A DNA stretch of 64,000 bases. Origin: Patescibacteria group bacterium. Lineage in GTDB: Bacteria; Patescibacteriota; Patescibacteriia; UBA2591; JAQUPP01. The notes beneath the pieces were generated by a model that saw only the letters and a program-made list of their open reading frames with translations, was not told the DNA's origin and searched no databases. Each line of letters begins with the position of its first letter. Position 1 is the first letter of the stretch. The stretch covers positions 68,079 through 132,078 of the forward strand of contig JBAZMD010000001.1 in assembly GCA_041649955.1 (NCBI GenBank), in the 5' to 3' direction. Positions 1-64,000 of this stretch are shown piece by piece. The position numbers and the translations under genes were made by a program.

Positions 1-91
1 AGGCCGCCACCAAACCGAATCCGGCCGTAATTAAAGAAGATAATTTTTCTAAAATTTCCAACTTGAGTGATTTTTGATTTTGTTTAGACAT
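1..91 (-). CDS. Small hypothetical protein, first 30 codons only (continues past left edge)
   Basis: ATG at 89-91 (minus) overlaps the alr stop by 8 nt. Reads MSKQNQKSLKLEILEKLSSLITAGFGLVAA, with a hydrophobic segment starting at the window edge. Confidence 0.4.
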   Translation of the reverse strand, partial: MSKQNQKSLKLEILEKLSSLITAGFGLVAA

Positions 92-1199
92 ATTTTCTCG
101 AAATTAATGAATTAATTCTGCAAACTGTTTCGTAATTAATAGTGCCTATTTTCTTGGCCAAATCATCAACTGTAATTTCATTTTTATTTTGTCTGCCGAT
201 TAAAACCACTTCTTCACCTTCTTTGATATCCGGTATTTTACTGACATCAACCATTGTTAAATTCATGCAGATTCTTCCGCGAATCGGGCAATATTTGCCG
301 CGAATTAAAACTTGGCCGCAGTTTGAAAGATGGCGATCATAACCGTCAAAATAACCGATTGGCAGAACAGCCAATTTTGTCGCCTTGTCTGTTTGATAAG
401 TTCTGTCATATCCGACAAAAGTTCCGGCCGGCACATTTTTAATTTGAATAATTTTTGTTTTCCACGATAAAGCCGGCTCAAGTTTGATTTTTTTCTTTTT
501 AGCCGATAATTCAGTATTGTTTGAAGGATAAAGGCCGTACATGCCAAGACCGACTCTGACTAAATTAAAAAATGTTTTTGAATTATTCATTGTTGAAGCC
601 GAACAACCGCTGTGAACCAAAGGTATTTTGATGCCGAAAAATCGCAACAGAGATAATATTTTTTGAAATTTTTCAGTTTGTTGATTGGTATAAGATTGGT
701 CTTTTGATTCCGATTCGGCATAATGAGTAAAAATTCCGACAATATTCAAGTTCGGCAAATTCTTAACATTTTTTATAAAATTAACCGCTTCTTCGGTGGA
801 GACACCTATTCTTGTCGCGCCAGTGTCAATTTTAATGTGGATGTTAACTTGCTTTTTAGAAAGATTGGATAAAAACTTTGCCTGCTCAAAAGTATAAACC
901 GGAAAATCTATATTTTGTTTAATCGCCTCTTTCACTTGATCTGTCATTTCCCAATAAGATAAAATAAAAATCGGGGCTTTGATTTTCGCCCGCCTAAGCA
1001 TCAGTGCTTCGTCTAAATTAACCACGCCCAGCCAATTAGCCCCTGATTTTAAGGCAATTTTGGCTATTTCAACCATTCCATGGCCGTAAGCATTGCTTTT
1101 AACCACAGCCATTAATTTCACTTTTGGGCCGATAATTTTTCTGAATTGGCCGAGATTATGTTTAATTGCCTGTTTTTTAATTTCAATCCAAGTGAACAT
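84..1199 (-). CDS. alr: Alanine racemase
   Basis: 371-aa ORF with the PLP-lysine motif VVKSNAYGHG near the N-terminus. Alr-like length and C-terminal beta domain. Confidence 0.9.
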   Translation of the reverse strand: MFTWIEIKKQAIKHNLGQFRKIIGPKVKLMAVVKSNAYGHGMVEIAKIALKSGANWLGVVNLDEALMLRRAKIKAPIFILSYWEMTDQVKEAIKQNIDFPVYTFEQAKFLSNLSKKQVNIHIKIDTGATRIGVSTEEAVNFIKNVKNLPNLNIVGIFTHYAESESKDQSYTNQQTEKFQKILSLLRFFGIKIPLVHSGCSASTMNNSKTFFNLVRVGLGMYGLYPSNNTELSAKKKKIKLEPALSWKTKIIQIKNVPAGTFVGYDRTYQTDKATKLAVLPIGYFDGYDRHLSNCGQVLIRGKYCPIRGRICMNLTMVDVSKIPDIKEGEEVVLIGRQNKNEITVDDLAKKIGTINYETVCRINSLISRKYV

Positions 1200-1230
1200 A
1201 CCAAATTTGTCGAAATTTATGAGTTAAGAA

Positions 1231-1383
1231 GTAGCGAAATAAATTTCGCTACAAATTTGAGTACCCCGTCTCCAAACCTGTCAACAAAATAAATATTGTT
1301 AATGTAAATAAGCCGCAGGCGTTACCGTGAGTTAAATTCACGATTATCTCAAAATTTTATTCGGGTTTGGGGCGTGGGTTAAC
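1231..1383. repeat. Intergenic repeat family B, copy 1
   Basis: Hairpin gtagcgaaat-aa-atttcgctac, C-rich block tgagtaccccgtctccaaacct, core aataagccgcaggcgttacc, and G-rich end ttcgggtttggggcgtgggtt. Confidence 0.7.
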
Positions 1384-1412
1384 GTGTCTATATTTTATCA
1401 GAAATAAACGAT

Positions 1413-1440
1413 TTGACAAGTATAAAATTTTTGCTATAAT
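1413..1440 (+). promoter_or_regulatory. Sigma70-type promoter for the 58-aa + strand gene
   Basis: TTGACAagtataaaatttttgcTATAAT (extended -10 TGc). Confidence 0.7.
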
Positions 1441-1465
1441 AAATTTGAAATAAAGGAGGTGAAAA

Positions 1466-1642
1466 ATGATAGGCGGTATAATTCTTGTGGTAATTGGTTT
1501 TATATTATTTGAAGTTAGTTTTAGTTGGGATTTAAAAAATCTTGGTTCATTAAATCTCAATTTAATACAAGATTACGGGCCTCCAATAACAATAATATGC
1601 GCAGGCGCCATGATCTTAATAGGAATAAATAAAATCTTCTAA
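1466..1642 (+). CDS. Small two-TM membrane protein (58 aa), below the ORF-track cutoff
   Basis: ATG 1466 is preceded by AAGGAGG and by a TTGACA-N16-TGcTATAAT promoter. Reads MIGGIILVVIGFILFEVSF...ITIICAGAMILIGINKIF and is followed by a hairpin plus T-run. Confidence 0.6.
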   Translation: MIGGIILVVIGFILFEVSFSWDLKNLGSLNLNLIQDYGPPITIICAGAMILIGINKIF

Positions 1643-1663
1643 AACTTTACCACTAAAATACAA

Positions 1664-1700
1664 AATAAGCATCCATTTAATATCGGGTGCTTATTTTTTT
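1664..1700. terminator. Bidirectional intrinsic terminator (58-aa + gene and serS)
   Basis: Hairpin aataagcatcc...gggtgcttatt flanked by an A-run and a T-run. A second hairpin atcccgca...tgcgggat lies at 1701-1734. Confidence 0.6.
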
Positions 1701-1744
1701 ATCCCGCACCTTCCTAATAAAAAAGATGCGGGATTTATTCTATT

Positions 1745-3073
1745 TTATTTCTTTTCAATTTTTGAAAAACCGCAATATTTTTGCAAGACTTCTGGAATCA
1801 AGATTGATCCGTCTTTTTGCTGATAATTTTCCAAAACAGCCAAAATCATTCTTCCCAAAGCCACGCCGGTATCATTAACAGTATAACAATATCCTTTTTC
1901 ATTATTATTTTTTTGATAGCGAATATTCAATCTTCTGGCTTGAAAATCAGTCGCGTTGGTGTCAGTCATTGTTTCCATAAATTCATTGGCCGCTATTCTC
2001 CAAGTTTCAACATCATATTGCTTGTGACTGGCGGCATAACCGGCATCACCGGTGCATTTTTGAATCACCCGATAAGGCATTTTAAGTTGTTGCAGCAACC
2101 ATTCATTAATAGACACCAATTCTTCAAAAATTTCATCTGCTTGCTCGGGAAGGCAAATAACGTCCATTTCCAATTTATCAAATTGATGGACTCTTTTTAT
2201 TCCGTGAACGTCTTTTCCCCAAGAACCGACCTCGCTTCTAAAACAAGAAGACAGAGAGCACATTTTAAAAGGCATATCTTTTTCTGAAAATCTTCTATCC
2301 ATTCCGTAGCCGAAAAGTGACGGCTCGGAAGAACCGACTAAAAATAATTTATTTTTATCTTCCACGTTTTCATCGCTGATTTTATAAACCTGATCATATC
2401 CTTCGGGAAAATGGCTGGTGCCAAAAAGCACTCTTTCTTTAACCATCAAAGGCACAACCATTGGCATGAACTTTCTTCTTAAAAGTTCTTTGAATAACAA
2501 ATCAATAATCGCAAATTGCAAAATAACCGCTTCTTTTTTTAAGTAACAAAATCTTGAACCCGAAGTCAGGGCGCTTTGTTCTACGTCAATAATATCCAAA
2601 TCTTTGCCCAATTCAATATGATCCTTGCCCGGAAAATCAGATTTCGGCATCTGAGCAACGACTTCAAATCCTTTTCCCAATAAAGATTTATCTAAATATC
2701 CTTTTTCCGGAGTCCAGACTCTGACATCAATATTATCGTCTTCGCTTTTGCCGATTGGCGTATCTTCGCTCATCAAATTGGGAACCCAAACAGCCAATTT
2801 GTCCATTTTAGTTTTAATTTCTTCAAGTGATTCTTCTGTGGTTTTTAATTTTTCTTTCAATTCTTTTCCTTTGGCTCTTATCGCTTCATCTTTACCGGCA
2901 GTTAAATTATTTCTCTCAGCGCGAATATTTTCCACTTCTGTTAATTTTTTTCTGTATTCTTCGTCCAATTCCAATAACGCATCCACATCAGCTTTTTGCA
3001 AATCCATTTTTCGATTGATAATATTTTGCTTGATTTTTTCTTTGTTTTCTCTGATGAATTTAATATCTAACAT
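1745..3073 (-). CDS. serS: Seryl-tRNA synthetase
   Basis: 442 aa. N-terminal coiled-coil arm followed by a class II core (RVHQFDKLE, TGVALGRMILAVLENYQ). Confidence 0.95.
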   Translation of the reverse strand: MLDIKFIRENKEKIKQNIINRKMDLQKADVDALLELDEEYRKKLTEVENIRAERNNLTAGKDEAIRAKGKELKEKLKTTEESLEEIKTKMDKLAVWVPNLMSEDTPIGKSEDDNIDVRVWTPEKGYLDKSLLGKGFEVVAQMPKSDFPGKDHIELGKDLDIIDVEQSALTSGSRFCYLKKEAVILQFAIIDLLFKELLRRKFMPMVVPLMVKERVLFGTSHFPEGYDQVYKISDENVEDKNKLFLVGSSEPSLFGYGMDRRFSEKDMPFKMCSLSSCFRSEVGSWGKDVHGIKRVHQFDKLEMDVICLPEQADEIFEELVSINEWLLQQLKMPYRVIQKCTGDAGYAASHKQYDVETWRIAANEFMETMTDTNATDFQARRLNIRYQKNNNEKGYCYTVNDTGVALGRMILAVLENYQQKDGSILIPEVLQKYCGFSKIEKK

Positions 3074-3100
3074 AATGATTAAAAAAAATTATACATTTAT

Positions 3101-3270
3101 AGCGAAATTAGCTCGAACGAAGTCGCGGAAAAGCCTTAGAAAATTAAGGAGTTTTATTGAAAAATTCATCTGTTTGACGACCTCTTCGGGAGGAGTTATG
3201 AATTTTTCAAAATAAAACGAGTATAATTTTCAAGGTTTTGGAGCGCTGGAGTGAAAGCGAAATTCGCGGC
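3101..3270. repeat. Intergenic repeat family A, copy 1 (abuts the lysS stop)
   Basis: About 170 nt, near-identical to 38613-38781. Contains gtcgcggaaaagccttagaaaattaaggagttttattgaaaaattcatctgtttgacgacc..ggaggagttatgaatttttca.aataaaacga.tataattttcaagg.ttt.gagcg. Confidence 0.8.
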
Positions 3271-3273
3271 TAT

Positions 3274-4734
3274 TTATAATTTGGGGCGCAAAATTGGGAA
3301 TAAAATAACTTCCCGAATATTGCAAGTATTGGTTAAAATAAGAGCCAATCGATCAATGCCAATTCCTTCGCCGGCTGTGGGCGGCATGCCGTATTTTAAA
3401 GCTTTAACGAAATCTTCATCAAGACCTTGCGCTTCTTGGTCCCCTTTTTCGCGCAGTTTATCTTGCTCGTCAAATCTTGATTCTTGATCCAAAGGATCGT
3501 TTAATTCTGAAAAAGCATTGCAAATTTCCATTCCGGCCACCAATAGTTGAAATCTTTCCACATAATTCGGATTATCAGGGCATTTTTTGGCCAATGGCGA
3601 AAGTTCAATCGGATGATGAATTAAAAAAGTCGGATTAATAAGTTTCGGCCTGACGCGCTCTTTAAAAAGTTCATCTAAAATTTTTCCTCTGTCCCATGAT
3701 TTTTCAACTGTTATGCCAAGTTTTTTCACTTGTTCAATCAATCCTTTTAAATCGCGGTATTCTTCAATATCAAGGCCTGTTTCATTTTTAATCGCTTGCC
3801 TGAATTCCAATCGCGGATAAGGCGGTTTGAAATTCAAAGTATTATTTTGATATTCAATGGTCAGTTTTCCTTCCAAATTAGACAACAAATATTCAAATAA
3901 TTCTTCGGTCAGTTTCATTAAAACATTATAATCGGCATAGGATTGATAAAATTCTATTTGGGTAAATTCAGGATTGTGAGAAGCATCAATGCCTTCATTG
4001 CGGAAACATTTTGCAATTTCATAAACTCTTTCAAATCCGCCGATAATCAATCTTTTTAAATAAAGTTCCGGCGCAACTCTTAAATATAAATCAATATCCA
4101 AAGCGTGATTATGAGTGACAAACGGCCTGGCAATTGCTCCGCCGGCTATTGCTTGAAGAACAGGCGTGCTGACTTCCATATAATCCCGCTGATTGAAAAA
4201 ATCTCTGATTAATTGTATCATTTTCGTCCTTTTGACAAAAATATCTCTTACTTCTTGATTGGCAATTAAATCCAAATATCTTTGACGATATCTTGTTTCC
4301 ACATCAGACAAGCCGTGCCATTTTTCAGGAAGCGGTAAAAGAGCCTTGGATAAAAGTTTCCAACTCGTCGCTTTAATTGTTTTCTCGCCTCTTTTGGTAA
4401 TAAAAAGATGACCCTTGATTTCCAAAAAATCGCCGACATCAATATTTTCATTAAAAAACTGATATTCTTTTTCTCCAACATTATCTTGAGCGAAAAAAAT
4501 CTGAAAACGGCCGGTTCCATCTTCCAGATTGGCAAAACACGCCTTGCCGTGAAGCCGCAATAAAACCAAGCGTCCGACTAAACTTACCAAAATTTCTTTT
4601 TCCGATAATTTATCAAAATCATCAATCGCTTGTTTTACGGTATGAGACCTCTCGGATAAAGCCGGATACGGATTAACTTGGCTTGATTTAATTTTTTCTA
4701 ATTTTTCTATTCTTGATTGTTCTTCGTTAGTCAT
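3274..4734 (-). CDS. lysS: Lysyl-tRNA synthetase, class II
   Basis: 486 aa. OB-fold N-domain and class II motifs (CFRNEGIDASHNPEFTQIEFY, GEGIGIDRL). Confidence 0.95.
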   Translation of the reverse strand: MTNEEQSRIEKLEKIKSSQVNPYPALSERSHTVKQAIDDFDKLSEKEILVSLVGRLVLLRLHGKACFANLEDGTGRFQIFFAQDNVGEKEYQFFNENIDVGDFLEIKGHLFITKRGEKTIKATSWKLLSKALLPLPEKWHGLSDVETRYRQRYLDLIANQEVRDIFVKRTKMIQLIRDFFNQRDYMEVSTPVLQAIAGGAIARPFVTHNHALDIDLYLRVAPELYLKRLIIGGFERVYEIAKCFRNEGIDASHNPEFTQIEFYQSYADYNVLMKLTEELFEYLLSNLEGKLTIEYQNNTLNFKPPYPRLEFRQAIKNETGLDIEEYRDLKGLIEQVKKLGITVEKSWDRGKILDELFKERVRPKLINPTFLIHHPIELSPLAKKCPDNPNYVERFQLLVAGMEICNAFSELNDPLDQESRFDEQDKLREKGDQEAQGLDEDFVKALKYGMPPTAGEGIGIDRLALILTNTCNIREVILFPILRPKL

Positions 4735-4761
4735 AAATTTATGGTTAAAATAGATGTAATT

Positions 4762-4790
4762 ATTATAACATTATTATAAAATATTATCAA
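4762..4790 (-). promoter_or_regulatory. Promoter for lysS
   Basis: TTGATAatattttataataatgtTATAAT, read on the minus strand, directly after the greA terminator. Confidence 0.6.
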
Positions 4791-4795
4791 CAACT

Positions 4796-4823
4796 AAAAA
4801 TGACCCTTTAAAGGGTCATTTTT
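4796..4823. terminator. Bidirectional intrinsic terminator after greA
   Basis: aaaaaTGACCCTTTAAAGGGTCAttttt. Confidence 0.75.
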
Positions 4824-4841
4824 ATTGATAAAATAATTATT

Positions 4842-5300
4842 TTATTTAATTTCAATAATTGTAAAAGTCGTAAGACCGGTTGGAACCTGAAATTCCACTT
4901 TTTCATTAAGTCTCTTATTTAAAAGGGCTTGCCCTAATGGAGACTCATAGGAAATTCTGCCTTGCGCCGGATCTGATTCTTCACTGTCCACGATCATGAA
5001 AGTCTTAAAATCATCTTTAATTTTAAGTTTGACCGTTGAACCTATTCTAACCACATCTTTATTTTTCTGATGGCTGTCAATAATTTCAACATTTCTCAAT
5101 AAATTTTCCAGTCTTATTATCTCATTTTCTACCCATCCCTGCTCTTCCTTAGCTGTCGTATATTCCGCATTTTCGCTTAAATCACCCAGTTCTTTGGCAG
5201 CACGAATCCGGTCCGCAACTTGCGGCCTTCTTACGCTTCTTAATTCTTCCAATTCTTGTTCAATTTTTTTTCGCCCTTCAGGCGTTAAGAAAAATGTCAT
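4842..5300 (-). CDS. greA: Transcription elongation factor GreA
   Basis: 152 aa. N-terminal coiled coil (GDLSENAEYTTAKEEQ) plus a GreA/B C-terminal domain. Confidence 0.9.
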   Translation of the reverse strand: MTFFLTPEGRKKIEQELEELRSVRRPQVADRIRAAKELGDLSENAEYTTAKEEQGWVENEIIRLENLLRNVEIIDSHQKNKDVVRIGSTVKLKIKDDFKTFMIVDSEESDPAQGRISYESPLGQALLNKRLNEKVEFQVPTGLTTFTIIEIK

Positions 5301-5316
5301 ATAGATTCATTATTAT

Positions 5317-5380
5317 TTATTGTTTGTTACTCCATTCATTCCCGCCGCTACACGGCGGTATTTCTGGAGACAAACAATAA
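5317..5380 (-). promoter_or_regulatory. Long imperfect hairpin in the greA 5' leader
   Basis: Arms ttattgtttgttactcca (5317-5334) and tggagacaaacaataa (5365-5380) enclose the GC hairpin ccgccg-ctaca-cggcgg (5342-5358). No U-run follows. Confidence 0.5.
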
Positions 5381-5420
5381 AATTAAAAAAACACCGAGTT
5401 AATTGGTATTAGTTTATATT

Positions 5421-5448
5421 ATTATAGCAGGTATCCTGCAAAAGTCAA
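5421..5448 (-). promoter_or_regulatory. Promoter for greA
   Basis: ggggatTTGACTtttgcaggatacctgcTATAAT. Confidence 0.65.
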
Positions 5449-5480
5449 ATCCCCTTGTGGAAAACTTTTTACTCCAAATA

Positions 5481-7406
5481 TTATTTTTTCTTTTGTTCCG
5501 CCCACCAAGATAAAATTTCTTTGGCAGCCGGTGCGGCAAAAGACGAACCTTCACCCCCATTTTCCACTAAAATAGTCAAAGCTATTTCCGGATTTTCATA
5601 AGGCGCAAAGCAAGTAAACCAAGCGTGATTGCCCTTACCTTCTACCTGAGCCGTGCCGGTTTTACCGGCGACTTGAATCGGCAGAGTATTTAAACTGCGA
5701 GCGCTGCCCGTCGTGATAGTCTGGCGCATTCCTTCTCTGACTAATTCCAAATATTTTGCATCAATAAAATTTTCTCTGATAATTTGGGGATGAATAATTA
5801 TTTTTTGGCCGGTTTCCGGATTATCAATTTCTTTGACCAAGCGAGGTTGAAAAAGAGTTTTGCCATTGGCGATTGCCGCCGTATAATTCGCCACTTGAAT
5901 CGGCGTTACCAAAATATTGCTCTGACCAATAGACAAATGATAAGTGTCGCCGATGTACCACGGTTCTTTTATAACATTTTCTTTATAAGCGGGAGTCAAT
6001 AAAAAACCGGTTGCCTCGCCTTTTAAATCAATGCCTGTCTTGCTGTTTAAACCGAAAAGTTCGGCATATTGAATAATTTTTTCCGGCCCAAGGCCTTCAA
6101 AATTTCCAAATCCTCCGCCAATATAATAAAAGAAAGTATTTACCGATTCGGCTAAAGCTTTTCTAAAATCAGTCACACCGTGCCCGCCTGTTTTCCAATC
6201 ACCGAAAAACCACTGTCCGATTCTTACTCCTCCGGTAGAAAGGATTGTTGTTTTCTCGTTGATAATGCCTTCGGCAAAAGCAGCGGCTATTTCAATCGGC
6301 TTAAAAATTGAACCGGACGGATATTGGCCGCTGATCGCCCTGAAAAATAATGGTTTGGATGGATCTTCTATTAAGGTTTTGAAATCACTGGCGCTTGCTT
6401 GAATAAAAATATTATTATCAAAAGTCGGCCAGCTGACAATAGCTAAAATCTCGCCGTTTCGCGGATCTATTGCTACGGCTGATCCGGCACGAGCGCCGGC
6501 AGCTTTAATATAATGGCTTAAAACATCAGTAACTTTTTTTTGCAAACTCGCGTCAATGGTTAAAATCAAATCTTGCCCGGTTTGAGGCGTTTTTTGGCTG
6601 GCGATTCTTTTTTCTCTTCCAAGCGAATCAACTTCAATATTTTTTTCTCCATTCTCTCCTTTCAAAATATTTTCGTAATTTAATTCCAATCCTGTTTTGC
6701 CGAGAGAATCAGTCATTGAGTATTCTTTATTATCAGCCAATTCTTCCGGAGTAATTTTACCCATATAGCCGATAACATGCGAAAAATACGTGGGATCCGA
6801 ATATTGCCTTTTCGGTTCTATGTTTACGGAAACGCCGGGCAGTTCTTCCAATTTTAATTTTATCGCTTCTTCATAACTCAAATTATCTTTTAAAATAATA
6901 GGATATATTGATTGATTGGGCTGTTCAGCCGTAAGCTTGGATAATTCCTCTTTAGTTGAATTTTCCAATGATTCTCCCAAAAAAGATAAAATTTTGTTAA
7001 CAATTTCTATTCTCGTTTCTTTATTTTTAGGCAAATCCAAAGGCGTTATTATCAAAGAAAAATTCGGCATATTTTTAACCAAAGGCGTCTGATAACGGTC
7101 ATAAATAAGCCCTCTGTCCGCTTTAATTGTTTCAACGCGGATTCTGTTGCCCTCGGCCATATTTCTGAATTCATGTCCGGAAAAAACTTGAAGCCAAAAA
7201 ATCCTGCCGAATACTATGGTTAAAATCGCAATCATTAAAAAAATAAAAATATTGAGAGATTTTTTCTCCATAGGCAAAACTATCGGCCCGGCCCAATTTT
7301 CTTCCGGCGGCCAATAATTGCCCGCGTATCGGCGCTGATTAAACCCTTCTAATTTTCCATCTCTGATATTTTTGTCTTCTTGTTTAATTTTAAACGGATC
7401 ATCCAT
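5481..7406 (-). CDS. mrdA: Penicillin-binding protein 2 (elongation transpeptidase)
   Basis: 641 aa with an N-terminal TM. Transpeptidase motifs SxxK (SIFK), SxN (SVN) and KTG (KTGTA). Lies directly downstream of mreC-mreD. Confidence 0.85.
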   Translation of the reverse strand: MDDPFKIKQEDKNIRDGKLEGFNQRRYAGNYWPPEENWAGPIVLPMEKKSLNIFIFLMIAILTIVFGRIFWLQVFSGHEFRNMAEGNRIRVETIKADRGLIYDRYQTPLVKNMPNFSLIITPLDLPKNKETRIEIVNKILSFLGESLENSTKEELSKLTAEQPNQSIYPIILKDNLSYEEAIKLKLEELPGVSVNIEPKRQYSDPTYFSHVIGYMGKITPEELADNKEYSMTDSLGKTGLELNYENILKGENGEKNIEVDSLGREKRIASQKTPQTGQDLILTIDASLQKKVTDVLSHYIKAAGARAGSAVAIDPRNGEILAIVSWPTFDNNIFIQASASDFKTLIEDPSKPLFFRAISGQYPSGSIFKPIEIAAAFAEGIINEKTTILSTGGVRIGQWFFGDWKTGGHGVTDFRKALAESVNTFFYYIGGGFGNFEGLGPEKIIQYAELFGLNSKTGIDLKGEATGFLLTPAYKENVIKEPWYIGDTYHLSIGQSNILVTPIQVANYTAAIANGKTLFQPRLVKEIDNPETGQKIIIHPQIIRENFIDAKYLELVREGMRQTITTGSARSLNTLPIQVAGKTGTAQVEGKGNHAWFTCFAPYENPEIALTILVENGGEGSSFAAPAAKEILSWWAEQKKK

Positions 7407-7429
7407 AAAAAATACTTTTTATTACTGTT

Positions 7430-7930
7430 TTATTTTTGACGCAAAGTTTTAATAATTGAATATCCAATGATTATCGCCAAGCTATTTGCCAAAACAGACC
7501 AACCAAAATTAAACCAATAAAATTTGTCCATCACCACCATAAAATCCTGAAAATTCAAAAAATAAGCCAGCCAAACAATAATTAAAATAATGGCTTGATA
7601 AGCAAGATTGCATAAAATCGCCACAATTAAAACGCTGTTTGTGGACATTTGGCTGAATTCCTTGATAATTTTATAAGAAATAACCAGAATCAATAGAAAA
7701 GTCAGAAAAAAAATGCCCGGCTTAAAAATGGAATATAAATCAAATAAAATGCCGCTTGCCAATGCGACCAAAAGGGCGAATTTAAATTTATTAAAAATAA
7801 GCAAAAGAATCATTAAAATCAAAGTCAGATTTAAATATTTTAAAACCGGAGATTTAAATAAAAAAGAAATCTGTAAAATATTTAAACAGATTATTAACAA
7901 AAACAGTAAAATAAGTTTCAGTTTAGCCAT
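7430..7930 (-). CDS. mreD: Rod shape-determining protein MreD (polytopic membrane protein)
   Basis: 166 aa, all hydrophobic helices. Sits 8 nt after mreC, the canonical mreD position. Confidence 0.6.
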   Translation of the reverse strand: MAKLKLILLFLLIICLNILQISFLFKSPVLKYLNLTLILMILLLIFNKFKFALLVALASGILFDLYSIFKPGIFFLTFLLILVISYKIIKEFSQMSTNSVLIVAILCNLAYQAIILIIVWLAYFLNFQDFMVVMDKFYWFNFGWSVLANSLAIIIGYSIIKTLRQK

Positions 7931-7938
7931 AAATTACA

Positions 7939-8742
7939 TTATGGAAGATTTTTTAATATTATTGCCGCAACTCTCAGATCCGAAAGAGATTTGGGCGATT
8001 TGATAACCGCTTCTTGAAAAACAGCATTTGGTTTTTTGTTAATTTCGGCTATTTCGCCGATTATTAGTCCTCTCCTGATATTTTCTTCCAAACCCGAAGT
8101 GATAATAATATCCCCTGTTTTTATCGGTTTATCAAGTGGAATGTAATTCATTTTCATAGTTAAACCGTATTCTCCCTGCACTATTCCGGAAACTGAATTC
8201 GGACTCTCGCCTTTTATGATAATATCAGCGGTAATTTGCGAATGGCTGTCAAAAACCGGCTGTAAAAACGAGAGATAATCTTCAACTTTTATTATCGTAC
8301 CGACCAAGGTTCCATTTTCATCAACAACCGCCAAACCGACATTTACGCCGTCTTTTTCGCCTTTATCAAGTAGAAACCATGTATAACCGGTTTCTATTCT
8401 TTTGCCGACAATATTGGTCAAAATAAATGAATTCTTGGAATTATCCAAAAAATTCAAATGATTTTTCAGAACTTGATTTTCCGTTTGATATATTTGGAGC
8501 TTGGCATTTTCGGTTTTAAGATTATTTATTTCTTTTTCCAATACCGATTTATCATTCTGCCAATTTTGACATTCAATAAAATTTTTTGGATGGCCTGAAA
8601 TTTTATAAGACAATTTTTCAAATGGCGTTAATAAGAAAAAAAGAGCGCTTTTTCCTCCATTGGAAAAAGCGAAAAAAAGCAAAACTATTACTATAAAAAA
8701 AATAACCACTCTTTTTTTAATGATTAAATCATTTATGGACAT
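7939..8742 (-). CDS. mreC: Rod shape-determining protein MreC
   Basis: 267 aa. N-terminal TM, coiled coil (LKTENAKLQIYQTENQVLKN) and C-terminal beta domains. Confidence 0.8.
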   Translation of the reverse strand: MSINDLIIKKRVVIFFIVIVLLFFAFSNGGKSALFFLLTPFEKLSYKISGHPKNFIECQNWQNDKSVLEKEINNLKTENAKLQIYQTENQVLKNHLNFLDNSKNSFILTNIVGKRIETGYTWFLLDKGEKDGVNVGLAVVDENGTLVGTIIKVEDYLSFLQPVFDSHSQITADIIIKGESPNSVSGIVQGEYGLTMKMNYIPLDKPIKTGDIIITSGLEENIRRGLIIGEIAEINKKPNAVFQEAVIKSPKSLSDLRVAAIILKNLP

Positions 8743-8759
8743 ATTGATTATTTAAAGAT

Positions 8760-10340
8760 TTATTCTGATTCATTTTCATCAATAATAGAACCATCCGGAA
8801 AAGTTTCGGTTGTTGGAATTTCTATCACATTTTCCCATTTATAACCCAATTTTTCAAAAATTTCTCCTGATTTAAAAACTCTTTTACTGCCATTTTCAAT
8901 CAAATAAACCATAGCACTATCCGGATATTTTATTAAAGTTCCATTTGGCCTTGACGAAACCGGAGCGATAAATTGAAAACTATTGATCAACATTTTGAAA
9001 GTAGTCTTAAAATTCGCTTCTTTTTCAGTGCCGACATTATATGAAATCACATAAACATTTTCGCCCTTGGAAATATAAATCGTCAAATGATCCGAACTCC
9101 AAAGAGCCGGCTGATTATTGACAATAACGGCAGTTAATGAACTTTTTTCAGTTGTCGGCGATTGTTTTGAATACCAATCAATCAAAGACAATTGATCGGG
9201 ATTCTTTTCTGCAGTCGCGCTGAAAAATTCTCCGGTATTAGTAATCACTAAAACCTCTTCATTATTGGTTTCCGGAATTGCTCTGGTTATCCATGAAGAC
9301 GGATAGAAAAAACTGTAAGAAAAAGTGGAATTAGTATAAATATTGATCAAACCGGCGGCTGAAAGCTTATTCTCGCCCGTTTGCAGCGGATCGGTTAAAT
9401 TGGCTATTTCTTGGCCGTCGCTAATGCCATCGCCGTCAGTATCAGGATTATTAACGCTGGTGCGATAGATAGTTTCTTCCGTGTCGGTCAAACTGTCTTG
9501 ATCCGAATCAACAGTGGAAGAAATTTGCGGCGCTATTTGAAATATTTCCGTTTGAGGAATTGCCTTGCTTTTTGAAACAATTAAAGCAAAAGTGTCGGAC
9601 GGCAAAAGATCCAATTGAGCAATAATTAAATTATTTTCCACGTCTTGCGTACTTGATAAAGGAGTCCAAATATTATCTTTCAAATAGCCCAAAACAATAT
9701 CATTTTCCCAATTGCTTTCAACAATTTTATTATGATAAAAAGCTCTTAAGGTTGCTGATTTTTGCAAAATAAGATTAGTGGATTGAATTTTATAAGTCCC
9801 TCCAATAACCTTGTAATCATTGAATGTATTTTCATTGGTTATCGGCTCCGAGATTAATTCAATTTTTAAATTCTGGTCAACGGCTCCGGCAGGCAGATAA
9901 AATTCCAGCCAAGAAACAGTTTCGCCCGTTTGATCTTTTATCTCGGCTTTCAAAGTTTGTTCAATTGAAACATTCGCAGCCGGAACAGAGGGAGAATTAT
10001 TTTCTTCGGGCTGAGTAATGGCAGGAATTTGAGTGACAACCGGAATATTAGGATGGTAATTGGTGATCCAAAAATAAAACGCAAAACCTCCGCCGACAAT
10101 AATAATTAGAAGGCATAAAATTAAAATAAGAGATTTATTTTTATCTTTTTTGGACAATTTACGCTGAGCTTTGCGAAATTTCTCCGGCATCACATAAATC
10201 ATTTCTCCAGTGGTTCCATATTGAGTCACTTCTTCAATAATTTCCTTTTTAGCCGCAGGAGGAGGATTAGCAAAAATATCCTGCACCGCAGAAGCGTCTG
10301 TTTTTTGAGATTCCGGTTGTATAGGTGTTTCTTCTGGCAT
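8760..10340 (-). CDS. Membrane-anchored surface protein with a TSP3-type Asp-rich repeat and a C-terminal ~55-aa module shared with the 2308-aa protein
   Basis: 526 aa with a single TM (LILILCLLIIIVGGGFAFYFWI) and the repeats DSDQDSLTDTEE and [12 protein letters not shown]. The C-terminus RPNGTLIKYPDSAMVYLIENGSKRVFKS...GYKW resembles the tail of ORF 30882-37808. Confidence 0.7.
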   Translation of the reverse strand: MPEETPIQPESQKTDASAVQDIFANPPPAAKKEIIEEVTQYGTTGEMIYVMPEKFRKAQRKLSKKDKNKSLILILCLLIIIVGGGFAFYFWITNYHPNIPVVTQIPAITQPEENNSPSVPAANVSIEQTLKAEIKDQTGETVSWLEFYLPAGAVDQNLKIELISEPITNENTFNDYKVIGGTYKIQSTNLILQKSATLRAFYHNKIVESNWENDIVLGYLKDNIWTPLSSTQDVENNLIIAQLDLLPSDTFALIVSKSKAIPQTEIFQIAPQISSTVDSDQDSLTDTEETIYRTSVNNPDTDGDGISDGQEIANLTDPLQTGENKLSAAGLINIYTNSTFSYSFFYPSSWITRAIPETNNEEVLVITNTGEFFSATAEKNPDQLSLIDWYSKQSPTTEKSSLTAVIVNNQPALWSSDHLTIYISKGENVYVISYNVGTEKEANFKTTFKMLINSFQFIAPVSSRPNGTLIKYPDSAMVYLIENGSKRVFKSGEIFEKLGYKWENVIEIPTTETFPDGSIIDENESE

Positions 10341-10351
10341 AGTAAAATTAT

Positions 10352-10951
10352 TTACTTTAATTTATCAATTTCTTTTTGTAAATTCAATAACTTAGCATTT
10401 GGATTGGAATTATTCGGATCGGTATTATTTTTAATTTCTTGTCCGTCACTGATGCCGTCACCGTCAGTATCAGGTTTTAAAGGATTTGTTAAATAAACCT
10501 TAACTTCTTCTCTATCAGAAAGACCATCGTTGTCAGTATCAGATTTATTTTTATCAGTGCCCAAGGTAGTTTCTTCTTCATCAGTTAAACCGTCTCCATC
10601 AGCGTCAGGAGCCATTTCAATCGGTTTGGTAATAATTATCGGTGATATCTTGTTATCTTCCGGATTTATTTGAGGCTGACCGGTTTGATTGAGTTTTTTT
10701 ATTTTCGCCTGTTCTGTTAAACTTTTGATTTTAGGCAAAGCGTAATAATAAACTCCCGCTCCGACAATCGCAATAATGATAATAATCAAAATAACGCGAA
10801 TAAAATTTTTATTGATTTTCTTGCGATTTGATGATGAATTGCCGGAATTTTTATTTTCATCAGAAATAAAATTTTTACGTTCAACGTCTTCAAAAATATC
10901 TTCCACTTGGTTAGCGGAGTTTGGATTTAAATTTTTTATTTCGTCTGGCAT
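10352..10951 (-). CDS. Membrane-anchored protein with three TSP3-type calcium-binding-like repeats
   Basis: 199 aa with a single TM ([20 protein letters not shown]). Repeats are [24 protein letters not shown] and [12 protein letters not shown]. Confidence 0.7.
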
Positions 10952-10986
10952 AATAAATTATATTTTATAAATTTATAAAAATTCTA

Positions 10987-13900
10987 TTATTGCAAAACAC
11001 TGCCGCCTATTTCACTAGTCCATGGATCATTTTTTGTTTTCTCAATAATCGGACCATAAACAGAATTAAAACATTTAAAAGCATCTGAATTATAGCCGAA
11101 TAATTTTTGCTGGCATTTAGTCGTCCAGCCACATAAATAGTGAGTTTCACAAGTATTTCTATCCATACCACCGCAATTTGCCTGCCATTTTGAAGAATCT
11201 GTTTCAAAATTCAGATATAAACGATAATCGTCTTCACTTATGGACACATACTGATAGACAGATGAGCCAACCGGACATTCATATTTACTTGTACTTTGAT
11301 TATAACAGGTTCCGCCGCATTGGCTAGTATCGCTGCAACCGGCGCAATAACCGCTTGTCGGGTTTGAAAATTGATTAGTCGGATCATTCGGCATACTGGA
11401 AATAAATTGCCCTTGAGGATTTTTCCAAGAAGGCCATTTGGAAACGGTCATTCCTTTTATAAAACTGCCTGATTCAAGTTTCGGATAATAACCATTAGTT
11501 GATTTATAATCTGTCAGTTTTTGGTTTATTGTTTTTAAATCATAAAGACGGAATAAATCTCGCTGAATTTTTTGCTGTTCATCAGTAGTTTTATTTGTGT
11601 TAAATTGCCAATTATTAACCAATTGATTAAAAATATCAATTGTCTCAGATTTAGCGCTATCAGAATACGAGATAAGATAAATTAAACCCTCAATTTTTCC
11701 GTCATCTTTAACATTTGTTGCCCCCACATAAACCGTTCTCCCCTCTTTTACCGCTTGATAACCATTAACAATAAACGATGTCGGTGAACCGGGGTTTGGC
11801 ACATTTTTCTTATACCATTCAAAAGGAGTAAGATAATCTGGATTTTTCAAAACCTTAAGACCGATCACGTCATTGTTAGCATTATTGGTAAAAAGAAATT
11901 CTTTAACTACATTTGATTTCGTAGTATCGGTTGCAATAAGAGATGGTAAGGATGGAAAATTTTGATATTCAGTCGGTTGCGCTCCTTTTTCCAATTGAAT
12001 ATTAGTCATATGGATTACATCTTCTTTTGTGGAAGCAGTCCATAATATCCCAACCTTAATTGCGGTATCATCAGGTCCGGTGGTAAAAGTATTGGAAATT
12101 TTAGCCAAAGCGCCAGTAGAAATCGCGTTTCCGGGCCAAACTAAATTATAATATGAAGAAGCAATCTTACTTTGAACATAAATGTATGCCAAAGACGTCC
12201 CTGTTCTATTTACTAACATGGATAGAGTATACTGCGTATTTGGAGAAACCTTAATCCAATTTGTTGATATTACTCCGGGAGTGCTTTTGGATTGCTTATT
12301 CGTGACTTTTAAAACATTATAATTAGATTGTTTAACAGTTGAAATGTCTACGCTTTGATTTTTACTCCAACCATTTGTGCCATCAAACATAGCACCGTTA
12401 AAAACTAAATTTTTCTCTAAATTTCCACGGCAATATTGCAATCTAAAATGAGTTTCTGAATCTGTAAATCCCCCTTGTATCCACGGAAATTCACAAAGAA
12501 AAACTTTGGCTTGTGCCATGGCTGAAAAGCTTTTACCAATATCTGATTTGGAAGTATCGGCTGTAATCTTAGCTGTAACTTTAATCTGCGAATCACCGTT
12601 TTGATTTTGGGCCGTGGCCGTTTGCGATGAATTAGCGCTGATTGGAACTAAAACCACGTTGGGTTTTGAAGAATCCCAAGACCAAGTCCAATTATAATCA
12701 GAAACGCCGTGAATCTCGGCTCCTTTATTATCAAGAGCTTTTGTTGAAAATTTTATTGTTGAATCTTTCTTATAAAACTCCACTGATGCTGGAGAAATAA
12801 TTTTTGGTTTTCCCGGATCTGTATTTACAGGATTAACTTTTTCATCCACTTCTTCGGCGGTTATTTCCACTTTGCTTAATTTGCAAATATCCGCACCAGT
12901 GGTAAATGTCCAAGAATTATTTTCCGCCATCTCAATGCCATATTTGCTTTTTACGATATTTTCTTTACCGGCAATTTCTTCTTTACCGGAAATTTCTACT
13001 TGATAAGTGCAAGCGCCGCTGGCATCTAATAAGCCTAAACCGGAATTTAAATAAACAATGGTTTGTTTTGTGGTATTATTATCAACCGCGGAAATATCCG
13101 CTTTTAAATCATAAATAACTGTTTTTCCCGCTTCAGCTTTTTTCAGAAAAATATTTTTTAAACTATTAAAAAATCTGACAAAAATATTATTTTTCTCCAA
13201 ACTGGCTGTAGCAGGACAATATTTATACAATTTAATTGTATCTGAATTAAGCGTGGATTTGTCCATTAATTGGTCAAAAGTGGCGTAAATTACGGTATTG
13301 CGGCAAACATTACCATTAGGATAACTATTCACTACTGTCGGCTGAGTAGCGACGACTAGATGGGAACTGTCGGAAATCGGTTGTTCACCTTTTGAAGTGG
13401 TAATTGTCGTGCTCACTGTAATATCTGTTTCACCTAAATTTTTACCTTTAACAGTCGCACTCTCGTTTGGCGTACCGACAAATTCAGCGATGTTCGGCGG
13501 ATCAGCGTCACCGTCGTCCCATGACCAAGAATATTTGCTTGATTCCAAATAATTACAATTTGAAGTATAAATTTGAGGAGTGTAAACTTTGGTTTCATTT
13601 TGTAAAATTTGGTTTGTACCCGCGGAATCAAGACAAATTTTATTCAAAGGACAATCATCATTATTCGCGATAAACATCCAAGTATAATCATCTCCTTGAA
13701 CGCCATTTTTGTCTCCATCCAGTTCCAATCCGAATTTATCTTTTATGCCGTTTGATCCGCTTTTTAAAATTATGCGGTAAATTTTATTTTTTTCCAAAGA
13801 AGCAGCAGGTTTGAAATAAAAGCCATTTTTTTCAATCGTAAAAGTGCCGAGAGCTATATTACTTGTCTCATTGTCCGGACATCCAGAATTATTAAAATCA

Positions 13901-16900
13901 CTAGTGCCGCATTTTTGAATTATTATATTTTTATTGGCAGCAGTATCAGTATTATTGGTGGTATCAATCACTACTTCCCGATTAAATCGAGCCCTGATTT
14001 GCGCTTGAGTGCAAGCGTCAGTAGATTGACTGGATGGCGAAGGTGATTGATCTCCCAATTTGCATTCACTGCAACCAGATTCTTCAGATACTTGCGGCGG
14101 TCCGCCCGGAGAAACTGTCAATAAAGCGCAAGTGCGCGGCTCTGTATAAGTACATACATTATCGCCCGTCGAAGCCATAATTAAAGATTGACCAAAATCT
14201 TTGGGTTTAGCAATTGTAGATAAACCGCTTGATGGTGAAATTGTGGCAATATTTGTTTTTGCGGAAGTCCAATTAAAACTATCCACGCAAATCTGGCGGC
14301 CATTTGAATCTAAAGCTGAAGCACCAAATGTCGGTGTTTGATTTAATCCATTAACTGTTAAATCAGTCGGAATAACTTTTATTGTTGTGATACGACATGT
14401 TCCATCTCCGGTAGTAAAATCCCAAGCAGTATCGTTCATAGAAACTCCCATTTTACTTATAGCTCCGCTTCCATATATTCCTCCCTTGACCCATATTTTA
14501 TAAGTAGAATTTGGATTTAGTTGACAGCCGGAAGGATAAAAATCAGTAGTTGTTTCTTTCTTAATATTATCATCAACGCTGGTGATTCTGCCCTTAACTT
14601 GATGAGGAGCTAAAATATCTTCTTCGGTTAAAGCTTTATTATAAATACGAACTTCGTCAATAACGCCTCTAAAATTAGAGTAATAGCATGATCCAAATTT
14701 TGGATCTGGACAGAGAGAATCTGCGTAAGATTGCCGGCCGATTACCAAATTGCCGGCATTGACTAAAGATTTTTCTCCAAATGTTTTTAGTTGAATACCG
14801 TCTAATTTTCCATTAACATAAATTTTAAGATTTTCTCCGTCATAAGTTGCTGTAATGCGATAAAAAACATCTTCTGATAACCATGTTGAACCGCGTACAT
14901 TAGTAAGATCAGGATGTATTCCAGTTCCCACTACGAAACCCGGCTGCCATTGACCGGTGTTTGGGCCTTTTCTATATAAATCCAATACATAGTTATTTCT
15001 TGCCGTCATACCCTCATCCCCTTTGGCTAAAATAACCAGTCTGCCCTTGTCAGGATCAGTAGAAGTGTCTTTTTTAATTTTTATAAAAACATCTAATGTT
15101 AATTTTTGCAAATCTAAAGAAGAACTATCAGGAATAGTTATATAATCACCATCGTCGCCTAGAGCACCATCAAATTCTAAAGCTTTTCCAAATTTTCCAT
15201 TAACCCAAGCTGCTCCGGAAATTGTTCCGTCATTTAACCCTTTCGCATCTTCAACGATTAATCCTGCTCCTTTGTTAAAATGCCAAAGCGCTACCATTCC
15301 TTCTTCAAAATTAGTTTCATAACCCGGATCAACATCAGAAGACAATAATTTGATATTATCATTTAAAGAATTATGATCCATTAAATCATCGAAGGTCATT
15401 GAAACTGACGCATTTTTACAAACATTAATTTCTCCATCAGCGGGTGATTTGCTTGCATTTATTATAATTGGTTGAGGATAACAGCATTTATTCGGATCTA
15501 AGATACCGCAACCGGCGCCGGTACCGCATTGAGCATCATTTTTGCAACCGCAACAGAGACCGCGAGGATTATCCTCTGGACCCTTACAATTACCTTGATT
15601 GGCTAAACAAGTTAAACCGACAGCGCAAGAATTCTGTTGTTTAGGATTGCAGCAACAACGACAAGTGTCAGCACCGCTTAAACATTTATAAGGCGCTGAA
15701 CAACTGCCTGAATTATTCGGACAAGATACATCTTGGCATTTATCTCCGGGTTTTGGCGCTCTATGTAAAACTTCAAAAGGCAAACTATTGCTTGTCCCGC
15801 TGGAATTTTTTACCACCACATTACCCTTTTGAGCGTCAGCCGGCACAAAGACTTCTATAATTTGCGTATCAGACCAATTTGCATCTAAAAAATCAGCAAC
15901 TACTTGATTATAAAAAATTATTTTGCTGCCGTCATTTTTTGTACCGAATCTTAAACCATTAAAACTGACTTTTGTTTCGCTTGGATCGCCTTTTGGATAA
16001 CCGCTGGAAGGATTAATTGACAAAAGACACGGACCGGATGATTCACTATTATCATTAACCAAAAATTTATCCCAACTCACAGTTTCTGATTTGCTGGCAT
16101 CTCCATCATAAGTAATCCCCACTTTAACGCCCAATGAATCCGAAATATCAGTTGCCGGATCGCCAAAAACCGCAGGAATAACCGTGGTAATAAAATCCGG
16201 ACCGGATGATTCTACGATTGCATTTATTGGCCCATCTTCTCCATTTGGTCGGGACTCAGCAGGCGGAATAACCGGATATTTATCATCAAATTGAAATTTA
16301 GTTATAGTCGCCGGACGATTAGTGGTGCCAGTAAAACAGCGGCCAAAAACAGTTACGCAACTTTTTCGTGAACCGGAATCGGGCGTTACTTTATAAATTA
16401 CCGGCGAACAAGCGCATTTGGTCAAATCAGTGGTTGTAAAATCCCAATCTTTGCCGAGTTTATTTTGATCAACATCCATTATTAAATCAGTAGTTGCGCT
16501 GATATAATAAGAAGTGCCGACAGTCAAATTATTATTTAATTTAATTTCAAAAACCTTAAATTGAGTGGAAATATTTTCAATATCAGCGTCAATAACTTTA
16601 ATTTTTCCAATCGTATTTTTGCCATCTTCGGTCGTGACGGATGCTTCAATTTCTTTCGGTTTAATAGAGCCTTGGAAAACAATATTTTTTCCGATTTTAC
16701 CCTGAATCGTTACCGTATTATCGTACATACTGGTGGCGAAGCTGACGCCAATCGGTTCGTCCGGACAAACATTTTTATCCTTTGGCCAATAATCGCTGAT
16801 CCCCGGAACAATATCATTTGTTTCAAATTTCCAAGATTGCGGCGCAGCCATTGGATTACCGCATAAATCTTTAACATTGGCCACGGTGATTTTATACCAA

Positions 16901-18165
16901 GTAAACGGATCAAGTAAATTAGGATTGCTTAAAGAAACAAAAAATCCTTGATATTTATCTTTAACAATTAATATTCCATTAATTGCCGTGCCGGATTCAG
17001 CATCTCGAGAAGCTAATTTTTCTATTGTAAAACTTGTGGAAATTGGATGTCCGTCAGCATCAGCCACTGTATCAAAATCTATACTTTCGTTAAAATTCAA
17101 ATCAATAATCGGCGCTCGAGAAACCCATTGATTTGGCTTTGCCGAATCAATAGTCGGATAAGTTTTATTCAAATAAGGCGCTTCTGTGTCTACGATATTA
17201 TTAGTTTCAAAATCCCAAATAACAGTATCAGCGTTTTTTGAGCAATGATATTTTGGATTAAATCCGTTACTGCAGCCATATAAAGGAAGACTGGGAATAT
17301 AAGTATCTTTAATTGATTTTGGGACAATAACATTATATTTAGTATCCGAGTCCCATATAGTTTTAGGAGTAAATAAAACCGAACTGCCTGAAATTTTCCA
17401 AGTTCCTTCAATAGCTTTTTTATCCGCATCAGTGGCTTTAACAACTTTCAAAGTTTCGTCGGTTATTACCGCGTTTACCTCATTAGAATTTAAATTATGA
17501 TTAAAAACTGGTTTTATCTTGCTGCAGCGATAAACTTTCGCATTTGGATTTTCAACTATATTCTCTGTACTGAAAGCAGCTTCGCCGCTCTTTAAAAGTA
17601 AAGACATTGAATCGGAAGAAAAATAACAAGTATCTTCTGCTGGAATAGTACATTCGCAATTCTCATCAAATTTCATGCCTATACCATTGCCGCAGCAAGA
17701 ATCCGGCTTGCAGCACTTGCTTCCTACGCAATAAGTTGAAGGTTCGGTCACCTCCGAAAGTTTACTCATAATAAAGCTGGCAATGGCGTAAGCTAAAACA
17801 ATAATTAAAATGCCGATAATGCCGGCAATCATCAATTTTTTGGCTCCGGCAATTTTAGTTTCATCTCCACCCGAAGTCATCCATCTAAAACCGCCCATAA
17901 TTATAATAACCGCCGCCGCCAATCCGAGCACGCCTAAAACAATTCTCATTATATTACCCATGGCAGAAGGGAGGTCAGTGTTTCCATAAGTCGCATGAGT
18001 GCGAAAATTTTCCAAACCGTTATTCATTTCTTGCGCATTGGTTAAAGCCGGATTTAAAACAAAAAATAAAAATCCGGATGCCATCAATAAACATAAAAAA
18101 CCTAAAAATATATTTTTTTTAAATTGTTTTTTTTCCGCCATCCGGCGAATTATTTCAATTTTCAT
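10987..18165 (-). CDS. Giant (2392 aa) surface protein with an N-terminal TrbC/VirB2-type pilin-like two-TM anchor, then Ig-like, IPT/TIG, Cys-rich, LamG and CBM-like domains
   Basis: One uninterrupted ORF. Residues 1-140 carry a TM, a loop and a second TM with GGFRWMTSGGDETKIAGAKKLMIAGIIGILIIVLAYAI. Later come SbsA/Big-type repeats (...WYKITVANVKDLCGNPM), IPT-like segments, Cys-rich blocks (CRCCCNPKQQNSCAVGLTC), LamG-like (LWHFNKGAG...ALEFDG...VRIYNKAL), Big_2-like repeats, a CBM4/9-like block and a Cys-rich C-terminus. Confidence 0.85.
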   Translation of the reverse strand: MKIEIIRRMAEKKQFKKNIFLGFLCLLMASGFLFFVLNPALTNAQEMNNGLENFRTHATYGNTDLPSAMGNIMRIVLGVLGLAAAVIIIMGGFRWMTSGGDETKIAGAKKLMIAGIIGILIIVLAYAIASFIMSKLSEVTEPSTYCVGSKCCKPDSCCGNGIGMKFDENCECTIPAEDTCYFSSDSMSLLLKSGEAAFSTENIVENPNAKVYRCSKIKPVFNHNLNSNEVNAVITDETLKVVKATDADKKAIEGTWKISGSSVLFTPKTIWDSDTKYNVIVPKSIKDTYIPSLPLYGCSNGFNPKYHCSKNADTVIWDFETNNIVDTEAPYLNKTYPTIDSAKPNQWVSRAPIIDLNFNESIDFDTVADADGHPISTSFTIEKLASRDAESGTAINGILIVKDKYQGFFVSLSNPNLLDPFTWYKITVANVKDLCGNPMAAPQSWKFETNDIVPGISDYWPKDKNVCPDEPIGVSFATSMYDNTVTIQGKIGKNIVFQGSIKPKEIEASVTTEDGKNTIGKIKVIDADIENISTQFKVFEIKLNNNLTVGTSYYISATTDLIMDVDQNKLGKDWDFTTTDLTKCACSPVIYKVTPDSGSRKSCVTVFGRCFTGTTNRPATITKFQFDDKYPVIPPAESRPNGEDGPINAIVESSGPDFITTVIPAVFGDPATDISDSLGVKVGITYDGDASKSETVSWDKFLVNDNSESSGPCLLSINPSSGYPKGDPSETKVSFNGLRFGTKNDGSKIIFYNQVVADFLDANWSDTQIIEVFVPADAQKGNVVVKNSSGTSNSLPFEVLHRAPKPGDKCQDVSCPNNSGSCSAPYKCLSGADTCRCCCNPKQQNSCAVGLTCLANQGNCKGPEDNPRGLCCGCKNDAQCGTGAGCGILDPNKCCYPQPIIINASKSPADGEINVCKNASVSMTFDDLMDHNSLNDNIKLLSSDVDPGYETNFEEGMVALWHFNKGAGLIVEDAKGLNDGTISGAAWVNGKFGKALEFDGALGDDGDYITIPDSSSLDLQKLTLDVFIKIKKDTSTDPDKGRLVILAKGDEGMTARNNYVLDLYRKGPNTGQWQPGFVVGTGIHPDLTNVRGSTWLSEDVFYRITATYDGENLKIYVNGKLDGIQLKTFGEKSLVNAGNLVIGRQSYADSLCPDPKFGSCYYSNFRGVIDEVRIYNKALTEEDILAPHQVKGRITSVDDNIKKETTTDFYPSGCQLNPNSTYKIWVKGGIYGSGAISKMGVSMNDTAWDFTTGDGTCRITTIKVIPTDLTVNGLNQTPTFGASALDSNGRQICVDSFNWTSAKTNIATISPSSGLSTIAKPKDFGQSLIMASTGDNVCTYTEPRTCALLTVSPGGPPQVSEESGCSECKLGDQSPSPSSQSTDACTQAQIRARFNREVVIDTTNNTDTAANKNIIIQKCGTSDFNNSGCPDNETSNIALGTFTIEKNGFYFKPAASLEKNKIYRIILKSGSNGIKDKFGLELDGDKNGVQGDDYTWMFIANNDDCPLNKICLDSAGTNQILQNETKVYTPQIYTSNCNYLESSKYSWSWDDGDADPPNIAEFVGTPNESATVKGKNLGETDITVSTTITTSKGEQPISDSSHLVVATQPTVVNSYPNGNVCRNTVIYATFDQLMDKSTLNSDTIKLYKYCPATASLEKNNIFVRFFNSLKNIFLKKAEAGKTVIYDLKADISAVDNNTTKQTIVYLNSGLGLLDASGACTYQVEISGKEEIAGKENIVKSKYGIEMAENNSWTFTTGADICKLSKVEITAEEVDEKVNPVNTDPGKPKIISPASVEFYKKDSTIKFSTKALDNKGAEIHGVSDYNWTWSWDSSKPNVVLVPISANSSQTATAQNQNGDSQIKVTAKITADTSKSDIGKSFSAMAQAKVFLCEFPWIQGGFTDSETHFRLQYCRGNLEKNLVFNGAMFDGTNGWSKNQSVDISTVKQSNYNVLKVTNKQSKSTPGVISTNWIKVSPNTQYTLSMLVNRTGTSLAYIYVQSKIASSYYNLVWPGNAISTGALAKISNTFTTGPDDTAIKVGILWTASTKEDVIHMTNIQLEKGAQPTEYQNFPSLPSLIATDTTKSNVVKEFLFTNNANNDVIGLKVLKNPDYLTPFEWYKKNVPNPGSPTSFIVNGYQAVKEGRTVYVGATNVKDDGKIEGLIYLISYSDSAKSETIDIFNQLVNNWQFNTNKTTDEQQKIQRDLFRLYDLKTINQKLTDYKSTNGYYPKLESGSFIKGMTVSKWPSWKNPQGQFISSMPNDPTNQFSNPTSGYCAGCSDTSQCGGTCYNQSTSKYECPVGSSVYQYVSISEDDYRLYLNFETDSSKWQANCGGMDRNTCETHYLCGWTTKCQQKLFGYNSDAFKCFNSVYGPIIEKTKNDPWTSEIGGSVLQ

Positions 18166-18187
18166 AAAAAAATTTTAGGTTTAAATT

Positions 18188-18643
18188 TTAGATATTATTT
18201 AATTGTTCTTTGACTATTTGGCTGACTTGATTGCCGTCCGCTTTGCCCTTGGTTTGTTTCGCCACCAAGCCCATTACTTTGCCGAAATCCGAAGGACCGT
18301 TGGCATTGATTTCTTTAATAACATTTAAAACTATTTCTTTCACTTGATCGCCCGATAATTGTTCGGGCATATATTTAAAAAGTATTTCCAATTCTTTTTT
18401 TTCTTTGGCGGCTAATTCCGGCCGATTCCCCTTTTCATATAATTCTATCGCCTCTTTGCGTTTTTTTATTTCTCCGCCGACAATATCAACAGCCAGTTCA
18501 TCGGTTAATTCTTGTTTCTTGGGTCTTAATTCAATAGCTTTATACGCCAAGGCGGATTTTAACATACGCAAAACAGCCTTCGTGTCTTCCTCTCCTTCAC
18601 GCAAGGCTTGTTTAAAATCTTTTTCAATACGTTCGAGCAACAT
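18188..18643 (-). CDS. yqeY: GatB/YqeY domain protein
   Basis: 151 aa with a YqeY-like pattern (LRMLKSAL, GEIKKRKEAIELYEKGNRPELAAKEKKELEILFKYMPEQLS, GKADGNQVSQIVKEQL). Confidence 0.85.
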   Translation of the reverse strand: MLLERIEKDFKQALREGEEDTKAVLRMLKSALAYKAIELRPKKQELTDELAVDIVGGEIKKRKEAIELYEKGNRPELAAKEKKELEILFKYMPEQLSGDQVKEIVLNVIKEINANGPSDFGKVMGLVAKQTKGKADGNQVSQIVKEQLNNI

Positions 18644-18815
18644 ATTTACCTCATTGGGGCGAGGATTATGTCGCTAAGAAAAGTGTCTTCCGCCAAAGGG
18701 CGGATAAACTCCGGGCGAGTAGTTCGCCAGCTGGGGCGGAGAGCCCGAGAGCCAAGCGACAATTTTCCCGCTGGGAAAATTGATCGTGTCTTTTCGTGCG
18801 ACTAATCCGAACCTT
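18644..18815. ncRNA. GC-rich multi-hairpin element filling the rpsU-yqeY spacer (candidate structured RNA, class unknown)
   Basis: Closing stem ggattatgtcgc (18663-18674) with gcgactaatcc (18798-18808). Inner hairpins are ccgcc-aaag-ggcgg, gcga-gtagt-tcgc, gggc-ggaga-gccc, and a perfect 10-bp caattttccc-gct-gggaaaattg. Confidence 0.45.
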
Positions 18816-19034
18816 TTACTTAATTTTACCAAGTTTTCTTAAATATTCCATTTTCTCGCGAGACGATTTTCTGCACAAAGCGCTTGCTCTGCGAAGAAGC
18901 TTGCTTTGCGGTTTAACATAAAATTGGCCTTTTTTGGCAAGGTCAAGCACGCCGCTTCTTTTAATGCGTTCGCTGAATCTTCTTAAAAAAATATTTAAGG
19001 ATTCGTTTGGTTTTCTTTTAAGTTCAATACTCAT
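18816..19034 (-). CDS. rpsU: 30S ribosomal protein S21
   Basis: 72 aa and basic, with an S21-like sequence (NESLNIFLRRFSERIKRSGVL...RRASALCRK). Confidence 0.9.
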   Translation of the reverse strand: MSIELKRKPNESLNIFLRRFSERIKRSGVLDLAKKGQFYVKPQSKLLRRASALCRKSSREKMEYLRKLGKIK

Positions 19035-19041
19035 ACTTTAT

Positions 19042-19069
19042 ATTATAATATATAATAATTAAAAAGCAA
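19042..19069 (-). promoter_or_regulatory. Promoter for rpsU (near-leaderless)
   Basis: ggggcTTGCTTtttaattattatatatTATAATataaagtATG. Only 7 nt separate the -10 box from the ATG. Confidence 0.55.
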
Positions 19070-19222
19070 GCCCCACCACATGGAAATTATTGTTTTTCTG
19101 TAAAATTACGATTTAATAAGTATAAATTAAAAAAAATATTTTAGTTAGATATTTGAAATTATTAAGCATATAAAAAAACAAGAGAACAGTAATTTTAATA
19201 ATTTCCTTGTGGTGGGGCAAGC
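19066..19222. repeat. MITE-like hairpin element with a C-rich and a G-rich arm, full-length copy
   Basis: Arms gcaagccccaccacatggaaattatt and aataatttccttgtggtggggcaagc. The AT-rich interior is homologous, in inverted orientation, to 54813-54962. Confidence 0.75.
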
Positions 19223-19256
19223 CTATTCTAACACATATTTTTATAGACGGGAAGAA

Positions 19257-20864
19257 CTACAAATTGCTATTTTTCTCTTGATAATATTTCGCTATATTGG
19301 CGCAATGAGTGGCTATTCCTCCCAGATTAACCAAAATATCATTAAAAATCGGGCCGTCGGCCGCATTGCATTCTCGGCGGTAAAATCTCTCCAAATGTTT
19401 TTCTTTTGCCGTAATTATCATTTCTTTTATTTTTTCATTATGTCTTAAAATTTTTTCCGCTAATTCTTGATTGGGCATTTCAATTAAAATAATCAAATCT
19501 TTAATGATTTTATCCAAAAATATTTTTATGTCTTCTATTTCTTGCTTGGCCGCTTTGGAAAATTTCACTTTGCATTGAATGCGATATTTGGCCAATTCAA
19601 CCAAATTTATAATATGATCGCCTATTCTTTCTATGTCGTCAACTATGCTTGAACATTGAATCAGTTGGGCGGCATTTTTTTGAGTTAATTTATTCTTGGG
19701 TATTTTATCTATAAAATTCATTACTTCTTTTTGAAGATTATCAATAACCAATTCCAAATAATTCAAATTTCTGTATCCCCTTTCGCTAAAAACGGAAATT
19801 ATTTTAAAAGCTCTTTTAAACATTTCTTCAGTTAACTGCACTCCTCTCTTCAATTCTTTTTGAACCGCTTCCAATGCCAGGGACGGTTCTTTTAAATATT
19901 GCTTGTCTAAAAATTCCGACCAAAGCGGCAATATTTTTTCCTGACCTGGAATTACTTTTTCCAATAATTTAGCAAATGGTTTTATTAAAAAAATAAACAA
20001 GCAGGCTACTAAAATACTGAAAAAGAAATGGCTGTTTACGATTTGTTGGGCAGTATTGCCGGTCAAATGTTTTATAAAATTGACATAATAATTAAGAAAC
20101 GGAAAAAGAAGAATAACAGTTATGGATTTAAAAAATATATTGGCAATGCCAGTTCTTCTAGCGTTTATTCCCCCTCCCAAACTGAATAAAAACGGTATTA
20201 TTGTCGCGCCGATATTGGCACCTAAAATTAAAGGCAAACCGACTTCAAGAGTTATCAAAGATTGCTGGCCTAAAAGAACAAGAATACTGGTGACAATTGA
20301 GCTGGATTGAATGAGAATTGTCGCCGCAATTCCGATTAATATGCCCAAAACAGGATTTTTTATGCTTTGAAAAAAATTTAAAAAATCTTGATTTCCTTTT
20401 AAAGGAATAATGACGTTGTTAATCAAATTCAGACCGAAAAAAATAAGACCGAAATAAAAAATTACCTTGCCGATGTTCTTGAGTTTTTCCGTAGGCGCGA
20501 CGAGCCAAAATATCATGCCGATAATCAAAAAAATCGGCGCGATATTCATAATATTGAAAGCAACCAATTGGGCAGTAAGAATCGTACCGATATTAGCGCC
20601 CAAAATTATACCCAATGAATTTTCAACACTGATAACTCCGGCGCTGACTAAACCAATGGTGATAAAAATAATCGTCGCACTGCATTGAAAAATTGCCGTG
20701 GAAACAGCGCCGAGCCCCATTCCGTAAATCGGTTTTTGTGACAAATATTTAATGTATTGGCGGATTCTGGAATTAAAAACCATTTGCATCCGATAACTTA
20801 ATCGGATCATGCCGAACAACACGAACATTAAGCCCGTTAAAAATAAAATAATTTCTTGAGCCAT
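19257..20864 (-). CDS. Na+/phosphate symporter (NptA type) with a C-terminal PhoU-like domain
   Basis: 535 aa. Duplicated Na/Pi-cotransporter repeats (two GANIGT motifs, QSSS) and a C-terminal helical PhoU-like part (IERIGDHIINL). Confidence 0.85.
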   Translation of the reverse strand: MAQEIILFLTGLMFVLFGMIRLSYRMQMVFNSRIRQYIKYLSQKPIYGMGLGAVSTAIFQCSATIIFITIGLVSAGVISVENSLGIILGANIGTILTAQLVAFNIMNIAPIFLIIGMIFWLVAPTEKLKNIGKVIFYFGLIFFGLNLINNVIIPLKGNQDFLNFFQSIKNPVLGILIGIAATILIQSSSIVTSILVLLGQQSLITLEVGLPLILGANIGATIIPFLFSLGGGINARRTGIANIFFKSITVILLFPFLNYYVNFIKHLTGNTAQQIVNSHFFFSILVACLFIFLIKPFAKLLEKVIPGQEKILPLWSEFLDKQYLKEPSLALEAVQKELKRGVQLTEEMFKRAFKIISVFSERGYRNLNYLELVIDNLQKEVMNFIDKIPKNKLTQKNAAQLIQCSSIVDDIERIGDHIINLVELAKYRIQCKVKFSKAAKQEIEDIKIFLDKIIKDLIILIEMPNQELAEKILRHNEKIKEMIITAKEKHLERFYRRECNAADGPIFNDILVNLGGIATHCANIAKYYQEKNSNL

Positions 20865-20872
20865 AAAAAAAT

Positions 20873-21265
20873 TTATATCTCCGGTTTTACAACAATATAT
20901 TTGCCGATCTTATCCAAAATATCGGTCAAATGAACATTAGATTTAATCAAATAATCCACTGCCCCGAGCGCCTTGCCCTTGGCCACTTCTTTATCCTGTC
21001 CGAGATTTGAAAGAATAACCACCGGAATCGTACTGCCTACCGGGTCATATCTTAATTTTTCCAAAACCTCGAAACCGTTCAATTTCGGCATTGAGAGATC
21101 AAGTAAAATAAGATCCGGTTTTTCTTTAATAGCCAAATTAAGCGCTCGTTCGCCGTCTTCGGCTTGAACCACATTGTAACCGGCACTTTCAATCATGCTG
21201 GCTAAAATACCGCGCATGTCCGGTTCGTCTTCGGCAATTAAAATTTTTTTAATTGTTTCTGCCAT
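20873..21265 (-). CDS. Stand-alone response-regulator receiver protein (no output domain)
   Basis: 130 aa. ILIAEDEPD acidic pocket, phospho-acceptor context LILLDLSMPKLNG, and conserved K in VDYLIKS. Confidence 0.9.
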   Translation of the reverse strand: MAETIKKILIAEDEPDMRGILASMIESAGYNVVQAEDGERALNLAIKEKPDLILLDLSMPKLNGFEVLEKLRYDPVGSTIPVVILSNLGQDKEVAKGKALGAVDYLIKSNVHLTDILDKIGKYIVVKPEI

Positions 21266-21296
21266 AATTTAAAATTAATTAATTAATTAATATATT

Positions 21297-23756
21297 TTAT
21301 TTACTAATCGGCAAGGTGAAACAAAAAGTCGTGCCTTTATTTTCTTCGCTTTCAAACCAAATTTTTCCGCCGCTTACTTCCACTAACCCCTTGGCTAAAT
21401 AAAGTCCAAGACCGGTTCCCGGTTTTTGGCTAACATTATCAGCTCTGAAAAATCTGGAGAAAATTTTTTCTTGCTGGGATTTTGGTATACCCATACCCTG
21501 ATCGGAAGTTTGATAAAGTATTTCTTCTCCTTTTTGTTCAATTTTTATTTTTATTTCCGAATTATCCGGAGAATATTTAATGGCATTATCCAATAAAATA
21601 ATAATCACTTGGCGAATTTTCTCCTCGTCAATTTTAACTTTCGGTAAAAGAACTGGCGGTTTTTCCACATTTAATTTAATATTTTTCTTTTCCAAATACG
21701 GTTTATATTCGTCCAAAATAGAATTCACTAATTCTTCAATTTGTTTTTCTTCTGTTTTAAAAACCAATCTGCCTGCATCAAGCCGCGAAACATTAAGCAG
21801 ATCATTGACCAATTCCACCATCCTTTCGCTTCCGCGATGAATTCTCTCAACTTCTCCTTTTTCTTTGTCGTCTAATTTTTTACCAAGTGTTTGAAGCAAG
21901 GCTTCCGCCCCCCATTTAATAATAGTCGCCGGCGTTCTGAGCTGATGAGAAGCCAAAGAAATAAATTGAGATTTAAGTTTGTCAATTTCTCTCTCTCGAG
22001 TAATATCGCGCAATACTACCACTCCGCCGATAATTTGGCCATTTTCATCTTTCAAGGGCGCGGCTGAACTGGCAATCGGCACCTCTTTTCCGTCGCTGGT
22101 AAACAAAATAGATGGATCAATCAAATTGGTTAATTTTCCGCTTACTAAAGCTTGACTGATAAAATCTTTATTTTCCGTTTTATCTTCTTCTTTAAAAATT
22201 TTAAGAATTTGATCATAGGGCTTACCTAAACAATCTTTCTCCAGAAAACCCGTGATTCGCGTGATAGCCGGATTAATAAGAGCCAATCTTTTTTCCGAAT
22301 CAATCACAAAAACGCCGTCACCGATGCTGATTAAAATTGTTTCCAATCTGTTTTTTTCTTGTTCAATTTCCGCTTTGGCTATTCTCAATTCTTCGGTTCT
22401 TTCTTTTACTTTTTGTTCCAAAGTTTCATAATAAGCCCTCAATTTCAAAGTCATCTGATTAAAACTGTCGGCCAATTGTTCAATTTCGTCGCGGGTATTT
22501 ATTTTTATTTGATAAAATAAATTTCCTTTGCTGATTTCTTCCGCGCCTCTGGTTAATTTTTTAATCGGCGCGCTGATTGCTCTAGAACTGAAAAAAGCCA
22601 AAATAATCAAAATGATTGCCAAAACCAATAAAACAATAAAAATAAAATTTTTGGTATTTTGAGCGCTAGCAATTACCTCATTTACCGGAACCACTAATCC
22701 CAAACTCCAACCCGTATCTTTAATTGGATAATAAGCGATATATTTTTCTGATTGGTTGAATTTAATTGTTTCAATGCCGTTCTTGCCTTTAATCATGGAC
22801 ATTACCGCGTATTTCAAATCAGGATTGGAAGTTTCCAGCAAACTTGATTTTCTGATTTCGGAAATTCCCAATTGTTCGTCATTTATTCCCAAATCAGCCT
22901 GAGCTCGCACCGGCAAGCTTATTAATCTGGCTTCTTTGTCAATCATAAAAGCATAACCGGTTTTCCATAATTTAATGTCCAAAATGCGATTAGTGATATC
23001 TTCCAAAGTCAAATCAATGCCGGTTAACATTTTCATTTTATCATTTTGATAAACCGGGGCCAAAGCTGAAATCATCAAGCCATGACCGGTTACGTCAACG
23101 TATGGCGGCGTCCATTTGGCAAGTTTATTCGGATTGTTAATCTCGGTTAAATCATCCCAAAACGGAGCGGCTACGCCATCTTTATTGGCATCAGCCGGTA
23201 AAACATCCATGGCAAAACCGCCTTGATTATCAGGATTAGGATCGGAATTCGGATAAAAACGATACCAGCAATATTTATTGCCGATAATATAAATATTATC
23301 AGTATTCGGATTTTCATTTTTTATCGTCGGAAAAATAAAATCCAAATCAGCTGATAAATTCAAATCATTTTTTACTTGGTCATCAAGCGGACACCAATTA
23401 AAAACAATGACTGATGAAACTTCGTCGGCCGAATTTCCGTATTGCCCTTCCGGTCCTCTAAATAAACTGTCTGTTGACCAATAGTCCGGATGATAAAAAA
23501 GATCCGGGTTATTGAAAACATTGGTGGCAAAATCAGCCAAATTTTTGCTGGCCGAACTCACTTTTGATAATGATAAATTAATTTTATCAGCCTCGCTCTG
23601 TGAAAGACTTTTCAAGCGATTGGTGGCTTCATTCTCCAATTCTGTCGTTGTTTTGGAAATGGAAATAAAACCGATCAAAGCAATCGGCAATAAAGCAAAA
23701 AGGGTAAATATTAAAATCAATTTAATATTAAGCCCGAATTTAAACTTCTTTTTCAT
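21297..23756 (-). CDS. Sensor histidine kinase (Cache-like periplasmic domain, HAMP, PAS, HisKA, HATPase)
   Basis: 819 aa. Two TMs flank a ~330-aa extracytoplasmic domain. H-box SLASHQLRTP, N box LLDNAIKYSP, and G boxes DQGMGI and GTGLGL. Confidence 0.9.
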   Translation of the reverse strand: MKKKFKFGLNIKLILIFTLFALLPIALIGFISISKTTTELENEATNRLKSLSQSEADKINLSLSKVSSASKNLADFATNVFNNPDLFYHPDYWSTDSLFRGPEGQYGNSADEVSSVIVFNWCPLDDQVKNDLNLSADLDFIFPTIKNENPNTDNIYIIGNKYCWYRFYPNSDPNPDNQGGFAMDVLPADANKDGVAAPFWDDLTEINNPNKLAKWTPPYVDVTGHGLMISALAPVYQNDKMKMLTGIDLTLEDITNRILDIKLWKTGYAFMIDKEARLISLPVRAQADLGINDEQLGISEIRKSSLLETSNPDLKYAVMSMIKGKNGIETIKFNQSEKYIAYYPIKDTGWSLGLVVPVNEVIASAQNTKNFIFIVLLVLAIILIILAFFSSRAISAPIKKLTRGAEEISKGNLFYQIKINTRDEIEQLADSFNQMTLKLRAYYETLEQKVKERTEELRIAKAEIEQEKNRLETILISIGDGVFVIDSEKRLALINPAITRITGFLEKDCLGKPYDQILKIFKEEDKTENKDFISQALVSGKLTNLIDPSILFTSDGKEVPIASSAAPLKDENGQIIGGVVVLRDITREREIDKLKSQFISLASHQLRTPATIIKWGAEALLQTLGKKLDDKEKGEVERIHRGSERMVELVNDLLNVSRLDAGRLVFKTEEKQIEELVNSILDEYKPYLEKKNIKLNVEKPPVLLPKVKIDEEKIRQVIIILLDNAIKYSPDNSEIKIKIEQKGEEILYQTSDQGMGIPKSQQEKIFSRFFRADNVSQKPGTGLGLYLAKGLVEVSGGKIWFESEENKGTTFCFTLPISK

Positions 23757-23780
23757 GCTTTAATTATACAATAATTCGGA

Positions 23781-23820
23781 TAAAATAAAAGGCCTGCTTT
23801 GATAACTTCTCAAAGCAGGC
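23781..23820 (-). terminator. Intrinsic terminator after the PLP-enzyme gene
   Basis: Stem gcctgctttga/tcaaagcaggc, followed on the minus strand by cttttatttta. Confidence 0.7.
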
Positions 23821-23838
23821 TCTAAAAATGTAAATTCC

Positions 23839-25290
23839 TTATTTCACCGTCTCAATCACATCCAAAATCTTTTCCAATTCTTCTGGAGATTCATTGCCTC
23901 CGGCAATACGAATCATATCGCCAAAAACACCAACTCGGGTTTTTTCAAAAGCGAAACTGCCGCCGTATTCAACTAATCCTTTTAAACCGCCTTTTTCCAG
24001 CTTGTCCGCTGTTTCCCAAGCATTTTCACATTGGATGTAAAAAACAGCTGTCGCTCCATCGGGTAAATTCTTTTCCGTGTATTCATAATTGGGATGAGTC
24101 GGTAAATTGGGATGAGAAACAGCTGTAATTCCCATTCTTCCGATTGCTTTGGAGAAGCCCTGAGCTAAAATTTTGGTATTACTAAGGATTTGCTTATTGC
24201 GGATATTAAATTCTTTTTTGGTCGTTTCCGGCAAACGCGCTTCTGAACTTTTTGGCGGATATGTACCTTCTCTCATTCTCTCAATTTCAAGCTCAAGTAA
24301 TTTGTTAGGATCATTGCTATATGCCACACCTATTGTCGTCTTGTCTTTGGCAAAAAATTTAGTTCCCGAATCAACGACTAAAACCGACGCTTTAGTTTTT
24401 TTAATTTCTTGAGGCAAATTAAGATTTGTTTCAGTTGGCAAAGTATTATCCAAAATTAGAGTCATCGGCATTTCCCTTTTAGCCAGCCAAACCGTATCAA
24501 ATAAAGACTTTAATTCCAAAAGTGCACCTCGACGATCCTCGCTAATCATAATTGCCTCTTCTTCTAAATCCCGCAGTAAATCCTTTAGCGGCATATAACT
24601 TTGTTCTTTATTAATTTTTCGAGCAGTTCCCTCAAATTCTTTGACTAAATTTTCTAATTTGGCTTTTTGCTCAGGGCTATATTTTTCGCCTCGTCCAGCT
24701 CCTTCCCAATCGCCGGCTGTCAGCCAGTCACGAATCCAATCTTTATGAAACAATTGTTTCTCAATCAAGGTTGGCAGATTTAAATCTTTTTGATATTTTT
24801 CATTCATCTCTTCTGTTTTTTCAAAAAGATTTTTCAAATCAACCACCGGCATATCCTGAGCATTACCGACTGTTTCGGTAAAAATCGCTTTCGGACGATA
24901 CTGGTCAATCAATTTGTTCAGTTCGTCTTTTTCTCCGCTTTTAATCGGAATACATTTGACGCCGCGAATCATCAAATCTTTTTCAATAAAATTTTTTGAT
25001 TCGCCATAAGTTGAAGGACTGTAAAGTAAAACATCACCTTTGGTCAAATGCAAACTTTCTATGGCGCCATTAACTGCCGCCATACCGTCATTATAAAGTA
25101 AAACCTTGTCTGCACCAATTTCTTGGGCAACCTTCATCTGGCGTTCTCTTAAAGCGGGATAATCATAACGGGCATAAATCTCTACCGGTTCACCTTTTCC
25201 ATATTTTTCAAAAGCATCCTTCCACTCACCAAGGGTTTCATAAGTACCGGTAACGTCTAAATTTTTTTCACCAAATTTTTCTCTTTCCAT
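23839..25290 (-). CDS. PLP-dependent enzyme of the Cys/Met-metabolism (gamma-family) type with a large internal insertion
   Basis: 483 aa. N-part YARYDYPALRE...DGMAAV...TETVGN, and a putative PLP-Lys in VVDSGTKFFAK. A >100-aa charged helical segment lies between these blocks. Confidence 0.65.
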   Translation of the reverse strand: MEREKFGEKNLDVTGTYETLGEWKDAFEKYGKGEPVEIYARYDYPALRERQMKVAQEIGADKVLLYNDGMAAVNGAIESLHLTKGDVLLYSPSTYGESKNFIEKDLMIRGVKCIPIKSGEKDELNKLIDQYRPKAIFTETVGNAQDMPVVDLKNLFEKTEEMNEKYQKDLNLPTLIEKQLFHKDWIRDWLTAGDWEGAGRGEKYSPEQKAKLENLVKEFEGTARKINKEQSYMPLKDLLRDLEEEAIMISEDRRGALLELKSLFDTVWLAKREMPMTLILDNTLPTETNLNLPQEIKKTKASVLVVDSGTKFFAKDKTTIGVAYSNDPNKLLELEIERMREGTYPPKSSEARLPETTKKEFNIRNKQILSNTKILAQGFSKAIGRMGITAVSHPNLPTHPNYEYTEKNLPDGATAVFYIQCENAWETADKLEKGGLKGLVEYGGSFAFEKTRVGVFGDMIRIAGGNESPEELEKILDVIETVK

Positions 25291-25343
25291 AATTTTTTCC
25301 TCCTTTTTTTCCCATTATATAATGGGCTAACCTTTATAATTAA

Positions 25344-25372
25344 ATAATAGCAAAAATTTTGATTTTTGTCAA
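25344..25372 (-). promoter_or_regulatory. Conserved promoter module (PLP-enzyme gene)
   Basis: ggggaTTGACAaaaatcaaaatttttgcTATTAT. Confidence 0.7.
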
Positions 25373-25376
25373 TCCC

Positions 25377-26237
25377 CTATTTTTGTTCTTCTTGCTTCCT
25401 AGATTGTACAATTATAGCTTTTTCTACTAGTTCAATATCATTAGGAAGTTTCTTCGCTTCAAAGTCGCCATTATTATCTTGTGAACTAATTTTTTCATAA
25501 AGTAACTTTAATCTATTTTGTTTTTCATCAGTAAGATTCCAACCTTTTTTGAAATCTTCCGTAGATAAAGGGATGTCATATCTGTATAAAATTTCGTTTT
25601 TAATAAAACCGGCATTTTTTAATAATTCTAATAAGGCTTGTTCATCTGTGATAAATTTTTCAACTGCTACTTTTTCTGCAATAATCTTTTCCCTTTCTGT
25701 ATAAAGATAATTAGTCATTTGATTATTTCGAACGGCCGGTGAAACTAAAGCGGATAAAATAAGCTTGCCATCATTTTTTAAAACCCTATTCACTTCTGAT
25801 AGAGCTTTTATCTGTAAGGGTTTTGGAAGATAATCTAAAACCTGTTTTATGGTAATTATGTCGACTGATTTATCATTCAGGGGAATGTCAATAATATCCC
25901 CTGGAAGTTTATCATAACCCTTTTTATCAGGAATCTCATTAAGCATGTCTAGATTCCTGTCAATAAAAATTGTTTTAATGTTAATTCCTTTGTCTTTTAA
26001 TTTCTTCTCAAATTCTTTATTAAAAAAATCCCCGCATATTCCGGGACCGCAACCAATATCAGCTAAAATAATTTCTTTTTTCTTAGCTATTTCTTCAAGA
26101 TCTAAACCGCGAAACATATTCTCTAATACGTCTTCTCTGGCCTGATAACCACGCAAGGATTCTCTATAATTTTTTATCCTCCAAGTATCTCTTGAAACAA
26201 TGTCGCCAGTTGAAACTCCTTTTTCAATATTTGTCAT
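25377..26237 (-). CDS. Class I SAM-dependent methyltransferase
   Basis: 286 aa. Motif I ILADIGCGPGICG, then FIDRN and DIITIKQVLDYL. Confidence 0.8.
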   Translation of the reverse strand: MTNIEKGVSTGDIVSRDTWRIKNYRESLRGYQAREDVLENMFRGLDLEEIAKKKEIILADIGCGPGICGDFFNKEFEKKLKDKGINIKTIFIDRNLDMLNEIPDKKGYDKLPGDIIDIPLNDKSVDIITIKQVLDYLPKPLQIKALSEVNRVLKNDGKLILSALVSPAVRNNQMTNYLYTEREKIIAEKVAVEKFITDEQALLELLKNAGFIKNEILYRYDIPLSTEDFKKGWNLTDEKQNRLKLLYEKISSQDNNGDFEAKKLPNDIELVEKAIIVQSRKQEEQK

Positions 26238-26266
26238 AATTTTGATTATATTTAAAAAAAATTAAG

Positions 26267-26614
26267 CTATTTTGAACCGGAATTTAATAAATTTTCAATT
26301 ATAGATAATTTATCTCCTGAAATATTCTTTAAAATTTTTGAGAAATAGTCAGTAGTAACATCATTTGTAACTTTTTTAGTTATGGCTTTAATTTCTTTTT
26401 CAGAATAATTTTCTTTAAGAAAATTATCTATTTCTTCATAGTTGAAATTTCCGTCCTTTGATTTATAACCTTTTTCTGTTAATGCTTCAACAATAATATT
26501 GGTTGATATTAAATCTCCCAATTTCTTTACGCTATTATTAATTTCGCTTTCCGAAAATTCAAGCACATTAAGAATTTTATAAATCTTTTCAATTTCTTCA
26601 GCGGCTATATTCAT
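26267..26614 (-). CDS. Hypothetical protein (115 aa)
   Basis: ORF tightly spaced with its neighbours (25-29 nt gaps). No motif recognised. Confidence 0.55.
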   Translation of the reverse strand: MNIAAEEIEKIYKILNVLEFSESEINNSVKKLGDLISTNIIVEALTEKGYKSKDGNFNYEEIDNFLKENYSEKEIKAITKKVTNDVTTDYFSKILKNISGDKLSIIENLLNSGSK

Positions 26615-26639
26615 ATATTTGTAATGACTAAAAAATTTA

Positions 26640-27065
26640 TTATATTTTTTTTGATTTTTCCATTTTAATTTCTCTGTCCAATTTGATACGTTGAATTGCG
26701 CTCTTTATCCCCTCTGAAAAAATGAGTATTCCCATTCCTGTAACGGATATAGCAAGGGTTTCTGCTGCATGAATTTCCCCTCTTGTTAATGCTTGTCCCA
26801 TAATATTTATCATTTGTTCCTGATTTAAAAATGCTATTCTGGACATTTCTAAACCAGCAAGCGTACTAAGGGTTCCGAAAAATTTAGCAGCCGTATCTTC
26901 CAATTCATGAGGTCTGAGAATATTTAAAACATTTTTTATTTTATCAAAGACAGATTTTTGTTTTTCTTCAAAAAAATCCTTACTTAATTTTTCTGGATTT
27001 TTTTCTTGATCTATTTGTTGTTCCGGAGTTAGTATCTCTTCTGGAATTGGTTTTTCTCCGTTCAT
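26640..27065 (-). CDS. Hypothetical protein (141 aa)
   Basis: ORF with SD GAGGT and a conserved promoter module upstream (27126-27154). No motif recognised. Confidence 0.6.
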   Translation of the reverse strand: MNGEKPIPEEILTPEQQIDQEKNPEKLSKDFFEEKQKSVFDKIKNVLNILRPHELEDTAAKFFGTLSTLAGLEMSRIAFLNQEQMINIMGQALTRGEIHAAETLAISVTGMGILIFSEGIKSAIQRIKLDREIKMEKSKKI

Positions 27066-27125
27066 ATATTTACCTCATTAAGATTGTTTTTAAACAATCT
27101 TTTAATTGATTATTTATCTATTTTC

Positions 27126-27154
27126 AGAATAGCATATTTTAAGGAATTTGTCAA
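27126..27154 (-). promoter_or_regulatory. Promoter module (operon 27065 to 25377)
   Basis: TTGACAaattccttaaaatatgcTATTCT. Confidence 0.65.
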
Positions 27155-27196
27155 TTAACCGTTCAGTTAACGCTAAGGAATGACAATTTCAACTGT

Positions 27197-28054
27197 CTAC
27201 TTTTTAATCTTTAAAATATAAATTGGCATAAATTCCGTATAAGTCCAACGAGGAGCTTCTACAATTGCTTTAATGGCAAAATATTTTTTAAGCATATTCT
27301 CAAATTCTTTTTTAAAAAAAGTAATATGAATGATTTTACCACCGTGTTTCTCTATATTGTGTATTTTCCAAACATCTTCTTTTCTAAGTTTTATTTCCCC
27401 TTTTTCCAAGGCAGGATTAAAAAGATCAAACATTTTTTTCACAGACCATTCTTTCGTTTTTTCGTTGTATATTTTTTTCTTCCATTTTGTATAGTATCCT
27501 AGGGCAAACCAAAACATAAGCCAAGTGGTTTTTTTCTGATTATATTGTTTTTGAAAATAAGAAAAATTTTCTTGCGGTTTCTCCGGCAAATAAATAAAAT
27601 TGCGCGTAATAAAATATCCATCGGGTTTTAAAAGTTTGTTGATGTTTTTTAATAATTCAGGATGAAGTTTAACCGGTATATTATTAAGAGAAGCATCAGC
27701 AAGTACTGCGTCAAAACAATGCTCCGGCAAAAATTGTACCATTTTTAACCAATCGCATCTCATCATTAAATTCTTATCATCGTCTCTAAATTTCATTGTT
27801 TGATACATTGATTCAATGACATTAAAACTTATATCAATTGCTAAAGTTTCGCAGCCCAAACCAATGGCCATGTCTCTTAATTCCGGCGTAGCGCCCAAAA
27901 CTAAAACACGCGGATCCTTTTTTCCCTTAATGGCTAATTTCAAATATTTTTTATAAATATCTAATTCTTCTTTTATCGGCGCTGAAGACCCTTCCCGCTT
28001 AGCGCGGGAAGAAGCTACTTTTTTTATATCCCAACGTGACAATATTGTTTTCAT
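27197..28054 (-). CDS. SAM-dependent methyltransferase, paralog family LG.TPE.RD (copy 1 of 3)
   Basis: 285 aa. Motifs VLVLGATPELRD, AIDIS, VLADASLNNIP, LLKPDGYFITR and tail KKYFAIKAI. Clearly homologous to ORFs 38786 and 39646. Confidence 0.75.
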   Translation of the reverse strand: MKTILSRWDIKKVASSRAKREGSSAPIKEELDIYKKYLKLAIKGKKDPRVLVLGATPELRDMAIGLGCETLAIDISFNVIESMYQTMKFRDDDKNLMMRCDWLKMVQFLPEHCFDAVLADASLNNIPVKLHPELLKNINKLLKPDGYFITRNFIYLPEKPQENFSYFQKQYNQKKTTWLMFWFALGYYTKWKKKIYNEKTKEWSVKKMFDLFNPALEKGEIKLRKEDVWKIHNIEKHGGKIIHITFFKKEFENMLKKYFAIKAIVEAPRWTYTEFMPIYILKIKK

Positions 28055-28095
28055 ATTATTATTTATTATTTTAAACTTTTTTAGTCTTTAATTTA

Positions 28096-28123
28096 AAAAT
28101 AGCAAAATTTAGTCTTTTGTCAA
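28096..28123 (-). promoter_or_regulatory. Promoter module (methyltransferase 27197-28054)
   Basis: TTGACAaaagactaaattttgcTATTTT. Confidence 0.6.
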
Positions 28124-28133
28124 TGATAAAAAT

Positions 28134-28181
28134 GTAAAAAAAAGAGGCCAGATGTTTCCAATGTTGAAAAACACCTGGCCT
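28134..28181 (-). terminator. Intrinsic terminator after the 78-aa gene
   Basis: Stem aggccaggtgttt/aaacatctggcct, followed by a T-run. Confidence 0.7.
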
Positions 28182-28196
28182 GGCAAGGGTTAATTT

Positions 28197-28433
28197 TTAA
28201 GCCCATCTTATTGTGGATCCAATTCTGAATCCACATTCTTCCGCTACTGCAGTCGCCTTTTGAAACTCTTCGTTAAATTTTTGTGCTTGAACAAGATCCT
28301 GATTATCACATGCATTCCGAACTTTAAGAGCCATTTCTTTTAATTTCTGTATAACTCTTCCACTGGCACTATTCTGAGGCCAAATTCCAAAGACGGAATG
28401 AAAATTCTTTATATTTAAATAAATTTTTTTCAT
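28197..28433 (-). CDS. Hypothetical small protein (78 aa)
   Basis: Has its own promoter module, SD AGGAGGAAAG and a downstream hairpin terminator. Confidence 0.6.
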   Translation of the reverse strand: MKKIYLNIKNFHSVFGIWPQNSASGRVIQKLKEMALKVRNACDNQDLVQAQKFNEEFQKATAVAEECGFRIGSTIRWA

Positions 28434-28540
28434 CTTTCCTCCTTTTTCCCTTGTTTTTCAAGGGAATTTCTGAAAAATTTGATTTCTTGTTTTTAAACCC
28501 TTGTTATTAAATTACAAAGAACTTTATCTTTTATGTTAAA

Positions 28541-28569
28541 ATAATAGCATATTTTTTGATTTTTGTCAA
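28541..28569 (-). promoter_or_regulatory. Conserved promoter module (78-aa gene)
   Basis: ggggTTGACAaaaatcaaaaaatatgcTATTAT. Confidence 0.7.
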
Positions 28570-28580
28570 CCCCTTTATTA

Positions 28581-28611
28581 AAAATTCAAAAAGGCGAGAA
28601 TTAATCTCGCC
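28581..28611 (-). terminator. Intrinsic terminator after the Q-rich protein gene
   Basis: ggcgaga-attaa-tctcgcc, followed by tttttgaatttt. Confidence 0.7.
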
Positions 28612-28639
28612 TTTTTGCTTATCTAAAACCCTATATAAT

Positions 28640-30037
28640 CTATTGAGTTTTTTCTTCGTCTGTAGTCGAATCGGTGTTTTGAGTACCGAATTTCTTATCC
28701 ATTAATTGATTGAGTTTGTCTATCTTTGATTGAATAGTAGGATCTATGTTTGTTCTGTTTTTAGTGGCATAATTCATCACTTTGTTTAATTCATTACGGA
28801 CATCATTGATACTCTGGCAAGCGTCTCTGTAACCTTGATTTTCAACAGATTCAATAATCGGATCAATAATCTCTTGAATGGATTGTTTTATTTCCGGATC
28901 TTTCACTCTTAAAAGTTGTTTACTGATATCTTTAAAAGAAGTTACCACGCAATAAATATCACCCGGGTGCATACCTTCGCGCATTGGCGTTAAAGCTTCC
29001 ATTGCATCTTCTATTTCACCGGCTTGATATTTAGTATTGGCTTCAGTTAAAGCGGTTCTTACCTCAACAACATCGGCTTTAATTTTTTCCATATCCAAAC
29101 CTATTTTCTGATAATTTTTATTGACAACCAACTTCTCCGTTTTTTTAAGCTGAGTTTCTATTTGTTTGGTTTCTTTCGGAAATTCAACTTTCATTCTTAT
29201 TTCATTAAGAGTTTCCCAAAGTTGAGCGTCATAAAATTCTTGCATTGCTTCACGTTGAGTCATATCTGTCGGCGGAGTTTTAATATTTTGAGCAAAGATG
29301 TCTAATTGACTATTAATTTCTTGTAATTTAGCTCCTTCTTCGGATAAATTCGGTAATTTTTTCAAAGCAGTGGTTAAAGTTTTAATCTGCTTTTTCATGT
29401 CTTTTATCTGTTTGGTTACTCCTTTAATTTCTTGAGGGTCTACAAAATCGTTTTGATCTTGTCCTTCTTCATTCTGATCCTGATTCTGATTTACCTGAAC
29501 CTGTTTTGGTTGAGTTTGATTTGGTTTAATTTGATTTGATTGAGTGTTGTTCATCGGTTGAGGCATTTGTTGATTTTGCATCGGTTGTCCGGGTTGAGAT
29601 GTCTGTTGGCCTTCGCCTCCTGAAGTTGTTTGTCCGGGTTGTCCTGGCTGATTGATAATTATTTTCTGGCCTTGATTTTGTCCTTGATTCATTGGCTGAT
29701 TCGGCTGATTTCCATTTTGATTAAAATTCATTCCCGGCTGTTGGGTACCATTCATTGGTTGACTTTGCATTGGTTGTCCAGGCTGAAAATTTTGCTGATT
29801 GTTTGGTTGATTATTGGGTATTTGTTGGCCTTCATTTCCTTGCAAAATTTGTCCTTGCTGATTTTGCATTGGTTGATTAATAATTGTTTTCTGCTCCTGA
29901 TTTATCGGGGGCAAGGGTGATAAAATCTCAGCATTTTGAGCAATAGTCCGGCTAATTAAAACCGCGCCCGCGGCTATAGAAGCCAAACCGATCGCTAAAG
30001 GAATTTGAATAAAAGCTTTTTTGTTGTTGATTTGCAT
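28640..30037 (-). CDS. Membrane-anchored Q/N/P/G-rich low-complexity protein with a coiled-coil C-terminal half
   Basis: 465 aa counted from ATG 30037 (MQINNKKAFIQIPLAIGLASIAAGAVLI). A ~170-aa QPGQPMQNQ-type tract is followed by a heptad-rich region. The 56 extra upstream codons in the ORF track overlap mpg and were trimmed. Confidence 0.7.
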   Translation of the reverse strand: MQINNKKAFIQIPLAIGLASIAAGAVLISRTIAQNAEILSPLPPINQEQKTIINQPMQNQQGQILQGNEGQQIPNNQPNNQQNFQPGQPMQSQPMNGTQQPGMNFNQNGNQPNQPMNQGQNQGQKIIINQPGQPGQTTSGGEGQQTSQPGQPMQNQQMPQPMNNTQSNQIKPNQTQPKQVQVNQNQDQNEEGQDQNDFVDPQEIKGVTKQIKDMKKQIKTLTTALKKLPNLSEEGAKLQEINSQLDIFAQNIKTPPTDMTQREAMQEFYDAQLWETLNEIRMKVEFPKETKQIETQLKKTEKLVVNKNYQKIGLDMEKIKADVVEVRTALTEANTKYQAGEIEDAMEALTPMREGMHPGDIYCVVTSFKDISKQLLRVKDPEIKQSIQEIIDPIIESVENQGYRDACQSINDVRNELNKVMNYATKNRTNIDPTIQSKIDKLNQLMDKKFGTQNTDSTTDEEKTQ

Positions 30038-30125
30038 AAATTTATTATTATTTAATATATTTAGAAACCTTTCTATATTTAATAGTAACCCAAAACAAAA
30101 CATTTGACAAGTGGATAAGGGTGGG

Positions 30126-30668
30126 CTAATTTTTAAGCGAAAATCTCCATTTTTTGTTTGCCCAATAAGGTCCGGCATAATCAATCCCAACTCTCTTAGT
30201 CGCAAAAATGCGGGATTTATTTATTTTTTCTCCTCTGTCTTCCAACCAAAATCTTTTGCTTTCAATAACATCTTCGCCGTAAAATGATTTGTCCAATTTT
30301 AAATATCTACAAAGTTTTCCCGGCCCGGAAGTTAAATTTTTTTCTTTAGAAGCTAGAGCGCGAATTAAAACGCATTCCGGCTTGCCTGATTTAGAAGTAG
30401 TGATATTCAATTGCCAATACATGCCATAAACCAAATAAATATAAATATGCCCGCCCTTGAAATATTCAGCAATATTTCGAGAAGTCATTCGATTGTTATA
30501 AGCATGGCAAGCTCTGTCTTTTGGGCCGACATAAGCTTCTGTTTCAATAATTTTTCCTTCTAATTTTTTATTGCCGATTTTTCTGACAATATATTTCCCC
30601 AATAATTCCTTGGCTACTTTTAAAGTCGGCCGAGTATAAAAATTTCTGGTTAATTTTTTTATTTTCAT
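30126..30668 (-). CDS. mpg: 3-methyladenine DNA glycosylase (AAG/Mpg family)
   Basis: 180 aa. Motifs ETEAYVGPKDRACHAY and YIYLVYGMYWQLNI, typical of Mpg. Confidence 0.85.
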   Translation of the reverse strand: MKIKKLTRNFYTRPTLKVAKELLGKYIVRKIGNKKLEGKIIETEAYVGPKDRACHAYNNRMTSRNIAEYFKGGHIYIYLVYGMYWQLNITTSKSGKPECVLIRALASKEKNLTSGPGKLCRYLKLDKSFYGEDVIESKRFWLEDRGEKINKSRIFATKRVGIDYAGPYWANKKWRFSLKN

Positions 30669-30817
30669 CCCTCACCCTTCGACGATAATATTCGCCCTCG
30701 TATTTTCCAATTGCCTTTTATAAAATAAAAATAAATTTTCTTGAATCCAGATTAAACTGAATAAATTAGTAAAGACAGGCTCGTATTTGGAAAATAACAT
30801 CGTCGAAGGGTGAGGGA
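30668..30817. repeat. Perfect 19-nt inverted repeat spanning the mpg ribosome-binding region
   Basis: tccctcacccttcgacgat (30668-30686) pairs with atcgtcgaagggtgaggga (30799-30817). A second tier pairs tattttccaa with ttggaaaata. Confidence 0.7.
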
Positions 30818-30823
30818 TAAACT

Positions 30824-30856
30824 AAAGCCCTAGCTTTTTAATTAAGCTAGGGCTTT
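30824..30856 (-). terminator. Hairpin terminator after the 2308-aa gene
   Basis: aaagccctagct-ttttaatta-agctagggcttt. Confidence 0.6.
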
Positions 30857-30881
30857 AAAATTAATATCCTATTCTAACAAT

Positions 30882-33800
30882 TTATTTCGCGGCTAAGAAT
30901 TTCGGCGTGACTAAATTCTCGGCAAAATCTGAAATTGTTCCGCCGTCAGAATAAGTTTCAGCCTTAGAAATAGTCATTACCGGCACTTTGCTGTAACCAT
31001 TGTTGGTTAAAGCTTTGGCGGATAATTTATATTTCTTGCCGTTCTGAATCAGATAAATCTGAGAAGTTCCCGTGTATTTAACCAATGTTCCATTAGGATG
31101 TTTAGTCGTGGAATCAATCGTATCGCCTAAAGGATAATTGAATTTGGATAATAAATCATCAGGCACCCAAGTCACCAATTTCCATTTCGGATCATTGAAA
31201 AGTTTCTGATAAATCGCTGAAGATTTAACCGGTCTCAATTTGCCGTCAGAAACCATGAATACTGCCGAAGCGCTTAAACCGTGAAGCGATGTAGTCTTGC
31301 CTCTGAATAATGAACCGTCGCGGAATGTCATTGCTACGCCTTCAGAATATTTCGCAAATTCTTCAGAAGTAACCTTCTTGACTGTTGAGAAATTGGATGG
31401 ATAACCCCAAGAGAGATAAACATTAAGATGCGGGAAAACGTGCGCCTTGCCGTCCAAAATCATATAAACCGCGCCTGGTTGAGCAGTACAAGTCGGACAA
31501 ATAACCAAATCTCTATTTTTGAGATTATAAGTTATAACTTCTGCTGTTTCTTCTGATTCAGAAATAATTATTGCTGAAATTATTGAAGAGAGATTAAAAG
31601 TCTTATCTCTGAAACGGATATAAACCACTTTTTCTCCCTTACCAACTGGTAGTAACCAAGAACGAGTAGCTTGATACGGTTCCCAATTAATACCGACAAA
31701 ATCAATCGTATTACTAATCATCATTTCCGCGGCATCAGTAGCAGTAATGTTTAAAGTAACATTTCTGGAAGTAGTTTTCGCGGCACCACTATTTATCTTT
31801 AAGGATAAATCTTTTGGACCAAGATTACCTGCATTGCCACCACCTCCTGAACTGCCACTCATTGGGGTCGAATCTCCGCCAGCAGTAACAAACTTTCCTC
31901 CGGTAATACCGCCAGGTGTAAAATGGTTTGTGGTAACAATTATAACATTATTAGTTGCATCGCGAACCACTGATTTATAATTTTCCCAAGTGTTTGTGGT
32001 GTCATCAAAATATTTTGGCGTAATATCAGCTTCAGTATATCCATAATCTGTAATTAAATCCGGATCATAAGGGAATGTAATCTTTACGTCATTATCAAAT
32101 TGAGTGATTTCTTGACCAGTAGAGTCCTTAGCCGTGAAATCATAGTTAACGCCAAGCGGTTTATCTTTAGCATCCGGTTTCACTGATACCGTAGTTTGAT
32201 TTTCATCACCAACAGTCGGCGTAATAGTTACGGTAACTGTGCCACTGCTGGCTAAAGCTCCGGCTGGAATTTCAAGCGTCAGACCATTTGTAAGTTCAAT
32301 AGTTTTACTGTCTGAAGCGTTGAAAGTCGTAGTTTTAGCTTCAGGAACGGCAAGACCTGTGGTAACAAGAGTTAAATTCTTAGTTTGAGCGCCTGCTACG
32401 GTTATAACTTCAGTCGCAGCGCTTTCATAAAGGACTCCATCAATTTTGGCCGTGGCCTTAACATACCATGTTTCACCGGACTTAACTTTTAAAGTATAAG
32501 TTCCGTCAGAAGCCATTGTACCGGTTCCCTTATCCTCAGACCAAGCTTGTATCATTGCTTGTTTTCTAACGCTGTCTAAAGTAACCTCACCGGTGATAGT
32601 GGCATCTGATAAACTGAATTGAAGATCCTTACCTGTTACATTGGAATCGCCAACCGTCACACTGAGTAATGGCGGGTTAATCAAATCTCTCGCATCCCAA
32701 GGAGGAATACCGGCACCAATTTTGAAAGTACCACTGGTAACATTTAAAGTATAAGTGCCGTCATTTCCGGTAAAAGTACCAACACCCAAACCGCCCGGAC
32801 CCTTAAAATCATTTTTGGTCGTTTCATCACCAAAGTCAGCATAGACCCAAACTCCACTCATACCAACATCATCCGGATCCGTGATTGTACCGCTGATTGT
32901 TTTATCAAGTTTTTTAAGTTGGAAATTACGAGTAGTTGTACTATCGGCAATAACGGTTGATTTTACGTCTTCGGCTACTATTTTGTATTTATCATTATCA
33001 TCTCCAAAATTCATCATCGGATCAATAAAAGCGTCAACGTACCAACTGCCTGCTGAAACTTTTAATGAATATTTATCATTAACACTGCTTGGAGCAAATT
33101 CTGTTTGCGACCAGCCGCCATTTTCTTTATCACCATTGATAAAAGCGCGAACTCCTGTCACAACCGTATCTGTTCCTGCAGTATAAGAACTATCGCTATT
33201 AGTATCAAGATAAAATTTACCTTCAATCGTAGCATTATTCGGTGCCACCACTAAATCAATTTCTTTACATCCGGTTGTTTCGTCAGTACAAGTATCGCTT
33301 TCACCAACAGTAACAGTTTTAGTTACGGTTAAAGTATATTTAGAACCCGGAGGCGTATTTAAACCTAATTCATAACTGCCGAGCGGAACTTTAATTTCAG
33401 TATAACCATTAGCTAATCCTCCGCCGGCAAAACCACCTTTATCCATACCTGCTCCCATTGCTCCGCCGCCACCGCTGCCGCCACCTACAGCTGTTCCACC
33501 ACTACCTGCATCGCCGCTTCCACCTGCCATCATTTTCGGATCACCGAAATCAATAAAATCATTTACTGTCGGATCCGTATCTTTAACCCAAACTCCACCC
33601 CAAATATCGGAAACACGATTACCGTCAGCATCCACTACATTTACTTTAAGCAGACCATCGGCTACCTTTAATAAAAAGTCATTATTATCAGAAGTTTGAT
33701 TGGCGGTTATTGTTACTTGTTGCGGACCACCTTGATAAATATATTGAGTTGACATTGGCATAATCATTACGCCCCAATTTCCTTCACTGACAGTTAAATC

Positions 33801-36800
33801 AAATCTGCCGGTATTAGAATCTGTTTGTGTATTAGCCCAGCCCGGTCCATTCATTTGCCAAGCATTAACCATCACACTGCCAATTGCATTACCGGCCGAA
33901 TCTGTAACCGTTCCTTTAATATGAGCATTCTTTGCTGTTAAAATAAGTGTGCCTGCGTCAGTTGTTTGTTCAGAAATAGCTTTGATTTTAACCGGAGTGG
34001 AACCGCCATAACTCTGACCTTGTTCGCCCCAGTTTGGATTAGCCACCAAATCATAAGTACCAGCTGGAACTTTAAAAGTAAAACGTCCATCAGAATCAGT
34101 ATTGGCACCATTGCCACCACCCATCATACCGCCGCTATTGGCCATTACCCAAGAATTGGCAATTGCCGTAGCACCGGTTGGATCTTTAACTAAACCTGTA
34201 ATAATAGCATTGGCCACTTGAACTTCAAAATCCAAACCAGCATCAAGTATAGTAGCGCCTCCCGGACAATTTCCCACTGTACCGCGGCATTCCGTGCTGC
34301 CATCTTCGGTAAAAGTAGTTCTCTTTGGAGATTCATTATAAACCCAATCAGGTTGACCCATGCTCCAATCAGGATTTACACTTAACCACCAGCCGCCGCC
34401 GGCAAGTTTTAAAGTATATTCACCACTTGAATTTGTTAATGTTTCAAAATGTCCACCTCCCATATCGCGATTAGCTTGAACGCGGGCATTAGCGACTAAT
34501 GCACCGCTGCCCTTTTTAGTCACTGTACCGGTTAAAGTTTTTGTTGGGACAGTTAAGGTAATTAAATTATTTGCCTGAGCCACATTGGCCACTTTAACTG
34601 TGCCTACGTCATCAGCAACATCAACGGTTAATCCGCTTGGTTGAATCCAAGCTTTTTCACCGCCCCAAGGCAAATTGATTTCCATGGATAATCCGGTGGC
34701 ATTGGTTAAACCGCCGATTCGGAAATAACCTTGATCATCAGTTGAAGCACCACCCTGATTTTGCCACATTTGATCATGAATCATAATCCAAGACCATTGG
34801 ACAGGTTGATCATCCGCAGTTCCGGCAACTTCATCCGCACCCGGATTCATTACTCTTCCGGTAACTTGCGGCGTACCAAGTATGAGTTTACCGCCGGTTC
34901 CATAAGTCACACCTAAATCTAAATTAGAAGTTCCGGCAGCTACGGCAGAGGAAATTGTAATATTAGAATATTTTTTTGTTGAATAATTACGATAAACAGC
35001 TTGTTCTTCAGGCGTCCCCCAACGTGGAGCTTCAATTTCTAAAGCATAAGTTCCTGCTGTCACACCACCAAAAGAGAATTGACCGTTCTGATTAGTGTTT
35101 GTGCCATACCAACCACCCGTAGTACCGCCTTGCATTGGTCCTTCAATATGGAAATTAATCCAAGCATTAGCCACAGTTGTAGTAGTATTTGGAATAACAA
35201 CCGTACCGCTAATATTCGGAGTGCTTAAAATTATATTTTTGGTTCTGCTTGATTGAGAACTGGTAACTGTAACATTCTGAACAAGTTTTCTCCCGCAAGT
35301 AATATTTCCGCAACCATTCCAAGGATTTGCTTCCACTTCATAAGTACCAATAGTCACACCGCCAATGGCATAATTTCCATTAGCATCTGTTTGTGACCAT
35401 TGAGAACCGGACATTGAACCTTGTGATCGCATATTAATACCAACATTAGTTGCACCGATATCAGGATAACCCACCGGATCATCGCATTCAGCTTGAGTCA
35501 CAGTTGAATTGTCGTCATGTTTCGGTTTGCAAACACGACCGGTTAAACCATTAACTGTCGGGTCGCTTAACAAAACAAGTAAACTATTATTAGCAATTGT
35601 CAAAGCAGTACCCGGATCTGATACCTCGGTAATAGTAGTTCCGGCAACACTTACTACCATGCCTTGCGGCGCAGCATAAAGACTGCCGTATTGAGTATTG
35701 ACATTAAAATTCCAGCTGCCCGTAGGAACATTTAAACTAAATGTTCCATCACTTTGAGCACTGGCGCCATAACAACTACCGGCTGATTGATAAGGACAAA
35801 AATCAATCCAAATTCCGCTTTGTCCGGTTGTACCGGTTGGATCTTTAACTACACCAGTAACATTGGGTGCTGATAAAGTAAATGCGTCATCATCAACGCT
35901 ATCAAGAGTGTCAGCTTGATCTTTTAAATCATTAGAAGTAGTTGAAGTAATGGAAACTGAAAAATTACCGCTGGCACAAGCACTGCCGCTCGCCGGTTGA
36001 ATTCGAAGATTATAAGTACCAAGTGCCACGCCACCAAGAGAAAAATTACCACTATCATCAGTATTTACACCATACCAAGAACCATCTTTATCCATATTTA
36101 TCCAAGCGACGGTTGTTACACCACCGCATTTTACTTTTCCAAAAACATTTGGCAAAGCAAAAGTTTTATTTCCCAAATCAGTAATTTGTCCATCCGTAAC
36201 ATCAATGGCAAATTCAGCAGTTCTTGTTCTTGGATAACTTCTAAAGTCGCCGCTGTATGGCGGCTCAATTTCTAAAATATAATGAGTACTGTCTGTCACT
36301 CCGCCAAAATAAACTATGCCATCAGCATCGGTCTGTGCCCATTGATTGTAAGACCAATCCATAGTATGAAGACCAATATTGGCATAAGGCACTGGCAAAC
36401 CAGGCTGAGGATTACTTGCCGTAGCAGTATCACCTAAAGTACCAGGAGCCTTAATCGTTACTTTAACATTTTGAGCGGATAAATTGATATTAATGCCGGT
36501 TGCAGTTTGACCTGAAGTTAAACATTGAGAAGTTCTAACGCTTTTATATTGTAAAACTCTGTCTTGATAATCTTTGGGTCTGGCTTCAATTTCATAACAT
36601 TGGCTGCTGGTATCATTTGGAACATAAAGTTTCCATGTTCCGTTTGGACCGGTTGTTGTTCTTTGCTCATAGTCCCAAGTATAAGGACGAGCAACCACTT
36701 CTACGCCTTCCAATAATGTTGCGCCACTGGGAGATTTAACCGTACCGGAAAGAGTGGCTGTTCTAAAAGCTTGGGTGGCTAGTGTTGCCACTGAACCCAC

Positions 36801-37808
36801 CGTAGCTGTTTGACTGCTTAACTTGGAGGGCGCCACATAAGTCGCGCCGGCCGGGGTGCTGAATTGTATATTATAACTTCCGGTCGCACTTAATAATAAA
36901 GCATATTTGCCATTGGAATGAGTTTCCCCAAGCACGACATTTCCCATTTGTCCGGGCGTAAAAGATTCAACCTGGACTCTATCTATGTCACCGGCCGTAT
37001 CTGAGGTAAGACTACCTATAAATATGCCTTGCGTGCTATTCCAAATTATAAATGGTCGTGAATCTGAAACACGACGCGTATTCAAATCACTAATTATTAT
37101 ATCTACGCGGCCGTTTAATCCGGTTGGAATTGTAGCCGTAAGTTCAGTAGCTCCGGCAGTTGCAGGCGTGGATGTTACACTTCCTCCGTTAAAATTCCAA
37201 TATATTTCTGTTGCGTCAGTTGAGGTGGAATAATTAGAACCGGTAATCGTTACTGTATCGCCGACATTGCCGCACGGATAACCATTGCAAAGATCAGACT
37301 CAGTAGTATTGGTTATATAATTGATAATCGGATCAATAGAAGCGCTAACAGTATTGTTGGCAGTAAAATCTTCTATAGTTTGAGTTCCTGCTAAATTTTT
37401 AATATCTCCGGCTGTCATCTGCCAAGTTTGTCCTTCGCTTAATTTTAAATTTTTTAAACCGTAAATTCTTAAACGATAATCATTCTCGCCCGCCTGAATA
37501 CTTTGAGTTGACATATCATAAGGACTGAATCGACTTAATGTTCTGTCTGTTAATCCCGCTCCTGTTTCAAAAATAAAATTACGCAAATCTGTCGCGTAAT
37601 TGGTTGCACTTCCTGCTTCGGTTGTTGAAGATGGGGTTGTTTCTGCGGAAAATTGTCCGTTGAATGTAATTTCCGCTGAAGTTGTCGAGACCGTAATATC
37701 GGTCACGGCTATTGGTGCTAATGCACTCACTGATGTGGACAGCCCCATTGACCACAACATGGTCGTGGCTGTCACAAAAATTGAAAAAAACTTTTTTGTG
37801 TTGTTCAT
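30882..37808 (-). CDS. Giant (2308 aa) secreted surface protein made of a dozen or more prealbumin/CarboxypepD_reg-like beta-sandwich repeats, Gly-rich linkers and three C-terminal ~55-65-aa modules
   Basis: Signal peptide MNNTKKFFSIFVTATTMLWSMGLSTSVSALA. Recurrent units such as ITGLVKDPTGATAIANSWVMA...TDSDGRFTFKVPAGTYDLVANP. Gly tracts (GGSGGGGAMGAG, SGSSGGGGNAG). C-terminus HPNGTLVKYTGTSQIYLIQNGKKYKLS... Confidence 0.85.
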   Translation of the reverse strand: MNNTKKFFSIFVTATTMLWSMGLSTSVSALAPIAVTDITVSTTSAEITFNGQFSAETTPSSTTEAGSATNYATDLRNFIFETGAGLTDRTLSRFSPYDMSTQSIQAGENDYRLRIYGLKNLKLSEGQTWQMTAGDIKNLAGTQTIEDFTANNTVSASIDPIINYITNTTESDLCNGYPCGNVGDTVTITGSNYSTSTDATEIYWNFNGGSVTSTPATAGATELTATIPTGLNGRVDIIISDLNTRRVSDSRPFIIWNSTQGIFIGSLTSDTAGDIDRVQVESFTPGQMGNVVLGETHSNGKYALLLSATGSYNIQFSTPAGATYVAPSKLSSQTATVGSVATLATQAFRTATLSGTVKSPSGATLLEGVEVVARPYTWDYEQRTTTGPNGTWKLYVPNDTSSQCYEIEARPKDYQDRVLQYKSVRTSQCLTSGQTATGININLSAQNVKVTIKAPGTLGDTATASNPQPGLPVPYANIGLHTMDWSYNQWAQTDADGIVYFGGVTDSTHYILEIEPPYSGDFRSYPRTRTAEFAIDVTDGQITDLGNKTFALPNVFGKVKCGGVTTVAWINMDKDGSWYGVNTDDSGNFSLGGVALGTYNLRIQPASGSACASGNFSVSITSTTSNDLKDQADTLDSVDDDAFTLSAPNVTGVVKDPTGTTGQSGIWIDFCPYQSAGSCYGASAQSDGTFSLNVPTGSWNFNVNTQYGSLYAAPQGMVVSVAGTTITEVSDPGTALTIANNSLLVLLSDPTVNGLTGRVCKPKHDDNSTVTQAECDDPVGYPDIGATNVGINMRSQGSMSGSQWSQTDANGNYAIGGVTIGTYEVEANPWNGCGNITCGRKLVQNVTVTSSQSSRTKNIILSTPNISGTVVIPNTTTTVANAWINFHIEGPMQGGTTGGWYGTNTNQNGQFSFGGVTAGTYALEIEAPRWGTPEEQAVYRNYSTKKYSNITISSAVAAGTSNLDLGVTYGTGGKLILGTPQVTGRVMNPGADEVAGTADDQPVQWSWIMIHDQMWQNQGGASTDDQGYFRIGGLTNATGLSMEINLPWGGEKAWIQPSGLTVDVADDVGTVKVANVAQANNLITLTVPTKTLTGTVTKKGSGALVANARVQANRDMGGGHFETLTNSSGEYTLKLAGGGWWLSVNPDWSMGQPDWVYNESPKRTTFTEDGSTECRGTVGNCPGGATILDAGLDFEVQVANAIITGLVKDPTGATAIANSWVMANSGGMMGGGNGANTDSDGRFTFKVPAGTYDLVANPNWGEQGQSYGGSTPVKIKAISEQTTDAGTLILTAKNAHIKGTVTDSAGNAIGSVMVNAWQMNGPGWANTQTDSNTGRFDLTVSEGNWGVMIMPMSTQYIYQGGPQQVTITANQTSDNNDFLLKVADGLLKVNVVDADGNRVSDIWGGVWVKDTDPTVNDFIDFGDPKMMAGGSGDAGSGGTAVGGGSGGGGAMGAGMDKGGFAGGGLANGYTEIKVPLGSYELGLNTPPGSKYTLTVTKTVTVGESDTCTDETTGCKEIDLVVAPNNATIEGKFYLDTNSDSSYTAGTDTVVTGVRAFINGDKENGGWSQTEFAPSSVNDKYSLKVSAGSWYVDAFIDPMMNFGDDNDKYKIVAEDVKSTVIADSTTTRNFQLKKLDKTISGTITDPDDVGMSGVWVYADFGDETTKNDFKGPGGLGVGTFTGNDGTYTLNVTSGTFKIGAGIPPWDARDLINPPLLSVTVGDSNVTGKDLQFSLSDATITGEVTLDSVRKQAMIQAWSEDKGTGTMASDGTYTLKVKSGETWYVKATAKIDGVLYESAATEVITVAGAQTKNLTLVTTGLAVPEAKTTTFNASDSKTIELTNGLTLEIPAGALASSGTVTVTITPTVGDENQTTVSVKPDAKDKPLGVNYDFTAKDSTGQEITQFDNDVKITFPYDPDLITDYGYTEADITPKYFDDTTNTWENYKSVVRDATNNVIIVTTNHFTPGGITGGKFVTAGGDSTPMSGSSGGGGNAGNLGPKDLSLKINSGAAKTTSRNVTLNITATDAAEMMISNTIDFVGINWEPYQATRSWLLPVGKGEKVVYIRFRDKTFNLSSIISAIIISESEETAEVITYNLKNRDLVICPTCTAQPGAVYMILDGKAHVFPHLNVYLSWGYPSNFSTVKKVTSEEFAKYSEGVAMTFRDGSLFRGKTTSLHGLSASAVFMVSDGKLRPVKSSAIYQKLFNDPKWKLVTWVPDDLLSKFNYPLGDTIDSTTKHPNGTLVKYTGTSQIYLIQNGKKYKLSAKALTNNGYSKVPVMTISKAETYSDGGTISDFAENLVTPKFLAAK

Positions 37809-38054
37809 AGTTTTTCTAAAAAATAAATTTAATAAAAATATATTTAAAATTTCTAATTAGTAAAAACTCCCCCTATCTAAATAATCTTATTTTAATTTAC
37901 GAGTGAGTGAAAGAAAAGCAAAATTAATTTACTTTTTCAAATGAAGAAAATATAAAATTTAATGTCTTTTTATTATAACACTTTAAAAAATGAAAGGGTG
38001 GGGATGGTTGTGGATAACTTCCAAGGTTATCAAAAATTGCGAGTTTAAAAAACA

Positions 38055-38202
38055 AAGCAATTTTTGCTATAACCTTGAGAATCCCGCTTCAAATCTCTGA
38101 ATAAAATTGGTTTAAAAACCAAAGTAAGCCGAAGGCGTTTCCGCGGGATAAATTAAATTATTTTTAAAAAACTTTTTTTGGATTTGAGGCGTGGGTTACC
38201 GT
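38055..38202. repeat. Intergenic repeat family B, copy 2
   Basis: ttgagaatcccgcttcaaatct ... gtaagccgaaggcgtttccgcggg ... ggatttgaggcgtgggttacc. Confidence 0.7.
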
Positions 38203-38225
38203 AAATTTTAGTCCCCTTTTATTAG

Positions 38226-38253
38226 TTGACACATTTTTTAAATATGCTATTAT
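38226..38253 (+). promoter_or_regulatory. Promoter module in + orientation (AsnC-type mini-gene)
   Basis: TTGACAcattttttaaatatgcTATTAT. Confidence 0.7.
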
Positions 38254-38299
38254 ATATAAATAATTATTTTAAAAATCAAAATAATTAAAAGGAGGAGAA

Positions 38300-38542
38300 A
38301 TGGAAAAAGTAGAGGCTCATGTCTTTTTAAAAGTAAAAACTTCGGAAGAGGCAGCGGAAAAAATATTGAAAACATTACGCTCTATTGAAGGAGTGGTTAG
38401 GGCGAATATGGTAACGGGGATTTACGATATGATTGTCAATGTTAAGAGTGAAAATCTCAAAACGCTGGGAGAACTTATTGCATGTAAAATCAGTAATATA
38501 GAAAATGTAATATCCAGTATTACCTGTATTGTTGTAAAATAG
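38300..38542 (+). CDS. Stand-alone Lrp/AsnC-type ligand-binding (RAM-like) domain protein
   Basis: 80 aa. AHVFLKV...IEGVVRANMVTGIYDMIVNVKSENLKTLGELI pattern. Has its own promoter, SD GGAGGAG and a hairpin terminator. One of only three + strand genes. Confidence 0.65.
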   Translation: MEKVEAHVFLKVKTSEEAAEKILKTLRSIEGVVRANMVTGIYDMIVNVKSENLKTLGELIACKISNIENVISSITCIVVK

Positions 38543-38554
38543 CCCAGACAAAAA

Positions 38555-38588
38555 AGGTCCTGCAAGAAATTGCAGGCCTTTGATTTTT
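38555..38588 (+). terminator. Intrinsic terminator after the AsnC-type mini-gene
   Basis: aggtcctgcaa-gaaa-ttgcaggcct, followed by ttgattttt. Confidence 0.7.
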
Positions 38589-38612
38589 AATCCTTCATCC
38601 CTCCACGCTTGT

Positions 38613-38781
38613 GGCGAAATTCGCCTGAACGATGTCGCGGAAAAACCTTAGAAAATTAAGGAGTTTTATTGAAAAACTCATCTGTTTGACGACCTATTTG
38701 GGAGGAGTTATGAATTTTTCAGAATAAAACGAATATAATTTTCAAGGATTTAGAGCGTTGAGTGAAGGTGAATTTTGCAAC
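38613..38781. repeat. Intergenic repeat family A, copy 2 (abuts the methyltransferase stop)
   Basis: See copy 1. Starts with the palindrome ggcgaaattcgcc. Confidence 0.8.
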
Positions 38782-38785
38782 ACTT

Positions 38786-39640
38786 TTATTTTTTTCTTAA
38801 TTGATAAATGGTGTAGAATTTGGAAAAAGCGGGATGTTTAACCGGCTCTTTTATTTTTTTAACAATCGTAAAATATTTTTTAACCAGCCGGTCAAACATT
38901 TTTTCCGGCAGCATAGTAACGCGATGCGGCTGATTGTAAAAATCAAAAGTCATTAAATCATATTCTTTTTGAGTGATTTCTTTGTTTTTTAATTTCTCGC
39001 CTAAAAACAGATTAAATTTGTTCATCTCGGTAGTGTATTCTTTCTTGTTGTAAAATCGCGGATCTGAATAAGCGCAGCTTTCCCAAATATAAATTTTATT
39101 ATTCAATGATTTGAAATAATTCGGCTGGCGCTTGCATTTTTCAATCACGCTTTCCGCGGTCTGCAATATCGGACTCGCGTTGGTAACGGTAATAATCAAT
39201 TCTCCTCCCGGTTTCAGAATAGTTTTCATTGCCTTAAAAAATTGTTCGTACAACTCAAGATTGACCAAATTATTGGTTACGGCATGGCCGATAATGCAAT
39301 CAAATGTTTTGGGAAGAAAATATTTTGTCGCTTCTGTCCAAAGACCGTTGGTTATTTTTTCTTTGCTTTCTATTTTTTTTAAACCGTTCATTGTTTCAAC
39401 CATATTTTGGCTGAATTCCAAAAGCGTGACCTTAAATTTCATTTTTGCCAGACAATCCCGAATGGCCGGCGTACAGCCTAAAACCAAGGCCTTATTGCCT
39501 GATTTCTTTTTAATGATTTTTAAAATTTTAGCGCAAGCGGCAATATGCTTTTTTGAAGGCACAAAAGGCGGCGGAATTTTGGCATAGGTTTGAGTATACC
39601 CTTCTTGCCACACTTTTTTATTTATTGCTTCTTTTTCCAT
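38786..39640 (-). CDS. SAM-dependent methyltransferase, paralog family LG.TPE.RD (copy 2 of 3)
   Basis: Motifs ALVLGCTPAIRD, LLEFS, ILKPGGELIITV and tail KKYFTIVKKI. The start is set at ATG 39640, 5 nt after the upstream stop. The ORF-track start at 39673 would overlap the upstream gene by 28 nt. Confidence 0.7.
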   Translation of the reverse strand: MEKEAINKKVWQEGYTQTYAKIPPPFVPSKKHIAACAKILKIIKKKSGNKALVLGCTPAIRDCLAKMKFKVTLLEFSQNMVETMNGLKKIESKEKITNGLWTEATKYFLPKTFDCIIGHAVTNNLVNLELYEQFFKAMKTILKPGGELIITVTNASPILQTAESVIEKCKRQPNYFKSLNNKIYIWESCAYSDPRFYNKKEYTTEMNKFNLFLGEKLKNKEITQKEYDLMTFDFYNQPHRVTMLPEKMFDRLVKKYFTIVKKIKEPVKHPAFSKFYTIYQLRKK

Positions 39641-39645
39641 GTTAG

Positions 39646-40479
39646 TTATTTTTTTAAAAAATAAATTGGGCATTGGTGAACAAAAGGATGATCTGTACCG
39701 TATTTAACGGCAGAAATCTTGAAATATTTTTTCATCATTTTCTCCCCTTCTTTTTCCGGCAGAGTCCACCAAGTTTTGCCCAACGGCCATTGTTGATGAA
39801 AAATCTTAATCAATTTGGCTATTTGCTTTTTTCTGGCCGCGTTCTTTTCATCTTGCCAAGATTTTTTAAGCGCTGAACTGATGCCGTCCGTACTCGTACT
39901 ACTGTCTTTTGCTTTCCAAACAACAAATAATCCGCCATAAGCAAATTCACTGATACTTTCTTGATTAAATTTTTTCTTAATCACGAGATTAATAAATTCT
40001 TGAATTGATTTTTTGGGAAAAATAGGAAAAAGATGGCGGGTAATAAAACAACCGCCCGGCTTTAAAACCTCTCTGATTTTAGCCAAAAATTTCGGCTGTA
40101 ATTTAATCGGAATATTACAAATAACAAAATCTCCCAGAACAAAATCATAATAATTTTGAGCCACGGGCATAGTCAGCCAGCCGGCCTTAATCCAAGTTTC
40201 CTTGTCTGCATTTTTTTGATATTTCACCCATTTGGTCATAGCCATTAGCATATCCAAACTAATATCAACGCAAGTCACTTCTGCTTTTTGGCGATGCACC
40301 AAGTCGCGAAATTCGGGCGTTCCGCCTAAAATCAAAATTTTAGCCGGTTTTTTATGTTGAGCAATGAATTTTTCTATAATCTGGCATTCGCTTTTTGACG
40401 GCCGGTTGGGCGGAGTATAAACTTGCCATTGATGTGCCATTTTTTGCGCGTGATAATAAGCTACTTTTGGTTCTGCCAT
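39646..40479 (-). CDS. SAM-dependent methyltransferase, paralog family LG.TPE.RD (copy 3 of 3)
   Basis: 277 aa. Motifs ILILGGTPEFRD, CVDIS, VLKPGGCFITR and tail KKYFKISAV. Confidence 0.75.
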   Translation of the reverse strand: MAEPKVAYYHAQKMAHQWQVYTPPNRPSKSECQIIEKFIAQHKKPAKILILGGTPEFRDLVHRQKAEVTCVDISLDMLMAMTKWVKYQKNADKETWIKAGWLTMPVAQNYYDFVLGDFVICNIPIKLQPKFLAKIREVLKPGGCFITRHLFPIFPKKSIQEFINLVIKKKFNQESISEFAYGGLFVVWKAKDSSTSTDGISSALKKSWQDEKNAARKKQIAKLIKIFHQQWPLGKTWWTLPEKEGEKMMKKYFKISAVKYGTDHPFVHQCPIYFLKK

Positions 40480-40494
40480 AATTGTCGATTTAGA

Positions 40495-40658
40495 TCCGCC
40501 AACTGGCGGAGAAATAAATTTTCGCTACAATTTATGAGCACCCTGCTTCAAACCTCTAAACAAAATCAGTTCAAAGATAGCGTAAGCCGAAGGCGTTTCC
40601 ATGAATTAAATTAATTATTTTTTCACGAACCTTCTTCGGGTTTGGGGCGTGGGTCGCC
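40495..40658. repeat. Intergenic repeat family B, copy 3
   Basis: ttcgctacaatttatgagcaccctgcttcaaacct ... gtaagccgaaggcgtttcc ... ttcgggtttggggcgtgggtcgcc. Confidence 0.7.
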
Positions 40659-40669
40659 ATAAAATAATT

Positions 40670-41506
40670 TTAATTATATTTTTGAAGAATAAAATAAAAA
40701 TATTTTCTTTTTCCATTTTTAAATGAATTGCATAACTCTGAATCTTTAACTCCCGCGAATTGCTTGCCGAGATTTTGCAAAAATTTCGGCAAAAATTGCC
40801 TAACAAGTTTCATCCTTCTTTCATTATCCAAATTCAATGCCCTAAAAACATTTTCCGTTATATCTTCTTTTTTTATTATTTTCAATTTTGATTTATTAAT
40901 GGAGTCAAAAAAAGATTGAATTAATTCCCGGCTTCTGAAATCGGCGAATAAAAAATATCCTTTAGGTTTTAATATTCTTTTCGCTTCCTGTAAAAATTTA
41001 TTAAAATTAGGGTAAGAATGAGAAGATTCTATGTTTATCGCCGCGTCAAAACTTTCATCTTCAAAAGGAATTTTTATGGCGTTTCCGTATTCAAATTTTA
41101 AATTTTTTTCATAATGATGCTCTCTGTCAAATTTTATTTCTGCTTTGGAATTATCTATGCCGACGATCAGTTTGGGCTTGAAATATCTGGCAATGAAAGA
41201 AGTTCCGCCGCCCTTCCCGCATCCTACTTCTAAAACTTTTTTATCTTTTATATTAATAGAACTCACTACCTTATGATACAACTGGGCGCAATATCTGTTT
41301 TCTTCATCAATTTTTTCCAATCTTAATTTTTCCCGGTATTGATATCCGTAATTCAAAAAAATCACCTCTCCTTTTGAATCAATTTTTGAAAGATGATTAT
41401 ACCACTTATTCACCACTAAAGACTGGCCCTTAAGATAAATCTTGTTGACTAAATTAAAAAAATTTAATATCTTTATTAATTTTTTAATCCAATCTTTCTT
41501 CGTCAT
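40670..41506 (-). CDS. Class I SAM-dependent methyltransferase (Methyltransf_11-like)
   Basis: 278 aa. Motif I VLEVGCGKGGGTSFIA, then VGIDNS, FDAAINIESSHSY and ILKPKGYFLFADF. Confidence 0.8.
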   Translation of the reverse strand: MTKKDWIKKLIKILNFFNLVNKIYLKGQSLVVNKWYNHLSKIDSKGEVIFLNYGYQYREKLRLEKIDEENRYCAQLYHKVVSSINIKDKKVLEVGCGKGGGTSFIARYFKPKLIVGIDNSKAEIKFDREHHYEKNLKFEYGNAIKIPFEDESFDAAINIESSHSYPNFNKFLQEAKRILKPKGYFLFADFRSRELIQSFFDSINKSKLKIIKKEDITENVFRALNLDNERRMKLVRQFLPKFLQNLGKQFAGVKDSELCNSFKNGKRKYFYFILQKYN

Positions 41507-41513
41507 ATATTTT

Positions 41514-42962
41514 TTATTTTCGCCCTCTTTTAATTATTATAACCTTCCCGTGTGTTGCGTCAACTTCTATCAAATCACCGTCTTTCAAAACCTTAGTGGC
41601 GATTTTGGTGCCGATAATACACGGCTTTCCCATTTCACGGGCAATGATAGCCGCATGACAAGTTAATCCGCCATCATTTGTAATTATTGCTTTAGTTTTT
41701 GAAATTGCCCCCATAAAATCTGGAGTTGTCATAAAAGTAACAAGAATTTCTCCTTTTTTCATTTTAGATATTTCGGCCGCATTTCTGATAATTCTAACTC
41801 TACCCTTAACATAACCGGCCGAGGCTGACACACCTTTAATAATCCGTATTAAAGAATCTTTAACAATTTTATTCTTGGGTATAAAAATTTTTATTTTTCC
41901 TTTATGTAATCTTATAAAATAATTATTGTTTCTTTTTTTAAGCTCGGGGGTGGAAATTAAAAGTTTTCCAATTTTTAAACTGGCAATTAATTCATCTGAA
42001 GTCAAATTAGTTAAATCAGTATAATCAACAGAAAGTCGCTTGCCAACTTCTGAAAAAAAGAATCTCATTAAGTATTCCGAGTTTTCTATGAAAGAAAGCA
42101 TTTCTGTTCTATAAAAAGACAGATTAGCTAAATCTTTAAATAATTTTTTTGTAATTTTATCAATTGCATATTTTTTATATAATGCCTTCTTGTCAGAAGC
42201 TAAATCAATTTTCATTTTGGGATAATTTTTTTTCTTTAGAGCAATTTTTATTTCCTCAATGGTGTCTATAATTGTAGGGTATTTATCAGTAGTAAAAAAG
42301 ACACAACCCATTCTCACATATTTTTGATGAAATTTATTTATTATTTTTTTTAGTCTTTTGGGGGAATTATCAATTATTTCATTCAATTTTCTATTAAACA
42401 ATTTTTGGTATTTCGCTCTTCTGATAAAATTAACGATTTTTTGCAAATCATCCTGCTTTTTTTCGATATAATTTTTTCTAGAGGACTGCATTAATATCCC
42501 AAATTCTTCATCTTCTTGTTTTTTATTAACAACTGATAGCAAATTTTTAGTAAGTGCATCAATGCTAAAATTTCCTGTATACACATAACCTATAAAACGC
42601 GCATAATAATCTGTCCAAGCTGTAAATAATTTTATCAATTTTCTATTTGAATACTTCTCTATTTTATAGGAGCTGACCTTTTTACTGAATTTATATAATT
42701 TCCTTCCATATTTTTTGTATTCAGCAAAAAGTTTTTTTAATTTACCATTTTTAATATTCTTCAATATTTCATGATGCGCAACCTCTATATCTTCTAACCC
42801 AAAATAAGCTTGAGCTTTAATCTGACTATTTATATATTTATAATCTTGGATTATCCTGCTATGCAAGGGTGTTTTAGAAACATAACCCGCTAAGGCGTAT
42901 TTAGTGGCTATATATCTGGGAAGCAGAGGTAGGGCCTTTTGTGTTGTAGCTATCCATTTCAT
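41514..42962 (-). CDS. Unknown ~370-aa N-domain fused to a C-terminal PEP-utilizer mobile (swivel phospho-His) domain, paralog C
   Basis: 482 aa. C-terminus GEILVTFMTTPDF...GGLTCHAAIIAREMGKPCIIGT...DGDLIEVDATHG. Confidence 0.8.
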   Translation of the reverse strand: MKWIATTQKALPLLPRYIATKYALAGYVSKTPLHSRIIQDYKYINSQIKAQAYFGLEDIEVAHHEILKNIKNGKLKKLFAEYKKYGRKLYKFSKKVSSYKIEKYSNRKLIKLFTAWTDYYARFIGYVYTGNFSIDALTKNLLSVVNKKQEDEEFGILMQSSRKNYIEKKQDDLQKIVNFIRRAKYQKLFNRKLNEIIDNSPKRLKKIINKFHQKYVRMGCVFFTTDKYPTIIDTIEEIKIALKKKNYPKMKIDLASDKKALYKKYAIDKITKKLFKDLANLSFYRTEMLSFIENSEYLMRFFFSEVGKRLSVDYTDLTNLTSDELIASLKIGKLLISTPELKKRNNNYFIRLHKGKIKIFIPKNKIVKDSLIRIIKGVSASAGYVKGRVRIIRNAAEISKMKKGEILVTFMTTPDFMGAISKTKAIITNDGGLTCHAAIIAREMGKPCIIGTKIATKVLKDGDLIEVDATHGKVIIIKRGRK

Positions 42963-42980
42963 AATTTAATTTTAAATTAT

Positions 42981-43925
42981 TTACAAAGTCGTAATCGGCC
43001 TACTTTGTACGATATAGAACTTTTTATTTTCCAAAGCCCACTCAATATCGCAGGGAAATTTATAATGTTTTTCAATTTGAGCGCACAATTTAGCCAATTC
43101 AATAATTTGTTTGTTGTTGAATTTTTGTTTAGCACGCAATTTATTCGGCACTTTTACCCATTCGCTGCCAATGCCTGATTTTTTCTGAACAATCATTTTT
43201 TCTTGCTCTGAAATATTAATATCAATAATTTTCCATGTTTTTTTATTAATCACATAACTGTCAGGCGTAATATGTCCGCCGACAATCGCCTCTCCCAAAC
43301 CCCAACCGGCTTCAATAATCAGCTGGTTTTTATCTTTTGTAACAGGATGAGTGGTAAAACAAATGCCTGAAATTTCCGATTGAATCATTTTCTGAATTAC
43401 CACGGCCACGGAAACTTTTGATTTTCTCATTCCTTGTTCCCGGCGATAAACAATTGCTCTTTGAGTAAAAAGCGAAGACCAGCAATCTTTAACTCGACCT
43501 AATAAATTCTGCCGAGTTGTATTGAGATAACTTTCCAGTTCTCCGGCCCATGAAGCGACTGACGAATCTTCGGCTGTCGCGCTGCTCCGAACCGCCACAT
43601 GTTTTGCTTTTAATTTATCAAAATCAATTAAAATTTCTTGCTGTAAATCTTTAGGCATTTTTGCGTCATGAATTAAATCGCGAATTAATTTTGATGCCTG
43701 ATCAACCGAATTAACATCTTTATAATTCACTTTATTTAAAGCCGATTCAATTTCAACATCTATATCAGTTTCTGTTAAAAATCTTTCAAAGGCATCAGCC
43801 AAAACCACAAATCCCGGCGGCACTTGAATTCCCGCTTGTGTCATTTCTCCCAACGACGCCCCCTTGCCTCCGGCAATTCCAACATCTTTTTTTGATAATT
43901 GTTTAAAATTTTTAGTAAATTTCAT
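42981..43925 (-). CDS. Stand-alone PPDK_N / PpsA-type ATP-grasp nucleotide-binding domain protein
   Basis: 314 aa. Motifs GGKGASLGEM, VAVRSSATAEDSSVASWAGE and DIEWALENKKFYIVQSRPITTL. It has no swivel domain and no PEP/pyruvate domain. Confidence 0.85.
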   Translation of the reverse strand: MKFTKNFKQLSKKDVGIAGGKGASLGEMTQAGIQVPPGFVVLADAFERFLTETDIDVEIESALNKVNYKDVNSVDQASKLIRDLIHDAKMPKDLQQEILIDFDKLKAKHVAVRSSATAEDSSVASWAGELESYLNTTRQNLLGRVKDCWSSLFTQRAIVYRREQGMRKSKVSVAVVIQKMIQSEISGICFTTHPVTKDKNQLIIEAGWGLGEAIVGGHITPDSYVINKKTWKIIDINISEQEKMIVQKKSGIGSEWVKVPNKLRAKQKFNNKQIIELAKLCAQIEKHYKFPCDIEWALENKKFYIVQSRPITTL

Positions 43926-43945
43926 ATATTTTTATTTTAATTTAT

Positions 43946-45397
43946 TTATTTATTTTTTAAAATTTTGACTAATCCATGATTTGCATTAACTTCCACCAAA
44001 TCACCGTCTTTCAAAACCTTAGTGGCAATTTTGGTGCCAACCAAGCACGGAATCCCTAATTCCCTTGAAACAATAGCCGCGTGGCAAGTTAATCCTCCTT
44101 CGTCGGTAATAACCGCCCCTGCTTTTTTTATTGCCACAATAAATTCAGGCGAAGTCATTGGGGCAACCAAAATTTCACCTTGCTTCATTTTATTTAGATT
44201 ACGGGGTGTTAATAATATTCTGACTCTTCCCTGAATTTTACCGCAACCGGCGCTGACAACCATACCATTTATTATCCCAGATTCTCTATTGACTTCCTTT
44301 TTCAAGAAAGGCCTGATTAAATTTATCTGTTTTTTCCCGCTCTTGAGAGTCAAAACATTTTTATAATAATGAATTAAGGCAAATTTTTTTCTATTTGCTA
44401 TTTCTTTAGAAGATACTTTTGCGCCATTTTTTAATAATTTGATAATTTCATTCGGCCAATAAAACATTAAATCGGAAAAATTAATTTTTTTTCTTCTGGA
44501 AATCTCTTTCAAGAATAAATCAACATAATGATTGGCGATAAAAATTTCTTTTTTCCTCGTATCCTGCCACCAGATTGAAGCCGAAAGCCTTTTAACTGTC
44601 TTAATGGTTTTTGCGTTAAGTTTATATTTTCTGAATAATTGATTTTTTTGAAAAATTATTTTTCTCGGCAAATTTTTGATTTCCTTTATTTTTTGATTAA
44701 CTTGCCTGATGCCTGATAATATTTTTTTAAAATACTCCGCTTTCAATTGTTTTTGTTCAAAATAACTGTTTCTAATCCAAAAATATCGTCGGATATGTTT
44801 TTCAATCAATTGATCAAATTTTTTTGTTCCCTGATATTTTTTTATTTCCAATAAATCCAATTCTTCTTTTTGATAAAAAGAAAGATTTTCCGGAGCGGCT
44901 AATTTTTCAAGGGCTGAAATAAATTCTTTTTGGTTGTCAATTTGCTTGGATAATTCTTCTTTTAAAATTTCTTCACCGCCCAAATTGGCAAGTTCCGGAA
45001 CTAATCCCACTCCCCAAAAATTTATATACAAATTGTGCCATTTATTGTAAGTATCGGCGAAGGCCTTATCAGTCAATAAACCGAGAGATTTTTCTGAAAT
45101 TTTCGTCTGGAAATTTTTTAATTTATTCAAGGCTTTTTTATAATCAGCTTGAACTTTTTTAAAATTTAAATCATTCAAAATCCATGTATTAAAATGTTTT
45201 CTTCCGGCTGTCCTGACATTTTTTTCATCGGAAATAAAAGTCATTTTATCTTTTGTAAAATAAAACAAAATCTCGGGCCAGTGATATTTGTAATAACGGG
45301 GCAAGTTCGTGGCAATCCCTATCATAAAATAGGATATATAAATCATTCTCCCGTCAATCGGTCCCCAAATCCAAAGTTTTTTTTGTGAATTAATCAT
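43946..45397 (-). CDS. Unknown ~370-aa N-domain fused to a C-terminal PEP-utilizer mobile (swivel phospho-His) domain, paralog B
   Basis: 483 aa. C-terminus GEILVAPMTSPEF...GGLTCHAAIVSRELGIPCLVGT...DGDLVEVNANHG. Confidence 0.8.
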   Translation of the reverse strand: MINSQKKLWIWGPIDGRMIYISYFMIGIATNLPRYYKYHWPEILFYFTKDKMTFISDEKNVRTAGRKHFNTWILNDLNFKKVQADYKKALNKLKNFQTKISEKSLGLLTDKAFADTYNKWHNLYINFWGVGLVPELANLGGEEILKEELSKQIDNQKEFISALEKLAAPENLSFYQKEELDLLEIKKYQGTKKFDQLIEKHIRRYFWIRNSYFEQKQLKAEYFKKILSGIRQVNQKIKEIKNLPRKIIFQKNQLFRKYKLNAKTIKTVKRLSASIWWQDTRKKEIFIANHYVDLFLKEISRRKKINFSDLMFYWPNEIIKLLKNGAKVSSKEIANRKKFALIHYYKNVLTLKSGKKQINLIRPFLKKEVNRESGIINGMVVSAGCGKIQGRVRILLTPRNLNKMKQGEILVAPMTSPEFIVAIKKAGAVITDEGGLTCHAAIVSRELGIPCLVGTKIATKVLKDGDLVEVNANHGLVKILKNK

Positions 45398-46868
45398 TGT
45401 TTAAATGTTTTAAAATTTTAACAATTCCCCTGTTCGCATCCACCTCCACCAAATCCCCGTTACGTAATGTCCCTGTTAAACCGTGAATTCCTACTATACA
45501 AGGTGTTTTCAACTCTCGCGAAACAATGGCCGCATGAGAAGTGATACCACCCCTTTCGGTTAAAATCGCTTTTGCTTGCTTCATAAGAAAGATATAATCC
45601 GGCGTAGTGTGGGAGGCAACCAATATAGCTCCCTTTTTAAATTTAGAAAAATCTCTTTCTGATTTTATAATTAAAACTTGGCCGATAACGTTTCCAGGAT
45701 AAACGGCTGCCCCGCAAAGAACCTTTTTCTTTTCTTGGCGCAATAAAATTGATCTTATTTTCAGAGCTGACTCACCTTCTAATAATGAGTAATCTTTATC
45801 AATCCCCAAAAAGATAATGGTGGATTTTTGTCTTTTTTTAATAAGATTTAAAAAATTATTTTTATTTTTTAAATTTATCTGCAACTGCTCTTCCCAAGTT
45901 AACCATCTGAATTTTTCGTAATCCAGCGCATAATTTTTTGCCACTCTTTTAAGCCAAGTCTTAATGGGTATTGTTGTTTGTAAATTAAAAGCTTTTCTTT
46001 GGTCTCTTAATTTATACAGAATATCAAGAAAATTAATCAATTTTTTAATATTTTCAGGTTTTGTTTTTAAAATTTTTCTCTTCTTTTTTCTTTGTTTTTC
46101 CGAACATTTTATTTTTTCCCACTCATTTTTAAAATTCTGTGCCAAATCTATACCATGTTCTATAAATAAAATTTCTTTTGGCAAAGCGTGCGACTTAAAA
46201 TTTAAAAATACCCAACCCCATTTTTGAGCGTGAAAAATAATTTTTTTACTTAAAATCTCATATTTTGCCAAATCTCGTACTCCGCTTTTTAGCTTTTTAA
46301 ATTCTTCAGACGGCAAACTTTTAATCAATTCTAATAAATTTTTATGTTCTTCCATTACAAAAGAGTCCTGTAAGGGCGTCATCAGCAACATTAATTCTTT
46401 CTCGTCTTTAATGGTTTCTTTGATTTTTATTTCCAAATATTTTTCAACAGCTTCACAGGTATTCATTAATAAAGCCATCCACTTCTGAATAACTTCTACA
46501 AAATTCGTATATATTTTTTTGTCTATCTTTGCTGATTTTTCTAATCTATCAAGAGCTTGCCAATTTTTTTTCGTCAGATTAATAAATTCTTTTTCTAATT
46601 GAATTGGATTATTCTTATATTTCAAATAAAATACCTGGCCCAATTTTAATAATGATTTTTTATCCAAACAATAATAAAAAGAATCTTTGTCATAAATTTG
46701 AATTAATTTAGCGCAGATTCCAAACATTTTTTTCTGAAGAGTACAGCTTCTCTTAAAACCCAAGTCCGTCCACCAAAAAAAATCAGCGTCATATTTGCCG
46801 ATTTCAAGATCGTCTTTTATCTTTTTTATTTTATTGATAAAGCTAGACACAAGTTTCTTTTCGGACAT
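45390..46868 (-). CDS. Unknown ~380-aa N-domain fused to a C-terminal PEP-utilizer mobile (swivel phospho-His) domain, paralog A
   Basis: 492 aa. C-terminus GAILVASHTTPDY...GGITSHAAIVSRELKTPCIVG...NGDLVEVDANRG. Overlaps the next gene by 8 nt. Confidence 0.8.
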   Translation of the reverse strand: MSEKKLVSSFINKIKKIKDDLEIGKYDADFFWWTDLGFKRSCTLQKKMFGICAKLIQIYDKDSFYYCLDKKSLLKLGQVFYLKYKNNPIQLEKEFINLTKKNWQALDRLEKSAKIDKKIYTNFVEVIQKWMALLMNTCEAVEKYLEIKIKETIKDEKELMLLMTPLQDSFVMEEHKNLLELIKSLPSEEFKKLKSGVRDLAKYEILSKKIIFHAQKWGWVFLNFKSHALPKEILFIEHGIDLAQNFKNEWEKIKCSEKQRKKKRKILKTKPENIKKLINFLDILYKLRDQRKAFNLQTTIPIKTWLKRVAKNYALDYEKFRWLTWEEQLQINLKNKNNFLNLIKKRQKSTIIFLGIDKDYSLLEGESALKIRSILLRQEKKKVLCGAAVYPGNVIGQVLIIKSERDFSKFKKGAILVASHTTPDYIFLMKQAKAILTERGGITSHAAIVSRELKTPCIVGIHGLTGTLRNGDLVEVDANRGIVKILKHLNND

Positions 46869-46872
46869 ATTT

Positions 46873-47787
46873 TTATGGTTGTAAAATATCTTCTGTTCGG
46901 CCGTTAATGGAAATAGTCACATTTTGAACGGTCGGAAATTGTTTTAATGTTTCAATAATTTGGGCTCTGATGGCTGATACTTTACAAGAACCGCCGACTT
47001 GAAATTCCAATTGCTTGTCAAAATCAACTTTTGCCGTTCCATTGTTAATGGTCAATTTTTGAATTTTTACGCCCGAATTGATACTGGAAAAAAATCCTTG
47101 CGCTTTTTCCGCTTCAGTCGCTCCTTTTAATAATTCTTCCAAAGCAGCCCGGCCGATTGCTTCTGTTTTAATTATTTTTCTTTCAACCGGAAAAACTTTA
47201 TTGCAGGAAATTTCCGGATCTAATTTATTATTATTGAAATAAACTTTTATTGTCGTCATTTCAGTTGGATTGATAACAACCGGCACTCGCAATTCATCGG
47301 CATTTTGCGGCAAACCCGAAGGATTATCTTTTTCTAAAATTAAAATACCTTTAGTTTCGATTGGTGCGTTAAATTGCAAGGTGGCCGTGAAAGGCACAAA
47401 ATTTTCCGTCATCCAATCGCTTTTGGCCTGAGCAATTCCTTTGGCAATTTCTGCACCCGAAGAATCCAAAAGTTTAATTGGAAAACTTGCTTCAAAAAAC
47501 CAATTTCCTCTCGCCTCGCCTTCAATTTCCAAAGGACTGGAAATAATTTCATCCGGCTGAGGTTTTGTCACTTTTATATCAGCGGTTTTATTTTCTGTCT
47601 GTTGATTATTTTTTACAGCACTATTGCACGATTGAGTCGGCATTGACGCGCTGGGATTTCCATGTTTTATCCATTGGCCGTTTGAACAAATCCAATTATC
47701 TTCCGGTCCGCCGATTAAAAATCTTAGAACTAAAACAATAATTACTAAAATCAACGGGCTTAATATTATTAATCTTTTTTTTATCAT
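46873..47787 (-). CDS. Membrane-anchored protein with an Ig-like (Gmad2-type) domain and a GerMN-like domain
   Basis: 304 aa. N-terminal TM, then SPLEIEGEARGNWFFEASFPIKLLD (Ig-like) and VYFNNNKLDPEISCNKVFPVER...LTINNGTAKVDF (GerMN-like). Confidence 0.65.
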   Translation of the reverse strand: MIKKRLIILSPLILVIIVLVLRFLIGGPEDNWICSNGQWIKHGNPSASMPTQSCNSAVKNNQQTENKTADIKVTKPQPDEIISSPLEIEGEARGNWFFEASFPIKLLDSSGAEIAKGIAQAKSDWMTENFVPFTATLQFNAPIETKGILILEKDNPSGLPQNADELRVPVVINPTEMTTIKVYFNNNKLDPEISCNKVFPVERKIIKTEAIGRAALEELLKGATEAEKAQGFFSSINSGVKIQKLTINNGTAKVDFDKQLEFQVGGSCKVSAIRAQIIETLKQFPTVQNVTISINGRTEDILQP

Positions 47788-47813
47788 ACTTATCAGCTTA
47801 TCTACTTATTAAC

Positions 47814-48086
47814 TTATCTACTTACCCAAAAAATGTCAGCTTCTTTTTCCATTTTATCCAATCTGGTGTAATAATCCGGAAATTCGTTTAAGTGCGCCAA
47901 AGCAATTTTACCGGTGGTTGTCAAATCATCATTGGTCACATTGGTGTGATCGTCACGTAAGCCGTGTTCTAGTTCCACATCCATTCCCATTCTAAATTGC
48001 TCAACATCAAATTTAGTCCAATCAATACCCAATGACTCGCCTATTTGCTTGGCTTCTTCAATTGTAAAACTTTTTCTTAATTCCAT
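47814..48086 (-). CDS. Small conserved hypothetical protein (90 aa)
   Basis: ORF with motifs MGMDVELEHG and IALAHLNEFPDYYTRL. The -10 box lies 6 nt from the ATG and there is no SD, so it is a leaderless candidate. Confidence 0.6.
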   Translation of the reverse strand: MELRKSFTIEEAKQIGESLGIDWTKFDVEQFRMGMDVELEHGLRDDHTNVTNDDLTTTGKIALAHLNEFPDYYTRLDKMEKEADIFWVSR

Positions 48087-48092
48087 GTTTTT

Positions 48093-48121
48093 ATCTTACA
48101 CTAAAAATCAACGACAGTCAA
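48093..48121 (-). promoter_or_regulatory. Promoter for the 90-aa gene, leaderless geometry
   Basis: TTGACTgtcgttgatttttagtgTAAGATaaaaacATG. Confidence 0.55.
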
Positions 48122-48123
48122 TT

Positions 48124-48186
48124 TTTTAAAAATACAAAGAGCGAGTCATCCCCAAAGGGGGCCCCTTGGGCTTGACTCGCTCTTTG
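48124..48186 (-). terminator. Very strong two-tier hairpin terminator after the RRM gene
   Basis: A 14-bp outer stem caaagagcgagtca/tgactcgctctttg encloses a GC inner stem, followed by tattttt. Confidence 0.75.
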
Positions 48187-48210
48187 CTAAACGAATTTAC
48201 GTTCTGTGGA

Positions 48211-48561
48211 CTAATTGTCCCGTCCGTATCCGCCTCTGCTTCCACCGCCGTATCCACCGCGGCTTCCGCCACCACCACCAAATCCTCTTCCACCACCGGT
48301 TCTTGGTCTTTCTTCTCTTGGTCTAGCTTCGCTGACCTTAAGATTGCGGCCGTCGATTGGTTGGTTGTTGAACATTTCAATGGCTTTTGCGGCTTCGTCT
48401 TCTGTGGACATTTCCACAAAACCGAATCCTTTGCTTCTACCGGAATATTTATCGGTAATAATACTCGCTGAGACAACTGTTCCGGCCTGGCCGAAAGTTT
48501 CTTTCAATTGATCGTCAGTGAGATTATATGATAAATTTCCGATGTAAAGTTTCTTTTCCAT
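48211..48561 (-). CDS. RRM-type RNA-binding protein with an RGG/GYGG tail
   Basis: 116 aa. RNP2 LYIGNL and RNP1 KGFGFVEM. C-terminus GGGRGFGGGGGSRGGYGGGSRGGYG. Confidence 0.9.
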   Translation of the reverse strand: MEKKLYIGNLSYNLTDDQLKETFGQAGTVVSASIITDKYSGRSKGFGFVEMSTEDEAAKAIEMFNNQPIDGRNLKVSEARPREERPRTGGGRGFGGGGGSRGGYGGGSRGGYGRDN

Positions 48562-48700
48562 ATAACTCTAACATTTTATGCGCGGGTAAGTTTTAACACT
48601 TATAAGCGCAACTCTTTTAAATTAATTTTCCCTGAACTCGACCGCGCATCATATTTAGATGCGTAATATTAAATTATATTAACTACAGGGCTACTTTTCC

Positions 48701-48728
48701 AATATATACCTTTTTAGATAATTGTCAA
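48701..48728 (-). promoter_or_regulatory. Promoter for the RRM protein gene (about 135-nt structured leader)
   Basis: TTGACAattatctaaaaaggtaTATATT. Confidence 0.6.
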
Positions 48729-48763
48729 AAAAAGTTATTAACAGCTTTTACATCATTTATTTG

Positions 48764-48799
48764 TACACTTATTTTTCACGGCCGTGTAAAATAAGTGTA
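48764..48799. repeat. 36-nt near-perfect palindrome between a terminator and the RRM-gene promoter
   Basis: tacacttatttttcacggccgtgtaaaataagtgta, with one central mismatch. Confidence 0.7.
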
Positions 48800-48802
48800 T
48801 AT

Positions 48803-48840
48803 TCCAAAAAATTCGAGAGAGTAGGTTTCGTCTACTCTCT
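48803..48840 (-). terminator. Intrinsic terminator after the ABC operon and HExxH mini-gene
   Basis: agagagtag-acgaaac-ctactctct, followed by cgaatttttt. Confidence 0.7.
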
Positions 48841-48874
48841 AAATACAGAGATTTGATTTTAAAATTTAGTTTTT

Positions 48875-49225
48875 TTATTTATCTCTTTGTAAAAATATTT
48901 TTTCTAAATCAGCCACTGTTTTCTCTAAAAGGTCAAAATAATGATTCTTTTTTTTATTGTTAATTTCTTTTTCGCAAAAGGTGTCATATTTCCATAAAAG
49001 AAGATGAATTAGCTCGTGTAAAATAATAGTATTATCTTTACCTGTTTTTTCTTTGGTGATTAAAATAATTGCTGATTTATTTTTTAAATTAATCTTAATA
49101 TCACCTGATTGTACAAAATCAGTTCTTTTAAAGTCAACTAATTTAACTTTTAATTTCCACTGGCTTAATTCAAAAACTCTTTGCCAGTATTTTAAATATT
49201 GATTTATTTTTTCTAATCTATCCAT
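48875..49225 (-). CDS. Small HExxH-motif protein (putative minimal metallopeptidase-like)
   Basis: 116 aa with IILHELIHLLLW. Last gene after the ABC permease (24-nt gap). Confidence 0.5.
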   Translation of the reverse strand: MDRLEKINQYLKYWQRVFELSQWKLKVKLVDFKRTDFVQSGDIKINLKNKSAIILITKEKTGKDNTIILHELIHLLLWKYDTFCEKEINNKKKNHYFDLLEKTVADLEKIFLQRDK

Positions 49226-49249
49226 ATTTTCAAAAACTAAATAAAGGAT

Positions 49250-50491
49250 TTACTCATAACGCAAAGCTTCAATCGGATTTTTCAAAGATGCTCGGCGAGC
49301 CGGATAAATTCCAAAAACTAAACCGACAAAAGCCGACACTCCCAAACCAAGTAAGGCGCCGGAAACAGGAAAAGCAAAAGTCCAATTCAAAGCCATTATT
49401 TTTGACAAAATCAATGAAATCAAAAACGAAAAACCCGCTCCCAAAAGAATGCCGATGATTCCGCCGATAATGGTCAGCATCATAGATTCTATTAAAAACT
49501 GGCTTAAAATATCCTGATTGGTCGCGCCCAAAGCTTTGCGCAAACCGATTTCGTGAGTTCTTTCCGTTACCGAAACCAACATTATATTCATAATTCCGAC
49601 CCCGCCGACAATCAGAGAAATAGCGGCCATGGCTGTCAAAAAAAGAGTCAAGGTATTCATTACTGTTCCAACCATTTCCATTACTTGAGCTTGGGTTTCA
49701 AGAAAAAAATCGTCTTTGTCCGGATCGGTAATATTGTGATTATTGCGCAAAGTTATTTTAATATCTTCTATCGTCCGATCAACATTTTTTTCTTCATCAA
49801 CTTCCACGACAAGACGATTATAATATTTAATGCCGAAAATATATTGCTGAGCGGTTGAATAAGGAACGATTAAAGCGTCGTCAAAACTGATAAAAGAAAA
49901 TTGTCCTTTTTTCGGAAGAACGCCGATAATGCGCAAATTCTGATTTTTAACTTTTATTTTTTGGCCCAAAACTTGTTCGTCAGTTTCAAATAATTTTTCT
50001 TTTATTTTTGAACCGATAATCACTACGGCTGATTTGGAAGCGATTTCTTCGTCAGTAAAAAGGCGCCCTTCTTCCGGATAAATATCATAAATTTGAGCGA
50101 AAAAATTATTAACGCCGAAAATCGTAGTTTGATGAATTTTATTTTCCCGAGTGGCCGATTCCGAACCGAAAACTATGGGCATAATTTTGGCCAGATGCGG
50201 CACGTTTGATTTTTTTTGCAAATCTTCCACATCTTTATTTTTTAACGAGTCGGTAAAAGTGTTAAGCGAATCAGTCATACCGCTGGGCTGGCGGCCCGGA
50301 GCAATGGCAATCGTTTTGGAACCCATGCTTTGAATCTGCCCTAAAATTAAATTTTGCGCCCCTCTCCCCAAAGACATGACCAAAATAATAGCCGTAATGC
50401 CGATGACAATACCTAAAATAGTCAAGAATGATCTTGATTTATTTGTTTTCAATCCGGTTAAAGATGTTTTGATGCTGTATTTTATGTTCAT
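49250..50491 (-). CDS. ABC transporter permease, MacB/FtsX type
   Basis: 413 aa. TM1, a ~230-aa periplasmic domain and three C-terminal TMs. FtsX-like motif LRKALGAT. Confidence 0.85.
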   Translation of the reverse strand: MNIKYSIKTSLTGLKTNKSRSFLTILGIVIGITAIILVMSLGRGAQNLILGQIQSMGSKTIAIAPGRQPSGMTDSLNTFTDSLKNKDVEDLQKKSNVPHLAKIMPIVFGSESATRENKIHQTTIFGVNNFFAQIYDIYPEEGRLFTDEEIASKSAVVIIGSKIKEKLFETDEQVLGQKIKVKNQNLRIIGVLPKKGQFSFISFDDALIVPYSTAQQYIFGIKYYNRLVVEVDEEKNVDRTIEDIKITLRNNHNITDPDKDDFFLETQAQVMEMVGTVMNTLTLFLTAMAAISLIVGGVGIMNIMLVSVTERTHEIGLRKALGATNQDILSQFLIESMMLTIIGGIIGILLGAGFSFLISLILSKIMALNWTFAFPVSGALLGLGVSAFVGLVFGIYPARRASLKNPIEALRYE

Positions 50492-50494
50492 GAT

Positions 50495-51214
50495 TTATTT
50501 GCTAAACGAATCCGTAGCTCGACGAGGAGCGCTAACCATTTTATCACTGTCAATTTGCCCATCCAACATATGAATAATTCTCTGAGCGTGTTCGGCCGTT
50601 TGAGTTTCATGGGTGATTAAAATAATTGTCTTGCCTTCTTTCTCATTTAATCGCTGAATGATTTCCATAATAATTTGTCCTGATTTTGAATCAAGATTGC
50701 CGGTCGGTTCATCGGCAAAAATAACTTGCGGATTATTAATCAAAGCTCTGGCAATGGCCACTCTTTGTTTTTCTCCGCCGGAAAGCTGCGAAGGCAAATG
50801 ATTGATTCTATGTGAAAGCCCGACTGACTCAATCGCCTTTTTCGCCATTTCATTCCAAAGCGATTCTTTAACATCGGAATAAAGAAGGGGTAATTTTACA
50901 TTTTCCAAAACAGTAGTTCGGCTGAGCAAATTGAAAGTCTGAAAAATAAATCCCATTTTTTTATTTCTGACCATGGCTATTTCTTTTTGCGAATAATCGC
51001 TGAATGGTTTTCCGTCAAAATAATATTCGCCGCCGGTCGGTTCATCTAAAAATCCCAAAATATGAAGCAAGGTTGATTTCCCCGAACCCGATGGTCCCAT
51101 TATCGCCACAAATTGACCCTCTTCTATTTTAAAAGAAGTATCAATCAAGGCCGGCGTTTCCACGCTGTCCGTATGATAAATTTTTTCCAAATTTTTAACT
51201 TCAATTAAAGACAT
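50495..51214 (-). CDS. ABC transporter ATP-binding protein (MacB/LolD-like)
   Basis: Walker [11 protein letters not shown]-loop, signature [15 protein letters not shown], and Walker [13 protein letters not shown]. Confidence 0.9.
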
Positions 51215-51220
51215 ATTAAA

Positions 51221-51341
51221 ATTTCTAATTTTTAATTTCTAATTGACCTAAATAAATCCCAATGACCAATCAATTCTCAATTTCTAATTTGGGATTTGGA
51301 GCTTGGGTCATTATTTAGAAATTAGGTTAATTAGGTCAATT
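51221..51341. repeat. Intercistronic repeat cluster between hlyD and the ABC ATPase gene
   Basis: ATTTCTAATT at 51221, 51235 and 51280, plus an inverted copy near 51316. Inverted arms aattgaccta/taggtcaatt and aatgacc/gggtcatt. Confidence 0.6.
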
Positions 51342-51348
51342 TATGTTA

Positions 51349-52983
51349 TTACTTCTGCGAAGTAATAACCTTGTCTCCTTCATTAAGTCCTTTAATAATT
51401 TCTATTTCTCCTTCCGAACCGCGCATTCCGGTTTCCACTTCAATTTCTTTAAATCCATCACCATCAACAATCTTTACTATTTTTTTGCCGTCTTTATCAA
51501 TAATCGCTCTTTGCGGAACGGCAATAACATTTTCATGTTGAGCGGCAATAATATCAATATTGGCTGTCATTCCGGACTTAACTCTTTCATCTTCATTTTT
51601 AAATTGAAAATTTGTTTTGTAAGTTGAAACTCCCTCAACCATTGTTTCAGCCGGATCAATTTTTACCAATTCGGCCTGCCAAACAACGCTTGCGCCATAA
51701 GCGTCAAGAGTCACATTAGCCAGATTGCCGATTTTAACTTTGGCAATATCCGCCTCGGGAATATTTGTTTCAATTTCAAAATTTTTATCGCTCATTATTC
51801 CAACCATCACGGTATTGGCCATAACAAATTCTCCTACTTTGGCTTCTTGTTTAGTGATCACGCCTGCAATCGGCGAACGCAAAATTAGTTTTTCCATTTG
51901 AACTCTGGTATTTTCCACGCTTGCTTCAGCTTGATTAATTTTTGCTTGCTGCGAAACAACATTGGCCTCGGCTTGTTTTACTTGAAATTTTTGAGAATCA
52001 ATTTGTTCTTTAATTGTTCCCGCCTTGCTTAAAATAAGCTCTTGCTCCGCCAAATTAAGACTTGACTGAGCGGTTTTAAGTCCTTCTTCCGCGGCGCTTA
52101 AATTAACGACTGCCGTATTCATATTTGTTCTGGCGATTGAAGTATTTGATTTATAAGTATCAATTGTCGTTTGTGAAATTCCTGAAATCGCCGGCGTTAA
52201 ACCGTTAACCACATTGGCGATTTGTTCTAGAAAAGAATTGATTTGATCTAAGTTTTTTTCAGCCTGAGATGAATAAATATCAAAATCGCTTGAAGCGGAA
52301 ATTTTATTTAAAGAATCATTCCAATCAATCAGCATATTTTCAATTAACATCCTGTCTTGTTCAAGTTTTATTTCTAAACTGAAATTATTCAATGAAAAAT
52401 TAAATTGCGGATCTGAGGTAGTCGGATCATCAAACATTTGGTCAATTTTATTTTTAATTGAATCATCTGATTTTGTGTAAGCATCTTTTAATTTATCAAT
52501 CAAATCGTTTTTGGCGTTTGCCAAAGATATTTTGGCATTTGCCACTTTGATTTCTTGAACCTGAATTTCTTCTATTCTTGTGCCGCTTTCCATTTCAGTC
52601 AATTTTGATTTTTGCGAGTCAAGCGCGGCTTGATATTGACTAAGCTGGGCTTGGGCACTTTCCAAATTGGCTTGGTTTTGATGAAGTTCGGTTAAAACTT
52701 CCGTACTATCAAGTTTAACCAATACTTTTCCTTTTTCTATTTTATCGCCGATTTTTACGTTAATTTCAATTACTTTGCCGTTTTTTTCAAAAGCCAGATC
52801 AACTGTTTCCACGGGCTTAATATGACCGGTAACACTGACTTCTTGAATAATATTTTGCTTGCTCAGTGTTATGGATTCAAATTGCTGTTTCTGCGGCCGG
52901 CGCGAAATAATAAAACCGCCGATCGCCAAAATAATAATGACTATTAAAATGATTAATTTTTTGTTTAATTTGGGTAAATGCAT
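51349..52983 (-). CDS. HlyD/MacA-type periplasmic adaptor with an unusually long coiled-coil hairpin
   Basis: 544 aa. N-terminal TM, lipoyl-like segment (GKVLVKLD), ~300 aa of heptad-rich sequence and a beta-barrel C-terminus. Confidence 0.8.
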   Translation of the reverse strand: MHLPKLNKKLIILIVIIILAIGGFIISRRPQKQQFESITLSKQNIIQEVSVTGHIKPVETVDLAFEKNGKVIEINVKIGDKIEKGKVLVKLDSTEVLTELHQNQANLESAQAQLSQYQAALDSQKSKLTEMESGTRIEEIQVQEIKVANAKISLANAKNDLIDKLKDAYTKSDDSIKNKIDQMFDDPTTSDPQFNFSLNNFSLEIKLEQDRMLIENMLIDWNDSLNKISASSDFDIYSSQAEKNLDQINSFLEQIANVVNGLTPAISGISQTTIDTYKSNTSIARTNMNTAVVNLSAAEEGLKTAQSSLNLAEQELILSKAGTIKEQIDSQKFQVKQAEANVVSQQAKINQAEASVENTRVQMEKLILRSPIAGVITKQEAKVGEFVMANTVMVGIMSDKNFEIETNIPEADIAKVKIGNLANVTLDAYGASVVWQAELVKIDPAETMVEGVSTYKTNFQFKNEDERVKSGMTANIDIIAAQHENVIAVPQRAIIDKDGKKIVKIVDGDGFKEIEVETGMRGSEGEIEIIKGLNEGDKVITSQK

Positions 52984-53001
52984 ATTTTATTTATTTGTTA
53001 A

Positions 53002-53238
53002 TTATTTAATTAATTCTGTTAATTTATCAAGTTTTTTATGAAACACGGAAACAATCTTGCCGAATTGATTGCTCGGAATAAGAATTATTGTTTCTGCCGG
53101 AGTCAAAAAAGCCACCAGCTTATCGCCGCTTTTTATTTTCAATTTTTTGCGGATTTCGGCCGGAACTACAATCTGTCCCCGTTCGCCGACTGTGGCGGTA
53201 TCAAAACAAATTATGCTTTCAAAAAAATCTTTTTTCAT
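53002..53238 (-). CDS. AbrB/SpoVT-family DNA-binding protein
   Basis: 78 aa with the swapped-hairpin motif GERGQIVVPAEIRKKLKIKSGDKL. Lies 18 nt upstream of hlyD. Confidence 0.8.
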   Translation of the reverse strand: MKKDFFESIICFDTATVGERGQIVVPAEIRKKLKIKSGDKLVAFLTPAETIILIPSNQFGKIVSVFHKKLDKLTELIK

Positions 53239-53288
53239 AAATTTTTATATTAAATAATATGATTTATATGATACTTCATACAAATCAT

Positions 53289-53316
53289 ATTATAGCTAAT
53301 CTAAAATCTTCGTCAA
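53289..53316 (-). promoter_or_regulatory. Promoter for the abrB-hlyD-ABC operon
   Basis: gtgggggTTGACGaagattttagattagcTATAAT. The -35 box is embedded in the arm of an inverted repeat. Confidence 0.65.
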
Positions 53317-53436
53317 CCCCCACACCAAACTTAGCGCTTGATTTACATATTATAAAAGTCGTAAGACGGAAGCCGCTTCGCTCTTATCTCTTCATATTAA
53401 AAAAGCCTTACGTTGAGTTGTGGTGTGGGGGTCAAC
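53311..53436. repeat. Inverted repeat with C-rich and G-rich arms around the abrB promoter region
   Basis: cgtcaacccccacaccaaac (53311-53330) pairs with gttgtggtgtgggggtcaac (53417-53436). An internal cgtaag/cttacg pairing is also present. Confidence 0.6.
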
Positions 53437-53464
53437 CCCTCTGTGGACAAATTACAAATAACTC

Positions 53465-53507
53465 TAACAAAATAAATAGGGGTGAGAGAACTTGTCTCAC
53501 ACCCCCC
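53465..53507 (-). terminator. Intrinsic terminator closing the orphan transcript
   Basis: ggggtgtgaga-caagt-tctctcacccc, followed by tatttatttt. Confidence 0.6.
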
Positions 53508-53693
53508 TGGAGGATAACAGTGTATAAAGCTGTTATATCGATATTAGTGTTTTAAGGCGGTATTCCCCTATAATGGGACATGAGGACCTCCTATTTTTAG
53601 CAATTTAGGTAGCGCTCAAATTTGATCCCTTTCAGGATCTGGCTAGCGCTAAGCCATTGCTTTCATAAAAACCACCTCCTTTATATTATGATA
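53465..53693 (-). ncRNA. Candidate ~225-nt small transcript (promoter to terminator, no real ORF)
   Basis: Bounded by the TTGACA-N16-TATACT promoter and a hairpin plus U-run. Contains several hairpins (gatcc-tgaaa-gggatc, ataacag...ctgttat, AGCGCT palindromes) and two SD-led micro-ORFs (MKAMA at 53649-53666, MSHYRGIPP at 53552-53581). Confidence 0.4.
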
Positions 53694-53699
53694 TAAACG

Positions 53700-53727
53700 A
53701 GTATATCACATTTTAAAATTTTGTCAA
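53700..53727 (-). promoter_or_regulatory. Orphan promoter with no protein gene downstream
   Basis: TTGACAaaattttaaaatgtgaTATACT. Confidence 0.6.
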
Positions 53728-53733
53728 CTCTTT

Positions 53734-54135
53734 TTATTTAATTTTATCCACATTTCCATTGAGAATAATCGGTTTCATCGCTTCTATTTCATCCGTATAA
53801 TTCATTTTGGGAATCTGGTTTAATAAAAATATCTTTTTATTCAAGATATGCGCAAAAGCCATTTCTATCAAACTATTGCCGCCGATATAATTTTTAATAC
53901 CTTGCTTGTCTTTATTAATAACCAGTATCGCGTCGCACTTTTTTATTTCTTCAAAATATTCTTTAAAAACATCACCTTCAATTTTTGACCATTTATCTTC
54001 ATGATTAACTTCACCCTCGGCGTATTTTAAAATATCCTTTGGTGCAATCGCAATTAATCCTTTTGCTTCAAGGATTTTTTGAGTTTCCAATATTTCTTTT
54101 GAAAAGGCAATACTGCCGCAAATCGCAATTTTCAT
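53734..54135 (-). CDS. Small Rossmann-like protein, possibly nucleoside 2-deoxyribosyltransferase-like
   Basis: 133 aa counted from ATG 54135 (MKIAICGSIAFSKEILETQKILEAKG...). The -10 box is 6 nt from the ATG. The 32 extra upstream codons in the ORF track run through a long inverted repeat and were trimmed. Confidence 0.55.
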   Translation of the reverse strand: MKIAICGSIAFSKEILETQKILEAKGLIAIAPKDILKYAEGEVNHEDKWSKIEGDVFKEYFEEIKKCDAILVINKDKQGIKNYIGGNSLIEMAFAHILNKKIFLLNQIPKMNYTDEIEAMKPIILNGNVDKIK

Positions 54136-54141
54136 ATTTTT

Positions 54142-54169
54142 AGTATAATATTTTTTAAAATTATGTCCA
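54142..54169 (-). promoter_or_regulatory. Promoter for the 133-aa gene, leaderless geometry
   Basis: ggggTGGACAtaattttaaaaaatatTATACTaaaaatATG. Confidence 0.55.
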
Positions 54170-54230
54170 CCCCACCACCAAGAAATTATACTTCGCGTTA
54201 AAAAAATATAATTTCTAGGTGGCGGGGTCA
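54166..54230. repeat. Miniature (65-nt) member of the same hairpin family
   Basis: tccaccccaccaccaagaaattata ... tataatttctaggtggcggggtca. About 19 of 21 arm positions are complementary. Confidence 0.65.
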
Positions 54231-54274
54231 ATAAAAAAAATTGGGTGCAGACTAGTCAAACTAGTTCTGCACCC
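54231..54274 (-). terminator. Intrinsic terminator after the 137-aa gene
   Basis: gggtgcagaactag-tttg-actagtctgcaccc, followed by a T-run. Confidence 0.75.
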
Positions 54275-54281
54275 TGATATG

Positions 54282-54695
54282 TTATATACTCGCTATTTGG
54301 ATATTTAGCTCTTCCTGTTGTCTTCTTAGTGTGTCTCTAGCTTGAAAAACTAGAGAATTCTTATCTTCAATTCTAACCTTATTCAAAGATAAAGTTGAAG
54401 AGTTCTCAACAGAATTGACCGGTTTTACTATATTCACCTTTAGAATATTGAATTCGATTTTTCCAATCTCTTTTTTTACCGGTTTTACTAAAACCTGCGA
54501 AACTAATTCAACGGGCTGAGCAACGGTAGATAAATCATTATTACTTATCTCTATACTCATCGGCAATACTTCTGGCATTGTTGTTACCTTGCTTACAACC
54601 GGTGTAAATTTGTTTTCCAAATTTGTAGTAGAAGCATAAGCTCCTATGGCAGTAAACACAACAACAACTAACAGAATTTTTTGAAATTTATTCAT
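54282..54695 (-). CDS. Hypothetical secreted or membrane-anchored protein (137 aa)
   Basis: N-terminal hydrophobic helix KILLVVVVFTAIGAYA. SD GGGAGG, promoter module and terminator present. Confidence 0.6.
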   Translation of the reverse strand: MNKFQKILLVVVVFTAIGAYASTTNLENKFTPVVSKVTTMPEVLPMSIEISNNDLSTVAQPVELVSQVLVKPVKKEIGKIEFNILKVNIVKPVNSVENSSTLSLNKVRIEDKNSLVFQARDTLRRQQEELNIQIASI

Positions 54696-54784
54696 TTAAG
54701 ACCTCCCGTCTTATTAGTTTTGCGAATCCTTTCTTTTTAGCCCGGATTCGCTTCGGCTATTTACAAAGAACTATTGTGTTATAT

Positions 54785-54812
54785 ATAATAGCATATTTTT
54801 GAATTTTGTCAA
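54785..54812 (-). promoter_or_regulatory. Conserved promoter module (137-aa gene)
   Basis: gagggggTTGACAaaattcaaaaatatgcTATTAT. Confidence 0.7.
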
Positions 54813-54962
54813 CCCCCTCACATGTGGAAAACCATAAAGGGCATACTGTCTTTCGTTTTTTTATATATACACTGATTTTATCTTATCTATATGCTTATTT
54901 TTAACTTTATGCCTATTAAACTGTAATTTCCAAGAAAGACAATGGTTTTCCTTGTGAGGGGG
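54813..54962. repeat. MITE-like hairpin element with a C-rich and a G-rich arm, full-length copy (opposite orientation)
   Basis: Arms ccccctcacatgtggaaaaccat and atggttttccttgtgaggggg. Interior blocks match the reverse complement of the 19066-19222 interior. Confidence 0.75.
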
Positions 54963-54977
54963 CCAAGAGCAAATTTG

Positions 54978-55008
54978 GGGATAAATAAAAGGGGCGATTT
55001 CTCGCCCC
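54978..55008 (-). terminator. Intrinsic terminator after the 147-aa gene
   Basis: ggggcga-gaaa-tcgcccc, followed by ttttattt. Confidence 0.7.
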
Positions 55009-55029
55009 CCGTTTAAATACTTACTATTC

Positions 55030-55473
55030 CTATTCTTTTAGCTTCTTCATCCATGCCTTTAAACATTCTTCTACTTTTGGAAAGTCCTGAAACGTTGTGT
55101 TATCAGGACAGGAGATAATAATGACCATACTCTTACGTTCTATGACCGGATGCACCAGAACGCACATATCTTCCATGTCAAAGATGTTAAATTGATCATT
55201 ATCAATATCCCCAACATTTACATATGAAGCTGTCTTCCTGTGCTGCTTATACTGAAAAGTAAGAATAATGCCGGTATCTCGCGCAACTTTAGGATTTAAA
55301 ACTTCATAATCCATTATCTCTTCAATTTTCTCGGCTCCATAGAACATCAACTTGCCCACTTTTATTTTCCGCTGCTCTAATAAAATATATTTAAGCGCGG
55401 GAATATTATTCAGCTCCTCATCTATCTTTTCCGAATCTACTAATACATTATTCACTGCTGTTGTTGCGCCCAT
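55030..55473 (-). CDS. Hypothetical protein (147 aa)
   Basis: SD AGGGGGGG, promoter module and terminator present. No motif recognised. Confidence 0.6.
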   Translation of the reverse strand: MGATTAVNNVLVDSEKIDEELNNIPALKYILLEQRKIKVGKLMFYGAEKIEEIMDYEVLNPKVARDTGIILTFQYKQHRKTASYVNVGDIDNDQFNIFDMEDMCVLVHPVIERKSMVIIISCPDNTTFQDFPKVEECLKAWMKKLKE

Positions 55474-55527
55474 TATTGCCCCCCCCTTTTTTTTCTATTC
55501 AACGAACTTTAATTTTTATATGTTTTA

Positions 55528-55555
55528 ATTATAGCATATTTTTGATTTTTGTCAA
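55528..55555 (-). promoter_or_regulatory. Conserved promoter module (147-aa gene)
   Basis: TTGACAaaaatcaaaaatatgcTATAAT. Confidence 0.7.
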
Positions 55556-55585
55556 TAGATTGAAAAAAGGCGCTTAATTATTTAA

Positions 55586-55795
55586 TTAATACGCCTTCTT
55601 ATTCATACAGGCCTCCAAGATTTCTCTGAATGTCCTTTTATCCGATTTATCCGCATTGGGACAATGAGAAATTGGTTCTATTGGTAAAATTCCTAATCCC
55701 CTTAAAGTTTTCCTAACCTCATCCGCTTTAATCGCAGAATTGGGATTAGTAGGAATCTGCCAATAACCTGGATGGTTATTATCAAAAATGTCCAT
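55586..55795 (-). CDS. Hypothetical small protein (69 aa)
   Basis: SD AAGGAGG lies 4 nt before the ATG, with a promoter-like element upstream. Confidence 0.55.
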   Translation of the reverse strand: MDIFDNNHPGYWQIPTNPNSAIKADEVRKTLRGLGILPIEPISHCPNADKSDKRTFREILEACMNKKAY

Positions 55796-55815
55796 TTTTC
55801 CTCCTTTATATTAAT

Positions 55816-55843
55816 AGCATAGCATAAAATTGAGAAATGTCAA
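55816..55843 (-). promoter_or_regulatory. Promoter-like element (69-aa gene)
   Basis: TTGACAtttctcaattttatgcTATGCT. The choice of -10 box is ambiguous. Confidence 0.45.
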
Positions 55844-55897
55844 GATAGTTAAATTTAACTGTAATTTTCAGAAAAATAATAATCCCCATATGGGGAC

Positions 55898-55926
55898 TTG
55901 ACAAAAATCGGAAAATATGATATTTT
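55898..55926 (+). promoter_or_regulatory. Conserved promoter module in + orientation (158-aa gene)
   Basis: tccccatatggggacTTGACAaaaatcggaaaatatgaTATTTT, preceded by a 14-nt palindrome with a C arm and a G arm. Confidence 0.7.
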
Positions 55927-55996
55927 AAATGTATATAAATCAGTTATTTGAAAACCAAAAAAAAGTAAGAAGTAAAGAAAGAAGGAGGAGGTGAAC

Positions 55997-56473
55997 ATGT
56001 TTAATTTATTGGTGGCAGCAATGCTTATAGCCGCTCCCAAGACATATACAGTTCAAGGGGGTCCGGGACTTAGTTGCGACGGTTTCATATTTAGGGGTTC
56101 GGTAGACTACGGAAAGGTTGGTCTACAAATTTCGGAGTCCATATATTACAACATCGAGAAGAGTTACAACTTTCTTCACAGAGCAGAGTTCAGAACACTG
56201 CTTACCGGGACTGATTGTGACTATTTCTTTGTAGGGGGAGCTATCAATGAAACCAAAGGAAAGATTCCTACTACTGGTGTGGGAATAAGTGCCGGAGTGG
56301 GAGGTAGATTCACTTCTTGGTTCATTATAGAAGTGGGTCTTATCTGGGAAGTGTTCGGGGAATTCGGCGGAACATACAAATATGTATGTGACCGCAATTC
56401 ATTTGATAACTCATCCAGTAATAAATCAAAGTACGGTTGCATTTTCAATGTAACTGTTCCTCTGATAAGGTGA
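55997..56473 (+). CDS. Hypothetical secreted Gly-rich beta-type protein (158 aa)
   Basis: ATG 55997 follows GGAGGAGG. Signal-like MFNLLVAAMLIAAP. The same promoter module is present in + orientation, with a strong hairpin terminator downstream. Confidence 0.6.
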   Translation: MFNLLVAAMLIAAPKTYTVQGGPGLSCDGFIFRGSVDYGKVGLQISESIYYNIEKSYNFLHRAEFRTLLTGTDCDYFFVGGAINETKGKIPTTGVGISAGVGGRFTSWFIIEVGLIWEVFGEFGGTYKYVCDRNSFDNSSSNKSKYGCIFNVTVPLIR

Positions 56474-56481
56474 GAATTTTA

Positions 56482-56529
56482 GGGCCTTAGTCTATACACA
56501 TAATAGTATAGATTGAGGCCCGTTTTTTT
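56482..56529 (+). terminator. Intrinsic terminator after the + strand 158-aa gene
   Basis: gggccttagtctatac...gtatagattgaggccc, followed by gttttttt. Confidence 0.7.
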
Positions 56530-56570
56530 ATCTAAAAAGCGTAATGGGCGACAGATTTTCTGTCGCCCAT
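56530..56570 (-). terminator. Hairpin terminator after the Cys-rich 131-aa gene
   Basis: atgggcgaca-gaaaatc-tgtcgcccat, followed by tacgcttttt. Confidence 0.6.
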
Positions 56571-56573
56571 TGA

Positions 56574-56969
56574 TTATATTTGACATCCGGGATATCGCTC
56601 TGTGGGGATTCTTTCCCCGCCATTGTGATTTTGCGTCATTGCAATCTTTCGTTCAATGTTATCGCACCTTATACATTGAACACTGCCAAGTTTTTGAACC
56701 AATCGCAGAAATATACAGCAATCTTTCCCTCTGCCTCCTCCGCATTTTTTGATGTCGGTGATCTTTATTTCTTTTTCAAGTTCTATAACTTTCAGTTCAT
56801 CAGTTTTTACCGCTATTGCCGCAATAATGCCATCTCCAAAAAACAACACCGCTGTTTCGTCCAAATTGCAATGAGAAAATACACCTTGTATCGGACCTAC
56901 TAAATTACCACAACTGATACCTTCCATTCCTTTATAGGATACTACTGTTTGTTTCGGAATTTGTTCCAT
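56574..56969 (-). CDS. Hypothetical Cys-rich protein (131 aa)
   Basis: SD GGAGGTGGG. C-terminal Cys pattern KKCGGGRGKDCC...CIRCDN...PGCQI. No family recognised. Confidence 0.6.
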   Translation of the reverse strand: MEQIPKQTVVSYKGMEGISCGNLVGPIQGVFSHCNLDETAVLFFGDGIIAAIAVKTDELKVIELEKEIKITDIKKCGGGRGKDCCIFLRLVQKLGSVQCIRCDNIERKIAMTQNHNGGERIPTERYPGCQI

Positions 56970-57034
56970 TCATCCCACCTCCTTTTAAAAGATGCTTTTA
57001 AATCCTTAATTATTAGATTTAATTTGTTACTATT

Positions 57035-57063
57035 ATTTAAGCAAATTTTTTGATTTTTGTCAA
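57035..57063 (-). promoter_or_regulatory. Conserved promoter module (Cys-rich 131-aa gene)
   Basis: ggggTTGACAaaaatcaaaaaatttgcTTAAAT. Confidence 0.65.
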
Positions 57064-57078
57064 CCCCTATTACAAAAA

Positions 57079-57825
57079 TTATTCTTTGACCAATTCAACA
57101 GACAAGCTTTCAAGAGGGATTCCTTGATATTGCTTTTTGCTTATCTCTTTATTTTCCAATAAAATATTGGCAATAAATCCCACTTTTTTTATTTTATTCA
57201 AATAATCTTCTTTTAATAACGCTCCTGCCACGCAACCGGATAATAACTCTTCATTATTTCTTTGCTCGTCCGATAATTCTTTTAATAAAACAATATCAGA
57301 AACATACATTCTGCCTCCTCTTTTCAAAACCCTATAAGCTTCTTTAAACGTTTTTTCTTTATCCGGAGTAAGATTTATGACGCAGTTTGTTATTATAACA
57401 TCCACGGTATTGTCTTTAATCGGCAGATTTTCTATTTCTCCTAAAATAAATTCTAAATTTTTTAAATTATTATTTTTGGCGATTGATTTTGCTCTTTCAA
57501 CCATTGCCTCGGTCATATCTATTCCGATAACTTTGCCGTTTTCACCAACTTTTTTTGCGGCCAAGAAACAATCAATACCAGCCCCTGATCCCAAATCCAA
57601 AACCGTATCCCCTTCTTTTATCTTGCTTAGAGCTACCGGATTCCCGCAGCCAAGACCAAGATTCGCGCTCCCTGCTACTTTGAGATCATTTTCCGAATAT
57701 CCTATATCTTTTGAAATATTAACGCCTTTTCCGCAACTACAGCTGCAACCGCATTGAGAACCGCTCTTCGCCAATTCTTCATATTTACTTTTTACGATTT
57801 GTTTTATATCTTTAGAATTTTTCAT
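57079..57825 (-). CDS. arsM: ArsM-like SAM-dependent methyltransferase (arsenite/thiol methyltransferase layout)
   Basis: 248 aa. N-terminal Cys cluster SQCGCSCSCG, then GLGCGNP and motif I VLDLGSGAGIDCF. Confidence 0.7.
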   Translation of the reverse strand: MKNSKDIKQIVKSKYEELAKSGSQCGCSCSCGKGVNISKDIGYSENDLKVAGSANLGLGCGNPVALSKIKEGDTVLDLGSGAGIDCFLAAKKVGENGKVIGIDMTEAMVERAKSIAKNNNLKNLEFILGEIENLPIKDNTVDVIITNCVINLTPDKEKTFKEAYRVLKRGGRMYVSDIVLLKELSDEQRNNEELLSGCVAGALLKEDYLNKIKKVGFIANILLENKEISKKQYQGIPLESLSVELVKE

Positions 57826-57899
57826 AATTTAATTTTGCTTATAATATTTTATATTTTTAGTATAGCAAATTTAAATAAAAAAATATAGCAGCTTGTTTT

Positions 57900-57938
57900 G
57901 AATAAATTTTAAATGGGGAAAAGCTTTTGCCTTTCCCC
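57900..57938 (-). terminator. Hairpin terminator after the 140-aa gene
   Basis: A 10-bp stem ggggaaaggc/gcttttcccc with an AAAA loop. Confidence 0.6.
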
Positions 57939-57952
57939 ATTTCCTTCAATTA

Positions 57953-58375
57953 TTATTTTCTAAATGTCAGAGAAGAGAAGAAAGCAGGCAAGGCCTCAAT
58001 AATACGGCGCCGAAAATCAGCCTCTACTTCTAAAAATGGTTTCTCTTCTTGGATAGCCACTTTTAACATCCCGAATGTATTACCAATTAGAGCTCGGTGA
58101 CCCATTTCGTCTTCTACTTCCTTAAGTTCATCCTGATATTTCTGAAGTCCTAATTTGATGCTCATTACCAAACCATCTATCCTGGCAGGCTGATTTGAGA
58201 ATTTAACAATTTGCAAGACCTGGTATATATGTTTTAAGGTATCTTCCTGAATCCGCTTAACTTCTACTGTATAAAAATTACTATTTTTTTGGGCTAACCT
58301 TAATACATCTTGTTCTCTTTCCAGAATTTCTTTTATCTCTTCCCACTGTTTTTGATAAAGAACTTCTTTGCTCAT
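57953..58375 (-). CDS. Hypothetical helical protein (140 aa)
   Basis: Start moved to ATG 58375, 6 nt after GGGGGTG. The ORF-track GTG at 58384 abuts the SD. Promoter and terminator present. Confidence 0.6.
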   Translation of the reverse strand: MSKEVLYQKQWEEIKEILEREQDVLRLAQKNSNFYTVEVKRIQEDTLKHIYQVLQIVKFSNQPARIDGLVMSIKLGLQKYQDELKEVEDEMGHRALIGNTFGMLKVAIQEEKPFLEVEADFRRRIIEALPAFFSSLTFRK

Positions 58376-58405
58376 TTCAATCACCCCCTTTTTTTAATTA
58401 TTTAA

Positions 58406-58434
58406 AATATATCATAATTTTTACTTTTTGTCAA
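58406..58434 (-). promoter_or_regulatory. Promoter module (140-aa gene)
   Basis: TTGACAaaaagtaaaaattatgaTATATT. Confidence 0.65.
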
Positions 58435-58475
58435 GACATTTTTGAATAATAAAAAAAGATTTAAAGAATCTAGTT

Positions 58476-59066
58476 TTATACAGTGGCATCTCTCCTTTCT
58501 TTCACAAATCCTATCCGCTTGTTTTGTGCTGTCATTTTTATAAAGTAAGCGAGCGTTTTTTTATACATATCCATATGGTGCTGTTTGCGATCCTCAATAT
58601 ATGCAATTCTAATGCGCCGATATGAGAGCGGAAATGCTTGAAAATATTTCCAAGCATTCTTATTCCTCCGCAACGCCTTATAAATATCTTTGGGAACTGC
58701 AAATTTATTAGTTTCATCTATTTTCGGATTGAATGCATGCGCGATAGCTTTAAGTCCATATTTTGTCATCTTTTTTTCTTTTATGAGCTCATATATGCGC
58801 TCTCTATTCATCTGCGAAAGCCCGCTTCTTGATTTGCGCGGTGAAAAACGTTGCGCAAAACGCTCTTTGTCAATCTTTTTAACAGTGCTGTCAATCCACC
58901 CATAGCAAAGAGCTTCCAGGACCGCATCGTCATATGAAATACGAGGTTTCCCGGTTTCTTTGCGATAATATATAAGCCATATTTCTTTTTGGTTTTTATG
59001 ATTTTTTATCAGCCATTTCCGCCAATTTTTCCTATTGGTTACGTAAAGTGTATTTTTAATTTCCAT
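58476..59066 (-). CDS. YdeI/OmdA-family protein
   Basis: 196 aa with WRKWLIKNHKNQKEIWLIYYRKETGKPRISYDDAVLEALCYGWIDS. Extended -10 (TGaTATTAT) lies 6 nt from the ATG with no SD. Confidence 0.7.
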   Translation of the reverse strand: MEIKNTLYVTNRKNWRKWLIKNHKNQKEIWLIYYRKETGKPRISYDDAVLEALCYGWIDSTVKKIDKERFAQRFSPRKSRSGLSQMNRERIYELIKEKKMTKYGLKAIAHAFNPKIDETNKFAVPKDIYKALRRNKNAWKYFQAFPLSYRRIRIAYIEDRKQHHMDMYKKTLAYFIKMTAQNKRIGFVKERRDATV

Positions 59067-59072
59067 ATTTTT

Positions 59073-59081
59073 ATAATATCA
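59073..59081 (-). promoter_or_regulatory. Extended -10 element for the ydeI-like gene, leaderless geometry
   Basis: TGaTATTATaaaaatATG, with no convincing -35 box. Confidence 0.4.
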
Positions 59082-59103
59082 TTTTTTGTTCAAAAGTACC
59101 AGA

Positions 59104-59140
59104 TTTAAAAAAAATCAGGGGCGAACATAAGTTCGCCCCT
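59104..59140 (-). terminator. Intrinsic terminator after the 585-aa gene
   Basis: aggggcgaac-ttat-gttcgcccct, followed by gatttttttt. Confidence 0.75.
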
Positions 59141-59156
59141 TTATAATTCTCTCCTT

Positions 59157-60914
59157 TCATTTAAGATTATCGTTTATCGCTTTATAAGCCTTTTGAATAT
59201 TCCAGCCATCTCTATTACAGAGATGGTAAACAAAATTGTGGAGTTCTTTAAGATCGTATTCATCGTAGATAGAAATAAGCTTTCGAGTAAGAACAAAAAG
59301 ATGTTCTGCTATCAAATCATTGTCTGTCCTTTTTGTATCCACGTGAAGTTTCCCGCTTTCTGTGACCGTGATAATACTTGCGGCCATCAGCTTATTCAAA
59401 ATTCCCATGCATTCGTTGACGTATGGAGCCACGGTTGGATTATTAAAATTACTCTGTTCCAACATTCTGATTAAGTGAGAAATAATCATGGCAGCAAGAC
59501 TTGAGAAAGCTTCTTTTCTAATTTCATCACTGAGCGAACCATTTTCAATTGCCTGACGAACCCCTTCAATATCAAGCAGTGTTGCTTTCATTTCCTCAAC
59601 CTTTGACTTATTATCGCCAAAGACCTCAATTAAACGTTCATTAATACAGAAACAATGTCCAAATTCGTGGCCAAAGACGTCCAAGTAAGCGAATTCTTCT
59701 TTCAAAAATTTCATGGCCCAAGTTGAACTTTCCGGGTCAAGCACTTTTTGAATAAGACTCTGAAATCCGTGAAAACGCTGTTTCATGGATTCTTGATCTA
59801 AAAAAACTTTCATTCCCAGTGCTTGCGCTTCCGGATAATTTGGCACTGACTGACCGGCTAAACGAAAATCAATATTGGAACCGCTAGCCAAAATAGTCAG
59901 AAAAACTCCCACATCAGTTCTCTTAATCTTTTCAACGGCCCTTGGGTCAAATTTCTTTGCGAGATCGCTCATTTCTTTGCGCATAAGACCCAATTCTTTC
60001 GCATGACAACCTGTTCGCCATAATAAACGGTATTCCGGCGCTACGCGAATTGGAACCTCATAATCACTTTCCATCATATGAACAGGAATAAGACGACGGT
60101 CAGAACTGATTTCTATCCATTTTTTATCAACTTCTATCCAAAGAGTTTCCATTTGTTCCAAATCCTTATTAATCAAAGCAGTGCGAAGTGCTAAAAAATA
60201 TTCCCGATAATCAGTATCATCCGGCAAATTCTTTGCCAGTTGTTTTAGAATCTTGGCAATTCCATTAATTTCAATCGGAAACATCTCGACAAGCGGAATT
60301 TGTTTTGCCTTTTCAATTTGCTTTGCAGTAAGCGGTTTGGTATAAGGATTATTTGGACCCCTGGCAAGTACTGAATACTTATCGGTTTTCCCAAATTTTT
60401 GAATCAATTCCTTAAGTTCATCCGCACTCAACTTGCTTGTCCGAAACGGAATGACAACCCATTTCCACCACTTGCTGAAAAGATCATCAAAAAGCGTGCC
60501 TATTTTGTATCCGGCCTCGGCAATAAAATTTTCTTCATCAAACGCCAAAATATTAGGGCATGCCATACAGACATCTTTTAGGGCTGCGTGAATCGCATCC
60601 TGACATGGACGGACGACCAGCGAATAAAAAAATGACAACTTAACGGCGTCATCTTTTGGCAGTTGAGCACCTGCCGTATTGGTTCTTCTGGCCGCGTATT
60701 CCACTGCCAAATCAACCGGCACATTGAAATCAATTGCAATTATAATTTTTGCAATTTGATTTCTGATTTTCTTATCATTTATAAGAAAATAGTCAACACT
60801 GTCCATCATTTCCTTGAGTACCTCTGTGGGTTCTGACAAAATAAATTCTTTCGGCCTTTCTTTCAAAATCTCAATTAACTCCGCAGAGTATTCCTTTGCT
60901 TTTTTCAAATCCAT
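59157..60914 (-). CDS. Large hypothetical protein with an HEFGH (HExxH) zinc-peptidase-like motif
   Basis: 585 aa. DVFGHEFGHCF, with VEEMKA about 20 aa downstream. SD AAGGAGGTGGGAG. Uses a TGA stop. Confidence 0.6.
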   Translation of the reverse strand: MDLKKAKEYSAELIEILKERPKEFILSEPTEVLKEMMDSVDYFLINDKKIRNQIAKIIIAIDFNVPVDLAVEYAARRTNTAGAQLPKDDAVKLSFFYSLVVRPCQDAIHAALKDVCMACPNILAFDEENFIAEAGYKIGTLFDDLFSKWWKWVVIPFRTSKLSADELKELIQKFGKTDKYSVLARGPNNPYTKPLTAKQIEKAKQIPLVEMFPIEINGIAKILKQLAKNLPDDTDYREYFLALRTALINKDLEQMETLWIEVDKKWIEISSDRRLIPVHMMESDYEVPIRVAPEYRLLWRTGCHAKELGLMRKEMSDLAKKFDPRAVEKIKRTDVGVFLTILASGSNIDFRLAGQSVPNYPEAQALGMKVFLDQESMKQRFHGFQSLIQKVLDPESSTWAMKFLKEEFAYLDVFGHEFGHCFCINERLIEVFGDNKSKVEEMKATLLDIEGVRQAIENGSLSDEIRKEAFSSLAAMIISHLIRMLEQSNFNNPTVAPYVNECMGILNKLMAASIITVTESGKLHVDTKRTDNDLIAEHLFVLTRKLISIYDEYDLKELHNFVYHLCNRDGWNIQKAYKAINDNLK

Positions 60915-60986
60915 CTCCCACCTCCTTGTGGTTAAATTTAATTTTTTTCAATGAACAACTATTCCTCCTTTAATTTAATTATTTAT

Positions 60987-61015
60987 ATATTAATTTATTT
61001 TTTGGAAAATGTCAA
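60987..61015 (-). promoter_or_regulatory. Promoter (585-aa HExxH gene)
   Basis: TTGACAttttccaaaaaataaatTAATAT. Confidence 0.6.
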
Positions 61016-61077
61016 TATCAAAAAAAGACATTATTACTGCAGGTATTATTGATTGCACGAAAACCATTTGAATAAAT

Positions 61078-61114
61078 TTTGAATAATAATACCGGGTTAA
61101 TCGCTTAACCCGGT
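61078..61114 (-). terminator. Hairpin after the 130-aa gene (weak U-tract)
   Basis: accgggttaagcgattaacccggt. Confidence 0.45.
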
Positions 61115-61130
61115 AAATACTTATTTTTTA

Positions 61131-61523
61131 TTACGCCCACCTGAAAGCGGAATTTTCCAACTTCGCAATATCCTCTTTTGAGAGAACGGTCATAACCGGT
61201 CTTTCACCCCAATCAGGATTAGAAATACTGAGATATTCCAGAGAAATAGCCTGCTTACTATCGGGACTAACGAGAAGCGGCAATTCTTTTATCTCATTCC
61301 TTGTTTTCGGAAGTTTTTTAAGCACTTCCGGAAATAAACTGCAATCAGCGCAGAAAAACGGCTCATGCGACTTATGACCATTAAGCTTTACAAGAGCAGG
61401 AAGGAAACTTCCCATACCGTGTTTTTTCTCTATCAATCCACCTTTGACAATCCTCCAGCCATTAAGCTTTACGCCCTGCAATTCGCCTAATTTTTTAGGG
61501 TACTCATTTTTTAAATTTTTCAT
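61131..61523 (-). CDS. Hypothetical protein (130 aa)
   Basis: SD GAAGGAGG, promoter 61545-61573 and a hairpin downstream. Confidence 0.6.
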   Translation of the reverse strand: MKNLKNEYPKKLGELQGVKLNGWRIVKGGLIEKKHGMGSFLPALVKLNGHKSHEPFFCADCSLFPEVLKKLPKTRNEIKELPLLVSPDSKQAISLEYLSISNPDWGERPVMTVLSKEDIAKLENSAFRWA

Positions 61524-61544
61524 CTTTACCTCCTTCTAGATAAA

Positions 61545-61573
61545 AAGATAACATAAAAATATTTTTTTGTCAA
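61545..61573 (-). promoter_or_regulatory. Promoter (130-aa gene)
   Basis: TTGACAaaaaaatatttttatgtTATCTT. Confidence 0.6.
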
Positions 61574-61589
61574 TATCAAAAAAAGCCCT

Positions 61590-61943
61590 CTATGAAGGCT
61601 CTTTTTTAAAAATTTGCTTTTGTGCCAACAATAAACTTATTAATACTAAAATATTTAAAATCAGAGAAATGACATCAAAAATACCGACTTCATCTGTTAT
61701 TGATAATATTGCGTTAAATAGGGAGAAAATAATTGAGAATACGAAAATTATTTTAATTCTTTTTATTAATCCAAAAAGCGCAATGGCAAAAAATAAGGGT
61801 TCAAGAAATAATAATATTTTAAGTATTAAATAATTTTCGTAGGAAGCAAATTTAAAAAATGAAAAATAAACGGCGATTATGCTCCAAAAAATAATGCTTA
61901 TTATCAGAAGTATCTTGCATAAAATTAAAGGAAAAAATTTCAT
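61590..61943 (-). CDS. Hypothetical polytopic membrane protein (117 aa)
   Basis: Four hydrophobic helices. Lies 17 nt downstream of the previous membrane-protein gene. Confidence 0.55.
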   Translation of the reverse strand: MKFFPLILCKILLIISIIFWSIIAVYFSFFKFASYENYLILKILLFLEPLFFAIALFGLIKRIKIIFVFSIIFSLFNAILSITDEVGIFDVISLILNILVLISLLLAQKQIFKKEPS

Positions 61944-61960
61944 AATTTTAACTTTCGGCT

Positions 61961-62299
61961 TTATTTTTTTCTAAAAACTTTAATTTCTGAAAGATATTTT
62001 CTGCTCAAAAAAAGAGCGCCCAGTATAATAGCCGGAATAGATATGATCATTGATTCAAAACGGGAAAGAATAAGCATCAATAATCCAATGATAAGAAAAA
62101 TAAATCCTCCCAGTCGCTCATGTTTCCATGCAACGATAATCAGTATAAGCAAAGCAAATGACGGCAATAAATGCATAAAAAGAGGTAGAATAACTCTCCA
62201 GCCGCTGTATTCAGAAAACACATCAAGCGAAAACAAAGATAAAAATACGACAAATCCAATGCTTAAAATTCTCGGCAGCCAATAAATAATTTTATTCAT
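61961..62299 (-). CDS. Hypothetical polytopic membrane protein (start uncertain; the ORF extends to 62434)
   Basis: From ATG 62299 it reads MNKIIYWLPRILSIGFVVFLSLF... with four TMs. Upstream in-frame codons overlap a promoter-like TTGTTA-N16-TATGAT (62334-62361) and lie only 33 nt from the terminator of the preceding gene. Confidence 0.5.
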   Translation of the reverse strand: MNKIIYWLPRILSIGFVVFLSLFSLDVFSEYSGWRVILPLFMHLLPSFALLILIIVAWKHERLGGFIFLIIGLLMLILSRFESMIISIPAIILGALFLSRKYLSEIKVFRKK

Positions 62300-62467
62300 A
62301 TGATTAATATATTTATTTATAAAGATTGATTTAATCATAGCAAAAATGGAAAAAATAACAAGGTGAAATAAAATAGCGAATCTACGTTTGGTATTATAAA
62401 TTTTAATTATTCCATTCCTACAATTTGGCCTCATTTGGAAACCGCGGCTTTAATTTAATAAAGATTA

Positions 62468-62501
62468 AAAAAACCGCCCTAATTTTCATTAGTGGCGGTT
62501 T
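62468..62501 (-). terminator. Intrinsic terminator after the 80-aa membrane gene
   Basis: aaaccgccactaa-tgaaaa-ttagggcggttt, followed by ttttt. Confidence 0.7.
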
Positions 62502-62515
62502 AAATTCGAATTTAA

Positions 62516-62758
62516 TTACATTTTAAGAAATGTCCATCCATACTTTACAAACATGCCTATCATAGCCAGGATACTTCCAAAAACCATTCCGATTCCGGCG
62601 ATACAGGTAACATTGAATGATTGATGAAATTTGGCCCAATCTTTTATAATTGGCCAGTAGCTCCCTTTTACTCCGTCTGTGAACATTGAGATAGCGAATA
62701 CTATGAATGAAAGTATCAGTATACCCAAACCCATCTTAACGAGAAAAAAATTAGTCAT
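62516..62758 (-). CDS. Hypothetical small membrane protein (80 aa)
   Basis: Start set at ATG 62758 after AAGGGGGAG (MTNFFLVKMGLGILILSFIVFAI...). The upstream ORF-track codons cover the promoter module at 62815-62843. Confidence 0.6.
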   Translation of the reverse strand: MTNFFLVKMGLGILILSFIVFAISMFTDGVKGSYWPIIKDWAKFHQSFNVTCIAGIGMVFGSILAMIGMFVKYGWTFLKM

Positions 62759-62814
62759 CTCTCCCCCTTTATTGCTTTTTAAAAAACTATTGTTAGTTTT
62801 TATATTATATTTAA

Positions 62815-62843
62815 ATAATAGCACATTTTTCACTTTTTGTCAA
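62815..62843 (-). promoter_or_regulatory. Promoter module (80-aa membrane gene)
   Basis: TTGACAaaaagtgaaaaatgtgcTATTAT. Confidence 0.65.
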
Positions 62844-62862
62844 GTGTAATTATCTCTAATTT

Positions 62863-62892
62863 TAAAAAATAACCGCTTAAATAAACGGTTAT
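62863..62892 (-). terminator. Intrinsic terminator after tRNA-Gln
   Basis: ataaccg-tttatttaag-cggttat, followed by ttttt. Confidence 0.65.
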
Positions 62893-62896
62893 TTTT

Positions 62897-62970
62897 TGGC
62901 TGCGGGAGATGGATTCGAACCATCATAGCCAGCTCCAAAGGCTGGAGTCCTACCATTAGACGATCCCGCA
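62897..62970 (-). tRNA. tRNA-Gln (anticodon UUG), CCA encoded
   Basis: A 74-nt cloverleaf read by hand. Acceptor TGCGGGA/TCCCGCA (U1-A72), D arm GTCT-AATGGTA-GGAC, anticodon stem CCAGC/GCTGG with loop CTTTGGA, variable CTAT, T arm GATGG-TTCGAAT-CCATC, then G-CCA. Confidence 0.9.
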
Positions 62971-62979
62971 ATATATATT

Positions 62980-63234
62980 TTATATTATTTTATTTTTAAG
63001 TATTCTTTTACCTTTCGCGGTCTTATAAAATCTTTCCATTCTATAAGCTTCATATTTATCAGGGTAATTTTCAAAATAAATTAACTTTATCGGCAACCTA
63101 CTACGAGTAGAAAAAACTTTTTTACTTTTATGTTCTATTAATCTCTTCTGTAAATTAGAAGTACAGCCTATATATAAATTATCATCTTTTAGACTTCTTA
63201 AAACATAGATTGTATGCATTGTTTTATTTACCAT
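62980..63234 (-). CDS. Small GIY-YIG nuclease-family protein
   Basis: 84 aa with IYVLRSLKDDNLYIGCTSNLQKRLIEHKS...YENYPDKYEAYRMERFYK. The start could also be the Met at 63219. The start codon lies inside a duplicated tRNA D-loop sequence. Confidence 0.8.
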   Translation of the reverse strand: MVNKTMHTIYVLRSLKDDNLYIGCTSNLQKRLIEHKSKKVFSTRSRLPIKLIYFENYPDKYEAYRMERFYKTAKGKRILKNKII

Positions 63235-63318
63235 TAGCCTCGCCCGTAGGCAGTAGCCTACTGGCTACGGCCGTCTCACCCGTAGGTTACGACCGAGGGA
63301 GGGACGATCCCGCAATAT
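63229..63318 (-). repeat. Duplicated 5' fragment of tRNA-Gln split by a 66-nt GC-rich insert
   Basis: ATATTGCGGGATCGTC (63303-63318) equals 62959-62974, and TAATGGTA (63229-63236) equals 62951-62958. Between them lies 63237-63302, GC-rich with hairpin gtagcc-agta-ggctac and two copies of cccgtagg. Confidence 0.8.
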
Positions 63319-63325
63319 TCAAATT

Positions 63326-63353
63326 ATTATAACAAATTTTAAAAATTTGGCAA
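63326..63353 (-). promoter_or_regulatory. Promoter feeding the pseudo-tRNA 5' fragment, the GIY-YIG ORF and tRNA-Gln
   Basis: TTGCCAaatttttaaaatttgtTATAATaatttgaatATTGCGGGATCGTC. Confidence 0.6.
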
Positions 63354-63354
63354 A

Positions 63355-64000
63355 TTATTTACCTCGCCATTTCCAAAAATATTTAATCCCGCTGGCAATA
63401 TGAATCCATGTAATTTTAGATAATAAAGTCGGACTAGTGCTGCGTTCCGCAGAAAGCCGCTGATGGAAATGATACATATGAGCTTCGGGAAAATAATAAA
63501 CTTTTTTGCCGAATTTCCAAATCCGCCGCGCCAAATCAGTGTCTTCAAAATAAAGAAAAAATCTTTCATCAAAATAATTAATTTTTTCCAAAACTTCTTT
63601 TTTAATCATTAAGGCCGCGCCCAAAAGCCAATCCACTTCTTTTGTTTCATTGTGTTGCCAATCTGACATTAAATATCTGCCTAATTTCTTTTTCAAAAAA
63701 GGAAGTTTTCCTAAAAAAGTTCGGCGGAGAATCGGCATATACCAACAAGGAAATTGACAGCTGGAATACTGGATTGTTCCATTGGGATTTAATAGTTTGG
63801 GTCCGACCATCGCCGCTTCATTATTTTCTTCTAAAAATTTATAAAGTTTTTCCACTGAATCTTTTAAAACAATCACGTCCGGATTTAAAATTAAAACATA
63901 TTTTCCCTGAGCCAATTTAATCCCCTGATTATTCGCCCGGGCAAAACCATAATTCTTATTATTTAAAATAACCCTAAGTTTTAAAGACGGCATATTAAGT
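63355..64000 (-). CDS. Family 2 glycosyltransferase (5' end outside the window)
   Basis: NKNYGFARANNQGIKLAQGKYVLILNPDV...FFLYFEDTDLARR. The frame stays open upstream of the first Met to the window edge. Confidence 0.8.
   Translation of the reverse strand, partial: LNMPSLKLRVILNNKNYGFARANNQGIKLAQGKYVLILNPDVIVLKDSVEKLYKFLEENNEAAMVGPKLLNPNGTIQYSSCQFPCWYMPILRRTFLGKLPFLKKKLGRYLMSDWQHNETKEVDWLLGAALMIKKEVLEKINYFDERFFLYFEDTDLARRIWKFGKKVYYFPEAHMYHFHQRLSAERSTSPTLLSKITWIHIASGIKYFWKWRGK

What the first reader, a model, noticed from the sequence alone, without database searches (positions are those of the whole stretch)
62897..63353. GIY-YIG gene starts inside a duplicated, interrupted 5' piece of tRNA-Gln and shares a promoter with the intact tRNA
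**Seen in the sequence**, reading the minus strand:
- A promoter (TTGCCA-N16-TATAAT, 63326-63353).
- After 9 nt, ATATTGCGGGATCGTC. These are the 4 nt preceding the tRNA plus its first 12 nt, identical to 62959-62974.
- A 66-nt GC-rich palindromic insert (63237-63302).
- TAATGGTA, the tRNA D-loop, whose ATG is the start codon of the 84-aa GIY-YIG ORF.
- 9 nt after the ORF stop, the intact 74-nt tRNA-Gln(UUG) and a terminator.

**Inference**
- The original promoter-proximal tRNA 5' end has been displaced about 340 nt upstream.
- A nuclease cassette now sits between it and a regenerated tRNA.
- This looks like the footprint of a tRNA-targeting mobile GIY-YIG element that restores its target.
- The nuclease mRNA would be made as the 5' leader of the tRNA precursor and released by RNase P.
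Basis: partly seen in the sequence, partly recalled or inferred. Interest (0 to 1): 0.6.

Follow-up and report, generated by a model that had tools for sequence, protein, structure and literature searches.

The report
Nuclease cassette nested in tRNA-Gln gene
A tiny nuclease gene has wedged itself between a tRNA-Gln gene and its promoter in a Patescibacteria genome. It rebuilds the tRNA behind itself and leaves a dead tRNA stub split by a small GC-rich palindrome, and the same design recurs at many tRNA genes across the phylum and appears undescribed.

Summary
On the minus strand lie, in order:
- a strong promoter;
- ATAT plus tRNA-Gln nucleotides 1-12;
- a 66-nt GC-rich insert;
- tRNA nucleotides 13-20;
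- a 79/84-codon GIY-YIG ORF;
- the intact tRNA-Gln(UUG) and a terminator.

**Empty site.** A close relative (neighbouring glycosyltransferase 94% identical) has the same locus with a 100% identical tRNA and no stub, insert or ORF.

**Recurrence.** About 50 species-level Patescibacteria genomes and dozens of metagenome contigs carry the design at tRNA-Gln (UUG, CUG) and tRNA-Glu. A tRNA-Ser version occurs in metagenome contigs. More distant nuclease lineages with other hairpins sit at tRNA-Phe, Tyr and Asn. ORF-deleted remnants exist, and ORF dN/dS is 0.07-0.23.

**The insert.** It is a 40-nt palindromic element carrying a nested 26-nt copy. The family is always flanked by C...C and is dispersed elsewhere, including frame-preserving insertions in rpoC, uvrA, dnaG and ftsK.

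**The protein.** It is a bare catalytic domain closest to UPF0213/SLX1, not to I-TevI or SegB.

**Best reading.** A selfish cassette that regenerates its tRNA target and is expressed from the tRNA promoter. Cleavage specificity, the hairpin's role and RNase P processing remain inferred. No description was found in the searched literature.

The parts
63326..63353 (-). Promoter TTGCCA-16 nt-TATAAT with a TG extension. It is homologous to the native tRNA-Gln promoter at the empty site.
   Evidence: 11/12 match; comparison with L205 and L001.
63303..63318 (-). Stub, part 1: ATAT leader plus tRNA-Gln nt 1-12 (TGCGGGATCGTC). This is the displaced original 5' end of the tRNA gene.
   Evidence: (repeat D1). 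The empty site is shown.
63237..63302 (-). Composite GC-rich palindromic element. It is the 40-nt element CCTCGGCCGTAGCCAGTAGGCTACTGCCTACGGGCGAGG plus a flanking C, interrupted by a nested copy.
   Evidence: folding. (L001 has the 40-nt form only). (family found elsewhere).
63273..63298 (-). Nested 26-nt variant element (CCTCGGTCGTAACCTACGGGTGAGAC). Its borders are ambiguous by a few nt. It is absent from the close relative L001, so the insertion is recent.
   Evidence: alignment columns 101-126. The same variant is nested in L028 and L012.
63229..63236 (-). Stub, part 2: TAATGGTA, equal to tRNA nt 13-20. In relatives the stub runs on to nt 13-40.
   Evidence: (repeat D4).
62980..63234 (-). 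GIY-YIG nuclease ORF, 84 aa from the ATG at 63234. The conserved start MHTIYVL is at 63219, giving 79 aa. It is a bare catalytic domain.
   Evidence: dN/dS 0.23 against L001; model pLDDT 93.8 with a UPF0213/SLX1-like fold.
62897..62970 (-). Intact, regenerated tRNA-Gln(UUG) with encoded CCA. It is 100% identical to the tRNA at the empty site.
62864..62897 (-). Terminator-like hairpin (16-nt arms) followed by a T run. It is conserved in L001 and L205.
   Evidence: (inverted repeat I1).

Best explanation
The region is a selfish GIY-YIG nuclease cassette nested in the 5' end of the tRNA-Gln(UUG) gene.

**Shown**
- Compared with the empty allele, 344 nt lie between the native tRNA promoter and the tRNA body.
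- The original tRNA nt 1-20 remain at the promoter as a dead stub.
- The stub is split after nt 12 by a GC-rich palindromic element.
- The nuclease ORF follows, then a complete tRNA identical to the uninterrupted one.
- The same design recurs at many tRNA genes in Patescibacteria. It is gained or lost between close relatives, it decays by ORF deletion, and its ORF is under purifying selection.

**Inferred**
- One transcript runs from the tRNA promoter through stub, hairpin, ORF and tRNA. The nuclease is translated from what has become the tRNA's 5' leader, and tRNA maturation separates the two.
- The cassette spreads by nuclease-induced breaks in cassette-free tRNA genes. These breaks are repaired from a cassette-bearing copy.
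- Duplication of the tRNA 5' segment makes the insertion harmless. It also gives the element a strong promoter and an essential neighbour.
- The hairpin in the stub has one of three roles. It may be the nuclease's cognate structured DNA site. It may stop re-cleavage. Or it may break up the flanking direct repeat so that the cassette is not deleted by recombination.
For: **Empty and filled site**
- L205 is empty. The window and L001 are filled.
- The tRNA and terminator are identical and the promoters are homologous.

**Recurrence**
- Of the 52 closest genomic loci, 43 lie 0-40 nt upstream of tRNA-Gln and 6 upstream of tRNA-Glu, on the same strand.
- Of 53 loci including the window, 49 have the palindromic element in an upstream tRNA stub.
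- The stub matches its own tRNA: at least 23 of 39 exact acceptor 7-mers, reached by 0 of 10,000 permutations.
- A tRNA-Ser version occurs in metagenome contigs.
- Phe, Tyr and Asn lineages have the same layout with different GC hairpins.
- GIY-YIG genes that are not next to a tRNA have no flanking repeat.

**Signs of a selfish life cycle**
- ORF-deleted remnants (L128 and L130 keep the first and last codons), solo stub-plus-hairpin units and tandem units exist.
- dN/dS is 0.07-0.23.

**Co-transcription**
- There is a single strong promoter.
- 25 of 50 ORFs end inside the tRNA.

**The protein as a nuclease**
- Pfam GIY-YIG, 55 bits.
- The invariant columns Y10, Y21, G23, R31, H35 and E67 have the spacing of the I-TevI catalytic residues. 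The I-TevI residues are from my own knowledge of that enzyme.
Against: - No experiment or expression data are available.
- The protein is only about 80 aa, has no DNA-binding domain, and is closest to structure-specific nucleases (UPF0213, SLX1). A long sequence-specific homing site is therefore hard to picture.
- The regenerated tRNA would still carry any target that lies within the tRNA, so immunity to self-cleavage is unexplained.
- In several loci the stub differs from the neighbouring tRNA at 2-4 positions (L013, L022, L043, L005). A simple in-situ duplication does not predict this.
- The empty site could result from precise loss rather than represent the ancestral state.
- In half of the relatives, RNase P cleavage would leave a non-stop mRNA.
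Confidence: 0.7

Rival explanations
1. The palindromic element is the primary mobile element, and the GIY-YIG is its trans-acting nuclease. This would resemble a RAYT gene flanked by its cognate REP sequences. The tRNA stub would be the element's master-copy site, and the dispersed copies would be non-autonomous offspring. This reading overlaps with the best explanation rather than excluding it.
For: - 51 of 130 sampled element copies lie in a tRNA stub or next to a GIY-YIG ORF. The other 79 are dispersed.
- The element's stem sequence is nearly invariant across cassettes whose proteins are only 55-70% identical and whose dS is saturated.
- Other nuclease lineages carry other hairpins.
- Element copies differ between close relatives: the nested copy in the window, and a 27-nt indel in L001.
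- Sister cassettes L013 and L014 carry the same element variant at different positions and in opposite orientation.
- L091 has four tandem copies.
- The fold is closest to SLX1, a branched-DNA nuclease.
Against: - No genome-level test of co-occurrence was possible.
- The window holds no other copy in 64 kb.
- No GIY-YIG-driven transposition is known in bacteria.
- The stub might simply be a tolerated landing site, or the element may have been inherited along with the cassette.
Confidence: 0.3
2. This is a domesticated host operon. The small nuclease would be a cellular enzyme, for example for repair, that is co-expressed with tRNA-Gln/Glu. The stub and hairpin would be a leader or regulatory structure inherited vertically.
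For: - Purifying selection acts on the ORF.
- The arrangement is conserved across many lineages.
- The nearest families, UPF0213/YhbQ and SLX1, are cellular proteins.
Against: - An empty site exists in a relative whose neighbouring gene is 94% identical.
- ORF-deleted remnants exist.
- Different tRNA genes in different genomic contexts are occupied.
- The stub breaks off at variable positions, nt 13-40.
- Extra tRNA copies riddled with hairpins occur.
Confidence: 0.08
3. The structure is an RNA-level intron or split tRNA. The stub, hairpin and ORF would be removed by splicing, or the hairpin would be a small tRNA intron.
For: - Hairpins lie at D-arm, T-loop and acceptor positions of tRNA-like sequences. 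This recalls the non-canonical introns of archaeal tRNAs, a comparison from my own knowledge.
- Patescibacteria do carry group I introns in tRNA genes (PMC13011429).
Against: - The downstream tRNA is complete and needs no splicing.
- No Rfam ribozyme or intron family matched, even at E up to 10.
- Stubs are truncated, so they cannot yield a tRNA.
- The same element sits in protein-coding genes only when it preserves the frame. It is therefore translated, not spliced out.
Confidence: 0.03
4. The duplicated tRNA piece is an att-site duplication left by an integrase-type island, or it is an assembly artefact.
For: Integrative elements commonly duplicate part of a tRNA gene. This is established knowledge.
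Against: - The insertion is only 344 nt and has no integrase.
- The 5' end is duplicated, not the 3' end.
- The same structure appears in independent assemblies from NCBI, ENA, JGI and Logan.
Confidence: 0.02

Closest known systems
Phage T4 SegB and SegB-like free-standing GIY-YIG homing endonucleases next to tRNA genes (PMC2330249; PMC13096335)
   Same: - It has a GIY-YIG catalytic domain.
- It is a free-standing nuclease gene beside tRNA genes.
- SegB's target includes a conserved tRNA motif.
- It is inherited preferentially together with neighbouring tRNA DNA, and it drives duplication of tRNA-containing segments.
   Different: - SegB is a phage protein that recognises a 27-bp site.
- It lies between tRNA genes without splitting one.
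- The protein here is about 80 aa, cellular (Patescibacteria), and nested inside a duplicated tRNA 5' end under the tRNA's promoter, with a palindromic element.
- A protein search of phage records gave only about 35% identity hits, and T4 SegB was not among them.
Group I introns, some with homing endonuclease genes, in tRNA genes of Patescibacteria (PMC13011429)
   Same: - Both are selfish insertions in tRNA genes of the same phylum.
- Both leave the tRNA functional.
   Different: - No ribozyme was found here.
- Function is restored at the DNA level by duplicating the 5' segment, not by RNA splicing.
- The junctions lie at nt 12-40, not in the anticodon loop.
- That paper does not mention GIY-YIG or tRNA-Gln.
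Integrative elements that target tRNA genes and regenerate them (tyrosine-integrase islands and prophages)
   Same: The insertion carries or creates a copy of the displaced tRNA segment. An intact tRNA therefore remains, and a partial repeat flanks the element.
   Different: - Those elements duplicate the 3' end, use an integrase and span kilobases.
- This one duplicates the 5' end, encodes only an 80-aa nuclease and takes over the promoter.
REP/RAYT systems, intragenic REPs and Rickettsia palindromic elements (PMC3733652; PMC10969869)
   Same: - The insert is a short GC-rich palindrome dispersed through genomes.
- Copies are found inside housekeeping and repair genes in frame.
- One copy lies next to a candidate mobilising enzyme.
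   Different: - The candidate enzyme is a GIY-YIG, not a Y1 (HUH) transposase.
- The GTAG motif lies inside the stem, not as an unpaired end tag.
- The flanks are an invariant C...C.
- Copy density is low: one site in this 64-kb window.
- Sequence relatedness to Rickettsia palindromic elements was not tested.
UPF0213 (YhbQ-like) proteins and the SLX1 nuclease domain
   Same: These are the closest relatives by sequence (1zg2 and 1ywl, E about 1e-9) and by fold (TM-score 0.57-0.71).
   Different: - SLX1 has a RING domain and an SLX4 partner.
- UPF0213 proteins have no known link to tRNA genes or to mobility.

Membership tests
GIY-YIG nuclease superfamily (PF01541) | Match to the domain profile above the curated cut-off | tested here: met
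   55 bits against a cut-off of 22.6, residues 6-76.
GIY-YIG nuclease superfamily (PF01541) | Conserved catalytic Tyr, Tyr, Arg, His and Glu with canonical spacing | tested here: met
   Y10, Y21, G23, R31, H35 and E67 are invariant in 18 sequences. The spacing matches I-TevI Y6/Y17/R27/H31, which I cite from my own knowledge.
Homing endonuclease gene (functional class) | Presence/absence polymorphism at the same site in related genomes | tested here: met
   L205 is empty; the window and L001 are filled. The tRNA is identical in all three.
Homing endonuclease gene (functional class) | Site-specific cleavage of the cassette-free allele | not testable with these tools
   This needs purified protein and DNA substrates.
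Homing endonuclease gene (functional class) | A DNA-binding module that gives a long recognition site, as in I-TevI and SegB | tested here: not met
   The protein is 79-84 aa and consists of the catalytic domain only.
SegB / I-TevI-type GIY-YIG endonucleases | Sequence or fold closer to this branch than to other GIY-YIG branches | tested here: not met
   - TIGR01453 scores 24 bits against a cut-off of 56.
- Foldseek TM-score is 0.51 for I-TevI and 0.64-0.71 for SLX1.
- Phage tblastn hits were limited to one unannotated uncultured phage and Rhizobium-phage GIY-YIG genes at about 35% identity; T4 SegB was not among them.
UPF0213 / SLX1 branch of GIY-YIG | Best sequence and fold matches fall in this branch | tested here: met
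   Sequence matches 1zg2 and 1ywl at E 2.5e-9 and 1.5e-8. By fold, 1zg2 and the SLX1 chains rank first.
Group I intron in a tRNA gene | Ribozyme core detectable and the tRNA interrupted | tested here: not met
   No Rfam intron family matched at E up to 10. The tRNA is intact.
REP/RAYT system | A Y1 (HUH) transposase gene flanked by cognate palindromes | tested here: not met
   The adjacent ORF is a GIY-YIG, and no RAYT lies in the locus. Only the dispersed-palindrome part of the definition is met.
Intragenic palindromic elements (Rickettsia-palindromic-element-like, intragenic REPs) | Frame-preserving insertion inside conserved protein genes | tested here: met
   - 42 of 51 copies that add a multiple of 3 nt lie in ORFs of at least 150 aa, against 0 of 25 others. 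Fisher p = 7e-13.
- The element corresponds to a 9-aa gap against solved UvrA.

The most novel reading that the evidence does not exclude
The 80-aa GIY-YIG would be the trans-acting nuclease of the GC-rich palindromic element family. Together they would form a minimal autonomous/non-autonomous pair, analogous to REP/RAYT but driven by a GIY-YIG structure-specific nuclease. The master copy would live in the dead 5' stub of a tRNA gene that the cassette itself regenerates. Its offspring would insert in frame into essential genes of Patescibacteria.
Probability: 0.3. Interest if true: 0.85.

Novelty: new variant of a known kind. Interest (0 to 1): 0.72.

Why it matters
**A third route to silent residence in an essential RNA gene.** Known routes are self-splicing introns and integrase-mediated regeneration of the 3' end. 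Here the 5' segment is duplicated, and the element also captures the tRNA promoter.

**Annotation.** It accounts for a large share of the small "GIY-YIG nuclease family protein" annotations in Patescibacteria. It also explains odd N- and C-terminal extensions of those proteins, which are translated hairpin and translated tRNA.

**A candidate enzyme.** It gives a candidate mobilising enzyme for a family of tiny palindromes that add 9 or 18 codons to RpoC, UvrA, DnaG and FtsK in genome-reduced bacteria.

**Testability.** The system is small enough (about 340 nt and one 80-aa protein) to test directly in vitro. If the protein proves to recognise a site or structure, it could be of interest as a minimal nuclease.

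Tried and rejected
- **Rfam.** A search of the region at E up to 10 and of the whole window at gathering thresholds found only the tRNA. There is no ribozyme, leader or known small RNA.
- **Insert elsewhere in the window.** Halves of the insert were searched with up to 3 mismatches and the arms with 2 mismatches. No other copy was found.
- **Viral contigs.** A scan for the hairpin found 0 matches, so a phage origin is not supported.
- **Phage records.** A protein search gave only weak hits, so the protein is not SegB-like.
- **Exact-protein lookup** found no record.
- **Foreign complete tRNA.** I considered that the element carries a complete foreign tRNA and splits the resident gene. No 3' remnant lies downstream in about 46 of 50 loci. 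It fits only special cases such as L108, L012 and L037.
- **Hairpin as terminator or attenuator.** It has no T run, and termination there would silence the tRNA.
- **Orientation labels** on the tree were unreliable because the element is palindromic. They were redone.
- **Literature.** Searches found no description of this cassette.
Full report
**1. The observation**

Reading the minus strand of 63353-62860 gives, in order:
- the promoter TTGCCA-16 nt-TATAAT at 63353-63326. It scores 11/12 with a TG extension and is the best promoter-like site in the region;
- 7 nt of spacer;
- ATAT plus TGCGGGATCGTC at 63318-63303;
- a 66-nt GC-rich stretch at 63302-63237;
- TAATGGTA at 63236-63229;
- an ORF at 63234-62980;
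- 9 nt of spacer;
- tRNA-Gln(UUG) at 62970-62897 (ARAGORN; Rfam tRNA 63 bits);
- a hairpin with 16-nt arms followed by a T run.

The 16-mer and the 8-mer are exact copies of the leader plus nt 1-12, and of nt 13-20, of the intact tRNA. The insert folds at -33.1 kcal/mol, z = -3.1. The ORF is a GIY-YIG domain (55 bits). The window has 35% G+C. By its homologues it comes from the Patescibacteria, also called the candidate phyla radiation.

Two details need correction. The spacer after the -10 hexamer is 7 nt, not 9. And homologues begin at M(H/Y)xxYVL, which points to the ATG at 63219 rather than the ATG inside TAATGGTA.

**2. The first clue from proteins**

Homologues often end in CGIV or SGIV. 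Some begin with ...RARLMV. CGIV followed by a stop is TGC GGG ATC GTC TAA, which is tRNA-Gln nt 1-15 read in frame. ARLMV is the end of the GC-rich insert plus CTAATGGTA read in frame. The layout is therefore conserved far beyond this genome.

**3. Recurrence**

A scan of one genome per species returned 80 loci.
- Of the 52 closest loci (including the two L001/L002 look-ups), 43 lie 0-40 nt upstream of tRNA-Gln (UUG or CUG) and 6 upstream of tRNA-Glu (UUC or CUC), always on the same strand.
- More distant relatives lie upstream of tRNA-Phe, Tyr and Asn.
- In 49 of 53 loci including the window, a piece of the local tRNA's 5' end lies upstream of the ORF. It is interrupted by the same GC-rich palindrome, CCTCGGCCGTAG...CTAYGGGCGAGG.
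  - In 40 loci the palindrome is forward, between nt 12 and 13.
  - In 9 it is inverted, within acceptor nt 4-7 or after nt 21.
- The stub ends at variable positions, from nt 13 to nt 40.
- The stub tracks its own tRNA. At least 23 of 39 loci have an identical acceptor 7-mer among 19 different 7-mers. No permutation out of 10,000 came close; the maximum was 9.
- The Phe, Tyr and Asn lineages have the same layout but with different GC-rich hairpins in the stub.
- GIY-YIG genes without a tRNA neighbour have no flanking repeat.
- In 25 of 50 loci the ORF's stop codon lies inside the tRNA. It is the D-loop TAA in 18 Gln loci and a TAG in 5 Glu loci.

**4. The empty site**

The upstream glycosyltransferase has a 94% identical homologue. 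One of its contigs, L205, continues past the gene. There the gene is followed by a promoter and then directly by tRNA-Gln(UUG). That tRNA is 100% identical to the window's, and the terminator is the same. There is no stub, no hairpin and no ORF.

The promoters are homologous (TGTTATAAT...GAAT). The stub in the window is therefore the original promoter-proximal 5' end of the tRNA gene. A more distant relative, L206 (66% identity), also has glycosyltransferase followed by tRNA-Gln without a cassette. Its tRNA has a different D arm.

**5. Signs of a selfish life cycle**

Metagenome contigs show several decayed or multiplied forms:
- cassettes whose ORF has been deleted down to its first and last codons (L128, L130);
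- stub-plus-hairpin units directly in front of the tRNA (L145, L152; tandem in L089);
- a stub-hairpin-ORF-stub-hairpin-tRNA arrangement (L100, L138).

Some loci carry extra tRNA-Gln copies riddled with hairpins in the D arm and the T loop (L012, L037, L040, L047). The ORF itself is under purifying selection. dN/dS is 0.23 against L001 and 0.07-0.23 among other pairs.

A neighbour-joining tree groups most Glu-linked proteins together and mixes the UUG- and CUG-linked ones. This indicates a few switches between tRNA species and many between isoacceptor genes. Its orientation labels should be ignored.

**6. The 66-nt insert**

The close relative L001 (protein 92% identical) has only a 40-nt palindrome at the same place. 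The window has an extra 26-nt variant unit nested in the left arm. The same variant is nested in L028 and L012. L001, in turn, has a 27-nt hairpin indel at the 3' end of the glycosyltransferase gene that the window lacks. Copies are thus gained or lost on a short time scale.

A scan for the palindrome found nothing in viral contigs. The 130 copies divide as follows:
- 43 lie in tRNA-Gln/Glu stubs, 33 of them with a GIY-YIG ORF within 60 nt;
- 8 more lie next to a GIY-YIG. These are tandem copies and tRNA-Ser stubs;
- 79 lie in unrelated contexts.

A C flanks the element on each side in 129 of 130 copies, so an insertion adds the core length plus one nucleotide. No further target consensus was seen.

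Among 76 dispersed copies, 42 of the 51 that add a multiple of 3 nt lie inside ORFs of at least 150 aa. None of the other 25 do (Fisher p = 7e-13). From the flanking protein sequence, the hosts appear to include RpoC, DnaG, FtsK, UvrA (two orthologues, same site), RecJ and a Clp ATPase. UvrA and RpoC were checked against solved structures. In UvrA the element corresponds to a 9-residue gap. The RpoC copy falls in a variable region with a larger gap. The insert is therefore a member of a dispersed family of small palindromic elements. That family is tolerated in coding sequence when it preserves the frame, like the intragenic REPs described in PMC3733652.

**7. The protein**

- It has 79-84 residues and consists of the catalytic domain only.
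- Its closest solved relatives by sequence are the UPF0213 proteins BH0048 and EF2693, followed by SLX1.
- The model has pLDDT 93.8.
- By fold it is closest to BH0048 and to SLX1 (TM-score 0.64-0.71). I-TevI scores 0.51 and UvrC 0.49.
- The NCBIfam group I intron endonuclease model is far below its cut-off.
- Phage records give only about 35% identity hits.
- At 50% clustering the wider family has 3,824 representatives at E up to 1e-10. A few of them carry translated hairpin or translated tRNA at their ends.

**8. Mechanism**

*Shown:* the anatomy, the empty site, recurrence at several tRNA species, decay products, selection on the ORF, and the independent spread of the palindrome.

*Inferred:*
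- Transcription of stub, hairpin, ORF and tRNA runs from the single tRNA promoter, and tRNA processing separates the two products.
- The cassette spreads by nuclease-induced breaks that are repaired from a filled copy.
  - Such repair would leave the recipient's own nt 1-12 in the stub, which fits the stub matching the local tRNA.
  - Loci whose stubs differ from the tRNA (L013, L022, L043) do not fit simply.
- The role of the hairpin is not decided. Because different nuclease lineages carry different hairpins in the same place, the interruption is probably functional. The candidates are:
  - a cognate structured site for a structure-specific nuclease;
  - protection of the stub from re-cleavage;
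  - splitting of the flanking direct repeat so that the cassette is not lost by recombination.

How the regenerated tRNA escapes cleavage is unexplained.

**9. Comparison with known systems and novelty**

- The nearest analogue is SegB of phage T4. It is a GIY-YIG homing endonuclease in a tRNA gene cluster whose site includes the TpsiC motif (PMC2330249). SegB-like genes are enriched near phage tRNA genes and amplify tRNA segments (PMC13096335).
- Patescibacteria tRNA genes are known to carry group I introns (PMC13011429). That paper does not mention this cassette.
- Integrase-type islands regenerate the 3' end of tRNA genes, not the 5' end.
- The palindrome resembles REPs and Rickettsia palindromic elements.

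Six literature searches found no description of a GIY-YIG cassette nested in a duplicated tRNA 5' end, or of this palindrome family. I rate it a new variant of a known kind, with interest 0.72.

Noticed in passing
L086 3338-3363; L092 2992-3017; L099 1606-1631; L157 1634-1659; L189 4413-4438; L196 2422-2447; L168 9794-9831: The same GC-rich palindrome sits in frame inside housekeeping genes that appear, from their flanking sequence, to be RpoC, DnaG, FtsK, UvrA (two orthologues, same site), RecJ and a Clp ATPase. It adds 9-18 residues such as LGRSPTGEA or ASPVGLRPR. Copies whose length plus one is not a multiple of 3 are never in long ORFs.
   Followed up: partly
L001 2866-2893 versus window 63361-63370: L001 has a 27-nt hairpin indel at the 3' end of the glycosyltransferase gene, which changes the protein's C-terminus. 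At the same place the window has only GGCGAGG, which equals the right end of the palindrome. This could be a remnant or a microhomology.
   Followed up: partly
L012 2849-2960; L037 2840-3010; L040 2840-2990; L047 2740-2900: These loci hold extra full-length or nearly full-length tRNA-Gln copies with palindromes inserted in the D arm (12/13) and the T loop (TTC^GA). In L047 the intact tRNA lies upstream of the ORF and the riddled copy lies downstream.
   Followed up: partly
L091 4245-4403 (also L166): Four tandem copies of the 39-nt palindrome lie in one tRNA-Gln stub, each separated by a single C. L022 has two copies where the near-identical L025 has one.
   Followed up: no
L013 and L014, about 2440-2500: Sister nuclease genes carry the same palindrome variant. 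In one it is forward at nt 12/13. In the other it is inverted at nt 6/7. This suggests local re-insertion.
   Followed up: no
L108 300-560: A resident tRNA-Gln (5' TGCGGGA... and a matching 3' ...TCCCGCA piece) appears to be split by a segment that contains another, intact tRNA-Gln.
   Followed up: no
L203 and L204, last 40 nt: Two contigs of the empty-site relative end exactly within the tRNA promoter. This may be an assembly break caused by filled and empty alleles in the sample.
   Followed up: no
L003, L007, L047, L052, L082 (record titles): Records that carry the GIY-YIG relative, and in L003, L007, L047 and L052 the tRNA-Gln cassette, are labelled Gammaproteobacteria, Woesearchaeota or Hadarchaeota. 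These are probably mis-binned or mislabelled Patescibacteria contigs.
   Followed up: no
window 18685-18779: This is the most GC-rich stretch of the window (0.72 in a 35% G+C genome). It has no Rfam match at gathering thresholds and was not examined further.
   Followed up: no
window 1-64000: Only one tRNA gene was found in 64 kb, and no other copy of the palindrome.
   Followed up: yes
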